Under the pieces are notes generated by a model. That model had not been told where the DNA came from and did no database searches. It was given only the letters and a program-made list of their open reading frames with translations. 64,000 nt of DNA, taken from the NCBI GenBank assembly GCA_963750165.1, contig CAVVPN010000012.1, forward strand, positions 288,001 through 352,000, written 5' to 3'. Shown piece by piece: positions 1 to 64,000 of the stretch. The stretch comes from an uncultured Gemmataceae bacterium (GTDB taxonomy: Bacteria > Planctomycetota > Planctomycetia > Gemmatales > Gemmataceae). A program made the position numbers and the translations under genes. Position 1 is the first letter of the stretch. Each line of letters begins with the position of its first letter.

Positions 1-282
1 GCCCCAGGTTTGCGTCTGGTAACCGGAGGGCCTGCCGTTGTCCAGGACGCGCAGGGTGTCGTAGTAATACGTACCCGCGGACGGGTAGACCTTGAACACG
101 TCATGGTGGGCGCTGAACGCCAGGCCGATCTGCTTGAGATTGTTGCGGCAGACGGTGACGTTGGCGGCCTCGCGGACTTTTTGCACGGCGGGGAGGAGCA
201 GGCCGATGAGGACGGCGATGATGGCGATCACCACCAGCAACTCGATCAGCGTGAAGCCGGCTCTGCGGTGGGTGTGGGTCAT
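1..282 (-). CDS. DUF1559-family prepilin-type N-terminal cleavage/methylation protein (partial, runs off window start)
   Basis: Manual translation [55 protein letters not shown], the classic planctomycete [10 protein letters not shown]...[11 protein letters not shown] signature. Confidence 0.93.
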
Positions 283-317
283 GGCGGTGCCACCTCTTAC
301 TGCTGACCGCAGGCCAA

Positions 318-671
318 TCAGCCAGGGGAGCCAGACTCCAGGAAATGGATCATACGCCAGACGCGATCGATTTCCCCCCGCTCAATGACCTGAAGTGGCT
401 GCGAGCCACCAAAGGCCTTGTTTGGGGTTTTGAGCCAGGTCGCAAGCTGCTCGGGAGATGCGAACGACTGACGGAGTTTGGCGTACAGTCGGCCGATCTC
501 GACGATGGTGCGCAGTGAGGACTCTTTGAGGTCTGCGCCTGCCTCCCAGGTGGCCACGGAGCGCTCCGATAACCCGACCAGGCGTGCGAAGTCTGCTCGG
601 TTCAGTCCCATCTCGTGCCTGATCAAGAAAAATGTCCGCGTCCCCTTTTTCTTCCCGGCGTGCGACTCCAT
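318..671 (-). CDS. XRE-HTH plus Xre/MbcA/ParS-type antitoxin C-terminal domain
   Basis: [25 protein letters not shown] and C-terminal [18 protein letters not shown] motif. Start chosen at MESHAG. Confidence 0.8.
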
Positions 672-796
672 CCCCACGAGCTTCCCCCGCCACATCCTCG
701 TTGCAATGCGCGTATCCTGTACATGCACCTGATCACTGACGACCAGCTTCCCCACCTTTCTGCACCACGCAGAGTACCCAAAGCTCTCCATGTAAA

Positions 797-1222
797 TCAG
801 CCCATCCCCCTGACAAAGAACAAGACCCGAGGATAAACGAACAAGCAGGGCTGGGAACTGATCGGTTCAGAGGACACACGCGATGGGTCGTAGACCACGA
901 GCGCGTTATCGCTCTCCAGGGCTATCGCAAGACCGTTCTCCCGATCCTCCACGGACAGCAACTCGCCCACGCTGCTCGCGCGAAACCCCAAGTCGTCCGT
1001 CAACCACACCCGCTCAACGACTGGCCCCGGTCCAGCCGGCAAGTCGGGATAAAAGTACCCTCCGATCATCTGCATGCTGAAGATGCCGGCGAACCGAACG
1101 GGCTCTCGCGGTTCACCACCAAAGGTCTGGCGGAGGTACTCGACAAACGCTGGGGTCCGGTGGATTGCCCATACCTGAGCCAGTTGACAAGCGACACTCT
1201 CGCAAACGCGTTGGTGATCCAT
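797..1222 (-). CDS. Hypothetical protein, cassette-like
   Basis: 141-aa ORF with a GGAGAG RBS, preceded by a GTTCGGC box at 1263-1269. Confidence 0.55.
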   Translation of the reverse strand: MDHQRVCESVACQLAQVWAIHRTPAFVEYLRQTFGGEPREPVRFAGIFSMQMIGGYFYPDLPAGPGPVVERVWLTDDLGFRASSVGELLSVEDRENGLAIALESDNALVVYDPSRVSSEPISSQPCLFVYPRVLFFVRGMG

Positions 1223-1317
1223 TCCGGCTCTCCTTGCAACACGCGATCGCAGGGTGTCCCTCGCCGAACGTGAATTAGAGCGCGCCGCGCGCCCTAACAA
1301 GGTTGGGTTTTCAGGTT

Positions 1318-1369
1318 TTACGCTCAGCGGCGGGCGCTGACAAAGCGCAGCGCCCGCCGCTGAGCGTAA
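1318..1369. repeat. REP-like palindrome
   Basis: ttacgctcagcggcgggcgctg / 8-nt loop / cagcgcccgccgctgagcgtaa, perfect 22-bp arms. Confidence 0.85.
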
Positions 1370-1501
1370 CTTCGCGGTTGCCGGATTGCAAGTGACGCGC
1401 GCCGGAATCCGCAAAAGCCACCCCGAGAGTCTTTAGAGCCGGCCCGAGGAGCCCCTGCGCTCGGAGGGAAGTGCAGCCGAACATCGACGGACGCGACGGC
1501 C

Positions 1502-2377
1502 CTACGGTCGCTCCGGGCGTTCGCCCAGGAACGTCGCCAGCCCCCGCCGCGACGCCTGGCGGTACACCGGCTCCAGCGCGTCCAGGAACGGCTCCGTGCC
1601 GCGCCAGAACGGAAAGCCGCCCAACCGCTTCGGCAGCCCCGCCGCCACCGGCGCCAGCTCCACGTCGCCGTAGAAATCGGCCGGCAACTCCCCCATCGAC
1701 CAAAACGCCTTCGGGTCCGCCGGCAACGGCTCCCCGGCCGCCACTGCCTTCGCCGCGGTCTTGCCGGACGGTGTCGCCTTGGCGCCGGCGGTGCCGAGTC
1801 GGGCGCACAACTCCTCACGGTCCAGGCCGCGCAGCCGCATCAGCAGGAACGGGTCGCGGTCAAACTCCTCCGCCAGCAGGTAATAGACCGCCGCGATGTG
1901 CTTGCACGGGTTGGAATAGTCCGGACAGGAACACGATGTCTTCAGATCGCCCGACCGCCGCGGAAACAGCGACAGCCCGGCGTCCTCGAAGACCTTTTCG
2001 ATCTCCTCCGGCATCTCGCCGGCCAGGAGCTTGGCGACGAACAGCGCTTCGCCGGCCAGGTCCGCGGTCACGCGCGCCCAGTCCTTTTTCGACAGCTCCT
2101 GTAGCTGTATGGTCACAGCGTACGGCTGCGGCCGCGAGCCCTGCACCTTCGCCTTGACCTCGCCCTTGGCGATGTCGATGGACAGCACCTGGCCGCCGCG
2201 AGCGTAGGAGCGGCCGCGCTGCAGGCGGGCGCCGATGTCAAAACTTTCCAGCACCTCGACCCAGCGCCGGCCCCACCAGGTGGCGCCGAACTGGCCGCGC
2301 TTCGACTGCGCCTTGATGCCGCCCTTGGCCTGGCGCGGTTTCGATTTCGGGAACCGATAAAAATCGCGATACCACAT
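1502..2377 (-). CDS. SWIM zinc-finger protein (YwqB-like)
   Basis: RLQRGRSYAR, VQGSRPQPY and SWIM motif CSCPD...PCKHIAA; directly downstream of the SNF2 gene. Confidence 0.92.
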   Translation of the reverse strand: MWYRDFYRFPKSKPRQAKGGIKAQSKRGQFGATWWGRRWVEVLESFDIGARLQRGRSYARGGQVLSIDIAKGEVKAKVQGSRPQPYAVTIQLQELSKKDWARVTADLAGEALFVAKLLAGEMPEEIEKVFEDAGLSLFPRRSGDLKTSCSCPDYSNPCKHIAAVYYLLAEEFDRDPFLLMRLRGLDREELCARLGTAGAKATPSGKTAAKAVAAGEPLPADPKAFWSMGELPADFYGDVELAPVAAGLPKRLGGFPFWRGTEPFLDALEPVYRQASRRGLATFLGERPERP

Positions 2378-2379
2378 CG

Positions 2380-5300
2380 TTATTCTCCGATGGCCTCCTG
2401 CCGCAGGGTGAGCAGGTCCTTGAGTTGTTCATTGGACAGTTCCGTCAACCACGCCTCGCCCGTGCCGACCACGCGCTCGGCCACTTCCTTTTTCCGCTCC
2501 AGCATCTCGTCGATCTTCTCTTCCAGCGTACCAACGCACAGGAACTTGTGGACCTGCAAGTTCCGCGTCTGGCCGATGCGGAAGGCGCGGTCGGTCGCCT
2601 GGTTCTCCACGGCGGGGTTCCACCAGCGGTCGAAGTGGAAGACATGGTTGGCGGCGGTCAGGTTGAGGCCGGTGCCACCCGCCTTGAGCGACAGCAGGAA
2701 CAACCGCGGCCCGGCGCCGGCGGCCTGGAAGCGCGCCACCAGCTGGTCGCGCTGCTTGCGCGGCACGCCGCCGTGCAGGAACAGCACCTCACGGCCGAAC
2801 GTCTCCTGCAAATGCTTGCGGATGATGTCGCCCATCTCGGTGAACTGCGTGAAGATCAGCGCCCGGTCGTCCGGCGTTTGCAGCATCTCGTCGAGCATTT
2901 CCGTCAGGCGGGCCAGCTTGCCCGAGCGGCCCGCGGCGGGCGAGTGGTCGCCGAGGAACTGCGCCGGGTGGTTGCACACCTGCTTCAGCTTCGACAGCGT
3001 CCCCAGGATCACGCCCTTGCGCTGGATGCCCTCCGTGCCCTTCAGGCCCCGGTCCAGGTCCGCCACCACTGCGGCGTACAGCGACGCCTGCTCCTTCGTC
3101 AGATTGCAGTAGACCTTCATTTCCTGCTTGTCGGGCAGGTCGGCGATCACCGCCTTGTCGGTCTTGAGGCGGCGGAGCAGGAACAGGCCGGTCAGCTTCT
3201 GCAACCGCCCGGCCGCCGTGGGGTCGTGCTGCACCTGGATGGGGATGAAGAACGACCGGCGGAACTCGCTCTGGCTGCCCAGGAAGCCGGGGTTGAGAAA
3301 TTGCCAGATCGACCACAGATCGCCGACGTGGTTCTCGACTGGCGTGCCGGTCAGCGCGACGCGGAAGTCCGCCGTCAGGCTGCGAGCCGCCTGTGCCTGC
3401 TTCGTCTCTGGATTCTTGATGTTCTGGGCCTCGTCGAGGATTACGCCGGCCCATTTCACGCCCTGGAACAGCGCCGCGTCGCGGTGCAGCAGGGCGTAAC
3501 TCGTCAGGACCAGGGCGTGCTGCCCGGCCGCCGCGGCGAAGGGGTCGCCGCGGGTGCGCTTCAGGCCGTGATGGATCAGCACCGGCAAATTGGGCGTGAA
3601 GCGCTCCGCCTCCTTCTTCCAGTTGCCGACGACCGACATGGGGCAGACCAGCAACGTCGGCCGCCGCCGACCGGCCTCCCAGTCGCGCTGGATCAGGGCC
3701 AGCGTCTGCACCGTTTTGCCCAGGCCCATGTCATCGGCCAGGCACGCGCCCAGGCCCCAGTCGTGCAGGAAATGCAACCACGAATAGCCGCGCACCTGGT
3801 AGGGCCGCAGGGTGCCGTGCAGTTCGGCCGGCGGCGCCAGTTCGGCGAACTTCGCCCGGCCCTCCAGTTTGGCGAGAAAATCCTCCACCCAGCCCGTGGC
3901 CGAGACGCCGGCGACCGACAGCCCGCCCGGAGCCGTCTTCGCCCCAAGCGCCATCTGCACCAGTTCCTTGAGCGTCGCCTGGCCGGACTCCTGCTTCTTC
4001 CAGAAGTCGAGGGCCGCCTGCAATTCCTCGGCGGACACCTGCACCCACTGGCCGCGCACCTGCACCAGCGGCACCTTCAAGCGGGCCAGCGCCTCCAGTT
4101 CCTTGAACGTCAGCGTGTGCTCGCCGAGCGCCACCTGCCATTCAAACTTGACCAGTTCTTCCAGCGTCAAGCCGCTGCCGCCCTGCATCGGCGGCCTCTT
4201 GACGTGAGCGCGGACGGCCAGCTTTTGCTTCGTGCCCTTGCCGGTCCACCACGCCGGCAACAGTACGCCGAAGCCGGCCTGCTCCAGCAGCCAGGCGGTT
4301 TCGGTCAGGAAGCGGTGGGCGCCCGCGGCGTCGGTGGTGAAGTCAGCCGGCGCCGCGCTCTTCAGGCTCGCCTCGATGCTGGGCGATAATCCCGCCGCCT
4401 GGCCGAGTGCCGTGAGCAAAAATTCGCGGGGCTGAAAGCCGTCGCGGCGCAGCACCGCGGCAGTGCGGCCGCGCGGCTCCAAGGCGTCGGCCACGGGGAT
4501 GAGCAGACTTAGATCGTCCTGGGCCTGGAGGAGATAGCGCACCGTCCAGGGAGTTTTTCCCGGCTCCGGGACCGTGAGTTCGCCGTTGGTCGGTGGTTCT
4601 TCGAGGCGAAAGCACAGGCGGAACGGGGCCTCGGCTGTGACCGCCGCGGGCCGCCGCCAGGTGTGGACCTGCTCGGCCAGGCCGGCCAGTTCGGAAGCGC
4701 CGCCGCTCAGCGTGCCGTCGCCACTGCGCAGGGCATGCAGCCACTGATCGTGGAGACTATCGAAGACGGCCGCCTTCTTGCCCGTGCGGCGTGGCGGGGC
4801 CGTTGGTGCGGCCGCCGGCGCGGTGGCGCGGACCAGGGCATCGACCATGACGCCGACGAACGCGGTGAGCACCGTGGTCGCCGGCGTATCCGGCGCCGCA
4901 TCGGCGGTCGATGACAGGGCGCGGCAGGCGCCGGGCATGGCGCGGGCCAGCTGGTTGAAGCGCTGGCGGTCGGCCCCGGCTGGCGCTGGCTTCCAGGCGG
5001 CGCGCCAGGTGTCCGCGATGGCATCCACATCCGGCAAAAATTCCTCCCGGGCGGCGAGAGCGCCGGCGAAGCGGAGCGCGGTGGCCCAGTACGCCAGCGT
5101 CGCGCCGACGAGGACGCCGGGGGCCAGGGCGGTGTGATCCAGGCAGGCGGACAGCAGATCGATGGCCTGGTGCGGCGACAGCGGCAGGGCGGTCAGTTGC
5201 CACGGAGCCAGGGCGGCGCCCTCGGCGGTCTGTTCGCCGATGAGCGGGTTGGAGGGAATCGGCCGCCCCTCGACGGTGGGCAGCCAGACGTTGAGCGCTT

Positions 5301-5511
5301 CGCCGGCCGCGAGTTTTTCTTTCCAGCCGGGGAGGGTGGTTTGCAGGACGGCGGCCAGTTCCTTCGGCGCGGCGGCGAAGGGCAGGGGTTGAATCTGCGG
5401 CACTTTTGGCGCCCGGCCGCGCTTCTTGACGGGTGGGCTCGCCGGGTCGGCGGACGCTTCGCCCCAGAGGAGGAAGCGGCCGTCGATCAGTCCGGCTTGC
5501 AGGATTAGCAT
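2380..5511 (-). CDS. SNF2-family helicase/ATPase (YwqA/DUF3670-type)
   Basis: LRPYQ, LADDMGLGKT, DEAQNIKN, LTGTPVEN, GLNLTAANHV and QATDRAFRIGQ motifs. Confidence 0.96.
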   Translation of the reverse strand: MLILQAGLIDGRFLLWGEASADPASPPVKKRGRAPKVPQIQPLPFAAAPKELAAVLQTTLPGWKEKLAAGEALNVWLPTVEGRPIPSNPLIGEQTAEGAALAPWQLTALPLSPHQAIDLLSACLDHTALAPGVLVGATLAYWATALRFAGALAAREEFLPDVDAIADTWRAAWKPAPAGADRQRFNQLARAMPGACRALSSTADAAPDTPATTVLTAFVGVMVDALVRATAPAAAPTAPPRRTGKKAAVFDSLHDQWLHALRSGDGTLSGGASELAGLAEQVHTWRRPAAVTAEAPFRLCFRLEEPPTNGELTVPEPGKTPWTVRYLLQAQDDLSLLIPVADALEPRGRTAAVLRRDGFQPREFLLTALGQAAGLSPSIEASLKSAAPADFTTDAAGAHRFLTETAWLLEQAGFGVLLPAWWTGKGTKQKLAVRAHVKRPPMQGGSGLTLEELVKFEWQVALGEHTLTFKELEALARLKVPLVQVRGQWVQVSAEELQAALDFWKKQESGQATLKELVQMALGAKTAPGGLSVAGVSATGWVEDFLAKLEGRAKFAELAPPAELHGTLRPYQVRGYSWLHFLHDWGLGACLADDMGLGKTVQTLALIQRDWEAGRRRPTLLVCPMSVVGNWKKEAERFTPNLPVLIHHGLKRTRGDPFAAAAGQHALVLTSYALLHRDAALFQGVKWAGVILDEAQNIKNPETKQAQAARSLTADFRVALTGTPVENHVGDLWSIWQFLNPGFLGSQSEFRRSFFIPIQVQHDPTAAGRLQKLTGLFLLRRLKTDKAVIADLPDKQEMKVYCNLTKEQASLYAAVVADLDRGLKGTEGIQRKGVILGTLSKLKQVCNHPAQFLGDHSPAAGRSGKLARLTEMLDEMLQTPDDRALIFTQFTEMGDIIRKHLQETFGREVLFLHGGVPRKQRDQLVARFQAAGAGPRLFLLSLKAGGTGLNLTAANHVFHFDRWWNPAVENQATDRAFRIGQTRNLQVHKFLCVGTLEEKIDEMLERKKEVAERVVGTGEAWLTELSNEQLKDLLTLRQEAIGE

Positions 5512-5840
5512 GCTGTGGCCCCCGCGGTTAAATACACTTCGGCCACTTCGGTGTACACTTCCTCGCCTGGGCTTTTTTCAAATTTGATCTCGTACAATCT
5601 CCTGCCGCCCACCCCGAGGCCGCCGCGGTCCTCAACCACTCTCCCCGTGACCCAGCCGCTGCCAAAGGGGAAGGAGACGAGATCCCCGAACTTAGGAGGC
5701 GCCGAACAACAACTTCCAAGAGTAGGACGGCTCTCCAGAGCCGTCGGGACGGCTCTGGAGAGCCGTCCTACGAAGTTGTTGTTCGGCGCCTCCTTATACC
5801 GGGGCGGCGGCGGTTTCCCAGGTCTCTTGATCTTCACCAT
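5505..5840 (-). CDS. Small SH3/KOW-like protein carrying an in-frame MITE insertion
   Basis: Paralog of 14623-14855 (GDLVSFPFGSGWVTxRVVEDRGGLGxGGRR); 34 extra codons come from the element at 5695-5793; stop overlaps the SNF2 start. Confidence 0.7.
   Translation of the reverse strand: MVKIKRPGKPPPPRYKEAPNNNFVGRLSRAVPTALESRPTLGSCCSAPPKFGDLVSFPFGSGWVTGRVVEDRGGLGVGGRRLYEIKFEKSPGEEVYTEVAEVYLTAGATAC
5695..5793. mobile_element. 99-bp MITE with 22-bp TIRs, TTA duplication and an internal GTAG-type REP palindrome
   Basis: TIR ggaggcgccgaacaacaacttc / gaagttgttgttcggcgcctcc; tta at 5692-5694 and 5794-5796; inner gtaggacggctctccagagccgtc-gg-gacggctctggagagccgtcctac. Confidence 0.88.
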
Positions 5841-6011
5841 GAGCAAATTCCCTCACCAGGGGTAATACCCCGTTCGCTGTCGCAGCAAGGGAGCCAAGGG
5901 AGCCAACGTTTGCACACATCGAGATGCGGCGCCCTGGCCGCGTGGGAGTGGCACGGCGCGACAACCAGCGGCGGCGGTTGCCACAGCAAGGACGCCAAGA
6001 ACGCCAAGAAC

Positions 6012-6551
6012 GCCAACTTTTTCATACGTCGAGATGCGGCGCCTGGCAGCGCCGGCCTGCCGTTTGTGGGCCACGCGACTGCGAACCGCGCTGGAGCACC
6101 CCGGCCTACTGCCTGGAAGTCAAGGACTCCCAGTCGGCCGAAATCGCCACCAATGGTCCCCTGGTTGGCGTTAGCGGTTCCACAGGCGATACGCTTGCGA
6201 CGGCAATAGGCAGACCTCGAACCGGTAACTCTACCCTGCGGTTACCGTACCTGGACCAATCGGGCGCGTCAACCCGGCGAACCCCCTCCCGCCCTGAGCG
6301 ACAGCAGGAACAGCCACAGCCCCGCGCTGGTGGTCTGGAGGCGTGGTCCGCGCTGTGTTCCGCTCGACGTGCGTGATGGATCATCTGCCAGCAAGTGATG
6401 GCCTGGTCTTCTGACCAAGCCACGCGGCCCGACCGAAGGTCTCCTCCGGGATGCCGGGGAGACCTTCGGTCGGGCACGCTGACACGGTCGGGAGACCGTG
6501 CCACAATGGGGTAAATGAACCTGACCCCTTTCTCCTCTGCTTTCTCCTCTC
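6012..6551. repeat. ~540-bp direct repeat, copy A (relics of HEPN and SNF2 genes plus a REP hairpin)
   Basis: Aligns by eye with 14003-14544 with scattered substitutions; the minus strand encodes LPSQAYRLW, NANQGTIGGDFGRLGV and LFLLSLRAGG fragments. Confidence 0.88.
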
Positions 6552-6768
6552 ACACTGCCGACTCCGCCCAGCGCGTATATGTCTCGAAATACACGAGAAA
6601 GTGCCGGTCGGCGTTGCGAGCGCGGAAGGCGCGGTCGGCCAGGCGCTCCGTCGTCTGTAACGTATCGCCGATCTGATCCAGTTTCTCCAACTGAATGCCC
6701 GCGAGCCGCATCAGGCCGTCGCCGGACAACCGCGTCACGATCTTGAAACCGGCATCAAAGTCCGCCAT
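6550..6768 (-). pseudogene. N-terminal fragment of an Rpn-like PD-(D/E)xK protein
   Basis: MADFDAGFK...ERLADRAF...FLVYFE resembles the Rpn/DUF4351-associated N-terminus; ends exactly at the repeat boundary. Confidence 0.55.
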
Positions 6769-6911
6769 GTTCAGGCCCTGCCCGCGTGCAAGATGGAAGC
6801 AAGCGCACCCCCGCCAGCGCCGCCGGTTACAATGGCCCTGAGCGGCTTGCTGACGCCGTCTCTACAGGGTATCTTGAAACGAGTGCCTGCATCCACGGTG
6901 CGAGGTTTACC

Positions 6912-7238
6912 ATGAAGCAGATTGAATACGCCCCTGCCGTTGAGATGTCGATGAGTGCCCTCACCCCCGAGGGTGTCCGCAGGGTTCAGGCCTGGTTTGA
7001 CTACCTGCGGCGGTGGGACGAGGATGAAGTGGTGCGCAAAAACGCTCTGCCGCTACCCGGCCACGAAGGCGTCTACCTGCTGCTCACGACCACCGACCTC
7101 CGGATTTTCTTCCGCATCGACGGCGATACGATCACGGTCCTGGATGTCACCACGCAAGCGGTCATTAATGCTTCCGCGGGCATCAGCGTCGGCGGGTCGG
7201 CGGCTGTGGGCGTGGCCCCTGGCGAAACGAAGCCGTAA
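6912..7238 (+). CDS. RelE/ParE-fold toxin-like protein
   Basis: About 108 aa; IEYAPAV...GVYLL...DLRIFFRIDGDTITVLDV pattern; GAGG RBS. Confidence 0.6.
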   Translation: MKQIEYAPAVEMSMSALTPEGVRRVQAWFDYLRRWDEDEVVRKNALPLPGHEGVYLLLTTTDLRIFFRIDGDTITVLDVTTQAVINASAGISVGGSAAVGVAPGETKP

Positions 7239-7254
7239 TGCACGGCAGAAGTCG

Positions 7255-8388
7255 TCAGTCAAACAGTATGCCCTGTACCGGGCGCATGTTGAGGCGAAGA
7301 AGTGGGTTGGACTTCTCGGCGAATTTCCCAACGGCTTCAATGCTACCCTGTAGCTTCAACTCACGAATCACTTCGTTAAGGTGCGTTGACAGCCATAGTT
7401 CTTCACGGAGTGCTTCGTTCAACTCCTTCCAATGCTTCGGGGCAGTCCTAAGTTTTTCCTTCACCCAGTCACGCAGAGGCGCCAAGTACGAATCGGACTC
7501 GATGAAGATCTGCTGGTCCGGGCCATCCGCCTTGCTAGCGTAGTAGCCGCCGTCGGGGCTCGCGTCCCAGATACACTTTTTCATCAGATCCCGACCGGCG
7601 TCGTGGTTCGTGAGGTGCAAAAGGAAGTACCGAATTCGGTTGTTGTCGAGCATGCGAATGTGCGTGCCCCATTCCGCACTGGTCATCTTGCGGAACAGGT
7701 CGGCGCACTGCTCGGCGCGGTCGTCCGAGTCTTCGGCGTCGATCTTCATCCAGCCGTCCCCGTCGAAGATGCTGGTCAAGATCGGCACCTGCGATGGATC
7801 GCCCTTCAGGCTCTGCTGGATTGCCATGTCGAGTTCGCGCCAGATGACGTTCAGGAAAACTTCGACCTTGGGGTACTTCATGAGCTTGCGCAGGAGCTTC
7901 CCCGGCACCTTGAAGCCATACGGGTCGATGAAGTAAAAGCCGGGGGCGACGTTCTTGCCCTCCTGCTCGACGGCGGCGACTGCTTCCTCGACCAGTTGGA
8001 AGCAGTCGCCGTGAAACGTATCGACGGCGACGTTCTTCGGCAGGGTGTGAGCCGTCAGTTCTTGCTTCAGGGCCGCGACGTTCTGCTCGTCGCGCTCGAT
8101 GAAGTAAAACTGCACCTCCGTCTTCTGGAGGATGGAACCACGGGCGGCGTGGTCGAGCAAAGTCGTCAGGGCGACCAGTGGCGACCCGAGTTTGCCGCTT
8201 AGATGCTTTCCGCGCCCCGCGTGCGTGTCGATGTACAGCAGGCGGCTGCACCCGTTCGCCCCGAGGGACATCTTGGGGAGCCACCCGTTCAGGTAACCCC
8301 TGATGAGTTCGTGCTTTATTTTCTGGAGGTTGGTATACTCCCGCCAGTATTTTGGGTTTTGGTCTGCTTGGATGATCATCCTCATCAC
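7255..8388 (-). CDS. tcmP: Three-Cys-motif partner protein TcmP (SAM-MTase-like fold plus wHTH)
   Basis: KHELIRGYL..W, LYIDTHAGRG, FYFIDPYG, YFLLHLTNHDAGRDLMK; adjacent to DUF5131. Confidence 0.88.
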   Translation of the reverse strand: MMRMIIQADQNPKYWREYTNLQKIKHELIRGYLNGWLPKMSLGANGCSRLLYIDTHAGRGKHLSGKLGSPLVALTTLLDHAARGSILQKTEVQFYFIERDEQNVAALKQELTAHTLPKNVAVDTFHGDCFQLVEEAVAAVEQEGKNVAPGFYFIDPYGFKVPGKLLRKLMKYPKVEVFLNVIWRELDMAIQQSLKGDPSQVPILTSIFDGDGWMKIDAEDSDDRAEQCADLFRKMTSAEWGTHIRMLDNNRIRYFLLHLTNHDAGRDLMKKCIWDASPDGGYYASKADGPDQQIFIESDSYLAPLRDWVKEKLRTAPKHWKELNEALREELWLSTHLNEVIRELKLQGSIEAVGKFAEKSNPLLRLNMRPVQGILFD

Positions 8389-8415
8389 CGATGTTTGCCT
8401 TGTCCGGCCCGGCGC

Positions 8416-9471
8416 TCACCCCGCACCGTTCCGCTCGTTGCCCCTGCGTGTCTTCCATGCTTTTTTCGCAGCCTCGCTCCTCTTCTTCTCCAGTTCCTTG
8501 CGTCTCCGGGTTTCCCATGCCTTGAGGGCGGCCAACCGCCCCTTGCTTGGGACTTCAACAACTTCAAGAGGCGTCCGGGTGACGGTCTCCGCAAACAGGG
8601 GAAATTCCGCCTGTTGCACCTTAGCCACTGCGCGCCGCGGCATCTCCCGCACCCGGACCTGCGTGGGCCACTCGCTCCAGTCCCCAGCGTGGCTGTCGCG
8701 GAAGCGGAGATTCTGCCCCTTGGAGAAAACCGCGCTCCCAAGTTGCTTTAGGAAGAAGGCCAAGCCGACTTCCTTGCACTGGCCGATCAAGTCCACGGCC
8801 CATTCCAGTTGGAAGGAGCGGGCGGACCGGCCCGACTCACCGCCTTGAATGACCCAGTCTAGACCGGGCAACCACTCGCCGAGTGCCATTGCCTCACGCT
8901 GCGGCTCCACTGACAAAAACCTTATTGTGTCATCGTCTCCGACGCGCAGCAAGTGTTTGATGCGGCTGGTCGTGGCCATCGTGGTAATACTCGTCCCAGC
9001 CCACAGGTTCTTGGGCCATCCGACGCCTTTCTCCTTCAGCGCTTCGCAGAACTGGGCCATGCGGTCGGCGCGCTTCGTCAGCCACAGCCAGTAGTGTCGT
9101 CGGCCGCTCAGCGAGGTCACATTGGCGATGATCTCTTGCTCAAGGAAGTCGAAAGGAACAGCGGCCGAGAGGGCATCCGACATGTCTGAGACAAAGATTA
9201 GTCGCGGCAAGCCGTCCAACCACGGTTTGTCCTTCCGGGATGTGCCCGTCAGATCAGTCCACCGTGCCGCCATCGCCATACGGCCAGGCCAGCGGGTCAG
9301 TTCCTCAAAAGTTGGCGAGAACCCCTTCGTCACACCGCCGTAGCGCTGGTGCAGCACCCCGGCATAGCACGACCTCTCTCCGGTCTTCGTGTTCCAGAGT
9401 TCACACCCCTCGCAGCCCATTGTCGGGTTGCAAGTGCTGTCGCACCACTGGATTTTGGTCGAGCTACTCAT
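8416..9471 (-). CDS. DUF5131 / phage Gp37-Gp68 family protein with a basic C-terminal extension
   Basis: TKIQWCDSTCNPTMGC..C...CYA, FVSDMSD, LTKR, FLSVEP, WVIQGGESG, FFLKQLG. Confidence 0.92.
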   Translation of the reverse strand: MSSSTKIQWCDSTCNPTMGCEGCELWNTKTGERSCYAGVLHQRYGGVTKGFSPTFEELTRWPGRMAMAARWTDLTGTSRKDKPWLDGLPRLIFVSDMSDALSAAVPFDFLEQEIIANVTSLSGRRHYWLWLTKRADRMAQFCEALKEKGVGWPKNLWAGTSITTMATTSRIKHLLRVGDDDTIRFLSVEPQREAMALGEWLPGLDWVIQGGESGRSARSFQLEWAVDLIGQCKEVGLAFFLKQLGSAVFSKGQNLRFRDSHAGDWSEWPTQVRVREMPRRAVAKVQQAEFPLFAETVTRTPLEVVEVPSKGRLAALKAWETRRRKELEKKRSEAAKKAWKTRRGNERNGAG

Positions 9472-9790
9472 GCAGTGGTCCCATTTCCACACCGACTCCC
9501 TTCTATTTTTCTTATCACAAAACCATTCGTTTGTATGCTTTTAGCGAGCACAAGTCTAGGTCAGTAGGACATTTCTGTCGAATACGCGAACTGGAGGTGC
9601 TGACGATCGACGGCGCACGGTTGCACGAGGCCGCCAAGCCGATCAAGGACGGCAAGGTGCTGTTCAACGAGGAGTGGAAAATGGGGACGCTTCTCGCAAC
9701 CATCCGGCGACAAAGACAAAGCGTCATAAATCGCCCACGCCGCCCTGTGCTGCTTTGTGGTCAGGCCAAGGCTCAAGTGGCACATGACAG

Positions 9791-9900
9791 GGGCTCCCGC
9801 GCACGATGAACCCCTTGAGCCTCTTGCTCGGCGTGGCAGCGGCAGCCCCGGCCCGGCACTCGCTCCTTGCCCCCCGCTGGCACGCCGCCGGCGTGAGCGT
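9791..9900. repeat. 110-bp direct repeat, left of the VapBC module
   Basis: 104/110 identical to 10761-10870 by manual count. Confidence 0.88.
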
Positions 9901-10081
9901 CTTGAGCGCCTTGCGCAGACCGGCACCACCGGACACCGCCTTCGGCCGTTTCTCGGGGCCTGCGGTCTCAAACTCCGTCATACCCCGATCCTTTACACAC
10001 AACGAACGCAAGAAAACGCTCCTTCCTGTTGTCGCCGATGGTTACAATAACCCCACGGACAAACGCAAAGGAGCAGGACCC

Positions 10082-10291
10082 ATGCCTGAAACCACTCTCG
10101 AACAGCGAATGACGGTGCTGGAACAAACCGTGCGCGAACTGCAAGCGGCGCTCCACGCACGCCAGCCGGCCCCGGATTGGCTGGACCGCGTGATCGGTTC
10201 CATGAAGGACGAACCGGCCTTTGACGAAGTGCTGGCGCTCGGCCGCGCCATCCGCCAAGCAGACCAACCGGCCGAGGTTCCAATGCCATGA
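10082..10291 (+). CDS. Small antitoxin, partner of the PIN toxin
   Basis: AAGGAG RBS; MPETTLEQRMTVLEQ...GSMKDEPAFDEVLALGRAIR; ATGA overlap with the PIN gene. Confidence 0.8.
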   Translation: MPETTLEQRMTVLEQTVRELQAALHARQPAPDWLDRVIGSMKDEPAFDEVLALGRAIRQADQPAEVPMP

Positions 10292-10716
10292 AGTTCCTCC
10301 TGGATACCGATCACATCAGTATCCTGCAAAAGCAATCGGGCTCGGAGTACGCCGCGTTGATGGCACGCATCGCCCAGGTGCGGCGTACCGATTTGGCATG
10401 CTGTATCGTCAGTTTTCACGAACAAGTCCTCGGCTGCAATGCGTATCTCGCGCAAGTCAGGACCTCTGCCGATGTCGAGCGCGGCTATCGGATGTTTGAT
10501 CGCGTACTGTCGGCGTTCGCGGCGGCGCAGGTGTTGCCCTTCGACGGCCAGGCCGCGCTGGTTTTCGACGGCCTGGTGGCGCAACGGGTGCGCATCGCGA
10601 CCATGGACCTACGCATTGCCGCCATTGCGTTGAGCCAGGGATTGACCGTGTTGACACGCAATGCACGCGATTTCGGCAAAGTTCCCGGATTGGTCATCGA
10701 CGATTGGACGATTTGA
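10288..10716 (+). CDS. vapC: VapC-family PIN ribonuclease toxin
   Basis: FLLDTDH, MDLRIAAIAL, VLTRNARDF...GLVIDDW. Confidence 0.93.
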   Translation: MKFLLDTDHISILQKQSGSEYAALMARIAQVRRTDLACCIVSFHEQVLGCNAYLAQVRTSADVERGYRMFDRVLSAFAAAQVLPFDGQAALVFDGLVAQRVRIATMDLRIAAIALSQGLTVLTRNARDFGKVPGLVIDDWTI

Positions 10717-10760
10717 CTAGCGTGCGGTTCGCGGTGGTCAAGGCAAGGCGCTCAATGCCG

Positions 10761-10870
10761 GGGCCCCCGTGCACGATGAACCCCTTGAACCCCTTGCTCG
10801 GCGTGGCAGCGGCAGCCCCGGCCCGGCACTCGCTCCTTGCCGCCCGCTGGCACGCCGCTGGCGTGAGCGT
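10761..10870. repeat. 110-bp direct repeat, right of the VapBC module
   Basis: Second copy of 9791-9900. Confidence 0.88.
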
Positions 10871-11048
10871 GCTGCACAAACCCGAGGGCGTGTTGCTGCC
10901 GAACTGGCAGATCGCGCTGCGCCACCAGTTCCGGCCGCGAGCAGCCGCCAGCACCACCTTGACGGAGCGTATTGTTCCTGTCGCGCCGCCCGGTATCCTG
11001 AACCACAGCGCGTGACGGCGGTGAACCGATTCCCTGGGCGGAAGATCG

Positions 11049-11270
11049 ATGGCTGTTCTGGATCACTGGCACCCGATGTTGCCGAGCAACAAACTGCGGC
11101 GCGCGCCGGTCGGCGTCCGCCTGGGCGGCGCGGACCTGGTGCTGTTCCGCGGCGCGGGCGGACAGGCCGGCGCCCTGGACGACGTGTGCCCGCTGCTGGT
11201 GTTCACGGTGCGCGGGGTGGAGCAGTACGTCGTCACCCCGGCGGCCGCGGTCCAGCTGCCGCCGGGGTGA
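11049..11270 (+). pseudogene. Truncated Rieske 2Fe-2S oxygenase N-terminus fused to unrelated sequence
   Basis: DHWHP...PVGVRLGGADLVLFR...ALDDVCP stops matching just before the CxH histidine. Confidence 0.7.
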
Positions 11271-11277
11271 CGGCCGA

Positions 11278-12382
11278 TCAGAAGCCGGGGCCGCCTTGCG
11301 CGTCGGCGAAGTTGACGGTGGTGGTGGTGCCGGCGGCCACGGTGAGGGTGACCGAGCCGGGCGTCTCGAAGTTGTCGCCCGGCGGCGCCGTCTGCACGAC
11401 GGTGTAGGTGCCGGCCGCCAGCCACGTGAACTGGTAGTTGCCGTACTGGTCGGTCGCCGTCATGGCGACCAGCTGGCCGGTGCTGTTGTACAGCGACACG
11501 GTCACGCCCGGCAGCAGCGTGTCGGTGGCCGCCTCGTAGGAGCCGTCCCCGTCGTTGTCCTGGTAGACGAACCCCGAGATCGTCGTCGAGGGCGGGCTGA
11601 ACGGCAGCTGGTTGACGTCGGGCGCCCGAGAGCATCACGATGCTCTTGCCGCCGATGATCTCGCCGTTGAAGGTGCCGTCCAGGTTGAAGCTGTAATTCG
11701 GGGCCAGCAGCGTGCCGTTGAAGACGTTGCCGACCTTGGAGTTGATGGTGCCGCCGGCGCCGGTGAAGTTGTAGAGCACGTGGTCAGCCGTCACCGCGCC
11801 GCCCAGCCCCAGCACCGAACTGGCGGTGAAGGTGAGCGTGCCGGTGACGTTGACGACGAAGATGTCGCTGGCGGTGCCGCTGAGGGTCAGCGACGCCGTG
11901 AGGTCGCCGTTGACGGCGAGGACGTTGAGGCCGCCGTTGCCGGTCACGGTCGTCGGGCTGCCCACCGTGCCCAGCGTCTGCGTCGGCGTCAGCGCCGCCG
12001 CCTGGGACGCGGCCATCAGCGCGTCCGCGTCGTTCTGCGCCAGCAGGCCCGGGTTGACCACGACGCCGCCGCCCAGCTTGCCCGGCCCGGAGTACTGGCT
12101 GGCCGAGTAGACGACGGCGTTGCCCTTGATGGTCGAGGGGGCCGCGTTCGACAGGCTGCCGCCCTGGGAAACGCCCTCGTCGCCGGTGATGGTGACGTTA
12201 CTGTTGTTGATCGCGGTGTTTTGCAGCCCGAGCACGTCGTAGTTGGCGGCCGTGCCGAGGGTGACGGCCGGCACGCAGCGGACCTCCAGGCCGTCCACGA
12301 GGGGCCGGAAGCGGTTGGGGTGTGCGGAAACCCGTTGGCGTTGCTTGGGGCGAGCGCGCAGGAGGGACCTCAGCCAGTTCAT
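11278..12382 (-). CDS. Secreted protein: planctomycete extracellular motif, ice-binding/choice-of-anchor-like beta-helix, SdrD-B-like domain (one frameshift near 11625)
   Basis: GLEVRCVPA motif; LGTAANYDVLG, VLYNFTG, GTLLAP; C-terminal SGFVYQDNDGDG...GVTVSLY...TDQYGNYQF...LAAGTY in the shifted frame. Confidence 0.75.
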
Positions 12383-12656
12383 GGAAGGACTCCAGGGTGG
12401 GAAGGGAGTGCCGGCGTCGGGGAGGAGGGCCGCACAACCACAGGCACCGGGCCGGTGCGGGGCAGGGAGGTAGGAGGGGGCAATGCACCGCGCATTGCTA
12501 TAGCTATGTAGGGCAATTTTCTGGGCTTGTCAAATAAAGACGTAAAAAGTGCTAAAAAGACTGCTCGGTCCTGCTGGAGCCTGGTGCCCGGTTGCCCTGT
12601 CCAGTGCGTCATCACCCGGGCGGCAGCTCCACCGCTGCCGCCCGGGTGACGGCCGC

Positions 12657-13703
12657 TCACGAGCCGGGGCTTGACATGTAGGCGAAGTCCTCAGTAGCGG
12701 TGGCGCCGGCCGCCACGATGAAGTTGACCGAGCCGGGCGTCTCGCTATTGTCGCCCGCCGGCGCGGCCGTCACGACGGTGTAGGTGCCGGCCGCCAGCCC
12801 CGAGAACTGGTAGTCGCCGGACTGGCCGGTCATCGTCGTGGTGACCAGCTGGCCGGCGCTGTTGTACAGCGACACGGTCACGCCCTGCAGCAGCGTGTCG
12901 GTGCCCTGCTCGTAGGCGCCGTCCATGTCGTTGTCCTGATAGACGAACCCCGAGACCGTTGCCGAGGGCGGCACGTAAATGTCGGGCGTCACCGAGCCGG
13001 TGGCGCTGTACGAGCCGGTCCAGTTCGAGCCGCCGCCGCCGCGGGCGCCGCCCAGGACGAAGGACTTGTCGGTTTCCGGCGTGCCGGCGTGGTCGGAATT
13101 CGCGTTCGGGCCGAAGTGGTTGTCGTCCACCGCCTTGACGTTCAGGGCGGTGTAGTCGGTGCTGAACTGGGAGTAGATGGCGGCGGCCCACTGCCAGCTC
13201 GACGCTGACGCCGGGCGCACTCGCCTGGAAGTTCGCGTGCCAGGTGACCGGGCTGATGCCGCCGGGCAGCCCGTTGGGGGCCGGCAGCGCCACGCCGGCG
13301 AGGAAGGCGTCGCCGCTGAACCGAGCCGGCTCGCTGACCTGCCAGGTGTTGGAGCCGGTGTCGAAGGCGGCGGTCGCCTGGGTGGCGCCGGGCGTGAAGG
13401 TGATGGCGGAGTCGGGCACCGGCACGGTGGAATCGGTGCCGCCGGCCGAGAAGGTCACCGAGGCGTTGGTGACGTGCAGGGTCACCGGGGCGCTGCCCAG
13501 GCCGCTGACCTTGGCGACACTGCTGAACCAGACCGTGGCGCCGGCCGGGATGGCGGTGCCGTTGAAGTTGGAGACGATGCTGCTGGCCGACGGCTGCAGG
13601 CGGTCCTCCAGGAGTTCGACGGTCGGCGGGCGGTGGGCGGGGTGGCGCGGGGTTCCCTGACGCCGCGGCGCGCGGCGCGCGGTAGCAACGAAAGCCAGTT
13701 CAT
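12657..13703 (-). CDS. Secreted protein with LEDRLQPS motif and SdrD-B-like C-terminal domain (two frameshifts)
   Basis: MNWL start like its paralog; pieces in ORFs 13482-13703, 12745-13818 and 12657-13220; C-terminal domain near-duplicate of the neighbouring gene. Confidence 0.72.
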
Positions 13704-14002
13704 GGAAAGCCTCTTCTGAGGTCGAGGTAAAACGGCCTGAGGGGAAGGCGGCGTGATAATGGGTCTTGGCCGACGGGTGGGGCGCCCTTCGCACTGCCTG
13801 AAATCCTATAGGCCACATTTCCGGTCAAGTCAAATGCCCATCGCTTGTGTCCTGGTTTCCTCAGCGAAGCGGCGGGAACTGCGGCAGGTAGGTGCCGCGA
13901 GAGCGGTTCGCACGCGGATCGCGCACGCGGTGGGACGGCGGGCACAGCTTGACCAGCAGGGGCCTGCGCTGTCGCAGCAAGGGGGCCAAGGAGGCCAAGG
14001 GG

Positions 14003-14544
14003 GCCAACTTTTTCATACGTCGAGATGCGGCGCCTGGCAGCGCCGGCCTGCCGTTTGTGGGCCACGCGACTGCGAACCGCGCTGGAGCACCCCGGCCTAC
14101 TGCCTGGAAGTCAGGGACTCCCAGTCGGCCGAAATCGCCACCAATGGTCCCCTGGTTGGCGTTAGCGGTTCCACAGGCGATACGTTTGCGACGGCAATGG
14201 GCAGACCTCGAACCGGCTAACTCCACCTCTGCGGTTACCGTACCTGGACCAATCGGGCGCGTCAACCCGGCGAACCCCCTCCCGCCCTGAGCGACAGCAG
14301 GTACAGCCGCAGCCCCACGCTGGTGGTCTGGATGCGTGGTCCGCGCTGTGTTCCTCTCGACGTGCGTGATGGATCATCTGCCCGCAAGTGATGACTTGGT
14401 CTCCTGACCGAGCCACGCGGCCCGACCGAAGGTCTCCTCCGGGATGCCGGGGAGACCTTCGGTCGGGCACGGTGACACGGTCGGGAGACCGTGCCACAAT
14501 GGAGTAAATGAACCTGACCCCTTTCTCCTCTGCTTTCTCCTCTC
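14003..14544. repeat. ~540-bp direct repeat, copy B
   Basis: Aligns with 6012-6551. Confidence 0.88.
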
Positions 14545-14595
14545 GCCCCAGAGGAGGAGGCGGTGTTCGATCAGTCCTGCGTGCAGGATGAGCAT
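14545..14595 (-). pseudogene. 5' relic of the SNF2 gene
   Basis: MLILHAGLIEHRLLLWGE versus MLILQAGLIDGRFLLWGE at 5511. Confidence 0.8.
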
Positions 14596-14622
14596 GGAGG
14601 GTTCCTGTCCTCGGAGTCAAGA

Positions 14623-14855
14623 TCAATCCGCTGTGGCCCCCGGGGTCACTTCGTCTTCGGCCATCTCCGTGTACACTTCCTCGCCTGGGTTGAGTTCAAA
14701 CTTGACTCCGTACACTCTTCTGCCACCGATCCCCAGGCCGCCGCGGTCTTCGACCACTCTTGCCGTGACCCAACCGCTGCCAAAGGGAAAGGAGACGAGT
14801 CCCCGAGGTTGTAGCGTGGCGGAGGCGTTTTCCCATTGCCCTTGATCTTTGCCAT
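14623..14855 (-). CDS. Small SH3/KOW-like protein downstream of the HEPN gene (one-base indel near 14800)
   Basis: MAKIKGNGKTPPPRYNLGD / LVSFPFGSGWVTARVVEDRGGLGIGGRRVYGVKF; AAGGGAG RBS. Confidence 0.7.
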
Positions 14856-14866
14856 GACCGGCTCCC

Positions 14867-15445
14867 TTACCAGGGATAACCCCCTGTGACGGATTGTATG
14901 TATGTCCGGAGTACCCGATCCATGGATCGTGCCAGGCGGTCGCAGCCGCGGCGCCAGCGCCGTACCCTGGCCAGCTGCAGGACCGTGGTCCCACCAAGGA
15001 AGGCTGGGTCAAACAGCTGGTGGGCGATGGCATTCCTCCAGGTATTCAGTTCGTCCAGCCACCGCCTGCGCAAGTGGTTGTTCGCGAAGACGGTATCGAC
15101 CTGCCCCCAGAGGTTTTGCACCCCCAGCCGCCCGAAGTCACCGCCGATGGTTCCCTGGTTGGCATTTTTGCTGTCGAGTTGACGGTTCCACAAAAAGTCT
15201 TGCCGCGTCGTGTAGCGAAATCCTGGGTGGGGGATGACCGCCACCAACAGAAAAACCGCCTCCGTGTGCAGGTCGCGGCAAAAGCCCTGGAACTGCGACG
15301 CCAGCAGGACGGCATACATCCGGTTCACCTGCTGCGTGGCATTCCGGCCGCGCGCCGACCCACCGAGCAGCGCGTGGGCGGCCTCCAGATGATCCAGTTC
15401 CGTGGCCCGATCCCGGCTCCACAGGCGATACGCTTGCGACGGCAA
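14867..15445 (-). CDS. HEPN-domain ribonuclease (RiboL-PSP-HEPN-like)
   Basis: VLLASQFQGFCRDL and RxxxxH motif WRNAIAH; TTG start (LPSQA) after GAGGG. Confidence 0.8.
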   Translation of the reverse strand: MPSQAYRLWSRDRATELDHLEAAHALLGGSARGRNATQQVNRMYAVLLASQFQGFCRDLHTEAVFLLVAVIPHPGFRYTTRQDFLWNRQLDSKNANQGTIGGDFGRLGVQNLWGQVDTVFANNHLRRRWLDELNTWRNAIAHQLFDPAFLGGTTVLQLARVRRWRRGCDRLARSMDRVLRTYIQSVTGGYPW

Positions 15446-15661
15446 CAGGCAGCCCTCAACGGTTCCATCCTCCGCCAAAGACAGCGTAGCCAACGAAATG
15501 GCGTCGTGTCAACGCCCGGCGCCCTGCGTTCGCGGACTGGAGGGGACTGCAACGCTTCTGACGGCGGCGGACCGCGAACGCAGGGCACCCGGCGGTACAC
15601 TTGATCCGTATTTGCCTCGCGAATCATGGGTTAGCAGCAACGTCCCCGTTTTTCATTTTTC

Positions 15662-15935
15662 CTGACCGTCACGGAATTTGGGGCGGATGACTCTTCGCCT
15701 TGGGTCTTTACGCCGAAGGCGTTGCATCCCAAAGCCCAGGGTCGCGCAGCGCACCCTGGGAACCGAGCGCCCGTGGTGAACGTCTACGCCGAAGGCGTTG
15801 CATCCAGGTGATCCAACCCCTTCGGGGTAAATTCCTTACGGTTGTTTGCGGTTCCCAGGGTGCGCTGCGCGACCCTGGGCTTTGGGATGCAACGCCTTCG
15901 GCGTAAAGACCCGCCCCAAAATCCGTGACGGTCAG
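15662..15935. mobile_element. 274-bp MITE, copy 1, with 8-bp target duplication
   Basis: TIR ctgaccgtcacggaatttggggcgg / ccgccccaaaatccgtgacggtcag; catttttc at 15654-15661 and 15936-15943; long internal palindrome. Confidence 0.92.
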
Positions 15936-15948
15936 CATTTTTCCGCAC

Positions 15949-16059
15949 GTCGTCACCTGTTGCAAGAGCTGCAACCGCAAGAAGAACAACGACAGCATGC
16001 GCCAATTCCTGGCGTGGGCCAGGCGCATCGCCAGGCACCGGGGCTGGATCAAGAGGTAG
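15949..16059 (+). pseudogene. C-terminal fragment of an HNH-type protein
   Basis: VVTCCKSCNRKKNNDSMRQFLAWARRIA*, a CxxCNxxK motif with no 5' part. Confidence 0.55.
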
Positions 16060-16300
16060 GGCCACCGGGTGCCGAACAGGCTCAGGACGAATGGCGGACG
16101 CGGACCGACTTCCGGGGAACCAGGAACGGAGGGACCGATGAAGGAGTTGCGCCTGGGCAAGGGGCAGGTGTACCCGGTCAGCGACGAGGATTTTGAACTG
16201 GCGGCCCGCTCCTGTGGCGGGTGCGGCGCGGTTACGCCGTGGTGCCGCAGCGTGCGTCAATTCCTGGCGTGGGCCAGGTGCGACAGAAAATAGAAAAGGC

Positions 16301-16339
16301 TTGACAACTGCCCCATGTTTACCTAAATTAGTGAACATG
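16301..16339 (+). promoter_or_regulatory. Sigma70 promoter with overlapping operator; probably a leaderless transcript
   Basis: TTGACA (16301) - 17 bp - TAAATT (16324); ATG at 16337; inverted repeat catgtttac...gtgaacatg spans the -10 box. Confidence 0.75.
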
Positions 16340-16666
16340 ATCGTCACGTCGTTCGCCAGAGAGGTGAAACGACTTCGCGCCGAGCGCGGCTTCACGATTC
16401 GAGATTTAGCAGCCGCGACGGGGAAAAGCGTTGCCTACCTGGCAAAAATTGAAGTTCAGGGGGAAATCCCTGCACCTGAGTTCATCTGTGAATTGTGCCG
16501 TGTGCTAGGTGCAAACCCTGTTGACATGCTTCGGTTGGCTAAAGAAACCAAACTGTCAGCGGTTTCAAGACAAATTGACCGAGAGCATGAACGTGCATTG
16601 ATTGCTTACAGCCAGTCCGAACTATGCAACTCCGCTGAACATCAACGTGAGAAAGGGGACATTAAA
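16337..16666 (+). CDS. XRE-family HTH regulator, in frame with the downstream ParA as assembled
   Basis: FAREVKRLRAERGFTIRDLAAATGKSVAYLAKIE; no stop before the ParA ATG. Confidence 0.75.
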
Positions 16667-17526
16667 ATGGCTACTGTTCTGAGCATGATCAACATGAAGG
16701 GTGGGGTGGGGAAGACGACGTTGGCGATGCACCTCGCTCACGCGGCAGACAAGATGAATCTGCGGACGCTTGCAGTTGATCTCGACCCGCAGTCCAATCT
16801 GAGCCAGGCACTCATGGGGCCGAAAGCTTATGTTGATTATCTGGCGAAGAACAAGCCAACGGTCGTCAAGATTTTTGATGAATTGGTACCGACTCATTCC
16901 GCCAGCGATTCCCCACATTTGCTTGACACCAATAATGTTGTGGTGAAAAAGGCGGGTTATTGGGGTGACAGCACCCTCGACTTGATCCCGAGCCGACTGG
17001 AACTCTCTAGAACGCTGAAGAACCCAGCGCAGAAGGAGCGACGATTGGCGAAGGCACTCACCCAGGTTCGCGATCTGTACGATCTCGTGATTATCGACTG
17101 CGCCCGACCGAATCGGTACTGACCGATGCGGCGTATTTCGCGAGTCGTTACGTTGTTGTTCCGATCAAGCCAGAGTTTATGGCCACCATCGGATTGCCCC
17201 TGCTTGCTCGGTCTCTTCAGGATTTCCGGATCGAGAACGAAGACCATCAGATTGAGATCGCCGGCTTGGTTTTCAACCATTCGTCGAGCTATTCCAGCGG
17301 CCCTGAAGGCCAGCATTCGATCAAGGACGTTACCAAAGTGGCCACTGAGAATGGTTGGCACATCTGTGAAAATCAACTGAGGTACTCGGCCTCTTACGCG
17401 AAATCGGCACGTGAGCGAACTCCGCTTTCGCGGACGAGTTACGCGCGAGGTGATGTGGTCCAAGGGTTCCGCCGCTTGGCGGATGAAATTTTCACTCTCA
17501 TCGGCATTGCAGAGGTGACGGCGTGA
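16667..17526 (+). CDS. ParA/Soj-family ATPase (frameshift near 17103)
   Basis: NMKGGVGKTT, VDLDPQSN, YDLVIIDCAP(TESVLT); own AAAGGGG RBS; one C missing in a C run. Confidence 0.88.
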
Positions 17527-18043
17527 ATGACGCTCTCCTTGAACTCGAACTTCGATTGCTGATCCTGAAGTACGGTCACCAAAAATTGATCCAAGTCTTA
17601 GCCCGTCTTGGAGATCAGACACATGAGGAACTGGAACAGCGTCTCAGAGAGGCGGAGGAGAAGCGACGAACTAAGCGCCCAAAACCCTCGATTATAGACG
17701 TGGTGGCTTCCGAGTGCCGCGATCATCCCGACATTGAGGAACCTCTTCGGTTGCTCGCTGTCGGCTTCCAAAATCGTACGTTTCTTCCAAACCTTCGTGA
17801 TGTACAACGTTTTCTCGAACGGACTAACTCGAAACCTGGCAAATTGAAATCACGCGAGGCGGCTATTCCAGTGCTTTTTCGTTCGCTCGGCAAGTTAACC
17901 CGTGACGAATTGCTTGACCTTGCCCAAAAGAACGATGTTTCCGGTGACAGTGATTTTGCAATACTGCGCGAGAGATCATGAAAGCGCGGGGAGGGAACAG
18001 GCCGAGGCCGTTGAGACCCGACGATAAACCGAGAAAGAGTTGA
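17523..18043 (+). CDS. Hypothetical helical protein coupled to ParA
   Basis: GTGA overlap with the ParA stop; ends at 17981 as assembled, or 18043 if a 1-nt deletion near 17965 is an error. Confidence 0.65.
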
Positions 18044-18101
18044 TCGACTGTAACCGGAAAACGAACACTGACCATTCTACGGCAACATAATTGGCGGTAC
18101 A

Positions 18102-18136
18102 AAAGGAAAAGGGGACATGAATGCCCCTTTTCCTTT
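18102..18136. terminator. Hairpin between convergent operons
   Basis: aaaggaaaagggg-acatgaatg-ccccttttccttt. Confidence 0.6.
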
Positions 18137-18146
18137 CCGAAGATAT

Positions 18147-18701
18147 TCAGGGGAGGCCAATTCGTGACAGGAAACTTGCGAACCTCTGTGAAATATCCTC
18201 GCGGTACAAGTCGCCGACCTTGCAAACGAACTGTTTTCGCTTCAGCTTTTTTAGATAGTTTGTGTTCACGGAAAAATAGTGCTTGAAGTCGATAACTGAA
18301 GGAACGACCGAGATCTCGTCAGGAAACGAGAGGTAATGAAATCGAGGCGTCTCGTTCTTTCGGAGGTTTTCTCCCGGTGATTTTTTACTGTTGATCTCCA
18401 TCATTTTCATGGAGAGTTCGCTGAGGTGCTGCCCCAGATAGACATGCTCGGCGTTGTACAGTGGTGCCACTAACACGGAAAACAGCAACTTGTCCTTGCT
18501 TGCTGCATTTTCGCCAGCTTTACGGACTTTCGAGTCTTGTTCGAGGTCGCAGTCTTGGGTGAGAACAATCACAAGCGGGAAAACGATCTTCGAGATCTCG
18601 AAGTTCCCCTTCGACTCAATCGCGTATTCGATAAATTCCACGTCACGGAATATGTCACCCTGGCATATCCGGTTTTCGCATTTTTTCCTAACTTTAATCA
18701 T
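18147..18701 (-). CDS. Hypothetical protein with a TQDCDL motif, MazF/PemK-like pattern
   Basis: QGDIF...VIVLTQDCDL...VLVAPL...VIDF...YREDISQRFASFLSRIGLP. Confidence 0.75.
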   Translation of the reverse strand: MIKVRKKCENRICQGDIFRDVEFIEYAIESKGNFEISKIVFPLVIVLTQDCDLEQDSKVRKAGENAASKDKLLFSVLVAPLYNAEHVYLGQHLSELSMKMMEINSKKSPGENLRKNETPRFHYLSFPDEISVVPSVIDFKHYFSVNTNYLKKLKRKQFVCKVGDLYREDISQRFASFLSRIGLP

Positions 18702-18945
18702 TGATGATCTTCGCCTTGATCACGACGCGCCTAGGTTTCCCGGTGCCGTACTTGACGATTTCCTTCTCGACCAACTCTTCAAATTTCACAACCGCTATCT
18801 TCGGTGTCACCTGCCCTGCCCGCTCCGGCTCCGTTGCCTGGGTTCGATCCCCCTGTTCGTCCTGCTTCCGTTCTGGCACCGTCGATTGCGTTCGCTCCCC
18901 TTGCTCGTATTGAGGGGAGAAAATGCCTTCCTGTTCAGCCACCAT
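18694..18945 (-). CDS. Small hypothetical protein with a disordered N-terminal half
   Basis: 83 aa, overlaps both neighbours; repeated QGERTQST / QGDRTQAT. Confidence 0.6.
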   Translation of the reverse strand: MVAEQEGIFSPQYEQGERTQSTVPERKQDEQGDRTQATEPERAGQVTPKIAVVKFEELVEKEIVKYGTGKPRRVVIKAKIIND

Positions 18946-19730
18946 TCACCCCCATTTTCGCAAAGGCCGTCTTTGATCACGCTCTCGAAAAGCGCGTTAA
19001 TGCGGTCGTGCAAGATGTTCAGGTATTTTTTTATGTCCCCCTGGCTCATCACGAGGTTGGTATACGCGTCGGTGTCCATCACGAATGACTTTTTACGTAT
19101 CACCGCCGGATAGTCCTCATTCGGCATGCCGAACTGGAACCGGATGGCGACCTCTCCGTCGTTTGTTTCGAGGATGTTGAAGGTTCGCGTAACCGTTTTC
19201 CGATCCTGGGCGAGATTGAAACCCGCCAGCAGATCCGCGTGCAAGTAATCGCTCCATTCCGTTGGATTGGTTTCGTCCAGTTCGATGTGATCGACGTACC
19301 GCAAGCCGACACGGCTGACCATGATGTCGCCGTACGAATGATTCAGCGCATCGACCGCCGAGAGGAAATCCTCGCAAAGCAACTCGAAGTTTTTGTAGGC
19401 GCTGATTTCGATCGCGAGAAAATCTTCCGCGATCACCAGGAATTTGTCCCTGTCTTTCGCGTGGAAGAGCCATTCGTTTCTTTGGCCCTTCAGTTCCTCG
19501 TTTTTTTTGCCTCCGATGCGCAGCGAGTGGGCGATCAACTTCTTCACCTCGGCGATCGGGAAACGGCTCTTGATTGCGCCGATGAACGCTTTTGCAGGAC
19601 CTTTCAGCTCCATCTTTACGTCCGAAAAATCCACGCGCACGACAACCTTCTTCAAGAAGTTTTTCTTATACTTCTTGCGGACCGGCGGTTTGCCGGGCAC
19701 ATCGACCTTGCCGGTCGCTCTCTTTGCCAT
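18935..19730 (-). CDS. TIGR04255-family protein
   Basis: YKKNFLKKVVVRVDF, YKNFE, RVGLRYVDHI, FVMDTDAY, LHDRINALFESVI. Likely true stop near 18935; the ORF runs to 18807 as assembled. Confidence 0.8.
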
Positions 19731-20827
19731 TTGATAATCTCCCCGTCGCAGTTCGGTGGTTTTTGAAGATTATAGCGCTGTGATCGTCTGTAATCCAGAA
19801 ACTTCTGCGCATCGGGACATTTCGATTTGTTCCCCGCGTTCCGGTTGTAGGGGCCTTTTTGTGCCGCAGGGGAAAAGGAATCCTCCTCGCCTAAATAGTG
19901 GCGGCGAAATTCCTTGAAATCAGTTCCGGAAATCGACGCTTGAATACCCAGTCGCCTGGGGGGTCGTCTCGGCGATGCCTCGGAACGCTTGTATGCCCCC
20001 TACGTTATTCTGGTGGAGAATCAGCACTAAATCACTTCCGGTATTCGCAGCCCTTCCCGGCGCCGAGCCCGCTCCCCGCCTCCGCAACCCCACCGCCGCA
20101 TCCACCCCCACCCCGGTTACAATCGCCCCGTCGCCCCACCACACCGGAGTCGCACCCATACTCGTTCAAGCCCTGCAGCCGTCGGCAGCGTCCGCAAGGG
20201 CGACTGGCTCGGCCTGCCCGAACCCGAAGCCCACTCCCTGACCGCCGCCGGCGCCGTCCGCCCCGTCACCGTCACCCTGACCGCACCCGATGCCAAGGCC
20301 GGGATGCCCTTCGACCCGCGTTCCCCGTTCCTGCCGCCCGACCCCAATGCGCTGGAACCCGCGCACCACCTGTTAATCAGTTCATTCTAGCGTACTGGAG
20401 AAGCTGTTTCAACTGGCGGCTGTGGCCGGTTCCACCCTGACAGTCGGCGGCCCCGCCGACGCCCCGCGCCTCCTGCTCCTGGGCCTACTGGAGCAGTTGG
20501 CGGCTGGGAGTAGCGGTGGGTGGAGTGTGGTGGCCCTGTTACTCGGGCTGGCAGCATGGGGCACGGGACGGCACTGGGTTCCGACACCGTGGCCCGGTGG
20601 CCCGGTGGCCCGGTGACTCTTCCGACGACCCGCTACACCCGCCCGCAAACTGCTCTAATCGAGTCCACCGAGGCGGCCCAACAGGGGTTGGGGGTGTGGG
20701 TCCTTCTCCGCCCGGACGTGGCACGGGCTGGCCCACGGGGGGGGGTGTGTGGCTCAGCGTGAGATGAAAAGCCAAGCCAGGGAACTATCAGGGGTTATTT
20801 CATCTCGCGACCGTGAGATGAATCCGG

Positions 20828-22684
20828 TCAAGGGCCGCCCGCCACCACCTTGAGCAGCACCGACTTCGCCGCGTGCTCGGTGTTCTTGCCCTCGCGCCGC
20901 GCCAGCACCACGAACGGCCGCTCCTGTGCCGCCACCCACGGCTCCGCGTACAGCACCACCGTCCGCGTCGTCTCGCGCTCGGTGATGAGGATGCCGTTCA
21001 GGCCGATGTCCAGCACGCGGACGCCGTGCGGCAACCCGCGCACGTCCAGCGGCACCCGGCCCGTGAAGCCGTTGCGCCGCTCGATGCGCACCCGCACTTT
21101 CGCCTCACCGCCCGGCCTGAGCGTCACCACGTCCTCCAGCGTCACCGTCACCAGATCGCCCGCCGCCTTCGTCGTCACCGGCCCCACCGCGACCGTCTTG
21201 ACGACCTTCTGCCCGTCAATGACCGCCTCCGCAACCAACTTCAGCGGCGGCGTCGCCTTCGCGGCGGCGTCCGCCCACAGCGCAAAAGTCGTGCTGTTCT
21301 CATCGACGCCGATGGCGGTCGCCGGCGCAACGAACCCGGCCGGCACCTTGTCCAGCCGCACCTTGATCTCGCCGTCGAAGCCGTCGAGGCGCTCGGCGTT
21401 CACCGTCACCGGCACGGCGCCGCCGAGCCACACCGCCGGCTTGCTCGGGTTGACGCTGACGTTGAAACCCGGCCGCGGCGGCCGCACCGTCAGGCGGTAG
21501 GCGTAGGCCGGGCCGCCCTGGCCGCGCGAGTCGGTGACCAGCACCTGATAGTCGCCGTCCGCCGGCGGGTCGAAGAACAGCCGGGAGTCGCGGCCGTAGC
21601 CGGGGCCGCCGTCGTCGTTGCGGTAATAGAGTGTCACCACCGGGAAGCCGTTCGGCGGGAATTTCGTGCCCGGCGGGTGGAGCGCCACCTTGTACATCGG
21701 CGAGCCGTTGGCGTGGTGCGTCGGCGTCGTGTCCAGGTAGCCAACGCGCTGGCCGCCGGCGCTGAAGAAGTTGCAATCCGCGTCCGGGTTGAGCGGCAGC
21801 GCCTTGATGCGCAGCAGTTCGCCGCCGACGTATAAATAATCGTTCATGGCCAGCTCATTCCAGTTGTCGAGGCGGATGCCGGCGGTCACCGAGTCGTGAT
21901 CGCGGAAGGTGACGTGCGTCCGGGCCAGGCTGCGCAGCGTCGCCCGCGGAATGGGCTGCCCCTTGCCGTCGAGGATGTCAATGGCCGAGTCCAGCGGCGA
22001 ACCGAGGCGGCGGGCGTTGACCTCCACGATTAACCGCTGCCCCTTCTTCGCGCTAAAACGCCAGACGTGCGCCGCCCCCGGCTCCGCCAGGACGCCGTTG
22101 CCGGTGCCGGGCGTCGGCAGTTGCCCGCCGGCTTTGCCGACGACCTCCGGGAACTCGCCGACCATCAGCGTGCGCAGGCCCAGCGGCGTCTTGCGCAGTT
22201 GCGGCAGCGGCAACCGGGCGCCGACGGCCGCGTCCGGGGCCGCCGCCAGCCGCACCGACTTCAGGCCGCGACATACCCAGCTCTTGTGCCGGCCCAGCAA
22301 GTGCGCCGCCTCCACCTGGGTCAGGCCGTCGTCCCGCACCAGGGCCTGCACGACCCACGCCTCTTCCAGCTCCCGCGTGGCACGCTGACCGTGGTTCAGT
22401 CCCAGGATGGCCGCCTTCGCCGTGCGCTCGTCCACCGCCAGCACGCGCACGCTCAAACTGGTCAGCCCGGGCAACTGCTGCGCCGCCGTCCAGCGCTTGA
22501 AGCCGTCGAGCACTTCCAACTGCTGGTCGCGCAGGCACGCCACCACCGGCGACAACTGGCCCCAACGGCGCAGCGACCCGGCCATCGCCTCCTCCGCCGG
22601 CGGATCGGCCAGGCGATAGCGCCGATACTTCTGGCCCAGCGCGGCGCGGGCCACCGGCCGCACGCTGCCGTTCTCCCAGTCCAT
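20828..22684 (-). pseudogene. In-frame chimera: ParB-N/HTH 5' part joined to the 3' part of a planctomycete PPC-domain protein
   Basis: GQLSPVV..VLDGFKR..LTQVEAAHLLGRHKSWVCR switches near 22265 to VNARRLGSPLDS, NDDGGPGYGRDSRLFF and LDVRGLPHGVRVLDIGLNG. Confidence 0.75.
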
Positions 22685-22829
22685 GCGCGTACCCTCCACG
22701 CTCCCCCCAATCAGAGAAAGGAAACGGGGGACACGAAACACGTCCGTGCCCGCCCGCTCCTTCCTCCGTTCTTGGGGTCGTGGCACTGTAAGTCGTCCGG
22801 GACAGCGATCCCAGACCGAAAGACATGCT

Positions 22830-23480
22830 TCAGGAGGTGTCGGGCGCGCGGCAGCGGGCCTTCAGCCGTTGCCGGCGCCAGCGCCGCCGGCGTTGCCGAT
22901 ACCGCGCCTCGCGATCAAGCACGCGTCGTAACGCCAGGCGGCACAGTGGGGAGCAAAAACGCTGCTGGTCACGCTCGTGCCAGACTGGGAACACGGCATA
23001 ACAACCCGGGCGGGCGCACGGCCGCGTCGAAAAAATCTCGTCCGGGACCGCTGGGCGCTGGCCCTCGCGCTGCGTCGTCGTGTTGGTTGGTCCCGAGCGG
23101 TGCGTCGTGGTCAGGCGCGTACGACAGCACTGGCGGTAGCGGCGGTGCTGCTGGCGGCGCCGTTCCTTGCCGTGGGCGCTGGCCCGATAGCGTTGGCTGG
23201 CCTGCCAGCGCCGCCACCGCCGCGCCGCCTGGCGACAGGCGTCACTGCAATACCGGGCCTGGGGGCAAGAGGGCGTGAAGTACCGTTCCCAGCCTTTGAG
23301 CAAACAACGGCGTGTGCGTCGCGCTGGCCGCGCCTCTGGTCGCGCGCCAGAGGACTGCTGAAATGAGGAGGGGCCCAGGGGAGGATGCGCTCCCGACGGT
23401 CCAGTCGCGGAGCCGGGTTGGCGCCTGGCTCCGCGGCGCTTTGCGCTGGGAGGCGCCCAGATCCACTTCAACCCTACCAC
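22830..23480 (-). CDS. Cys/Arg-rich hypothetical protein upstream of ParB (mobile-element remnant)
   Basis: YCSDAC, CARPGC and FCSPLC motifs; start uncertain. Confidence 0.55.
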   Translation of the reverse strand: MVGLKWIWAPPSAKRRGARRQPGSATGPSGAHPPLGPSSFQQSSGARPEARPARRTRRCLLKGWERYFTPSCPQARYCSDACRQAARRWRRWQASQRYRASAHGKERRRQQHRRYRQCCRTRLTTTHRSGPTNTTTQREGQRPAVPDEIFSTRPCARPGCYAVFPVWHERDQQRFCSPLCRLALRRVLDREARYRQRRRRWRRQRLKARCRAPDTS

Positions 23481-23587
23481 ACAATCCTGTCCCGCGATCC
23501 AGCCAGCGCGCTGTGGCCCGGGCCACAGCGCGCTTTTGGCCCCATCCTAAAACGCTGCTGACACACCCCGACCCGGGAGTGCAAACC

Positions 23588-23833
23588 ATGTCGATGGGCA
23601 TTTGGGAGACCACCTACAAGAAGGGACTCGCGGAAGGCCGTGAGGAGGGCAGAGCAGAGGGCCGCGTGGAAGGTCTGCGGGATGCTTTGCAGGCTCAGTT
23701 ACAGGAAAAGTTCGGCCCACTCAGCGAGGCGACTCTGGCCCGATTGCAGCTCTTGACCGCCGAGCAACTGAAAGCACGTTTCATTGCATTGGTCAAAGCT
23801 GCATCCTTGAAAGACCTCGATCTGACCGACTGA
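23588..23833 (+). CDS. Stand-alone Rpn C-terminal (DUF4351-like) small protein
   Basis: GGGAG RBS; KGLAEGREEGRAEG...QLQEKFGPLS...LTAEQL...ASLKDL. Confidence 0.75.
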   Translation: MSMGIWETTYKKGLAEGREEGRAEGRVEGLRDALQAQLQEKFGPLSEATLARLQLLTAEQLKARFIALVKAASLKDLDLTD

Positions 23834-23925
23834 CCGCCTCGGGGCGTACGCGCCGCTGGACGACACGCAGCGTCAAGAATTGGCGGAGCGTTTGCGGCAA
23901 CACCCCAAACCCGGGAGTGCAAACC

Positions 23926-24135
23926 ATGTCCATGGGCATTTGAGAGACCACCTACAAGCAGGGTCTGGAGCAAGGGCAACGGAACATGCTGCGGGTTCAG
24001 TTGGCCGCCCGGTTCGGCCCCCTCAGCGAGACCACGCTGGCGCGGCTGGAGGCGCTGACGGCCGAGCAACTCGAATCCCTGGCGGCAGTGGCGTGGCAAG
24101 CCAAATCGCTGAAAGAGTTGGGGTTGGCCGACTGA
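23926..24135 (+). pseudogene. Second DUF4351-like small protein with a premature stop at codon 6
   Basis: Same upstream acccgggagtgcaaaccATGTCxATGGGCATTTG; TGG changed to TGA; QGLEQG...RFGPLS...KSLKELGL. Confidence 0.7.
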
Positions 24136-24452
24136 TGCGCTAGGGGGCTGTGGCGACGGCCTCCCCGCGGGTCGTTGGCTCACTCGCCGATCAATTCATA
24201 GGTGCCGCTGCCGGGCTTCTTGAGACTGATCATTTCCCCCAAAACTTCCACCAGGGCCGGGAGGAGGCCACCGATAAAGGAGGAAGGGGAGCCACGCGCC
24301 GCGTTTGGTCGGGCGTCATTCATTCATTATTAACGACCGGGAGTGGGCGGGCAGTTACATCAACGACCGGAATAGTACAGGGCACCTCACAGAAATCAAT
24401 TCTTGTGCAGGTGCCCTGTTTATTTGTGCAGACGGTCAAAATGTGCAAAGCC

Positions 24453-25948
<1,496 letters not shown>

Positions 25949-26230
25949 GGGGGACTGCTCCGGAAATGAGGGGGAGATGGGGGGCGATGGGGTCACAACA
26001 CCATACATATTTTCGCAGCAGGCGCAAGGGGAAGGTAGCCTGGTAGGCGGCCCGCAGCCCCGGCCCACCGCCGTGCTGTCGCCGCCTGGCACGCCGCCGA
26101 GGGCCACAACCGCGTTATCGCGCTCTGAAAAGCGCCCTGAAACCGCCGAAATCGCATCAACAAACATGCAAAATGACGGCTCGGCGCCTGTTTCGCGTAC
26201 TGTTTTCAGGACTTTTTTTGCTGTTTTTTC

Positions 26231-26504
26231 CTGACCGTCACGGAATTTGGGGCGGATGACTCTTCGCCTTGGTTCTTTACGCCGAAGGCGTAGCATCCCA
26301 AAGCCCAGGGTCGCGCAGCGCACCCTGCGAAACGAGCGCCTGGGGTGAACGTCTACGCCGAAGGCGTTGCATCCAGGTGATCCAACCCCTTCGGGGTAAA
26401 TTCCTTACGGTTGTTTGCGGTCCCCAGGGTGCCCTGCGCGACCCTGGGCTTTAGGATGCAACGCCTTCGGCGTAAAGACCCGCCCCAAAATCCGTGACGG
26501 TCAG
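26231..26504. mobile_element. 274-bp MITE, copy 2, with 8-bp target duplication
   Basis: Same TIRs as 15662-15935; gttttttc at 26223-26230 and 26505-26512. Confidence 0.92.
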
Positions 26505-26600
26505 GTTTTTTCAGCCCCCCAGTGGTGGGGACCAGGCGAGTGGATGGCCGTGTTGACCAGGCCGGTGGATCGGACGGGATCGAGCGTGTTTCGAGTTGGT

Positions 26601-26850
26601 GTAGCGGCAGTCGCCAGACTTCCGGAAGCGCTTCGGAAGTCTGGCGACTGCCGCTACACCTCAACCTGCAAACCGCTCGATGCCGCTCGTTCCCAAACCG
26701 GAGTTTGGGAACGAGGGAAAATAGAAAACCGGGCGGCCGGGGTTTCCGCCATCGAAGCGTTGTGATCACTGACCGCCGACGATTTTCGAGATGGGAAAGG
26801 GGTCGGGAGTCGATTGACACATGTGTGTCAATCGACTCCCGACCCCTTTC
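26601..26850. repeat. Cluster of three different REP-like palindromes
   Basis: gtagcggcagtcgccagacttcc...ggaagtctggcgactgccgctac; ctcgttcccaaac..gtttgggaacgag; gatgggaaaggggtcgggagtcgattgacacatgtgtgtcaatcgactcccgacccctttcccatc. Confidence 0.85.
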
Positions 26851-26875
26851 CCATCCTTCTTTCCCATCCTGACCC

Positions 26876-27271
26876 CTATTTGGTTTTCAATGCCGCGCGT
26901 TTTTTCTCCAGTGCCACGACGAAGGCATCACTCACGCCGATCAGGGTGAAGGTATTTCCCTGGATGGACACCAGTTTGCGAAGACCCTCGGGGAATCCTT
27001 CCTCGTCACAATCCTTGCAAAAAGGCGTCATCACAACCACCTTGGTCGGGAACAAATTCGCGAAAAGGTTGAGGAAGCCCCAAACGCCGAGAATCTTCGC
27101 CGCCATCGCCGTCCCCTCCTCTCCAGGAGGCACGTCCACCCTCTCCGGGTCGATTTTCAGAAAGGACACCGGATGGGCGACCACGGCCGGGGCCCCACAT
27201 CTCAGGCATACATGGGGCAGCAAATTGACCGGGTCTTTTGCCTCTTCCATGGTCATTTCCACGAGAGCCAT
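26876..27271 (-). CDS. Hypothetical protein with two CxxC motifs
   Basis: LPHVCLRCGAPA...PFCKDC...TLIGVSDAF; AGGGGA RBS. Confidence 0.65.
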   Translation of the reverse strand: MALVEMTMEEAKDPVNLLPHVCLRCGAPAVVAHPVSFLKIDPERVDVPPGEEGTAMAAKILGVWGFLNLFANLFPTKVVVMTPFCKDCDEEGFPEGLRKLVSIQGNTFTLIGVSDAFVVALEKKRAALKTK

Positions 27272-27282
27272 ATGCTTCCCCT

Positions 27283-27474
27283 TCAATGGTTGAACCGAAA
27301 CTCCGCCGAGGTCTCCAGCGCCCAGACCAGATCGCCCAGCCCCGTGTTGCGGTCCCCCTGCTGTGCCGCCAGGAAGTCCGCCACGTCCTTGCGCTCTTCC
27401 GCCGACGGCAACCGCGTCAGCACACTCAAAATACAACTCCTCCGCCAGCGCCCTCTCCTCCCTCAACTTCGCCA
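27283..27474 (-). pseudogene. 3' fragment of a DUF1553-domain gene
   Basis: EELY..VLTRLPSAEE...DLVWALETSAEFRFNH*, the typical DUF1549/DUF1553 C-terminus. Confidence 0.75.
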
Positions 27475-27599
27475 GATAAGAAAAGATAAGAAAAGGGGGT
27501 CGGGAGTCGATATTACGAATTTGTAAAACGTGTTATTGACTCCCGACCCCTTTCCCATCCCCCTTTCCCCGACCCCTTTCCCGTCCCCGAAAGAGGCCG

Positions 27600-27962
27600 T
27601 CAAGGCTCCCGGTCTGTTGCAGTGTCTGGTTCGGCTCCCGACCGTTTCCGCCGGCTGCGACCTGGCTTCGTCCGACCCGCTAACCACTTCTTGAACGAAT
27701 GCTGACTTTCCGCGGACGGCTGACCCGCCAGCAGGTTGGCGACACTAATGTCCTCGTCGAGCGCCGGCCAGTGGATACCCCGCCCGTCGCCAAGCAGCCG
27801 CCAGGAACCCCGTTCCGCAGCCGAGCCGTGGGCCAACCGCGGATACCAGGCCAGCGGCACGGCGATACTGCGGCCGTCCGCCAACTCGACCGCCAAGGTG
27901 TCTTCGCTTACCTCAACATGGATCGCCAGCGGCTCGCGCGTTTCAACCGCCGAAGAATTCAT
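27600..27962 (-). CDS. DUF2442-family antitoxin-like protein
   Basis: LADGRSIAVPLAWYPRL...GIHWPALDEDISV. Confidence 0.9.
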   Translation of the reverse strand: MNSSAVETREPLAIHVEVSEDTLAVELADGRSIAVPLAWYPRLAHGSAAERGSWRLLGDGRGIHWPALDEDISVANLLAGQPSAESQHSFKKWLAGRTKPGRSRRKRSGAEPDTATDREP

Positions 27963-28107
27963 TCCAGCCCTCCAATAACGGCTCCCGAGCGAAGTAGCCC
28001 TCGGGCAGTCCGCCGGCGTTGAGCGCGGCGGCGAGATCCTGGATCCACCGCTGGTGGAAGAAATGGTACGTCCCCGCGGGGACGCGCGTCCAATCGTGAA
28101 TCGGCAT
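27943..28107 (-). pseudogene. Chimera of a DUF4058-type N-terminus and a DUF4160-type C-terminal tail
   Basis: MPIHDWTRVPAGTYHFFHQRWI...LPEGYFA joined to LLEGWNEFFG overlapping the DUF2442 start. Confidence 0.65.
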
Positions 28108-28132
28108 GATAAACCTCGACGTTTGCCACGCC

Positions 28133-28513
28133 TCAGCGCGTGATCGGCTCGGCGGTCTTCGGCGCGGCCCCGTTTGCCTGACCGGAAGCATGGCGCAGAA
28201 TATCATCAATGACAGCACTGGCCTGCCGGTCCTCGACCTCTGCCAGACCTGTCACTAACTCGAACATCCGCAACGGCAGGTCACTATCTTCCGTATCGGG
28301 GACGAACTGGCAGAGGGGCCGACCTTCCACCGTGGCCCCATTCGGCTCCTGGAACGCCAGATACCCCTTCCGATCCGTGGGTAACGGCTTCCAGCCACGG
28401 TCGATCAGGTAAGCAATCACCTCGGCCGTGCCCAGCGCTCGAACCCGAGGGTCGATCCAACGACGATACTGCTCTTGGGGGGCGATGTACCGCCGAGCGT
28501 ACAGCGTATTCAT
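28133..28513 (-). CDS. Hypothetical protein, DUF4365 partner, HicA-like pattern
   Basis: VIAYLIDRGW...FVP...LAEVEDRQASAVIDDIL; AAGGAG RBS 11 bp after the DUF4365 stop. Confidence 0.7.
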   Translation of the reverse strand: MNTLYARRYIAPQEQYRRWIDPRVRALGTAEVIAYLIDRGWKPLPTDRKGYLAFQEPNGATVEGRPLCQFVPDTEDSDLPLRMFELVTGLAEVEDRQASAVIDDILRHASGQANGAAPKTAEPITR

Positions 28514-28524
28514 GACGCGACTCC

Positions 28525-29016
28525 TTACCTCAACGCGGCCAGCATTGTCTGGATGGACTCTACCGAAAACACGTTCGTGCGCGGGATGGTGATCCGCACG
28601 GTTGTCTGATTCGTCGTCGGCTCAGCGCCCCGCAGCGACAGCCAGTAGGCACACCGTCGCAGGATCAGTTCCTCCACCGACTGACTCACCCACTGGCCTT
28701 CCTCTGTCGGGAGCACGAGCAGCACGAGCAAGCGTGGCCGGTGCTCGGGGGCGGTTCGCAGCAGGTTGTAGGCCCGCACCTCCAGGTCGTGAATCACTTC
28801 CGCCGGGCGCACCTCCGCCCCCGTGGTGCTTTTCAGTTGAAGATCAATTTGCGGCCCTGTGTCCAGGTGTTCTGTCCCCTGACGGTCGATGCCGCGCAGG
28901 AACATGTCTACCCCGAAGTCCTGCTGAATGTCCCCACAGGACACACCCGCCTGGGCCGCGATCGCGCGCACGTAAGCCCGGGACAACGCTTCCTGTCGTT
29001 GGTTCCGCGGCAACAT
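28525..29016 (-). CDS. DUF4365-family PD-(D/E)xK nuclease-like protein
   Basis: [41 protein letters not shown]. Confidence 0.88.
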
Positions 29017-29175
29017 CCGCCTGCCCTCTGGCTCCCCTGGGTTCCATCCAGGCCATCATACCCCGGCAGGCGACCCAGGTGGAATACGGGAACTGCGATC
29101 ACCATAAAACACCAACGCCGAGGCCCGGCCCGCAAGCCGAACCCCGGCGTCCGTGTGTCATCGCTGCCCCGCGCC

Positions 29176-33579
<4,404 letters not shown>

Positions 33580-33652
33580 GGCCGCCCTCCCCTAAAAAGA
33601 AACTCGCAGTCCGAGTTTGAGTGCAATTCTGTATTTATTTCCGAAGGGCAAG

Positions 33653-34054
33653 TTAAGCACTTGCTTGTTGTTGTTGCTTGGCAATTTCAGCGTCGTACTT
33701 CGCGTCAGCTTCTTCCCATTTGCGCATGGCCGTTTCGCGCAGCCGGTTGAAGGTGCCGGCAAGGGCCGGGTTACGTCGCTCCGGAGCAAACCCGGGCCAG
33801 GTCGGAAATGCTTTCCCTGCTGCTTCCCAGGCGTCACGAAACCGCTCTCCCGCCTGACCGAGCAGCAAAAGCGTCCGGTAACGCCAGACTCCTCGTAACT
33901 CCGAGGCACGGAACGATTCCATCCCTGGCGCATCGAGATGCGGAATTTCGTCCGACCAGACCAGCGCGTCAGCGAACAGGTCGTAAAAGAAGTGGGCGTC
34001 TGGGACGGCTTTCAACCCTTGGAGGAAGGGAGCGAGCTTCTGGTAATCCGGCAT
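33653..34054 (-). CDS. Hypothetical protein, immunity-like
   Basis: 133 aa, GAGGAGG RBS, W..A...FPTWPGF..ERR motif. Confidence 0.7.
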   Translation of the reverse strand: MPDYQKLAPFLQGLKAVPDAHFFYDLFADALVWSDEIPHLDAPGMESFRASELRGVWRYRTLLLLGQAGERFRDAWEAAGKAFPTWPGFAPERRNPALAGTFNRLRETAMRKWEEADAKYDAEIAKQQQQASA

Positions 34055-34064
34055 GAACGCCTCC

Positions 34065-34403
34065 TCAGGTTATGGGGGAAAGCTCATCGAAGTCGATGCG
34101 AAAGCGCGGCCCCAACTCACCTTCCCCCAGGTATGTCACTTTCCCGCCTCGCCAGGTGACACCTTTTTCGGCCCGCATGGCGTGCATCCGCGCGATTTGG
34201 TCGTTCGCACAATCGCCGGTTAACAGGGTGCCGCGGACAGCACCCGCGGCAATGGCCCTGTTAATCGCCCGAACGACTACCTCCTGATCATTGATGTTCC
34301 CCACCTCGATGGTAGCGAACCCGTCTTCGATGCGAACCTTGATCCAACCGTCGTTATGGATCACGTTGAACGTAACCACTTCCGGAGGCGATGGGTTGCT
34401 CAT
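34065..34403 (-). CDS. Hypothetical protein
   Basis: 112-aa ORF tightly packed between co-oriented neighbours. Confidence 0.65.
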   Translation of the reverse strand: MSNPSPPEVVTFNVIHNDGWIKVRIEDGFATIEVGNINDQEVVVRAINRAIAAGAVRGTLLTGDCANDQIARMHAMRAEKGVTWRGGKVTYLGEGELGPRFRIDFDELSPIT

Positions 34404-34414
34404 GGCGCATCGGG

Positions 34415-34885
34415 TTACCGTTTTGTTTTCGTGTTACGCTTGCCGTTCCCGTTCCTCCCGGAGACGTTCGCTTTTTCCACGAGCGAAATCACAAACACAT
34501 CGATGGACGAACCGATCGTGTTTAGCAGGACATTTGGCTCAATCCCATCGAAGCTTAGCAGTACGCTGTCCAGGTATCCTTGCTGATTCCAGGCGAGCCA
34601 GGTCCAACCGCACTCCTTGCCGACATATTTTTCCCACGGCTTGGCGGATTGGATGCTTCGGTAACCCCGTTTCGTTCGTAACGGGGACGGCTGGAACTCA
34701 CTGGTTATCGTGTCCGTGTCGATGTCCACTCCGAACCGAAGAAAACAATCTCCCAGGTTCAGAATGAGTTGGTCACGGCAACCATCCACCATTTTTTCCA
34801 GCACGTCCTGAAGGACATACGGCGTCTCTCGCGGCGGAAGCAGCAGAGGATCGGCGCTGTCGGGATGGCGGGCAAGAACGCTCAT
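34415..34885 (-). CDS. Hypothetical protein, DUF6334-like / immunity-like
   Basis: PW..YVGKECGWTWLAWNQQGYLDSVLLSF motif; GAGGGA RBS. Family name recalled, not searched. Confidence 0.7.
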   Translation of the reverse strand: MSVLARHPDSADPLLLPPRETPYVLQDVLEKMVDGCRDQLILNLGDCFLRFGVDIDTDTITSEFQPSPLRTKRGYRSIQSAKPWEKYVGKECGWTWLAWNQQGYLDSVLLSFDGIEPNVLLNTIGSSIDVFVISLVEKANVSGRNGNGKRNTKTKR

Positions 34886-34895
34886 GACAAATCCC

Positions 34896-35132
34896 TCAGT
34901 GTTCCTGTCCCAGACGGCGGGCCTGCTTCGCGATCTTTATCGCCTTGGCCGCCGTCGCGTCACCTTCTACCGCCGCCTTTGCCGCTTCCCCGAGAGACTG
35001 ATTCGCCCACGGCCCGGCCTCTTGCACATTGGCGGCATTTCCGCCGCGTGTCCGAATCACCTCGGCCACGGTCTGGTCTGCGACATCGACCAGCGTTCCG
35101 AGTTTGCGCCGGATGGCCTTTGTGAGCTTCAT
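34896..35132 (-). CDS. Small basic helical protein resembling a polymorphic-toxin C-terminal tip
   Basis: MKLTKAIRRKLG...VAEVIRTRGG...SLGEAAKAAVEGDATAAKAIKIAKQARRL; starts 13 bp after the rpoB stop. Confidence 0.65.
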   Translation of the reverse strand: MKLTKAIRRKLGTLVDVADQTVAEVIRTRGGNAANVQEAGPWANQSLGEAAKAAVEGDATAAKAIKIAKQARRLGQEH

Positions 35133-35145
35133 GACCGATCCCTGG

Positions 35146-38847
<3,702 letters not shown>

Positions 38848-39247
38848 GGTGTAGGCTCCTCCCAGAAGGGACAAGAAACCCCGCGACCGGGGGCCGGCGG
38901 TGCTGCGGTCAGCGCCGCCCGGTCGTCAGCGCGCACGGCTGCGGGGATGGATTGCGGTATTCACAAGGTTGAGCAATGACAGTCGGGAAAACCACCGGTT
39001 CCGGCACGGAGCTTTCCTCAGGCGCGCAGCGATCCAGGTTCCACCCGACTCCCTTACGGAAGTTGGGTGGAACCTGGCGTCGGTAGCACGGATGTTGTGC
39101 GGCGTCGTTCACTGGCATCTACATTCTACCCACGGCGTCAATGCCGTGGATCAGAGAACCCAACGTCCGCTGGTCGTCTACGGGCCACGGCGGTCATGGC
39201 CGTGGGAGGGGCGGCCGCTCCTGGCGCCCGGTGGGGCACGCCGCTGG

Positions 39248-39664
39248 TTACTTCAGGCTGACCTTGGCGCCTGCGTCTTCCAGCTGCTTCTTGAACTTCT
39301 CGGCGTCTTCCTTGGAGATGTTCTCCTTGATCGCCTTGGGGGCGCCCTCGACGGCGTCCTTGGCCTCTTTCAGGCCCAGGCCGGTGATCTCGCGGACCAC
39401 CTTGATGACGGTGATCTTCTTGGCCGCGTCGAAGCCGTCCAGCTGGACCGTGAACTCGGTCTTCACTTCCGGCGCCGCGGCGGGTGCGGCCGCGGCGGTC
39501 GGGGCCATCATCATGCCACCGCCGCCACCGGCGGCGGGTTTGATTTTGTGGACCTCTTCGAGATAATCGCCGAGTTCGACGGCCTTGGAGACGGTAAGGG
39601 CCGCGATTTTGTCGCCGATGTCCTTGATGTCCGCCGACCAGGCGCGGCCATTGCCTTCAGCCAT
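39248..39664 (-). CDS. rplL: 50S ribosomal protein L7/L12
   Basis: [24 protein letters not shown]. Confidence 0.98.
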
Positions 39665-39856
39665 TGCGTTGTCCTTTCTGAGTGTCGTGACCGCCTTCGG
39701 CCTCAGGGCCGGAGGGATTTATCAACCAAGCCGTGCCGTCGGAAGCGCGACGGCGGGTGCGTAATAGCCGAATGTTAAAAGGACACCGCAGGGCGTCCGG
39801 ATGTTCGCGTCAGGCGTAGACTGTCATTGTAGCAACTGGGGGCAAGGGGGCAACGT

Positions 39857-39929
39857 CTTCGTTCGTAGCATCGCCTTCAGGCGGAATCTGGCGCTCTGAT
39901 TCCGCCTGAAGGCGGTACTGCGAACGAAG
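39857..39929. repeat. REP-like palindrome between rplJ and rplL
   Basis: cttcgttcgtagcatcgccttcaggcggaatc...gattccgcctgaaggcggtactgcgaacgaag. Confidence 0.8.
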
Positions 39930-39934
39930 GCACC

Positions 39935-40510
39935 TCACGCCGGCGGCGCCTCCGGGGCGGCCTCGGGTGCCGCTGCGGCGGGGGCGGCTTCGTCCTCTTT
40001 TTTCTCGCTGATCGTCTTGATCTGGCTGGCGACCGCCGCCGCCGGGCCCTTGATCTGACTGATCAAACGGCCGGCCGGGGCCAGCGCCAGCATGACAACG
40101 CGGCCGAGGGCCTGGGCCCGGGTCGGCATCTTCTTGGCCTGCTCGAACGTCACCGGTTGGCCGTCCGAAATGGCGTTCTTGAACTGGTACTTCTCCTTGT
40201 TCTTGTCGCCGGTCTTCTTGAACTCATCCTCGAGTTCCTTGCTCAGGTCGGACAGGCTGGTGCTGCCCCAGGCGACCATCGTCGGCCCTTCCCAGACCGG
40301 GCCGGCTTCCAGGCCCATTTCGCCGAAGACGCGCCGGGCCAGGCTGTTCTTGACCACCTGCAACCGGATGTTCTTCTTGCGCAGCGTCAGCCGCAGGGCG
40401 TTCTCCGTCTGCGCCGGCAGGCCCTGGACGCTCAGGACCACCAGGTCGCGCACCTCGTGGAAGGTGCGCTTCAGCGAGTCCATTTCAAACTGCTTGATTT
40501 TCTTGCTCAT
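39935..40510 (-). CDS. rplJ: 50S ribosomal protein L10
   Basis: LR...VVKNSLARR...EGPT; operon position. Confidence 0.95.
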   Translation of the reverse strand: MSKKIKQFEMDSLKRTFHEVRDLVVLSVQGLPAQTENALRLTLRKKNIRLQVVKNSLARRVFGEMGLEAGPVWEGPTMVAWGSTSLSDLSKELEDEFKKTGDKNKEKYQFKNAISDGQPVTFEQAKKMPTRAQALGRVVMLALAPAGRLISQIKGPAAAVASQIKTISEKKEDEAAPAAAAPEAAPEAPPA

Positions 40511-40530
40511 GGTGTCGTTTCACTCAAAAT

Positions 40531-40588
40531 GAGCGGGGTCGCGTCAGCGCCCCGTGAACGTTCACGGGGCGCTGACGCGACCCCGCTC
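40531..40588. repeat. Perfect 58-bp palindrome between rplA and rplJ
   Basis: gagcggggtcgcgtcagcgccccgtgaac|gttcacggggcgctgacgcgaccccgctc. Confidence 0.9.
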
Positions 40589-40607
40589 GTGAGGACGAAA
40601 ACCTGGA

Positions 40608-41546
40608 TTACATCGCCACCGGGATGCCCGGGCTCATGGTCGCGGACAGCGTGATCGAATGGATGTAGTTGCCCTTGACGCCGGCCGGCTTGGCGTGGCG
40701 GATCTGGTCCACAAAGGCATGGACGTTCTGAACGAGCTTCTCCTCGTCGAAGCTCATCTTGCCGACGCCGGCGTGAACGTTGCCGCCCTTGTCGGTGCGA
40801 TACTCGACCTTGCCCGCCTTGAACTCCTGGACGGAGTTGGTCACGTCGCCGGTGATGACCGTACCGGCCTTGGGCGTCGGCATCAAACCGCGCGGACCGA
40901 GCACCTTACCGAGCCGGCTGACCTTGCCCATCAGATCCTGCGTCGCCAGCGCCACGTCGAACTCGGTCCAGCCTTCCTTCTGAATCTTCTCGATGAGTTC
41001 GTCGGCGCCGGCGTAGTCGGCGCCTGCCTCCTTGGCCTTGCCGACGTTGTCGCCCTGGCAGAAGACGAGCACACGCACCGACTTGCCGATGCCGTTGGGC
41101 AGCGACACGGTGCCGCGCACCAGCTGGTCGCTCTGCGTCACATCCACGCCCAGCGACATGTGGATTTCGACCGTCTCGTCGAACTTGGCGCGCTTCATCT
41201 GCTTGAGCAGCGTGATGGCGCGCTTGAGCGGCACGGCGCCTTCCTTGGCGACCTTCTGCCGCTGGTTTTTGATATGGTTGCGGAGCTTCTTGCCGCGCTT
41301 CGGACTGATACCGGGACGCTTGCCCTTCTTCTTGGTCGATTCGGTCGGCGCGGCACCGGGGGCTGCCGGCGCTGCGGCGGCGGGCGGCGCCTCGGCGGCG
41401 GGCGCCGCCGGGCTGGCTTTATTGCCAGCGTCCTTGGCCCTGGGCTCGCGCGGCTTCTTTTCCTTGGGCGCGGCGGCGGCGTCACCCGCGGCGGCGGCCG
41501 GCTGGGGGGCTTCGGCCCCGGCGTCCGGACTTTGCTTCTTTGCCAT
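40608..41546 (-). CDS. rplA: 50S ribosomal protein L1 with an Ala/Pro/Lys-rich N-terminal extension
   Basis: [22 protein letters not shown]. Confidence 0.98.
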
Positions 41547-41566
41547 GATGAGGTCTCGCGTAAATG

Positions 41567-41656
41567 CGTGGGGCAGACATTCCTGTCTGCCTCTTAACGT
41601 GGGGCAGACAGGAATGTCTGCCGTGGCTCCTGGCAGACAGGAATGCCTGCCCCACG
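41567..41656. repeat. REP-like repeat trio between rplK and rplA
   Basis: ggcagacattcctgtctgcc / ggcagacaggaatgtctgcc units. Confidence 0.8.
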
Positions 41657-41663
41657 AAAATTG

Positions 41664-42128
41664 TTACCCTTCCACCGTGATGCCCATGCTGCGGGCGGTG
41701 CCCTCGATGATGCGGACGGCGTGGTCCTCGTCGCGGGCGTTGAGGTCGGCGAACTTGCGCTTGGCGATCTCGCGCACCTTGGCGGCGGGCACCTTGAAGC
41801 CCTTGTACTTGCCGCTCTGCTTCACCTTCTCTTCGCTGGGGATGACCTCGCCGCCCTTCTTCTTTTCGAGCGGGATGCCGGCCGCCTGCTTGAGCAGCAC
41901 CGCCGCGGGTGGGCTCTTGATCTCGAAGGTGAAACTGCGGTCGTTGAAGACCGTGATGACCACCGGCACCGTGATGCCGCGCTGGTCCTTGGTGCGGTCG
42001 TTGAACTGCGTCACGAACGCGCCGATGTTGACGCCGTGTTGACCCAGCGCCGGGCCGACCGGCGGGGCCGGCGTGGCGCTGCCGCCGGGACATTGCAGGC
42101 GGATCTGGGCGGTGACTACCTTGGCCAT
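41664..42128 (-). CDS. rplK: 50S ribosomal protein L11
   Basis: [26 protein letters not shown]. Confidence 0.98.
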
Positions 42129-42146
42129 TGGTCGCTAACCCTTCCT

Positions 42147-43067
42147 TTATTGCTCTTCGACTTGCCAGTATTCCAGCTCGACCGGCACCGGCCGCCCGAA
42201 AATCGTCAACTCCACGCGCACCGAATTCTTGGCTTCCAGGATGTCCTTGATCTCGCCTTCCATGGTGGCGAAGGTGCCGTCGCGTACCTTCACCCGGTCG
42301 CCGACGTTAAACTTGTGCTTGTGCTCGACCGTGGGCGCCGCGCCGGGCTTGCCCATCATCTTCTCGACCTCGTGCGGCTTCATCGGCTGCGGCGGCTTGT
42401 CGATCCTGCCGCCGACGAAATCGCCGACGCCGGAGGTCTCGCGGAACAGGTACAGGATGCGGTCGTTGTACTCCACGTTGGCCATGATGTAGCCGGGGTA
42501 GAGCTTGCGCGTCTTGACGTAGCGCTTGCCGTTGCGTACCTCCGTAACCTTCTCCACCGGAATGAGGATTTCGCCGTAATACTCCTCCAGGCCTTCGATC
42601 TTGACGCGCCGCTCGATGGCGTCCTTGATCGACTCCTCACGGCCGCTCTGCACCTTGACGACGTACCAGTGTTTGTTGTCTTCCTTCGGCTCCTCCGCGG
42701 CCGGCGCCGCCTCGGGCTCGGCCTCCGCCACCGGCTCGGGTTCCGTGTGCTCAGTCTGCGCCGGTGCCGCGGCGACCACGGGTTCCGGTTCCGGCTCGGG
42801 CTCCGGGATGGGCGGTTGTTCAGCCACGGGCTCCGGGGTCGGGGCCGCAGGTTCCGGCGCTGCCGCGGGTTCCGGCGGATGCTCGGCGGTCTCGGGCTGG
42901 GGTTCCGCGGGGTGTCCAACCTCCGACGATAGTTCCGGGGGCGTGGCGACATCGGCAGTGGGCGGTTCCGTGGGCGGCGGTGGGGGTACGGTTTCGCTGA
43001 CCAGCGCCGGGGCAACGGGCGGCTGGCCTGCTTCGGTGGAAACAGGGGTTGAGACAGCTTCGCTCAT
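42147..43067 (-). CDS. nusG: Transcription factor NusG with a long Pro/Glu/Ala-rich N-terminal extension
   Basis: WYVVKVQSGRE, YPGY, KOW VGDRVKVRDG, IFGRPVPVEL. Confidence 0.96.
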   Translation of the reverse strand: MSEAVSTPVSTEAGQPPVAPALVSETVPPPPPTEPPTADVATPPELSSEVGHPAEPQPETAEHPPEPAAAPEPAAPTPEPVAEQPPIPEPEPEPEPVVAAAPAQTEHTEPEPVAEAEPEAAPAAEEPKEDNKHWYVVKVQSGREESIKDAIERRVKIEGLEEYYGEILIPVEKVTEVRNGKRYVKTRKLYPGYIMANVEYNDRILYLFRETSGVGDFVGGRIDKPPQPMKPHEVEKMMGKPGAAPTVEHKHKFNVGDRVKVRDGTFATMEGEIKDILEAKNSVRVELTIFGRPVPVELEYWQVEEQ

Positions 43068-43106
43068 GGGATGATTTCCCGTCCAGGGCGGCGTGGCAGG
43101 CGGCAA

Positions 43107-44084
43107 CTACCAGGAGGCCTGGTTGTTTTGCTTGGCCCGTTCTTCCAGTGGGTTGTGGACGAGCACGCGCACCGCCGGGTTGCTCAGCACGAGCACCCAG
43201 AGGATGTCCACCACAAACAGGAAGACCGTCAACAGGAAGACGGTGATCAGCACGACCACGGTGTCCTGCACGAGTTTCTTGCGCGTCGTCCAGGAGACCT
43301 TGTTCATCTCGGCCTCGGTCGCGATCAGGAAGTCCGCGAACACGGGCCAGTTGACGATCCGAACTGCCAGCCAGACGCCTGCCGCCGCGATCAGCAAGAG
43401 AGCATTGATATTCAGCCGATACATGATCGGCAAGACCTTGTCTTGCAGGAAAGGCACGGCGATTTCCCAGTTGCCCCCGCCGAGCGTGCGGTGCTGCACC
43501 AGCACGTACAGGCCGCAGGCGACGATCACCAGAATGCCGACGACCGTGCCGCGGCGGACGCGCACGCCCTGGTTGGGCTTGAAGCCGGACACGTCAAACC
43601 AGCCGTTATCCTCCAGCCGGCCGAACAACATACCGGTGGCGGGCCGGGTGTAGAGCCAGTACAGGCCGTAGAGCAGGCCGCCGGCCAGCAGTGCCATGAC
43701 GACAACGATGATCGGCGTGTCCAGCACGGCGTTTCTCATGGCATTGCCGACCGCGAAGATAACGATCAGGCCGACGAACAGAACCACCGCCCCGAAGGTG
43801 GCGCCGGCGCGGAGGCCACGCCGCGGCTGCGAGCCGAGCAGGCGGTGCCCGAGGAACACCAGACCGACGGCCGTGGGCACGGTGACGACCAGGAGCAGGG
43901 CGTCGGCCAGGAATTCGTTGAGGACGCTGGGCGGAAACAGTTCCCGCCACAGGCTCGGCAAGCCGGAGAACACCAGGCCGAAGGCGAACAGGACGTACAG
44001 AGCCCCGAGCAGGGCCCCGACCGCCAGTTGCTGCTGGGGGCTGCGCGACACGGTTTCCGGGGTGGGTTTTTCCGCCACAGCCAT
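43107..44084 (-). CDS. secE: Preprotein translocase SecE, extended multi-TM form
   Basis: FLIATEAEMNKVSW core; located between tRNA-Trp and nusG. Confidence 0.92.
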   Translation of the reverse strand: MAVAEKPTPETVSRSPQQQLAVGALLGALYVLFAFGLVFSGLPSLWRELFPPSVLNEFLADALLLVVTVPTAVGLVFLGHRLLGSQPRRGLRAGATFGAVVLFVGLIVIFAVGNAMRNAVLDTPIIVVVMALLAGGLLYGLYWLYTRPATGMLFGRLEDNGWFDVSGFKPNQGVRVRRGTVVGILVIVACGLYVLVQHRTLGGGNWEIAVPFLQDKVLPIMYRLNINALLLIAAAGVWLAVRIVNWPVFADFLIATEAEMNKVSWTTRKKLVQDTVVVLITVFLLTVFLFVVDILWVLVLSNPAVRVLVHNPLEERAKQNNQASW

Positions 44085-44194
44085 GGCTATTCCTTACGTG
44101 AAAGATTTTCGATGGTCGGTTGGCGCCGCGGGCGCGTCCCTGGCCCACAGAACATTGGATCCCACGTCAATCGAAAATCGTTGCGAACGCTCAA

Positions 44195-44267
44195 CAGGGG
44201 CGGAGCGACTCGAACGCTCAACCGCTGGTTTTGGAGACCAGTGCTCTACCAATTGAGCTACACCCCT
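44195..44267 (-). tRNA. tRNA-Trp(CCA)
   Basis: AGGGGTGTAGCTCAATTGGTAGAGCACTGGTCTCCAAAACCAG...GTTCGAGTC...CCCCTG. Confidence 0.97.
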
Positions 44268-44280
44268 CCGCACTCCGTAG

Positions 44281-44369
44281 CCATTAGTCATTGGTCATTA
44301 GTGACCTGGGTTCCCGCCAAGGGCAGGGGTCCGGGTTCCTAATGACTAATGACCAATGACTAATGACTA
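44281..44369. repeat. Inverted heptamer tandem repeats (CATTAGT / ACTAATG)
   Basis: cattagtcattggtcattag ... ctaatgactaatgaccaatgactaatgact. Confidence 0.8.
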
Positions 44370-44519
44370 CTTCTTCCGCGATTCCTTGTGCGCCGTGTGC
44401 TTGCGTTCCTTGCGGCAGAACTTTTTCAGCGCGAGCCGCTCGGCGCCGCGCGTCTCCTTTTGGGTGCGGTAGTTGCGCGCCCCGCAGACGGAGCACTCCA
44501 GCCAAACGTATTCTCGCAT
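44367..44519 (-). CDS. rpmG: 50S ribosomal protein L33
   Basis: [21 protein letters not shown]...[16 protein letters not shown]; too short for the ORF track. Confidence 0.96.
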
Positions 44520-44601
44520 GATGGTTCAAAGCCCGCTATCCGGAGTCCCTTATCCGCGGCCCGCTGCAACCAACAACGGGCCACGGATAACGGACCACGG
44601 A

Positions 44602-45814
44602 CTAGGTCAAAATCTTGGTCACAACGCCCGAGCCGACAGTGCGGCCGCCCTCGCGGATGGCGAAGCGCAGGCCCTCGTCCATGGCAATCGGCTGCTCGGG
44701 CAGCAACTCGACGGTCATCTTGATGTTGTCGCCCGGCATGCACATCTCGACGCCCTCGGGCAGCGTGGCGCTGCCGGTCACGTCGGTGGTGCGGAAGTAG
44801 AACTGCGGCTTGTAGCCGGAGAAGAACGGCGTGTGACGACCGCCTTCCTCCTTGCTCAGCACGTAGACCTCCGCCTCGAACTTGGTGTGCGGCGTAATCG
44901 AACCGGGCTTGGCCAGCACCTGGCCGCGCTCCAGATCGTTGCGCTCGATGCCGCGCAGCAGCACGCCGACGTTGTCGCCAGCCATGCCGTACTCCAGCGA
45001 CTTGTTGAACATCTCGACGCCGGTAACGGTCGTCTTGCGCAGGCGCCTTCATCAGGCCGACGATCTCGACTTCGTCGCCGACCTTGCAGCGGCCGCGCTC
45101 GATACGGCCGGTGCCCACGGTACCGCGGCCCTTGATCGAGAACACGTCCTCGATCGACATGAGGAAGGGCTTGTCCTCCTCGCGTTTCGGATCGGGGATG
45201 TAGCTGTCCAGGGCGTCCATCAGGTCGTCGATGGGCTTGCAGGCAACGTCGTCCTTGCCCTTGCTGTCGTAGGCCGCGCACGACTGACCACGAATGATCG
45301 GCACGTTGTCGCCGTCGAACTCGTACTTGCTGAGCAGCTCGCGCAGTTCCATCTCGACCAGTTCGAGCAACTCGGGGTCATCGACGAGATCGACCTTGTT
45401 GAGGAAGACGACGATCCGGGGCACGCCGACCTGACGGGCGAGCAGGATGTGCTCGCGGGTCTGCGGCATGGGGCCGTCGTCGGCGGCGACGACGAGGATG
45501 GCGCCGTCCATCTGAGCGGCGCCGGTGATCATGTTCTTGATGTAATCGGCGTGACCGGGGCAGTCGATGTGCGCGTAGTGGCGCTTGGCCGTCTCGTACT
45601 CGACGTGGGCCACGGCGATGGTGACGGTCTTGTTCTCGTCGCGCACCGTACCGCCCTTGGCGATTTCGCTGTATTCCTTGACCTTCGCCAGCTTGTTCTT
45701 GTAACCCTGGCGCTGCACGATCGCCGCGGTCAAGGTGGTCTTGCCGTGGTCGATGTGACCGATGGTGCCGACATTGACGTGCGGCTTGTCACGCGTGAAG
45801 ACTTCCTTAGCCAT
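44602..45814 (-). CDS. tuf: Elongation factor Tu (apparent +1 indel near 45040)
   Basis: [32 protein letters not shown]. Confidence 0.98.
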
Positions 45815-45892
45815 CGTTCCTCCGCAACTTTCAAATCTAAGGTGTACCGTTGGGGTTGGGTACGCGAACGTCTTAACGTAAATCCTTGCCAG

Positions 45893-45964
45893 AGCTGCTG
45901 TTGGGGGTTGAACCCAAGACCTCCTCATTACCAATGAGGTGCTCTACCACTGAGCTACAGCAGC
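45893..45964 (-). tRNA. tRNA-Thr(GGT)
   Basis: GCTGCTGTAGCTCAGTGGTAGAGCACCTCATTGGTAATGAGG...GGTTCAACCC. Confidence 0.96.
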
Positions 45965-46090
45965 GATTTCGCGTGGTTCTGCTTCCTCTGCCACGTTCTC
46001 ATTCGATGGCAGGTTGCACAAACCACGTCACACTTGGCGATCTCGGCCAATGCAGCGGGAACAGCGTTTAAGCAGACTTCCGTCCATAAA

Positions 46091-46163
46091 AGCGGGCGAA
46101 GGGACTCGAACCCTCAACGGCTAGCTTGGAAGGCTAGCGCTCTACCAATTGAGCTACACCCGC
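46091..46163 (-). tRNA. tRNA-Gly(TCC)
   Basis: GCGGGTGTAGCTCAATTGGTAGAGCGCTAGCCTTCCAAGCTAG...GTTCGAGTCC. Confidence 0.97.
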
Positions 46164-46177
46164 GATAGATAAATAAG

Positions 46178-46261
46178 TGGGCCGGGCAGGATTCGAACCT
46201 GCGTAGCACGTAGTGCGTCAGATTTACAGTCTGATGCCATTGGCCGCTCGGCCACCGACCC
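46178..46261 (-). tRNA. tRNA-Tyr(GTA)
   Basis: GGGTCGGTGGCCGAGCGGCCAATGGCATCAGACTGTAAATCTGA with a long variable arm. Confidence 0.97.
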
Positions 46262-46283
46262 GTGTGTCTCCTTGCGTCCAGGA

Positions 46284-46355
46284 AGCTCCCGGAGGGAGTC
46301 GAACCCACAACCTACGCTTTACAAAAGCGTTGCTCTACCATTGAGCTACGGGAGC
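46284..46355 (-). tRNA. tRNA-Thr(TGT)
   Basis: GCTCCCGTAGCTCAATGGTAGAGCAACGCTTTTGTAAAGCGT...GTTCGACTCC. Confidence 0.95.
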
Positions 46356-46377
46356 GCAGCCGGCGCACAAAAACGTC

Positions 46378-46406
46378 AGTATAGGAGTCCGGCACGACCG
46401 TTGCAA
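46378..46406 (-). promoter_or_regulatory. Sigma70 promoter of the tRNA-tuf operon
   Basis: TTGCAA - 17 bp - TATACT on the minus strand, 22 bp upstream of the first tRNA. Confidence 0.85.
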
Positions 46407-46629
46407 GTCGTTTTTCCCCTACCTTCGCCACAACCCCTTCCTGCGCCAACTTCGAGCGTTCGTTCGTGTCCCGGCGCCGGCCTCCTTTTCTCGACACGGC
46501 CGCCCGAACCTGGGTTCGGCCCCGTCCGGACAACCCGCACTTTTGTACAAATGCCCACACCAGCCGGGACGAACAGAAGGTAGAGGCCCCCTTCGGCGTT
46601 CCGCCCCCGGGCCGTCTGCGAGGGCTGTC

Positions 46630-47769
46630 ATGAACGAACCAACCCTGCTCATCCCAACCGCCATCGCCGCCAGCATGTTCGCCGGCGTGCTGTTGGCCCT
46701 GCTACCGCGGTTGCCCGGCCTGGTGGCGCCGCAGCTGGGCCGCACGGAGGCGCGCTGGCCCGCCGGGCGGGCAGTCACCCTGCTAGCATTGGTTTTGATG
46801 ATGCTAGTCGCGGGGGTGGGGATCGACAAGTGGGGCGTTCGACAGGTGTTGCTGTCCGGCTTGTTGACGGCCCTGCTTGGGTTGGCCCTGCTCGAACGCT
46901 GCCGCACCAAACCGCTGGCGGCGCTGGCGTGCGCGCTCTGCGGTAGCGCTTCTGGGGCAGTGGTTGTCGCTACCATCCTTCTCGGTTCCAAGAAATTCTA
47001 CGCAGATCACACCGCGGCGTCCACCAACCTCACCTTCGTCTTCCTCACGGGTGGGATGATGGTGACGCCCGGCCTCACCGACTGGCTGACACGGCGGGTC
47101 GGCATTGGCCGGGCGCTACCGCTGCTGGCGCTGCTCGGGCTGGTCCCGGCGACCCTGGCGTGCTTCACACCCGTCAGCGCCTATCCCACCGTGCAGGCGG
47201 AGGAGCACCTCAGCCGGCTGGCGGGTGATCGGCACCTGTGGCTGCTGGCCGGCGGCGTGGTGTGCTACCAGGCCATTGCGGCGTCGCTGCCGGGCTGGAG
47301 CGGCGCCTACGAAAATGAGATGGGGCTGTCGCGGCGGCGGCTCGGCTTTGGGCTGCTGCTCAACCCGGGGCTGTGGTTCATGGTCGGGCAGGTGGCGGCG
47401 ATCCATTGGGTGCCGCCCGACTGGGAACCGGGCATGCTCGCGCTGCTGGCGATCTGTCTGGCCATCCTGATCGGCAACACACTCGGCAACGACCGACCGC
47501 TGAGCGGCATCCTCGGCCTGGTGGTGGCGTTCGCCTGCATCGGGCCGCTGCTGCCGACGCTGCTGGGCCTGGCCGTCAGCCGCTACGCCCAGGGGCAGGC
47601 GACGGTGCTGGGGGCGCTGCTGGCGGTCAACGCGACGGCGGCGGCGCTGCTGGCGCCGACCGGCACCCCAGGGACCGGGCGCGTCCCCGACCGGGTGCCG
47701 GTGCGGCTGTGCCTGAGCGGCGTGCTGCTGCTGGCGCTGATCGCGCTGGCGCTGGGGCTGCTGCGCTGA
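46630..47769 (+). CDS. MFS-like membrane transporter
   Basis: About 12 hydrophobic segments; GVGIDKWGVR motif-A-like loop. Confidence 0.75.
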   Translation: MNEPTLLIPTAIAASMFAGVLLALLPRLPGLVAPQLGRTEARWPAGRAVTLLALVLMMLVAGVGIDKWGVRQVLLSGLLTALLGLALLERCRTKPLAALACALCGSASGAVVVATILLGSKKFYADHTAASTNLTFVFLTGGMMVTPGLTDWLTRRVGIGRALPLLALLGLVPATLACFTPVSAYPTVQAEEHLSRLAGDRHLWLLAGGVVCYQAIAASLPGWSGAYENEMGLSRRRLGFGLLLNPGLWFMVGQVAAIHWVPPDWEPGMLALLAICLAILIGNTLGNDRPLSGILGLVVAFACIGPLLPTLLGLAVSRYAQGQATVLGALLAVNATAAALLAPTGTPGTGRVPDRVPVRLCLSGVLLLALIALALGLLR

Positions 47770-47857
47770 GCATGCGAACGATCAAGTTTGGTCAAGCCCG
47801 CCCCGTGCCGCGGTCGATGGAGAAAAAGTATCCACCCACGGCGCGAGACCGCTCACC

Positions 47858-48697
47858 ATGTACGAAACGCGATTCGGCCTGCAGCTGCGGCCCTTCGCCG
47901 CCACGCCGGACAGTGCCGGCTATTATCCTGCGACCAGCCATGAACACGCCCTGGCGCGTCTGCGGCACGGCCTGCAGGGCGGCGCCGGCCTGGCGCTGCT
48001 AACCGGGCCGGCCGGCAGCGGCAAAACGCTCCTCGGCCATGTGCTGCTGGAGCAACTCGGCGCCAACGTGAGCAGCGCCTTCATCACCAACACCCACCTG
48101 AACGACCGGATCGACCTGTTCCAGGCGCTGCTGTTCGACCTGGGGCTGCCGCACGAGGGCGGTCGCGAGCAGGTGCTACGGTTGCGGCTGACGGACTTCC
48201 TGCTGCGCAACTTCGCGGCCGGCCGGCGGGCGGTGCTGCTCATCGACGAGGCGCAGCACCTGTCCGCGGACCTGCTGGAGGAACTGCGGCTGCTGGGCAA
48301 CCTGGAGGCCGGCGCCGGCAAGGCGGTTCAGGTGGTGCTGATCGGCCAGGAAGCGCTGGCGGAGCGGCTGGGCCAGCCGGAACTGGCGGCGCTGCAGCAG
48401 CGTCTGACGGTGCGGGCCCACCTGGACGCGCTCGCCGCGGAAGAGGCGGCGGATTACCTGCGTCACCAGATCCGCCGCGCCGGTGGTCAGCCGGAACTGC
48501 TGTTCAGCGACGAGGCGCTGACCCTGCTGGGCCGCCAGACGCACGGACTGCCCCGGCTGCTGAACCACGCCGGCCAGCAGGCGCTGGAGCTGGCCGACGC
48601 TGCCGAGGCCACGCAGGTGGATTTCGAGGTCGCCCTGGAGGCGCTGGCAGCGCTGGGGCTGATGGCCGAAGCGGGCGAGGTGGACGCGGCCGCCTGA
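47858..48697 (+). CDS. ExeA/GspA-family AAA ATPase
   Basis: YETRFGL..RPF, TGPAGSGKT, LLIDEAQHL, LEELRLL, VLIGQ, GLPRLLN. Confidence 0.92.
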   Translation: MYETRFGLQLRPFAATPDSAGYYPATSHEHALARLRHGLQGGAGLALLTGPAGSGKTLLGHVLLEQLGANVSSAFITNTHLNDRIDLFQALLFDLGLPHEGGREQVLRLRLTDFLLRNFAAGRRAVLLIDEAQHLSADLLEELRLLGNLEAGAGKAVQVVLIGQEALAERLGQPELAALQQRLTVRAHLDALAAEEAADYLRHQIRRAGGQPELLFSDEALTLLGRQTHGLPRLLNHAGQQALELADAAEATQVDFEVALEALAALGLMAEAGEVDAAA

Positions 48698-48719
48698 TGG
48701 CCGTGCAGGAGACGCGAAC

Positions 48720-49643
48720 ATGGGCAGGATGCTGGACACACTGAAGCGCGCCGACTGGCCCTCCGTGGAGCCGCCGTCACCCCCCGCCGTGCTGGCCGCG
48801 GGCGGCGAGGAGACGCCCGTTGAGGAGATGCCGTTCATTGAGGTTGGCGGCTCTGGCCCGCGGGTGGAGGCGTCGCCGTCCGTGTGGATCACCAACCCCG
48901 GCCGCGTGCCAGCCGAGCCGCCGGCCGTGGCGAAGCCGGCCTTGCAGACGCCGACGCCGCGCACCGTCATGCTGACGCCGCGACCGCCGCTGAGCGTCGC
49001 ACTGCAGAGCACCCTTCCCGCCGCGCTTCCCCGGCCGCGCCTGGCTGCGGAAATCATCGCCTTCCACGAACCGGAGCACGCCGTCAGCCGGCAGTATCGA
49101 GATTTGCTCGCGGCCATCCTCGCCGAGGTCGGTGGCGACGGCCGGGCGCTGCTGTTCACCGCGCTGACGCCCGGCGCCGGCGCCAGCACGGCCGTGCTTA
49201 ACCTGGCGGTGTGCGCGGCGGCCGACCCGCGCCGCCAGGTCATCGTCGTGGACGCCAACCTGCAGCGGCCCGTCCTGGCGAAGCGCCTGGGGCTGGCCGC
49301 CGGGCCGGGACTGCAGGAAGTGCTGAGCGGCACCGCGGCGCTGGAGCAGGTCATTCAGACGACAGCACAGGAGCGCTTGCACGCTCTGGCCGCAGGTGCC
49401 GGCACGGGTCGTCAGACGCTGCTCAGCGGCGCCGCCAGCGACTGGGTGCTGCGCTGGCTGCGCGAGCGCTACGACCTGGTGCTGCTCGACGGGGCGCCGT
49501 GGCAACAGGGCGGCCCGTTGGCGGACCTGGCTGCCGGCGCAGACGCGGTGTATCTGGTGCTGGCGGAGGGGCAGGCTGAGCAACCGGCCGTGCGCGCGCG
49601 CAGCGGCGACTCGCGGAGGTCGGGGCGCGGCTGGGTGGGATGA
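48720..49643 (+). CDS. CpsD/CapB (BY-kinase-like) P-loop protein
   Basis: SRQYRDL, LFTA..PGAGAST, VVDANLQRP, YDLVLLDG; the 3' end may be frameshifted. Confidence 0.8.
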   Translation: MGRMLDTLKRADWPSVEPPSPPAVLAAGGEETPVEEMPFIEVGGSGPRVEASPSVWITNPGRVPAEPPAVAKPALQTPTPRTVMLTPRPPLSVALQSTLPAALPRPRLAAEIIAFHEPEHAVSRQYRDLLAAILAEVGGDGRALLFTALTPGAGASTAVLNLAVCAAADPRRQVIVVDANLQRPVLAKRLGLAAGPGLQEVLSGTAALEQVIQTTAQERLHALAAGAGTGRQTLLSGAASDWVLRWLRERYDLVLLDGAPWQQGGPLADLAAGADAVYLVLAEGQAEQPAVRARSGDSRRSGRGWVG

Positions 49644-49932
49644 TTGTGACAAAATGAAGCGCTCGTGGTGCAGGCGTCGCGCCTGCTGCAATCCGGCGCG
49701 GTGCAGGCGTCTCGTCTGCACCGCGCCGGATTCTTTTCGCGCGGGCCGTGGAGGCATTGGGGCGTTCAGGAGACTTTGATTGTAGCTGTTGCAGAATCCG
49801 AGGGTAGTGGCACAGTTTCCGCTTAAGGCATCTTGTAAATCGGGCCGCCGGGGTTCCTTTTCTGGAAATCCTGGGCCGTCGTGCTACAATCGCTTTTATC
49901 CACCAAGCACGGCCTGACCGGGAACGCGCCGC

Positions 49933-50703
49933 ATGAACCTCGTCCGCCTTGACCGCCTTGACCGCGACACCCTCCGCCACCACATCCGCACCGGCATGCC
50001 GGCCCTCTTGCCCGGCTTCACCCGTTCCTGGCCGGCCCACGGCAAGTGGACGCCGGAGTACCTCGCCGCGGCCTGCGACGGTCGCCCGATCCGCGTCAGC
50101 CACTATCCCGACGGCAAGCACTGCGCCGGCACCGTGCCCATGACCGTCCGCGACTACCTGGACCGGATCGTGCGCGCCGGCGGCTCCGAGCGCTATTACA
50201 TGGAGACGAACCGGCTCCGCGAACTGTCGCCGGAGTTGTACGCGGACCTGCGCTTCCCGGACTACCTGGACGAGTTGCCCGACTGCGCGGACTTCGTGTT
50301 CTTCGGCAAGGACACCGGCAGCCGCTGCCACATCCATCCGCACGCCGAGGCCGTCGTGTTGCAGTTGCTGGGCCGCAAGACGTTCCACCTGTTCCATCCG
50401 TCGGACGTGGACAACCTCTACTTCCGGCCGATTTATCAGGAGTTCTTCACCAGCCGTGTGGACTTCAGCAACCTCGACCTGCAAAAATTCCCGCTGGCGC
50501 GCAAGGTCCGGCCGATCCCGGTGGTGCTGGAGGCCGGCGACGCGCTGTACCTGCCGGTCCACTGGCCGCACTGGACGCTGGGCGACGGCGTCAACTTCAC
50601 GCTGACGCGCTTCAGCACCGCCAGCGTGCGGCAGTACCGTTTTCCGTTTCCGGGGTTGAACTGCCTGGCGGACCGGCTGGTGCGCGGCGTCCAGAGCTAC
50701 TGA
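49933..50703 (+). CDS. Cupin_8 / JmjC-like domain protein
   Basis: WPA.GKWT.EYL, FFG....S..H, QLLGRK.FHLF.P, LEAGDALYLP..W.H. Confidence 0.88.
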   Translation: MNLVRLDRLDRDTLRHHIRTGMPALLPGFTRSWPAHGKWTPEYLAAACDGRPIRVSHYPDGKHCAGTVPMTVRDYLDRIVRAGGSERYYMETNRLRELSPELYADLRFPDYLDELPDCADFVFFGKDTGSRCHIHPHAEAVVLQLLGRKTFHLFHPSDVDNLYFRPIYQEFFTSRVDFSNLDLQKFPLARKVRPIPVVLEAGDALYLPVHWPHWTLGDGVNFTLTRFSTASVRQYRFPFPGLNCLADRLVRGVQSY

Positions 50704-50801
50704 CCTGGCTTCGACGAAACCTGGGAATAAACTTGGAGGAGTTGGGTCATTCATACACCCAATATCTCGGGACCGGTTGAACGTGAGCATTTTTTGAGGA
50801 G

Positions 50802-51314
50802 ATGTGGATGAAGCGCTTTGGCGTGGCGTTGCTACCGCTGACGGCCCTGCTTTTCGCCTTCGGCTGCCAGCAGGGGGACAAGGACAAGAAGGACAAGGAG
50901 CAGCCGGCCGCGAAGGCCGACATCGACCTCATTCAGGGCACCTGGAAGGTGGTGTCGGCGGAACTGAACGGTGAAACGGTACCGGCCGACAAGAAGGATC
51001 AAACCATCGTCATCAGCAGCAAAGACTTCACCTGGAAGTCCGATGGGAAGGAGAGCCCGCTGAAGCCGCCGTCGCCCTACAAACTGTACTCCGCGAAGTC
51101 TCCGAAGGAAATCGACCTCGAAGTGGCCACCAAGCATAACATCCAGGACAAGAAAATCAGCCACGACACCCATACCCAAAAGGGCCTGTACGAACTGGAT
51201 GGTGATTCGCTGAAGATCTGCATGCCGATGGACGAGGGCGCTCAGCGCCCCACCGAGTTCACCGCCAAGAAGGATTCCAAACAACTGGTTTGGGTGCTCA
51301 AGCGCGCGAGCTGA
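50802..51314 (+). CDS. TIGR03067-domain lipoprotein
   Basis: Lipobox AFGC; IQGTWKVVS, PKEIDL, GLYELDGDSLKIC, RPTEF. Confidence 0.9.
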   Translation: MWMKRFGVALLPLTALLFAFGCQQGDKDKKDKEQPAAKADIDLIQGTWKVVSAELNGETVPADKKDQTIVISSKDFTWKSDGKESPLKPPSPYKLYSAKSPKEIDLEVATKHNIQDKKISHDTHTQKGLYELDGDSLKICMPMDEGAQRPTEFTAKKDSKQLVWVLKRAS

Positions 51315-51462
51315 CCCGAAGCACCGGCGTCGCACCAGCCGATCGGCGGCCCCGCACCGGGCCGCCGATCGCTTTTCGCCTACTTGCGTCCGGCCCACGC
51401 TGCGGGTACAACAGAGTCGTTCCCCCCCGACTCTCCCACCCGTTTCGCGAAAGGGCACGCGC

Positions 51463-52902
51463 ATGGCCAAAATGTCCCGCCGTCGTTTCCTCAAAGGTTC
51501 CCTCGCCGCCGCCGCGTCGATCACCATCGCCGGCACCAAGTCGTCCGGCCGCGTCCTCGGCGCCAACGAAGTCCTCCGCATCGGCGTCGCCGGCCTGCAC
51601 GGCCGCGGCGGCGCCCACGTCAACGCCTTCTCCGGTATGCGGGACGTGCAGGTGACGTACCTCATCGACCCGGACACGCGCACCTTCGGCGGCCGCGCCA
51701 AAACCGTGCAGAAGAACGGCGGCAACGTGCCGCGCACCGTTCAGGACGTGCGCACCGCCCTGGAGGATCGCAACCTCGACGCCATCTCCATCGCAACGCC
51801 GAACCACTGGCACGCACTGATGACCATCTGGGCCTGCCAGGCCGGCAAGCACGTCTACGTCGAGAAGCCGTGCAGCCACAACGTCCACGAGGGCCGCGTC
51901 GCCGTGGAGACGGCCCGGCGGCACAACGTCATCGTGCAGCACGGCACGCAGAGCCGCAGCGGCGGCAACTGGGCGCAGGTGATCGCGGTCGTCCGCTCCG
52001 GCAAACTCGGCCGATTGCTCGTGTCCCGTGCCCTGTGCTACAAGCCGCGCGGCACCATCGGCGTGCGGCCCAACGGTCAGCCGCCCAAGGAGGTCAATTT
52101 CGACCTCTGGCTCGGGCCGGCACAGACACGGCCGTTCCACGCCAATTTGGTGCATTACAACTGGCACTGGTTCTGGGATTTCGGCAACGGCGACATCGGC
52201 AACCAGGGCGTTCACCAGATGGACATCGCCCGCTGGGGCATCGCCAACGCCACCCTGCCGCGCAGCGTCATCAGCGTCGGCGGCCGCTTCGGCTACACCG
52301 ACCAGGGCGAGACGCCCAACACGCAGATATCCATCTTCGACTTTGGCGCAACGCAGCTGATCTTTGAGGTGCGCGGCCTGCGCACGGAGCGCTACCGCGG
52401 CCAGATGATCGGCAATCTGTTCCATCTGGAAGGCGGCACCATCGCCGGCAATCAGTTCTTCCCGAAGGAGGGCGGCAAACCGGTGGCGTTGCCGAAGGTG
52501 GCGCCGCTGCCGCGCGGCCCGGGCGGCGGCGATCACTTCGCCAACTTCATCGCCGCGGTGCGCAGCCGGCGGGTGCAGAACCTCAACGCGGACATCCTGG
52601 AGGGGCACTTCTCCGCCGCCCTGTGCCACCTGGCGAACGTGTCGTACCGCCTCGGCGAGAACACGACGTTCAACCCACGCACCAAGGCGTTCGGCGACAA
52701 CAAGCAGGCGTATGAGACGCTGGCGCGGATGGAGTCGCACCTGACCGGCAACGGCCTGAAACTGGATGGGCTGCGCTACCGCGTCGGCCGCCGGCTGACC
52801 ATCGACCCGAAGACGGAGCGCGTCTCGAACGATGCCCAGGCCAACGCGCTGCTGACGCGGCAGTATCGCAAGCCGTTCATCGTGCCGGAGCGGGCGGGGT
52901 GA
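51463..52902 (+). CDS. Tat-exported Gfo/Idh/MocA oxidoreductase
   Basis: SRRRFLK, IATPNHWH, HVYVEKP, DLWLGPA, GNQGVHQMD. Confidence 0.94.
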   Translation: MAKMSRRRFLKGSLAAAASITIAGTKSSGRVLGANEVLRIGVAGLHGRGGAHVNAFSGMRDVQVTYLIDPDTRTFGGRAKTVQKNGGNVPRTVQDVRTALEDRNLDAISIATPNHWHALMTIWACQAGKHVYVEKPCSHNVHEGRVAVETARRHNVIVQHGTQSRSGGNWAQVIAVVRSGKLGRLLVSRALCYKPRGTIGVRPNGQPPKEVNFDLWLGPAQTRPFHANLVHYNWHWFWDFGNGDIGNQGVHQMDIARWGIANATLPRSVISVGGRFGYTDQGETPNTQISIFDFGATQLIFEVRGLRTERYRGQMIGNLFHLEGGTIAGNQFFPKEGGKPVALPKVAPLPRGPGGGDHFANFIAAVRSRRVQNLNADILEGHFSAALCHLANVSYRLGENTTFNPRTKAFGDNKQAYETLARMESHLTGNGLKLDGLRYRVGRRLTIDPKTERVSNDAQANALLTRQYRKPFIVPERAG

Positions 52903-52913
52903 GAAATGCAGAA

Positions 52914-52950
52914 CCCGAGCGCCAGCGCGGGCCCCGCGCTGGCGCTCGGG
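52914..52950. terminator. GC-rich palindrome between convergent genes
   Basis: cccgagcgccagcgcggg-c-cccgcgctggcgctcggg. Confidence 0.65.
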
Positions 52951-52971
52951 CTCCGAAATCGGGCTCAGCAA

Positions 52972-53781
52972 TCAGTCCACCGTCAGCACTCGGAGCGGGA
53001 ACGACGTTTTCGCGGTCTTGCCGCAGATTTCGCAGGTCGCGGACACCTCGATGGTGTAGCGGCCGACGCGGTTGAGCGTGATCGGGAACTGCGCCGGGAT
53101 CACCTTCAGGTCGGGCGGCACGTCCTCTCTCGCCTTGCCGGGGATCGGCCTCGGCATCGTGTCCTTGCCGTTCTCGTCCAGGATGCGCATGCGCAGGCTG
53201 ACGTTCGGCAGTTTCTGGCCGGTCTTCTCGCGGGCGAACCCGGCCACCGAGACGTTGAGGTACAGCGACTCGCCCACCGTCGCCACCGGGGAGATTGGCA
53301 GGCGGCCCTCCGGATCCAGCGACGTGCCGACCATCACCAGGCCAAAGTTGGCCGGCAGCACCTGCACCTGCTGCTTGATGGACTGGCGGGCCTTCGTCGC
53401 CTTGTCCTCCACGGTCACCGTGAGGGTGTAGGTGCCGGGCGGGAAGTCCGGCGGGATGTACTGCGTGGCAATCGCGGACACGGAGTTGCCGCCCAGGTAA
53501 TTCCGGCTCGGGGCGGTGCGCGGCGGTTGCTTGTACAGCGACTTGCCGGCGGCGTCCGTCAACTCCATGCTGACCGCGAACGTCGCCGTGCCGTCCTTGT
53601 CGAAGGAGATGTTCTTCAGGTCGTAGGCCAGGATGATCAGATCGCCCGGCAGGTATTTGGCGTCGGCGCGCTTCGGGCCGAAGAAGCCGAAGGTCAGGCG
53701 CTGGTTGGCGATCGTCAGCGTTTGCCCCTGCGCCAGCGCCGGCCAGGCGGCCAGCACCAGCAGGGCTACCGTCTTCCACAT
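52972..53781 (-). CDS. Secreted beta-rich hypothetical protein
   Basis: Signal peptide ending ALA-Q; two Ig-like halves. Confidence 0.8.
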   Translation of the reverse strand: MWKTVALLVLAAWPALAQGQTLTIANQRLTFGFFGPKRADAKYLPGDLIILAYDLKNISFDKDGTATFAVSMELTDAAGKSLYKQPPRTAPSRNYLGGNSVSAIATQYIPPDFPPGTYTLTVTVEDKATKARQSIKQQVQVLPANFGLVMVGTSLDPEGRLPISPVATVGESLYLNVSVAGFAREKTGQKLPNVSLRMRILDENGKDTMPRPIPGKAREDVPPDLKVIPAQFPITLNRVGRYTIEVSATCEICGKTAKTSFPLRVLTVD

Positions 53782-53808
53782 GGGTGGTTCGTCCTTCTGA
53801 GTTGAAGC

Positions 53809-54885
53809 TTACGGGTTCTTGCCATAGTTCCGTTCCGCGACGGTCGAGCCCACGCGCAGGCGGAACGACGCCTGCGCGCCGCCGTGCGACGCCGTGGCAT
53901 ACTGCTGTAAGGCGCTTTGCAGCGCGAAGTACGCATCCTCGTTGCCCGGCTGCGCCGGCGCGAACTTCAGGCCCCTCGTTGTCATGTTCAGCACCAGTTC
54001 ATCGACGGTGTTCCCACGGGCCGCGTAGGTGCCGTTGAAGTACTTGGAGGCGTTCGGTGACTTCAGCAGCGCCACTGAGCCGTTCAGGCTGTCAATGAAG
54101 CGCTTGCCCTCCAGGAACGCCGAGCCGTCGATCTCCTCCTTGTGGAACTGCGTGCGCAGATCCTCGAAGATGGTGTTGATCTTGCCGGTGATCTGGTTGT
54201 ACAACTTCGGCGTCATTTTATTCTGCGCTGCCAGGTTCACGGCCTGTTGCAGCAACGGGTCGAGTTCCTCTTGCATCGAACCGCGCAGCGGGAATGGCCA
54301 GGTGACCTTGCCGCCATCCTTGAGGACACCGGCGCCGGCGGTCGCGATGCCGGAGCTGACGTTGATCTGCTTGAGCAGTTCCTGATCCAGGGGCACCGGC
54401 GGCCCGCCTGAGTGGCTGTTCTGCGCCACCTGGCTGAGGAACGGCAGCAGTGTGTTGAAGGCGCTGCCGCTGGTCACCTCGGCCGGCAGCGGGTTGTTGA
54501 TGAGGCGGCGTATCTTTAGCGCCTCGTTCTTTTCCAGCTTCTCGGTGAAGCTCTCGGTGTTCTCGCGCTCGTACTTCATCTCGTCGAAGGTCTGGCGCTT
54601 GGTGACGAGCTTGGCCTGCTCGGCCTGTTCGCGCATAATGCGGGCCTGTTCGGACTGCAGGCCAAGGTTGCCGTAGGCGTCCATGACCGTGGCCTGGCCC
54701 TGCAAGGCGTTGCCATAGCCGGTCAGGTAGCCGTAGCCGCGGCCGTAGATGCCGTTGGGGTAGCGGCCGCCGTAGATGCCAGGGTTGCCGTAGCCGTACT
54801 GAGCGCGGGCACCGGCGGCGGTCCCGCCGAGCAGCAGCAGGGCCGCGACACAGCACAACGGCCAGCGAGAGGGCAAGCGAGTCAT
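53809..54885 (-). CDS. Secreted hypothetical protein with a Gly/Tyr-rich N-terminus
   Basis: Signal peptide ending ARA-Q; GAGG RBS before MTRLP. Confidence 0.8.
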   Translation of the reverse strand: MTRLPSRWPLCCVAALLLLGGTAAGARAQYGYGNPGIYGGRYPNGIYGRGYGYLTGYGNALQGQATVMDAYGNLGLQSEQARIMREQAEQAKLVTKRQTFDEMKYERENTESFTEKLEKNEALKIRRLINNPLPAEVTSGSAFNTLLPFLSQVAQNSHSGGPPVPLDQELLKQINVSSGIATAGAGVLKDGGKVTWPFPLRGSMQEELDPLLQQAVNLAAQNKMTPKLYNQITGKINTIFEDLRTQFHKEEIDGSAFLEGKRFIDSLNGSVALLKSPNASKYFNGTYAARGNTVDELVLNMTTRGLKFAPAQPGNEDAYFALQSALQQYATASHGGAQASFRLRVGSTVAERNYGKNP

Positions 54886-54898
54886 GAGCACCTCGTGG

Positions 54899-55018
54899 TT
54901 AGTCATTAGTCATTAGTCATTAGTCATTAGTCATTAGTCATTAGTTGTAGATAGATGGTTGCCAGGCGCTCAAACTCAACTGGGTCCAACTAATGACTAA
55001 TGACTAATGACTAATGAC
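54899..55018. repeat. Inverted heptamer tandem arrays (TTAGTCA)n / (TAATGAC)n
   Basis: About 6.5 copies at 54899-54945 and about 4 inverted copies at 54989-55018. Confidence 0.9.
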
Positions 55019-55025
55019 TCTTTGG

Positions 55026-56347
55026 TTATTTCTTCTCCGATGTCCTGGCTTCGGGCCGCGGCGGCAGCTGCCCCGCGGGGATCAGCGCCCGCCATTGCTC
55101 GACAGCTTTCTGCCGCTGCGCCTCCGGAGCCGCGGCGTCGTAACCGATCTTCTTGCCCGCCGGCGCCAACCGCACCAGATGCCAGCGCGCCACCTCGCGC
55201 ACCGCCACCTTGCTGTGCTCCAGCAGTTTGATCAGCACCTCGTACGTCGCCGGCTCGCGGCGCTGCTGGTCGGTCGGCCCGTACAGCAAATGGATCAGCG
55301 TCTTGGCCTGCACGGGCGTGTACTTGCGCTCCTTCATGAGCGTGGCGAACACCTTTTCCGTCTGGCCGGGCTCGTGGCCCATCCAGTTGCGCAACACCGT
55401 GACGGTGTAGTCGCGCAGGTCGGCATTCTTCGGGTCGGACAGGCAGGCTGAGCACATTCGGCAGGTCGTCGAGGGCGGCGTACACCACCGCGGCCGCCCG
55501 GGCTTCCTTCTCCCTGGGGCTGGCGCGATACTCCTTCAATAACTTGTCGATCGGCTCCTTGTTCAGCCGGGCGGCGCGGGCGCAGACATCCTTGTAATAT
55601 TTCTCCTCCTCCGGCCCGCTCGGCAGGATGGAGGGGAGCAACTTCTCCAGGTGTCTGATCGTGATTTTGTTGGCGACGTTGTCCCAGCTGACGAAGGCAG
55701 GCCCCGGCGGCGCCCTCAGCGGATAGTCAATGCCCTCGTGCCGCAACAGGGCCTCGCCTTCGCGGACGCTCACCACCAGGTCGATCGTCGGCTGATCCTT
55801 GCACGTGACCTTGCCGGCCCTGTCCACGGCGACGGTCGGGGCGCCCGGCGGGTGCCGGCCGAACACCTCCAGGCCCACGGTCGTGCCGGGCTTTTGCAGT
55901 ACCAGGTCGAACGTCTTGCCCGCGACATGCACGCGCACCATCGCGGGGCCCTTGCGCGCAGGTTGCGCACGCCGAAGGCGCCGCGCTCCTGGGTCACGTC
56001 CAGGTCGAACTTGAGGTTATCGTGGATCTTGACGGCCGACTCGAAGACGGGGAACGGGCCGCGCTTGCCGAGGTCGGCCACCATTTTCATCAGGACGTGG
56101 CCGTTCCTGGAAACGATCTCGGCGTCTGGCAGCGCCACCAGCAGCGCGTTGGTGGGCACGCCATCGCCGGCCTTCAGTGGCTGCCAGGCGCTGCCCGGTT
56201 TGTGGCTGAGCAGGGCGCCGTCCACTTTCAGAATTTTGGCGACCGCCGGGCCGCCCTGGGCGCGGCCGGCGCGGTCAGCGCCACCGGCAGCACCGCCAGC
56301 AGCACCGCGGCCAGGCGGGCTGAATGCAATCGGGTGCGGTGAAACAT
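55026..56347 (-). CDS. Secreted hypothetical protein (beta N-terminus, HEAT-like C-terminus), split by about three indels
   Basis: Signal peptide from 56347; consecutive coding-like pieces in ORFs 55770-56690, 54997-55941 and 55026-55457. Confidence 0.65.
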
Positions 56348-56458
56348 GCGGTATCCCTTTGCTCCGTGATCGGGCGCCAGCGAACGCTGGCGTAGGTTTG
56401 TTATAGCGGTATCGGTGGCGAATTACCAGTAATTCCCGATTGCCGTAATGCAGGCGGG

Positions 56459-57769
56459 TCACGGATACAATCCGCGCCGCCGTTTCTCGTTGGCGATCTT
56501 CTGCACGCCCAGCACCAGCGCCGCCGTGCGCATCCGCAGTTTGCGGCTCAGCGCCAGCGAGCGCACCTGGTGGAAGGCGTTCAACATCAAGTCCTCCAGT
56601 TTGCGGTTGACCTGCTGCTGGCTCCACATCAGCTGCTGGATGTCTTGCACCCACTCGAAGTACGACACCGTGACGCCGCCGGCGTTGCACAGCACGTCCG
56701 GGATGATGAAGATGTCGCTGCCGTCGAGAATCTTGTCCGCATCCGGCGTGGTCGGACCGTTGGCGCCCTCAGCGAGGATGCGGCAGCGCAGTTTGCCTGC
56801 GTTCGTCCCGGTGATGACGCGCTCCAGCGCCGCCGGCACCAGAATGGTACACGGCAGTGTCAACAGGTCGTCACTGCTGATCCGCTCCGCGCCGGGGAAG
56901 TCCGGCAGCCGCTTGCCGCCCGCGCAGTGCTTGAGCAGGGCCGGGATGTCGATGCCCCTGGGGTTGTGGATGGAACCGTAGCGGTCGCCGATCCCGATCA
57001 CCTTGACGCCGCGCTGGTGCAGCTCGTCGCAGACCACCGAACCGACGTTGCCGAAGCCCTGCACCACCGCGGTCGCTTCCGGCGACTTCAGGTTCAGCTC
57101 CTGCAGCGCCTGCACGATGCAGTAGGTGACGCCGCGACCGGTGGCCTCCCGGCGGCCGACGCAGCCGCCCAGTTCGACCGGCTTGCCGGTCACGATCTCG
57201 GCACAGGCATAGCCGACGCTCATGGAGTACGTGTCCATGATCCACGCCATCGTCTGCTCATCGGTGCCCAGGTCCGGAGCCATCACGTCCATGCGCGGGC
57301 CGATGACCGGTAGCACCTCCACGGTGAAGCGCCGCGTCAACTGTTCCAGTTCGCGGCGCGATAGCTGGGCGGGGTCGCAAGCGATGCCGCCCTTGGCGCC
57401 GCCGAACGGCAGGTTCATCAGGCCGCACTTCCACGACATCCACATGGCCAGGGCCGTCACCTCGCCCAGATCGACGCTGGGGTGGTAGCGCAGACCGCCC
57501 TTGCTCGGCCCGCTGGTCAGGCTGTGCTGCACGCGGAAGCCGATGAAACTCTGCGTGTGGCCGTTGTCCATCTCGATGGGGACACTGACGACAATGGCCC
57601 GCTTGGGCTTGCTCAGGCGCTCGTACAGGCCCTGTTCCAGCTCGATGACCTCGGCGACCGATTCGAGCTGCCGGAGGGCCATTTGAAAGGTGGGGGCGTT
57701 ATCGAAGACCGGGATGGGCGAGACCACGCGGTCGTTGCTGCCGTGGAGAGCGACGGCGGGGCTGGACAT
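56459..57769 (-). CDS. Glu/Leu/Phe/Val dehydrogenase (glutamate dehydrogenase type)
   Basis: GPSKGGLRYHP, PFGGAKGG, TGKP, QGFGNVG, EGANGP, NAGGVTVSYFEW. Confidence 0.95.
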   Translation of the reverse strand: MSSPAVALHGSNDRVVSPIPVFDNAPTFQMALRQLESVAEVIELEQGLYERLSKPKRAIVVSVPIEMDNGHTQSFIGFRVQHSLTSGPSKGGLRYHPSVDLGEVTALAMWMSWKCGLMNLPFGGAKGGIACDPAQLSRRELEQLTRRFTVEVLPVIGPRMDVMAPDLGTDEQTMAWIMDTYSMSVGYACAEIVTGKPVELGGCVGRREATGRGVTYCIVQALQELNLKSPEATAVVQGFGNVGSVVCDELHQRGVKVIGIGDRYGSIHNPRGIDIPALLKHCAGGKRLPDFPGAERISSDDLLTLPCTILVPAALERVITGTNAGKLRCRILAEGANGPTTPDADKILDGSDIFIIPDVLCNAGGVTVSYFEWVQDIQQLMWSQQQVNRKLEDLMLNAFHQVRSLALSRKLRMRTAALVLGVQKIANEKRRRGLYP

Positions 57770-57891
57770 GCGGACCTCCTTTACGGGGTTGTCTTCGCTA
57801 CGATGACGGAGCCGGCGTCCACGCCGGTAGGGTCATCATTAGGTATTGTGATACCGCCCGGCCACGGGCCGGCGGGCGGAGGGCTGCGGTT

Positions 57892-58722
57892 GTGGCTACT
57901 CTCATTCTAGGGTGCGGTTACCTGGGCCGGCGGGCGGCGGTGCGCTGGCGGGAACTGGGTCAGCACGTGTTCGCCACGACCCGCAGCGTCGCCCACGCGG
58001 AGGAGCTGCGGCAGCTGGGGGTGGAGCCGATCATCGCGGACGTGCTGGACCCCGGCAGCTCAGGGCAATTCCCCGGGTTTATGGTGGACGTGGTGCTGTA
58101 TGCGGTGGGCTTCGACCGGGGTGCCTTTGGGAGCATGCGTGCGGTACACATCCAGGGCCTGGCAAACATGCTGGACCGCCTGTCGTGGGGGCGGTTCCTG
58201 TACGTCAGTAGCACGGGCGTCTATGGCCAGACGGGCGGCGAGGACGTGGAAGAGATCGCAGCGACGGAGCCGCTGGAGGAGTCTGGGAAGGTCGTGCTGG
58301 AGGCGGAGCAGTTGCTCATGCGACGGCGGCCGGACGCGGTGCGGCTGCGCTTCGCGGGCATGTACGGGCCGGGACGGCTGCTGCGGCGACAGGCGTTGCT
58401 GGCGGGCGAGCCCATCGCAGCCGACCCGGAGAAGTGGCTGAACCTGATCCATATCGACGACGGCGTGACGGCAGTGCTGGCGGCGGCGGAGCGAGCGCGG
58501 CCGGGGGAAGTTTACAACGTCGCGGACGACCGGCCGGCACGGCGGCATGAGTTTTACACGCGGTTGGCGGAGTTGCTGGGGGCGCCGCCGCCGCGCTTCG
58601 TGGCGCCGACGCCCGGGATGGAAGCCGCCAACCGCCGGGTCGTCAACCGACGGATGCGGCGGGAGTTGGGCGTGGAGTTACGGTATCCGAGTTTTGTGGA
58701 AGGGCTGCCGGCGGCGGTGTGA
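57892..58722 (+). CDS. NAD-dependent epimerase / atypical SDR (YeeZ-like)
   Basis: LILGCGYLG, YVSSTGVYG, LRFAGMYGPGR, NLIHIDD. Confidence 0.92.
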   Translation: MATLILGCGYLGRRAAVRWRELGQHVFATTRSVAHAEELRQLGVEPIIADVLDPGSSGQFPGFMVDVVLYAVGFDRGAFGSMRAVHIQGLANMLDRLSWGRFLYVSSTGVYGQTGGEDVEEIAATEPLEESGKVVLEAEQLLMRRRPDAVRLRFAGMYGPGRLLRRQALLAGEPIAADPEKWLNLIHIDDGVTAVLAAAERARPGEVYNVADDRPARRHEFYTRLAELLGAPPPRFVAPTPGMEAANRRVVNRRMRRELGVELRYPSFVEGLPAAV

Positions 58723-58963
58723 GCTTCCGGGACCGACGAGCGGGGGCGTCACCGCCTGTTAGCGGCAGGAACCGAGCCACCTGGTTCGGAACCGCCAGAA
58801 TACCATCGGGGTCGGTCTGTCGCTGGCACGGCACCAGTTGTGCGAAAGTTCAGAGAACCCAAGCCAGCGAACAACCCAGTTCACGTGCGGGCCAAGTAAC
58901 CTGGGCGCGTCCGATTGACCTCAGATGGCCCGTCACGTGCAACGGCTGGTTCGGGCCGGTATT

Positions 58964-59134
58964 TCAAAACGACTCCCGACCCTTTTTCTTATTTTCCATA
59001 GGCCCACCCGCCACACTGTTTCGTTTCGCTGACCGCTCACCGTTACCCTTGTTCCCATCATGGCGAGAGTTCGCGCAGGATGCCAAGCACCCAACCAAGA
59101 CTACACCAATTAAGCCTCCCACCAGACTCCGCAT
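58964..59134 (-). CDS. Cassette ORF: short lipoprotein, probably truncated by a REP
   Basis: Lipobox LASC; starts just after the GTT of attC 59151; ends within the aaaggggtcgggagtc-type repeat. Confidence 0.45.
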   Translation of the reverse strand: MRSLVGGLIGVVLVGCLASCANSRHDGNKGNGERSAKRNSVAGGPMENKKKGRESF

Positions 59135-59150
59135 AGTTGAAATCCGTTTG

Positions 59151-59245
59151 TCCGAACGCCAAAGCTCAGCCGCGGCGGCCCCACCGAGCTGACACTTGTG
59201 CAAGCCAAAAAAGAGGCCGCCGTCGGCTGCAGCAGTTGGTTCGGC
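59151..59245 (-). other. attC-like site
   Basis: GCCGAAC-CAACT-GCTGCAGC-CGAC...GCTGAGC-TTTGGC-GTTCGGA. Confidence 0.85.
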
Positions 59246-59380
59246 ACGCCGCCGAGGCTTGCCGCTGTGCCAGATCAAACGGTTCCTGACACCTTTAACG
59301 GCATCCTTTAACGGCATGGATGCCGCCCGGCTTGGCTGGACCGGGTCGGAGTGCCGACCCTGCCGCGCAGCCGTCGCCCG

Positions 59381-59791
59381 TCAGTCTGCCTTGGGGACTT
59401 GAAGCCCCATCTGACGCCACCGGGCTGCCATTTCGCTGGCAGCCTTTCGTTTTTGCTCTTGAGTGCCAGGCGTCGATTCTTCGGGATATTCGGCCCAGTA
59501 GAGCACGTCCCGGTAGTCCTGATTCGCCGCGTCAATCATGGCCTCCAGATCGGCCAGTTTACCCCCGGAAAGAGCTAAAACAGCTCGATGCACGCGGGGC
59601 GTCTCAGGCCCACGGTATTGCCGGAGCGCGGCTAACGCGGCAGTGCAATCCGCTTCGGAGAACCCGACTGCAACGGCACGCCGCGCACCCGGCGCAATTC
59701 TGACAGGCTTGGCGTTCAGTTGCGCGACGGCTTGGGCCAAGACCCAAGGGTTCACCTGGATGCTCACCGGCTTCTTTTCTTTCTTGGACAC
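59381..59791 (-). CDS. Cassette ORF, hypothetical protein
   Basis: GTG start after GAGG right behind an attC; RVHRAVLALSGG...DYRDVLYWAE. Confidence 0.75.
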   Translation of the reverse strand: MSKKEKKPVSIQVNPWVLAQAVAQLNAKPVRIAPGARRAVAVGFSEADCTAALAALRQYRGPETPRVHRAVLALSGGKLADLEAMIDAANQDYRDVLYWAEYPEESTPGTQEQKRKAASEMAARWRQMGLQVPKAD

Positions 59792-59803
59792 GTTGCAAAC
59801 CTC

Positions 59804-59898
59804 GCCGAACGCAGAGTTCACGAACCGGGCGCGCTGGGCCGACTCACCGTCAGAGGGACCGGGAGGCGCGCCCGGTTTCGTGCAACGGCGGGTTCGGC
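59804..59898 (-). other. attC-like site
   Basis: GCCGAAC-CCGCC-GTTGCACG...CGTGAAC-TCTGC-GTTCGGC with a long central stem. Confidence 0.8.
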
Positions 59899-60181
59899 TT
59901 GGCGGACCAGTTGCGCTGAACTCTGCGTTCCAAGTGCCGGCCGGTTGCCTCGGGATAGATCGCGTGGGCTGGTGGCAACCAGGGAACCAGACCCCACCGC
60001 AGCGAGCGGGAACGCATGGCCTCGCCGTAGCAACGGATCGGAGGCTTCCCGCCGCTCCTGGACTGCACGCCACGCCTGGTGGGCCAAGGCGGTTCGCGGT
60101 TCCGACGAGACACGCGTCTTAAGCCACGCGGCTCCGAATCGCTTAAACCTATGGTGCTACACCACTTATGACGCCAGCCAA

Positions 60182-60278
60182 GCCGAACGACCCAGCTCAG
60201 CCGCGACGGCCGCCCAGGGGACGGTGAAGCACGCGAAGCCGGAAAGCGGCCGTCGTCGGCTGCAGCGCCTGGTTCGGC
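60182..60278 (-). other. attC-like site
   Basis: GCCGAAC-CAGGC-GCTGCAGC-CGACGACGGCCGC...GCGGCCGTCGCG-GCTGAGC-TGGGTC-GTTCGGC; two extrahelical bases in the canonical positions. Confidence 0.9.
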
Positions 60279-60279
60279 G

Positions 60280-60549
60280 CTACGACCACAACTCCAGCAC
60301 CAACTTGAGGAGCCCGAGCGAAATCACGGCGGCGTAGGTTCCGACGAGAAGCGCGATCAAGCCGCCGCCCGTGACTGCGGCCGCCCCGCGGAGCCGAAGC
60401 ACAGAGCCCGGATACCAGGTGCGCAGCCCTCCGAGGTCGAGGTCGCGCCGCCAAGCGCCGCGCGCCGCGGCCAGCACGAGCGCGGTGCTGGCCACCGCGA
60501 AGCCGAGGAGTAGGGCGGCCAGCGCCCATACCAGCCACTGCGTAGTCAT
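60280..60549 (-). CDS. Cassette ORF: two-TM membrane protein
   Basis: GGAGG RBS; the stop abuts the attC; GTTCGGC lies just upstream. Confidence 0.7.
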   Translation of the reverse strand: MTTQWLVWALAALLLGFAVASTALVLAAARGAWRRDLDLGGLRTWYPGSVLRLRGAAAVTGGGLIALLVGTYAAVISLGLLKLVLELWS

Positions 60550-60566
60550 AAACACACCCTCCTGTA

Positions 60567-60585
60567 GCCGAACATGTGATTATCT
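60567..60585 (-). other. attI-like simple site
   Basis: AGATAAT-CACAT-GTTCGGC heads the array; same 5-nt spacing as the attI1 simple site CCCTAAA-ACAAA-GTT. Confidence 0.55.
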
Positions 60586-60880
60586 GGCGCAGCCAGCGCT
60601 CGATAGCGCGATAATAACAGACATCGTTAGCGTCACGGCCAACGAATCCGCCAAAACTAACCCGACAATCCGGCAATATCGCGCCCCAGCGCAAGATAAC
60701 GCCGTAAGCACAAACGTTTTCAACGCGGGCAACTGTTGCGCCTGGCCCGGGGCGGACGCCGGACATTGGGGCCAGAAACACAAAGTAACCGCCTCGAAAT
60801 GGGTCGTCAAGGAAAAATCCTGGATGAGAAAAGTTAAAGTTAGAAGCGGCGCGAAACGTACACGGGGCGCTCGCGGCGCT

Positions 60881-62081
60881 TCAATAGTCGCGCACCGAGC
60901 CGTCCGCGTAGCGCGGCAGCGGCCAGCGGAAGCGCCGCTTCGGATCCTTCGCGACCTTCTCCATTGCCTTCTCGTCCATCTCCACGCCCAGACCCGGCCC
61001 CTCCGGCAGCGACGCATTGCCATTCTTGTCCTGCGTCCAGTTTTTGCGAGCCACGCCCGCCGGCATGATGTGGCCGTCCAGGTAGCCCTCGTGGATCAGG
61101 AACAACGGCGTCGCCGCGGTCGCGTGCAGGCTGGCGGTCAGGCCCAGTTCCGAGCAGGTGTTGTGCGGCGCCAGCGGCACATGGTACGCCTCGCACAGCG
61201 CCGCGATCTTGCGCATCTGCGTGATGCCGCCGGTGTGGCCGCAGTCCGGCTGCAAAATGTCGATGCAGCGGTTTTGCAGGTACGCGATCACGTCCCAGAT
61301 GGTGCGGTCGCGCTCGCCGGTGGCGATCGGAATGCGGATGTGCTCCTTCAACCGCTTGAACACCTCGATGTTGCCCGGCACCGCCGGCTCCTCCAGGAAC
61401 AGAATGTCGTAGGGCTGAATCGCCGCCGCGAACTGCAGCAGCATCGGCGGCGGGATGGCGCAGTGGGCGTCGAACATGATGGTGCCCTCCGCCCCCAGCC
61501 GCTTGCGCGCGTCCTGCACGTTCTTGACCAGGCGGTTGATCTCGTCGGGGTTGGCCGAGAACGGGTGCGGCCCACCGGTGCCGAGCTTGGTCGCGGTCTT
61601 GCTCGGATACATGCGGATGCGGTCGCGCACCGGGCCGCCCAGCAGCCGATAGACCGGCACACCCCACAGCTTGCCAGTGATGTCCCACAGAGCCATGTCG
61701 ATGGCCGAGAGCGTGTGGACCATGAACGGCCCGCCGCGCATGTCGCGGTGCGAGCGGTACAGCTTCTGCCACAGGTGCTCGATGCGCGTCGGGTTCTCGC
61801 CGTCGAGCAGTTCGAACAGCGACTCCGCCAGGGCGCAGGCGACGCGCGGCTCCAGCCCCGTCACCTCGCCCCAGCCAACAACGTTCTGATTCGTCTCGAT
61901 CTTGACGAACGCTTTCGGGCCGACCGGCGTCGTGCGCAGGCCGCGGATGCGGATGGTCGCGCCGCGGTCCTCGACCTGGGCAGCGTGGGCGGTGCTGGAC
62001 GCCAGCAACACGCCGCCCGCCACCGCCGCCGCCGCGCCCGCCGCCAGCGCCGCGCCGGTCGGGCTGTTTCGCCTCGCTCAT
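60881..62081 (-). CDS. Mandelate racemase / galactonate dehydratase-like enolase-superfamily enzyme with Tat-like leader (indel near the 5' end)
   Basis: AIDMALWDITGK, MFDAH, FLEEP, IATGER, LQPD, LAPHN, PGLGVE. Confidence 0.92.
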
Positions 62082-62251
62082 GGGTGCCTCCGTTGAGAAT
62101 GAACCGGGGTCAGGGCGATTTTACCGAGATCAACACAATCCGACAGAGGGCCAAAACGAGCCCTGGCCCGATTCAACCGCCGCTCTACATTGAGCCGTAT
62201 CGGCTCCGCAAGTCGCCGAAGCCCTCCGGCAACGCATTCCGAGGCCCGGTC

Positions 62252-63805
62252 GTGCGCGCGTTCCTTTGGCGGTATCGGTTCGAGTGGCTGGCCGGCGTCC
62301 TGCTGGCCGGCGGCACGTTGCTGGCCTTCGCCCGGGTGCTGGACTGCGATTTTGTCAACTTCGACGACACGGCGTTCGTCCTGCGCAACATGGACGTGCA
62401 GGCGGGCCTGTCCGACGACGGCATTTTCTTTGCGTTCACCGACTCGAAAGTGTCCGGCTTCTGGCACCCGCTGTCGTGGATGTCGTTGCAGCTGGATCAC
62501 GACCTGTTCGGCCTGCAACCGTGGGGCTACCACCTGACGAACCTGCTGCTGCACGTCGCCAACACGCTGCTGCTGTTCGCGGCGCTGCGGTGGATGACCG
62601 GCGCTGTCTGGCGCAGCGCCGCGGTAGCGGCGCTGTTCGCGCTGCACCCGCTGCATGTCGAGCCGGTCGCCTGGGTGGCCAGCCGCAAGGATGTGCTCAG
62701 TACCTGCTTCTGGATGTTGACCACACTCTGCTATCTGTGGTTCGTGCAAAGACCCAGGTTCGAGCGTTATTTCCTGATGATGCTGCTGTTCGCCCTGGGT
62801 CTGCTGTCCAAGCCGATGCTGGTGACGCTGCCCTGCACGCTGCTGCTGCTCGACTGGTGGCCGCTGCGCCGTTTGCCGACCGTATCCTGGCGGCGGCTGC
62901 TGCTCGAAAAGTTGCCGCTGTTCGCGCTGGCTGCGGCATCGTCGGCCGCCAGCGTGTTCTTCATGACCGGCCGCGGCAGCCTGCGCGGCCTGGAGGGCTA
63001 CCCCCTGGGGCCGCGGCTGTCGAACGTCGTGGTCAGTTACGCGGTCTACCTCCGCCGGGTGCTCTGGCCGAACGATCTGACCGTCTTCTATCCGCTGCCG
63101 CTCGAGGGCCGACCGCCGGGCCAGGTTCTGGCCGCCGTCGCGGTGCTGCTGCTGGTGTCAGCGCTGTGTGTGTGGCAGGCCCGACGCCGGCCGTACCTGC
63201 TGATGGGCTGGCTGTGGTATCTGGGCACCCTGGTTCCGGCCATCGGCCTGTTCCAGGTGGCCAACCACACGTTGGCCGACCGCTATACCTATGTGCCGCT
63301 CATCGGCATCTTCTGGGCGGCGGTCTGGTTCGCCGCCGATGTGGTGCCCGCGCGGCTGCGCCGGCCCGTGCTGGTGCCCGCCACGCTGGCCGTGCTACTG
63401 CTGTGCGGCTGGGCCTCGTGGCGGCAACTGGCCGTCTGGCACGACAGCGTCGCCCTGTGGGAGAACGCCCTGGCGTACACGGAGAACAATTACCTCGCTC
63501 ACTACAGTCTGGCGCTGGAGCTGGAGGGAGCCGGACAGCTTGACGACGCCCGGACCCAGCACCTCGCGGCGGTGCGGATGCGGGACTGGGACGCCCGGGC
63601 CCATGTAAAACTCGCCCAGGCGTACGGGCGTCTGGGCCAGCCGCGCGCGGCGCTGGCCAGCTACCGCAGGGCGGTGGAGCTGGCGCCGCAGAACGTGGAC
63701 TTTCGTTTCTACCTGGCGCAGGCGTATCGCCGGCTGGGAGACACCGCGGCCGCCGAACGGGAGACGCAGGAAGGTGAACGGCTGTACTGGTGGACCAAAC
63801 GCTGA
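62252..63805 (+). CDS. TMTC-like GT-C membrane glycosyltransferase with C-terminal TPRs
   Basis: FVNFDD, WHPLSWMS, YHLTNLLLH, FALHPLHVEPVAWV..RKD, SKPMLVTLP, ADRYTYVP. Confidence 0.9.
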   Translation: MRAFLWRYRFEWLAGVLLAGGTLLAFARVLDCDFVNFDDTAFVLRNMDVQAGLSDDGIFFAFTDSKVSGFWHPLSWMSLQLDHDLFGLQPWGYHLTNLLLHVANTLLLFAALRWMTGAVWRSAAVAALFALHPLHVEPVAWVASRKDVLSTCFWMLTTLCYLWFVQRPRFERYFLMMLLFALGLLSKPMLVTLPCTLLLLDWWPLRRLPTVSWRRLLLEKLPLFALAAASSAASVFFMTGRGSLRGLEGYPLGPRLSNVVVSYAVYLRRVLWPNDLTVFYPLPLEGRPPGQVLAAVAVLLLVSALCVWQARRRPYLLMGWLWYLGTLVPAIGLFQVANHTLADRYTYVPLIGIFWAAVWFAADVVPARLRRPVLVPATLAVLLLCGWASWRQLAVWHDSVALWENALAYTENNYLAHYSLALELEGAGQLDDARTQHLAAVRMRDWDARAHVKLAQAYGRLGQPRAALASYRRAVELAPQNVDFRFYLAQAYRRLGDTAAAERETQEGERLYWWTKR

Positions 63806-64000
63806 GCGCGGGCGCTTCCCTTTGTGAAAAAGAGTGGTTGAGCGTGCAGGCTTATCATGAAGAGATGCCGCAAATGAGAAAGATCGATGAATAATCCCGT
63901 TTTCTCATCCTCACCGGACGCGAATCAGGTAATCTGAGGCTTATATAAGATGCTCCTTACCGGGAGGCGGTGCCCCAAATCGGTTCATTGGGAAGGAAGG

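Follow-up and report, generated by a model that had tools for sequence, protein, structure and literature searches.

Toxin-antitoxin-chaperone (TAC) systems are among the few defences in which phage sensing is understood. The closest described systems, HigBAC and CmdTAC, are TAC systems with SecB-like chaperones (10.1101/2024.02.24.581848; PMC11618068). In the accessible text of these papers, they resemble the locus analyzed here in having three coupled genes (for a toxin, a third protein and an antitoxin that bears a disordered tag) and in exchanging their toxin-antitoxin pairs. They differ from it in several ways: the genes here run controller, antitoxin, toxin; the tag common to the trios lies at the N-terminus and is rich in Ser/Thr, where theirs is an aromatic element at the C-terminus; the predicted controller best matches phosphagen kinases; and the putative toxin has a predicted MazF fold. 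A three-gene operon with a candidate toxin and a candidate tagged antitoxin is present here, the latter carrying its disordered Ser/Thr-rich part at the N-terminus and its conserved motif at the C-terminus.

Two further defence systems are comparable in part. DS-42 (PRO1), a validated three-gene system of E. coli found with DefensePredictor (PMC13092281), comprises in the accessible text a 238-aa unknown protein, a 190-aa protein and a nuclease-type third gene, with overlap of the first two genes; its third gene encodes an MBL hydrolase, whereas gene 3 here has a predicted MazF fold. The N-terminus of the 190-aa protein has a Ser+Thr fraction of 0.275, and a profile comparison of DS-42 gene 1 (a one-sequence alignment) with TIGR04255 detected no homology, its probability of 0.8% falling below shuffled controls. 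The GajC protein of type II Gabija, which takes part in phage defence, is MazF-like but divergent and carries an insertion (PMC13069673, as far as its accessible text goes); it is likened to gene 3 by description only, and is paired with a UvrD helicase and not with TIGR04255 and a small partner. At least 8 TIGR04255 rows are predicted defensive in the accessible part of DefensePredictor Table S4.

Among the publications searched, no main text names TIGR04255, while bioRxiv supplements and most subscription papers may list the operon; literature on TAC systems, tripartite MazF-like systems, DefensePredictor and guanido kinases or McsB held no description of the trio. The trio is a genuine module, so far undescribed, and a putative variant of three-part toxin-antitoxin systems, and there is a fair chance that TIGR04255 trios define a new class.

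Identification of the three-gene operon

We analyzed a window of 64,000 nucleotides from an uncultured Gemmataceae bacterium (GCA_963750165.1, contig CAVVPN010000012.1). An original prediction made from the letters alone had proposed a defence module of three co-oriented overlapping genes in AT-richer DNA. All three open reading frames were found at the predicted places on the minus strand, forming an operon of 1.6 kb (Table 1) in an island whose GC content lies below the 0.664 of the contig, and each gene is single-copy in the genome. The gene content of the window, which includes a DUF1559 prepilin, points to a planctomycete host. The prediction that the module matches no described system also stood: Pfam, NCBIfam and PADLOC gave no match beyond TIGR04255, with none for genes 2 and 3. 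The PADLOC search that had been proposed, run against PADLOC-DB 2.0, yielded 0 matches for the 3 proteins, and likewise 0 for 23 further TIGR04255 and 7 further QxCD proteins. Sequence searches of the PDB gave no significant match, a search of the ESM Atlas returned unnamed clusters only, and a viral fold library gave a single unnamed match (E 1e-7).

Table 1. Positions of the operon, its parts and nearby defence-type matches in the window
Feature	Position	Strand	Remark
Gene 1, TIGR04255 protein	19730-18807	minus	307 aa as assembled; likely controller/sensor
Gene 1 frameshift	18950-18966 (near 18960)	minus	likely assembly indel
Gene 2, mostly disordered 83-aa protein	18945-18694	minus	likely antitoxin
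Gene 2 leader, aa 1-46	18808-18945	minus	FxxxY, then polar Ser/Thr-containing stretch with private QG(E/D)RTQ repeat
Gene 2 C-terminal motif, YGxxKPxRxxI(R/K)AxI	18697-18753	minus	conserved in relatives
Gene 3, 184-aa QxCD protein	18701-18147	minus	predicted MazF/PemK/CcdB fold; likely toxin
QDCDL motif of gene 3, aa 49-53	18543-18557	minus	after strand 2; C51 invariant
AT-richer island containing the operon	17001-20000	none	GC 0.50-0.53
DUF5131 and three-Cys-motif partner TcmP pair	7258-9492		matches PADLOC candidate PDC-M30A/B
RiboL-PSP HEPN match, weak	14867-15493		E 5e-4
PDC-M02A match	28528		

Conservation of the trio

To define the spread of the operon, we examined 83 gene 3 loci (3 from viruses and, out of 99 in genomes, the best 80), which span many bacterial phyla as well as methanogenic archaea. 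TIGR04255 lies directly upstream of gene 3 in 77 of the 83, and the trio is thus a conserved unit, as had been proposed. Among the 6 loci without it, 3 are cut by contig ends, two (L015 and L083) keep genes 2 and 3 and lack TIGR04255, and the remaining one is a lone truncated gene 3. A script located the middle gene in 77 of the 83 loci; that of L066 and a divergent one in L002 were added by eye. In the 66 complete loci the gap between genes 1 and 2 is always at most 10 nt, as is that between genes 2 and 3 in 64. The trio is present on 3 viral contigs and on one annotated plasmid, where it adjoins an abortive-infection gene. Correlations between the identity matrices of the three genes (0.39-0.54) show shared inheritance only. 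A conserved fourth gene was considered and rejected, none recurring around the relatives.

The TIGR04255 protein and its predicted fold

Gene 1 had been assigned to TIGR04255, and NCBIfam bore this out (E 1.7e-34 over aa 20-256; 119.8 bits, above the family cut-off of 30 bits); we take IPR026349 and CHP04255 to be labels of the same family. Its last 50 residues are not homologous to the relatives, the homologous part stopping near 18963. Four close relatives end in TDGxRxKMGV plus 3 residues, and at the end of gene 1 the next frame of the window reads KMGVNGG followed by a stop at 18935; gene 1 so corrected would overlap gene 2 by 11 nt, within the range usual for relatives. The 307-aa length is due to the frameshift. 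Since rpoC, an essential gene of the same window, is also split into frame-shifted pieces, an assembly indel is the likely cause, a real mutation being the alternative.

The predicted model of gene 1 (aa 17-256, pLDDT 94.1) had no clear match in Foldseek. In a wide structure search the top matches were AdoMetDC (Z 7.7, partial), McsB (Z 7.6, 174 residues aligned over the whole model) and phosphagen kinases. In a second search the first 12 rows were all phosphagen kinases, led by an arginine kinase (Z 8.9, 179 aligned residues, rmsd 3.8, model 1-240 on chain 117-364), with McsB at Z 8.1; AdoMetDC (Z 8.2) and TBP (Z 7.2) scored as well. The model moderately favours an ATP:guanido phosphotransferase fold that spans the whole catalytic domain of McsB and phosphagen kinases (PF00217; PDB 6fh1, 8wtc, 4rf8), with 165-186 residues aligned and one conserved central-strand Arg matched by eye. 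TIGR04255 differs from these kinases in its 7-13% identity, in giving no profile match, in lacking NEEDH and the catalytic Cys and in its gene context. PF00217 was not matched among the families listed for 77 TIGR04255 members, and a profile comparison with McsB gave a probability of 0.2% with a shallow McsB alignment of 21 sequences.

We then compared 62 diverse TIGR04255 members; residues are numbered as in the model, the full open reading frame adding 16. Y96 and F232 never vary, R128 is an Arg in 59 members and a Lys in 3, R124 is kept in 56 and D/N131 in 61, and D203 and D205 are found in 55 and 54 respectively; R16, R78 and R166 are conserved in the clade of the window only. The NEEDH motif, the catalytic Cys and the ATP-binding Arg set are functional motifs of McsB and phosphagen kinases. 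NEEDH, CP and GTGxRxS are invariant in the 21 McsB sequences, whereas neither NEEDH nor CP has a conserved counterpart in the 62 TIGR04255 sequences and, apart from R124 and R128, the full ATP-binding Arg set is not conserved there. As a set, the conserved R124, R128, D/N131, D203 and D205 are more in keeping with an enzyme site than with a passive chaperone, and the simplest reading is that TIGR04255 retains a site for binding phosphate or metal but not the complete kinase set.

The middle protein

The middle protein had been described as small and disordered, which holds: within its 83 aa, residues 14-46 include only 6% order-promoting residues. The QG(E/D)RTQ repeat to which the prediction had pointed is present twice in gene 2 and absent from all 77 related middle proteins found by script in the 83 loci (39-119 aa, median 63); as a functional tag it was rejected, being private to this copy. 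These relatives carry FxxxY at the N-terminus in 43 of 77 cases, KPxRxx[IVLM] in 68 and YxxxKP in 66, P71 is invariant in their alignment, and their leaders have a Ser+Thr fraction of 0.193 against 0.116 in 481 controls. As judged from these alignments, the conserved features of gene 2 are the predicted C-terminal KPxR strand and the Ser/Thr-rich leader, not the repeat. Tagging of the Pup/PafA kind was also considered and rejected, the C-terminus of gene 2 being variable.

A long N-terminal extension was flagged in 12 out of 150 gene 3 representatives, and the KP motif occurs in 3 of these 12 compared with 2 of 481 controls; one of them, P0205, also carries FxxEY. Because these apparent fusions carry the KP motif, they suggest that gene 2 can be fused to gene 3 and that the two therefore work together, with read-through errors as another possible source; a profile built on the motif failed to place them above controls. 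A complex prediction of TIGR04255 with two copies of gene 3 and gene 2 as partner scored 0.83, compared with 0.00 and 0.00 when the partner was replaced and 0.77 when TIGR04255 was replaced, which missed the required margin and led to no call.

A predicted MazF-fold protein with a QxCD motif

A MazF/PemK fold had been expected for gene 3, and its predicted model (pLDDT 90.8) agrees. Foldseek matched it to MazF (E 2.5e-4), and the top 15 rows of a wide structure search were MazF, CcdB, Kid and ToxN-type toxins, the best with Z 9.9 over 104 aligned residues (rmsd 2.7) and the first unrelated row at Z 3.9. PF02452 matched neither gene 3 nor the 54 relatives scanned, and a profile comparison of QxCD with MazF gave a non-significant probability of 0.7% with a shallow MazF alignment of 12 sequences. 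On the strength of its model, gene 3 is a predicted MazF-fold protein outside PF02452. It resembles MazF, PemK, CcdB, Kid and ToxN (PF02452; PDB 8zws, 4mzm, 1vub) in predicted fold over residues 10-182 and in the motif order GD, xP, VAP and C-terminal helix, and differs from them in being ~70 residues longer, with a long beta-hairpin replacing the strand 1-2 loop, in lacking the RP and PxT motifs, a MazE-type partner and any Pfam match, and in having an invariant Cys.

The listed motifs GDIF, VIVLTQDCDL, VLVAPL and VIDF and the C-terminal helix are all present. QDCDL had been placed at the catalytic loop of MazF; it lies instead after strand 2, in the place of MazF S/Q-N-D-x-x-N. The Arg of RP and the Thr of PxT are what we take to be the catalytic pair of MazF. 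FP at positions 41-42 of gene 3 stands at the RP place (a match by eye), and an alignment on the VAP motif with 12 PemK-family proteins put Y82 opposite the T of PxT. Across 101 diverse relatives, position 41 holds F, Y, L or I and position 82 holds Y, F or H; neither in these 101 nor in a set of 67 does R or T occur at 41 or 82. Invariant in the 101 are Q14, C51, G90, R120, D138, K140 and R173, while Q49 is kept in 100, H122 in 99 and D52 in 98.

Gene 3 is unusually conserved, with 61-79% identity among its best 120 relatives, and 1,912 relatives were found at E<=0.001 (1,342 clusters at 50% identity), with no match in annotated phages. Archaeal-type relatives (L066 at 5602-6543, P0138 and P0170) have an extra N-terminal domain of ~90 aa.

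Exchange of third genes behind TIGR04255

We surveyed TIGR04255 in 401 genomes of the host's phylum and in 401 genomes of the class to which the genome of L016 belongs. It was matched in 72 and 49 of them respectively, a patchy spread, and in 0 of 14 control genomes. We inspected 29 foreign loci from each survey, namely the best 29 in the first and, in the second, all but one of 30, the exception being from an unpublished genome; a coupled second gene was evident in 28 (by eye) and 27 of them respectively. The only survey loci of the clade of the window were L156, L190 (the same locus as L016) and L200.

Third genes could be compared in 41 cases. As many as 24 are QxCD-type (QGD plus [Q/H/N]xCD), which answers the suggestion that the neighbourhoods of TIGR04255 homologues be surveyed for the QxCD gene; the others encode PIN (4), HNH (2), YhaV (1), PemK (1) and DUF7689 (2) proteins, and 7 have no family assignment and look ART/RES-like by eye. 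Toxin-type genes are thus exchanged behind TIGR04255. The second genes of these trios are unrelated to each other, many carrying HTH domains. Their residues 2-41 contain 19.7% Ser+Thr (n=52), compared with 19.3% in the clade of the window (n=77), 11.6% in the 481 neighbours and 10.2% in the 41 third genes. The start codons behind these figures were chosen mechanically, and p-values for this enrichment are overstated by the lack of independence among related genomes. An internal control points the same way, the leaders of the second genes having a Ser+Thr fraction of 0.199 against 0.116 in their own last 60 aa.

Several subtypes were seen in these surveys. A common one comprises TIGR04255, a long-leader HTH protein and a 250-280-aa [Q/H]xCD protein extended by a further C-terminal domain (L143, L147, L150, L152, L153, L155, L180, L182, L185, L186, L197, L198, L204 and L207). 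Another pair recurs downstream of TIGR04255 in L154, L158, L163, L165, L194, L202 and L209, consisting of a WD/NG-motif protein and a partner of 125-150 aa that is ART/RES-like by eye, with no Pfam match. In L141 (2229-3125) and L144 (2226-3096), TIGR04255 is followed by a WFWAL helical protein and DUF7689, a place that suggests that DUF7689 may be a toxin.

Proposed mechanism and alternatives

The leading reading, which we rate as evenly balanced, is that the trio is a three-part anti-phage toxin-antitoxin system, related to TAC systems in mirror order and with a different controller. Gene 3 would be a MazF-fold toxin held off by the gene 2 antitoxin, whose C-terminal KPxR strand would bind it. 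TIGR04255 would be made just before the antitoxin, grip its Ser/Thr-rich leader in the kinase-like sheet and keep it stable. Serving as the sensor, it would respond to a phage protein or a nucleotide change by which the antitoxin is displaced; degradation of the displaced antitoxin would free the toxin during infection. The target would likely be RNA, cut or modified at a rebuilt active site that may comprise C51, D52, R120, H122, D138, K140 and R173. This control logic is borrowed from that shown for CmdTAC and HigBAC in the accessible text on them. A toxin role of gene 3 is likely, the predicted fold being that of known toxin-antitoxin toxins. In favour of the reading as a whole are the co-occurrence and tight coupling of the three genes, the exchange of toxin-type genes behind TIGR04255, the shared leader composition, the patchy spread with viral and plasmid copies, and the DefensePredictor rows. 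The apparent loss of the MazF Arg/Thr pair and the non-significant MazF profile alignment count against a toxin-antitoxin reading, the polar residues conserved in TIGR04255 count against a passive chaperone role, and L015 and L083, with genes 2 and 3 and no TIGR04255, count against a three-part system.

The nature of the controller separates two of the alternatives from this reading. As the main alternative, TIGR04255 may be an active enzyme of phosphagen/McsB fold that phosphorylates, or modifies in some other way, Ser/Thr of the leader or Arg of KPRR and thereby switches the stability of the antitoxin and with it the toxin. The full-length structural matches, the conserved R128, D203 and D205, a resemblance of RxGLRY to the invariant GTGxRxS of McsB (mapped by eye) and a shared leader tag rich in phosphorylatable residues would all suit such an enzyme; we consider it unlikely in view of the missing sequence-profile link to McsB, the NEEDH and CP equivalents that are not conserved, the restriction of R16, R78 and R166 to one clade, and the scores of AdoMetDC and TBP, by which a Z of ~8 may reflect a common arrangement. 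Highly improbable in our estimate is an ordinary TAC system, in which TIGR04255 would be a very divergent SecB-like chaperone and the C-terminal motif of gene 2 its chaperone-addiction element. The original prediction had pointed to a chaperone, and the overall three-part logic, the aromatic residue conserved in the gene 2 motif and the four-strand, long-helix layout of the C-terminal half of the gene 1 model, which we take to be SecB-like, agree with it. The best structural matches instead span the whole protein and are phosphagen and McsB kinase domains, the gene order is reversed and the tag common to the subtypes is N-terminal and Ser/Thr-rich. Two further results weigh neither way: SecB is absent among the matches listed in three structure searches of the gene 1 model, and an uninformative profile comparison with a shallow alignment of 7 SecB sequences gave a probability of 0.1%.

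Two other alternatives concern what the module does. An addiction module that stabilises mobile DNA, with no anti-phage role, is improbable: 14 of the 141 nearest neighbours of the relatives are transposases, recombinases, integrases, a terminase, a group II RT or TraD, and copies occur on plasmid and viral contigs, but plain addiction would gain little from a third, controlling component, phage defence is described for both of the E. coli TAC systems characterised in the accessible text on them, and TIGR04255 is predicted defensive by DefensePredictor. It is quite improbable that gene 3 is non-toxic and has put the MazF fold to another use, either binding or chemistry based on Cys, within a complex of the three proteins, as the lost catalytic pair, the invariant C51, H122 and the unusually high conservation might suggest, given that PIN, HNH, YhaV and canonical PemK proteins fill the same slot behind TIGR04255 elsewhere.

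Under the preferred reading of a three-part anti-phage system, a controller of non-SecB fold that works with many toxin types by way of a shared tag would amount to a new platform for sensing, TIGR04255 would gain its first function, and a large MazF-fold family that lacks annotation and has rebuilt its active site would be exposed (the 1,912 close relatives and 1,342 clusters above). We tentatively extend this to the possibility that TIGR04255 marks a widespread undescribed class of immune operons, in which a kinase-fold sensor reads or phosphorylates a portable Ser/Thr-rich tag, a second independent solution to the TAC design. If so, it would arm QxCD MazF-fold, PIN, HNH, YhaV, PemK, DUF7689 and ART-like effectors, the QxCD proteins being the main one and a MazF-fold superfamily with new chemistry. 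Intact copies of the operon exist in cultured environmental strains, among them those of L016 from Ectopseudomonas toyotomiensis and L023 from a Shewanella sp., and, at this size, are quickly testable.

Genomic neighbourhood

The original prediction had placed the trio in a defence-rich region, and the window supports this: within ~18 kb of it lie PDC-M30A/B, PDC-M02A, a SWIM-SNF2 pair, PIN, Xre/MbcA and a weak HEPN match. Around the relatives, restriction-modification or other PADLOC matches account for 22 of 92 neighbours and 15 of 60 loci, a hand-picked set with no matched control. Convergent with the trio, 16193-17981 encodes an HTH and ParA-type ATPase, which is split near 17120-17180, and, coupled with it, a 152-aa unknown protein, a locus possibly covered by a preprint on ParA-like NTPases in immunity, as far as its accessible text goes (10.64898/2026.10.19.760177).

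Several repeats were also found in the window. A 570-bp repeat has one copy at 13975-14544 and another (96%) at 5984-6551. The 3' end of rpoC occurs as an exact 958-bp duplicate at 24453-25410 and 29172-30129, and the two copies flank ~3.8 kb with an AAA_25 protein and DUF4365, either an integrated element or a misassembly. Long palindromic repeats, REP-like and present in both orientations, lie at 15656-15943 and 26225-26512.
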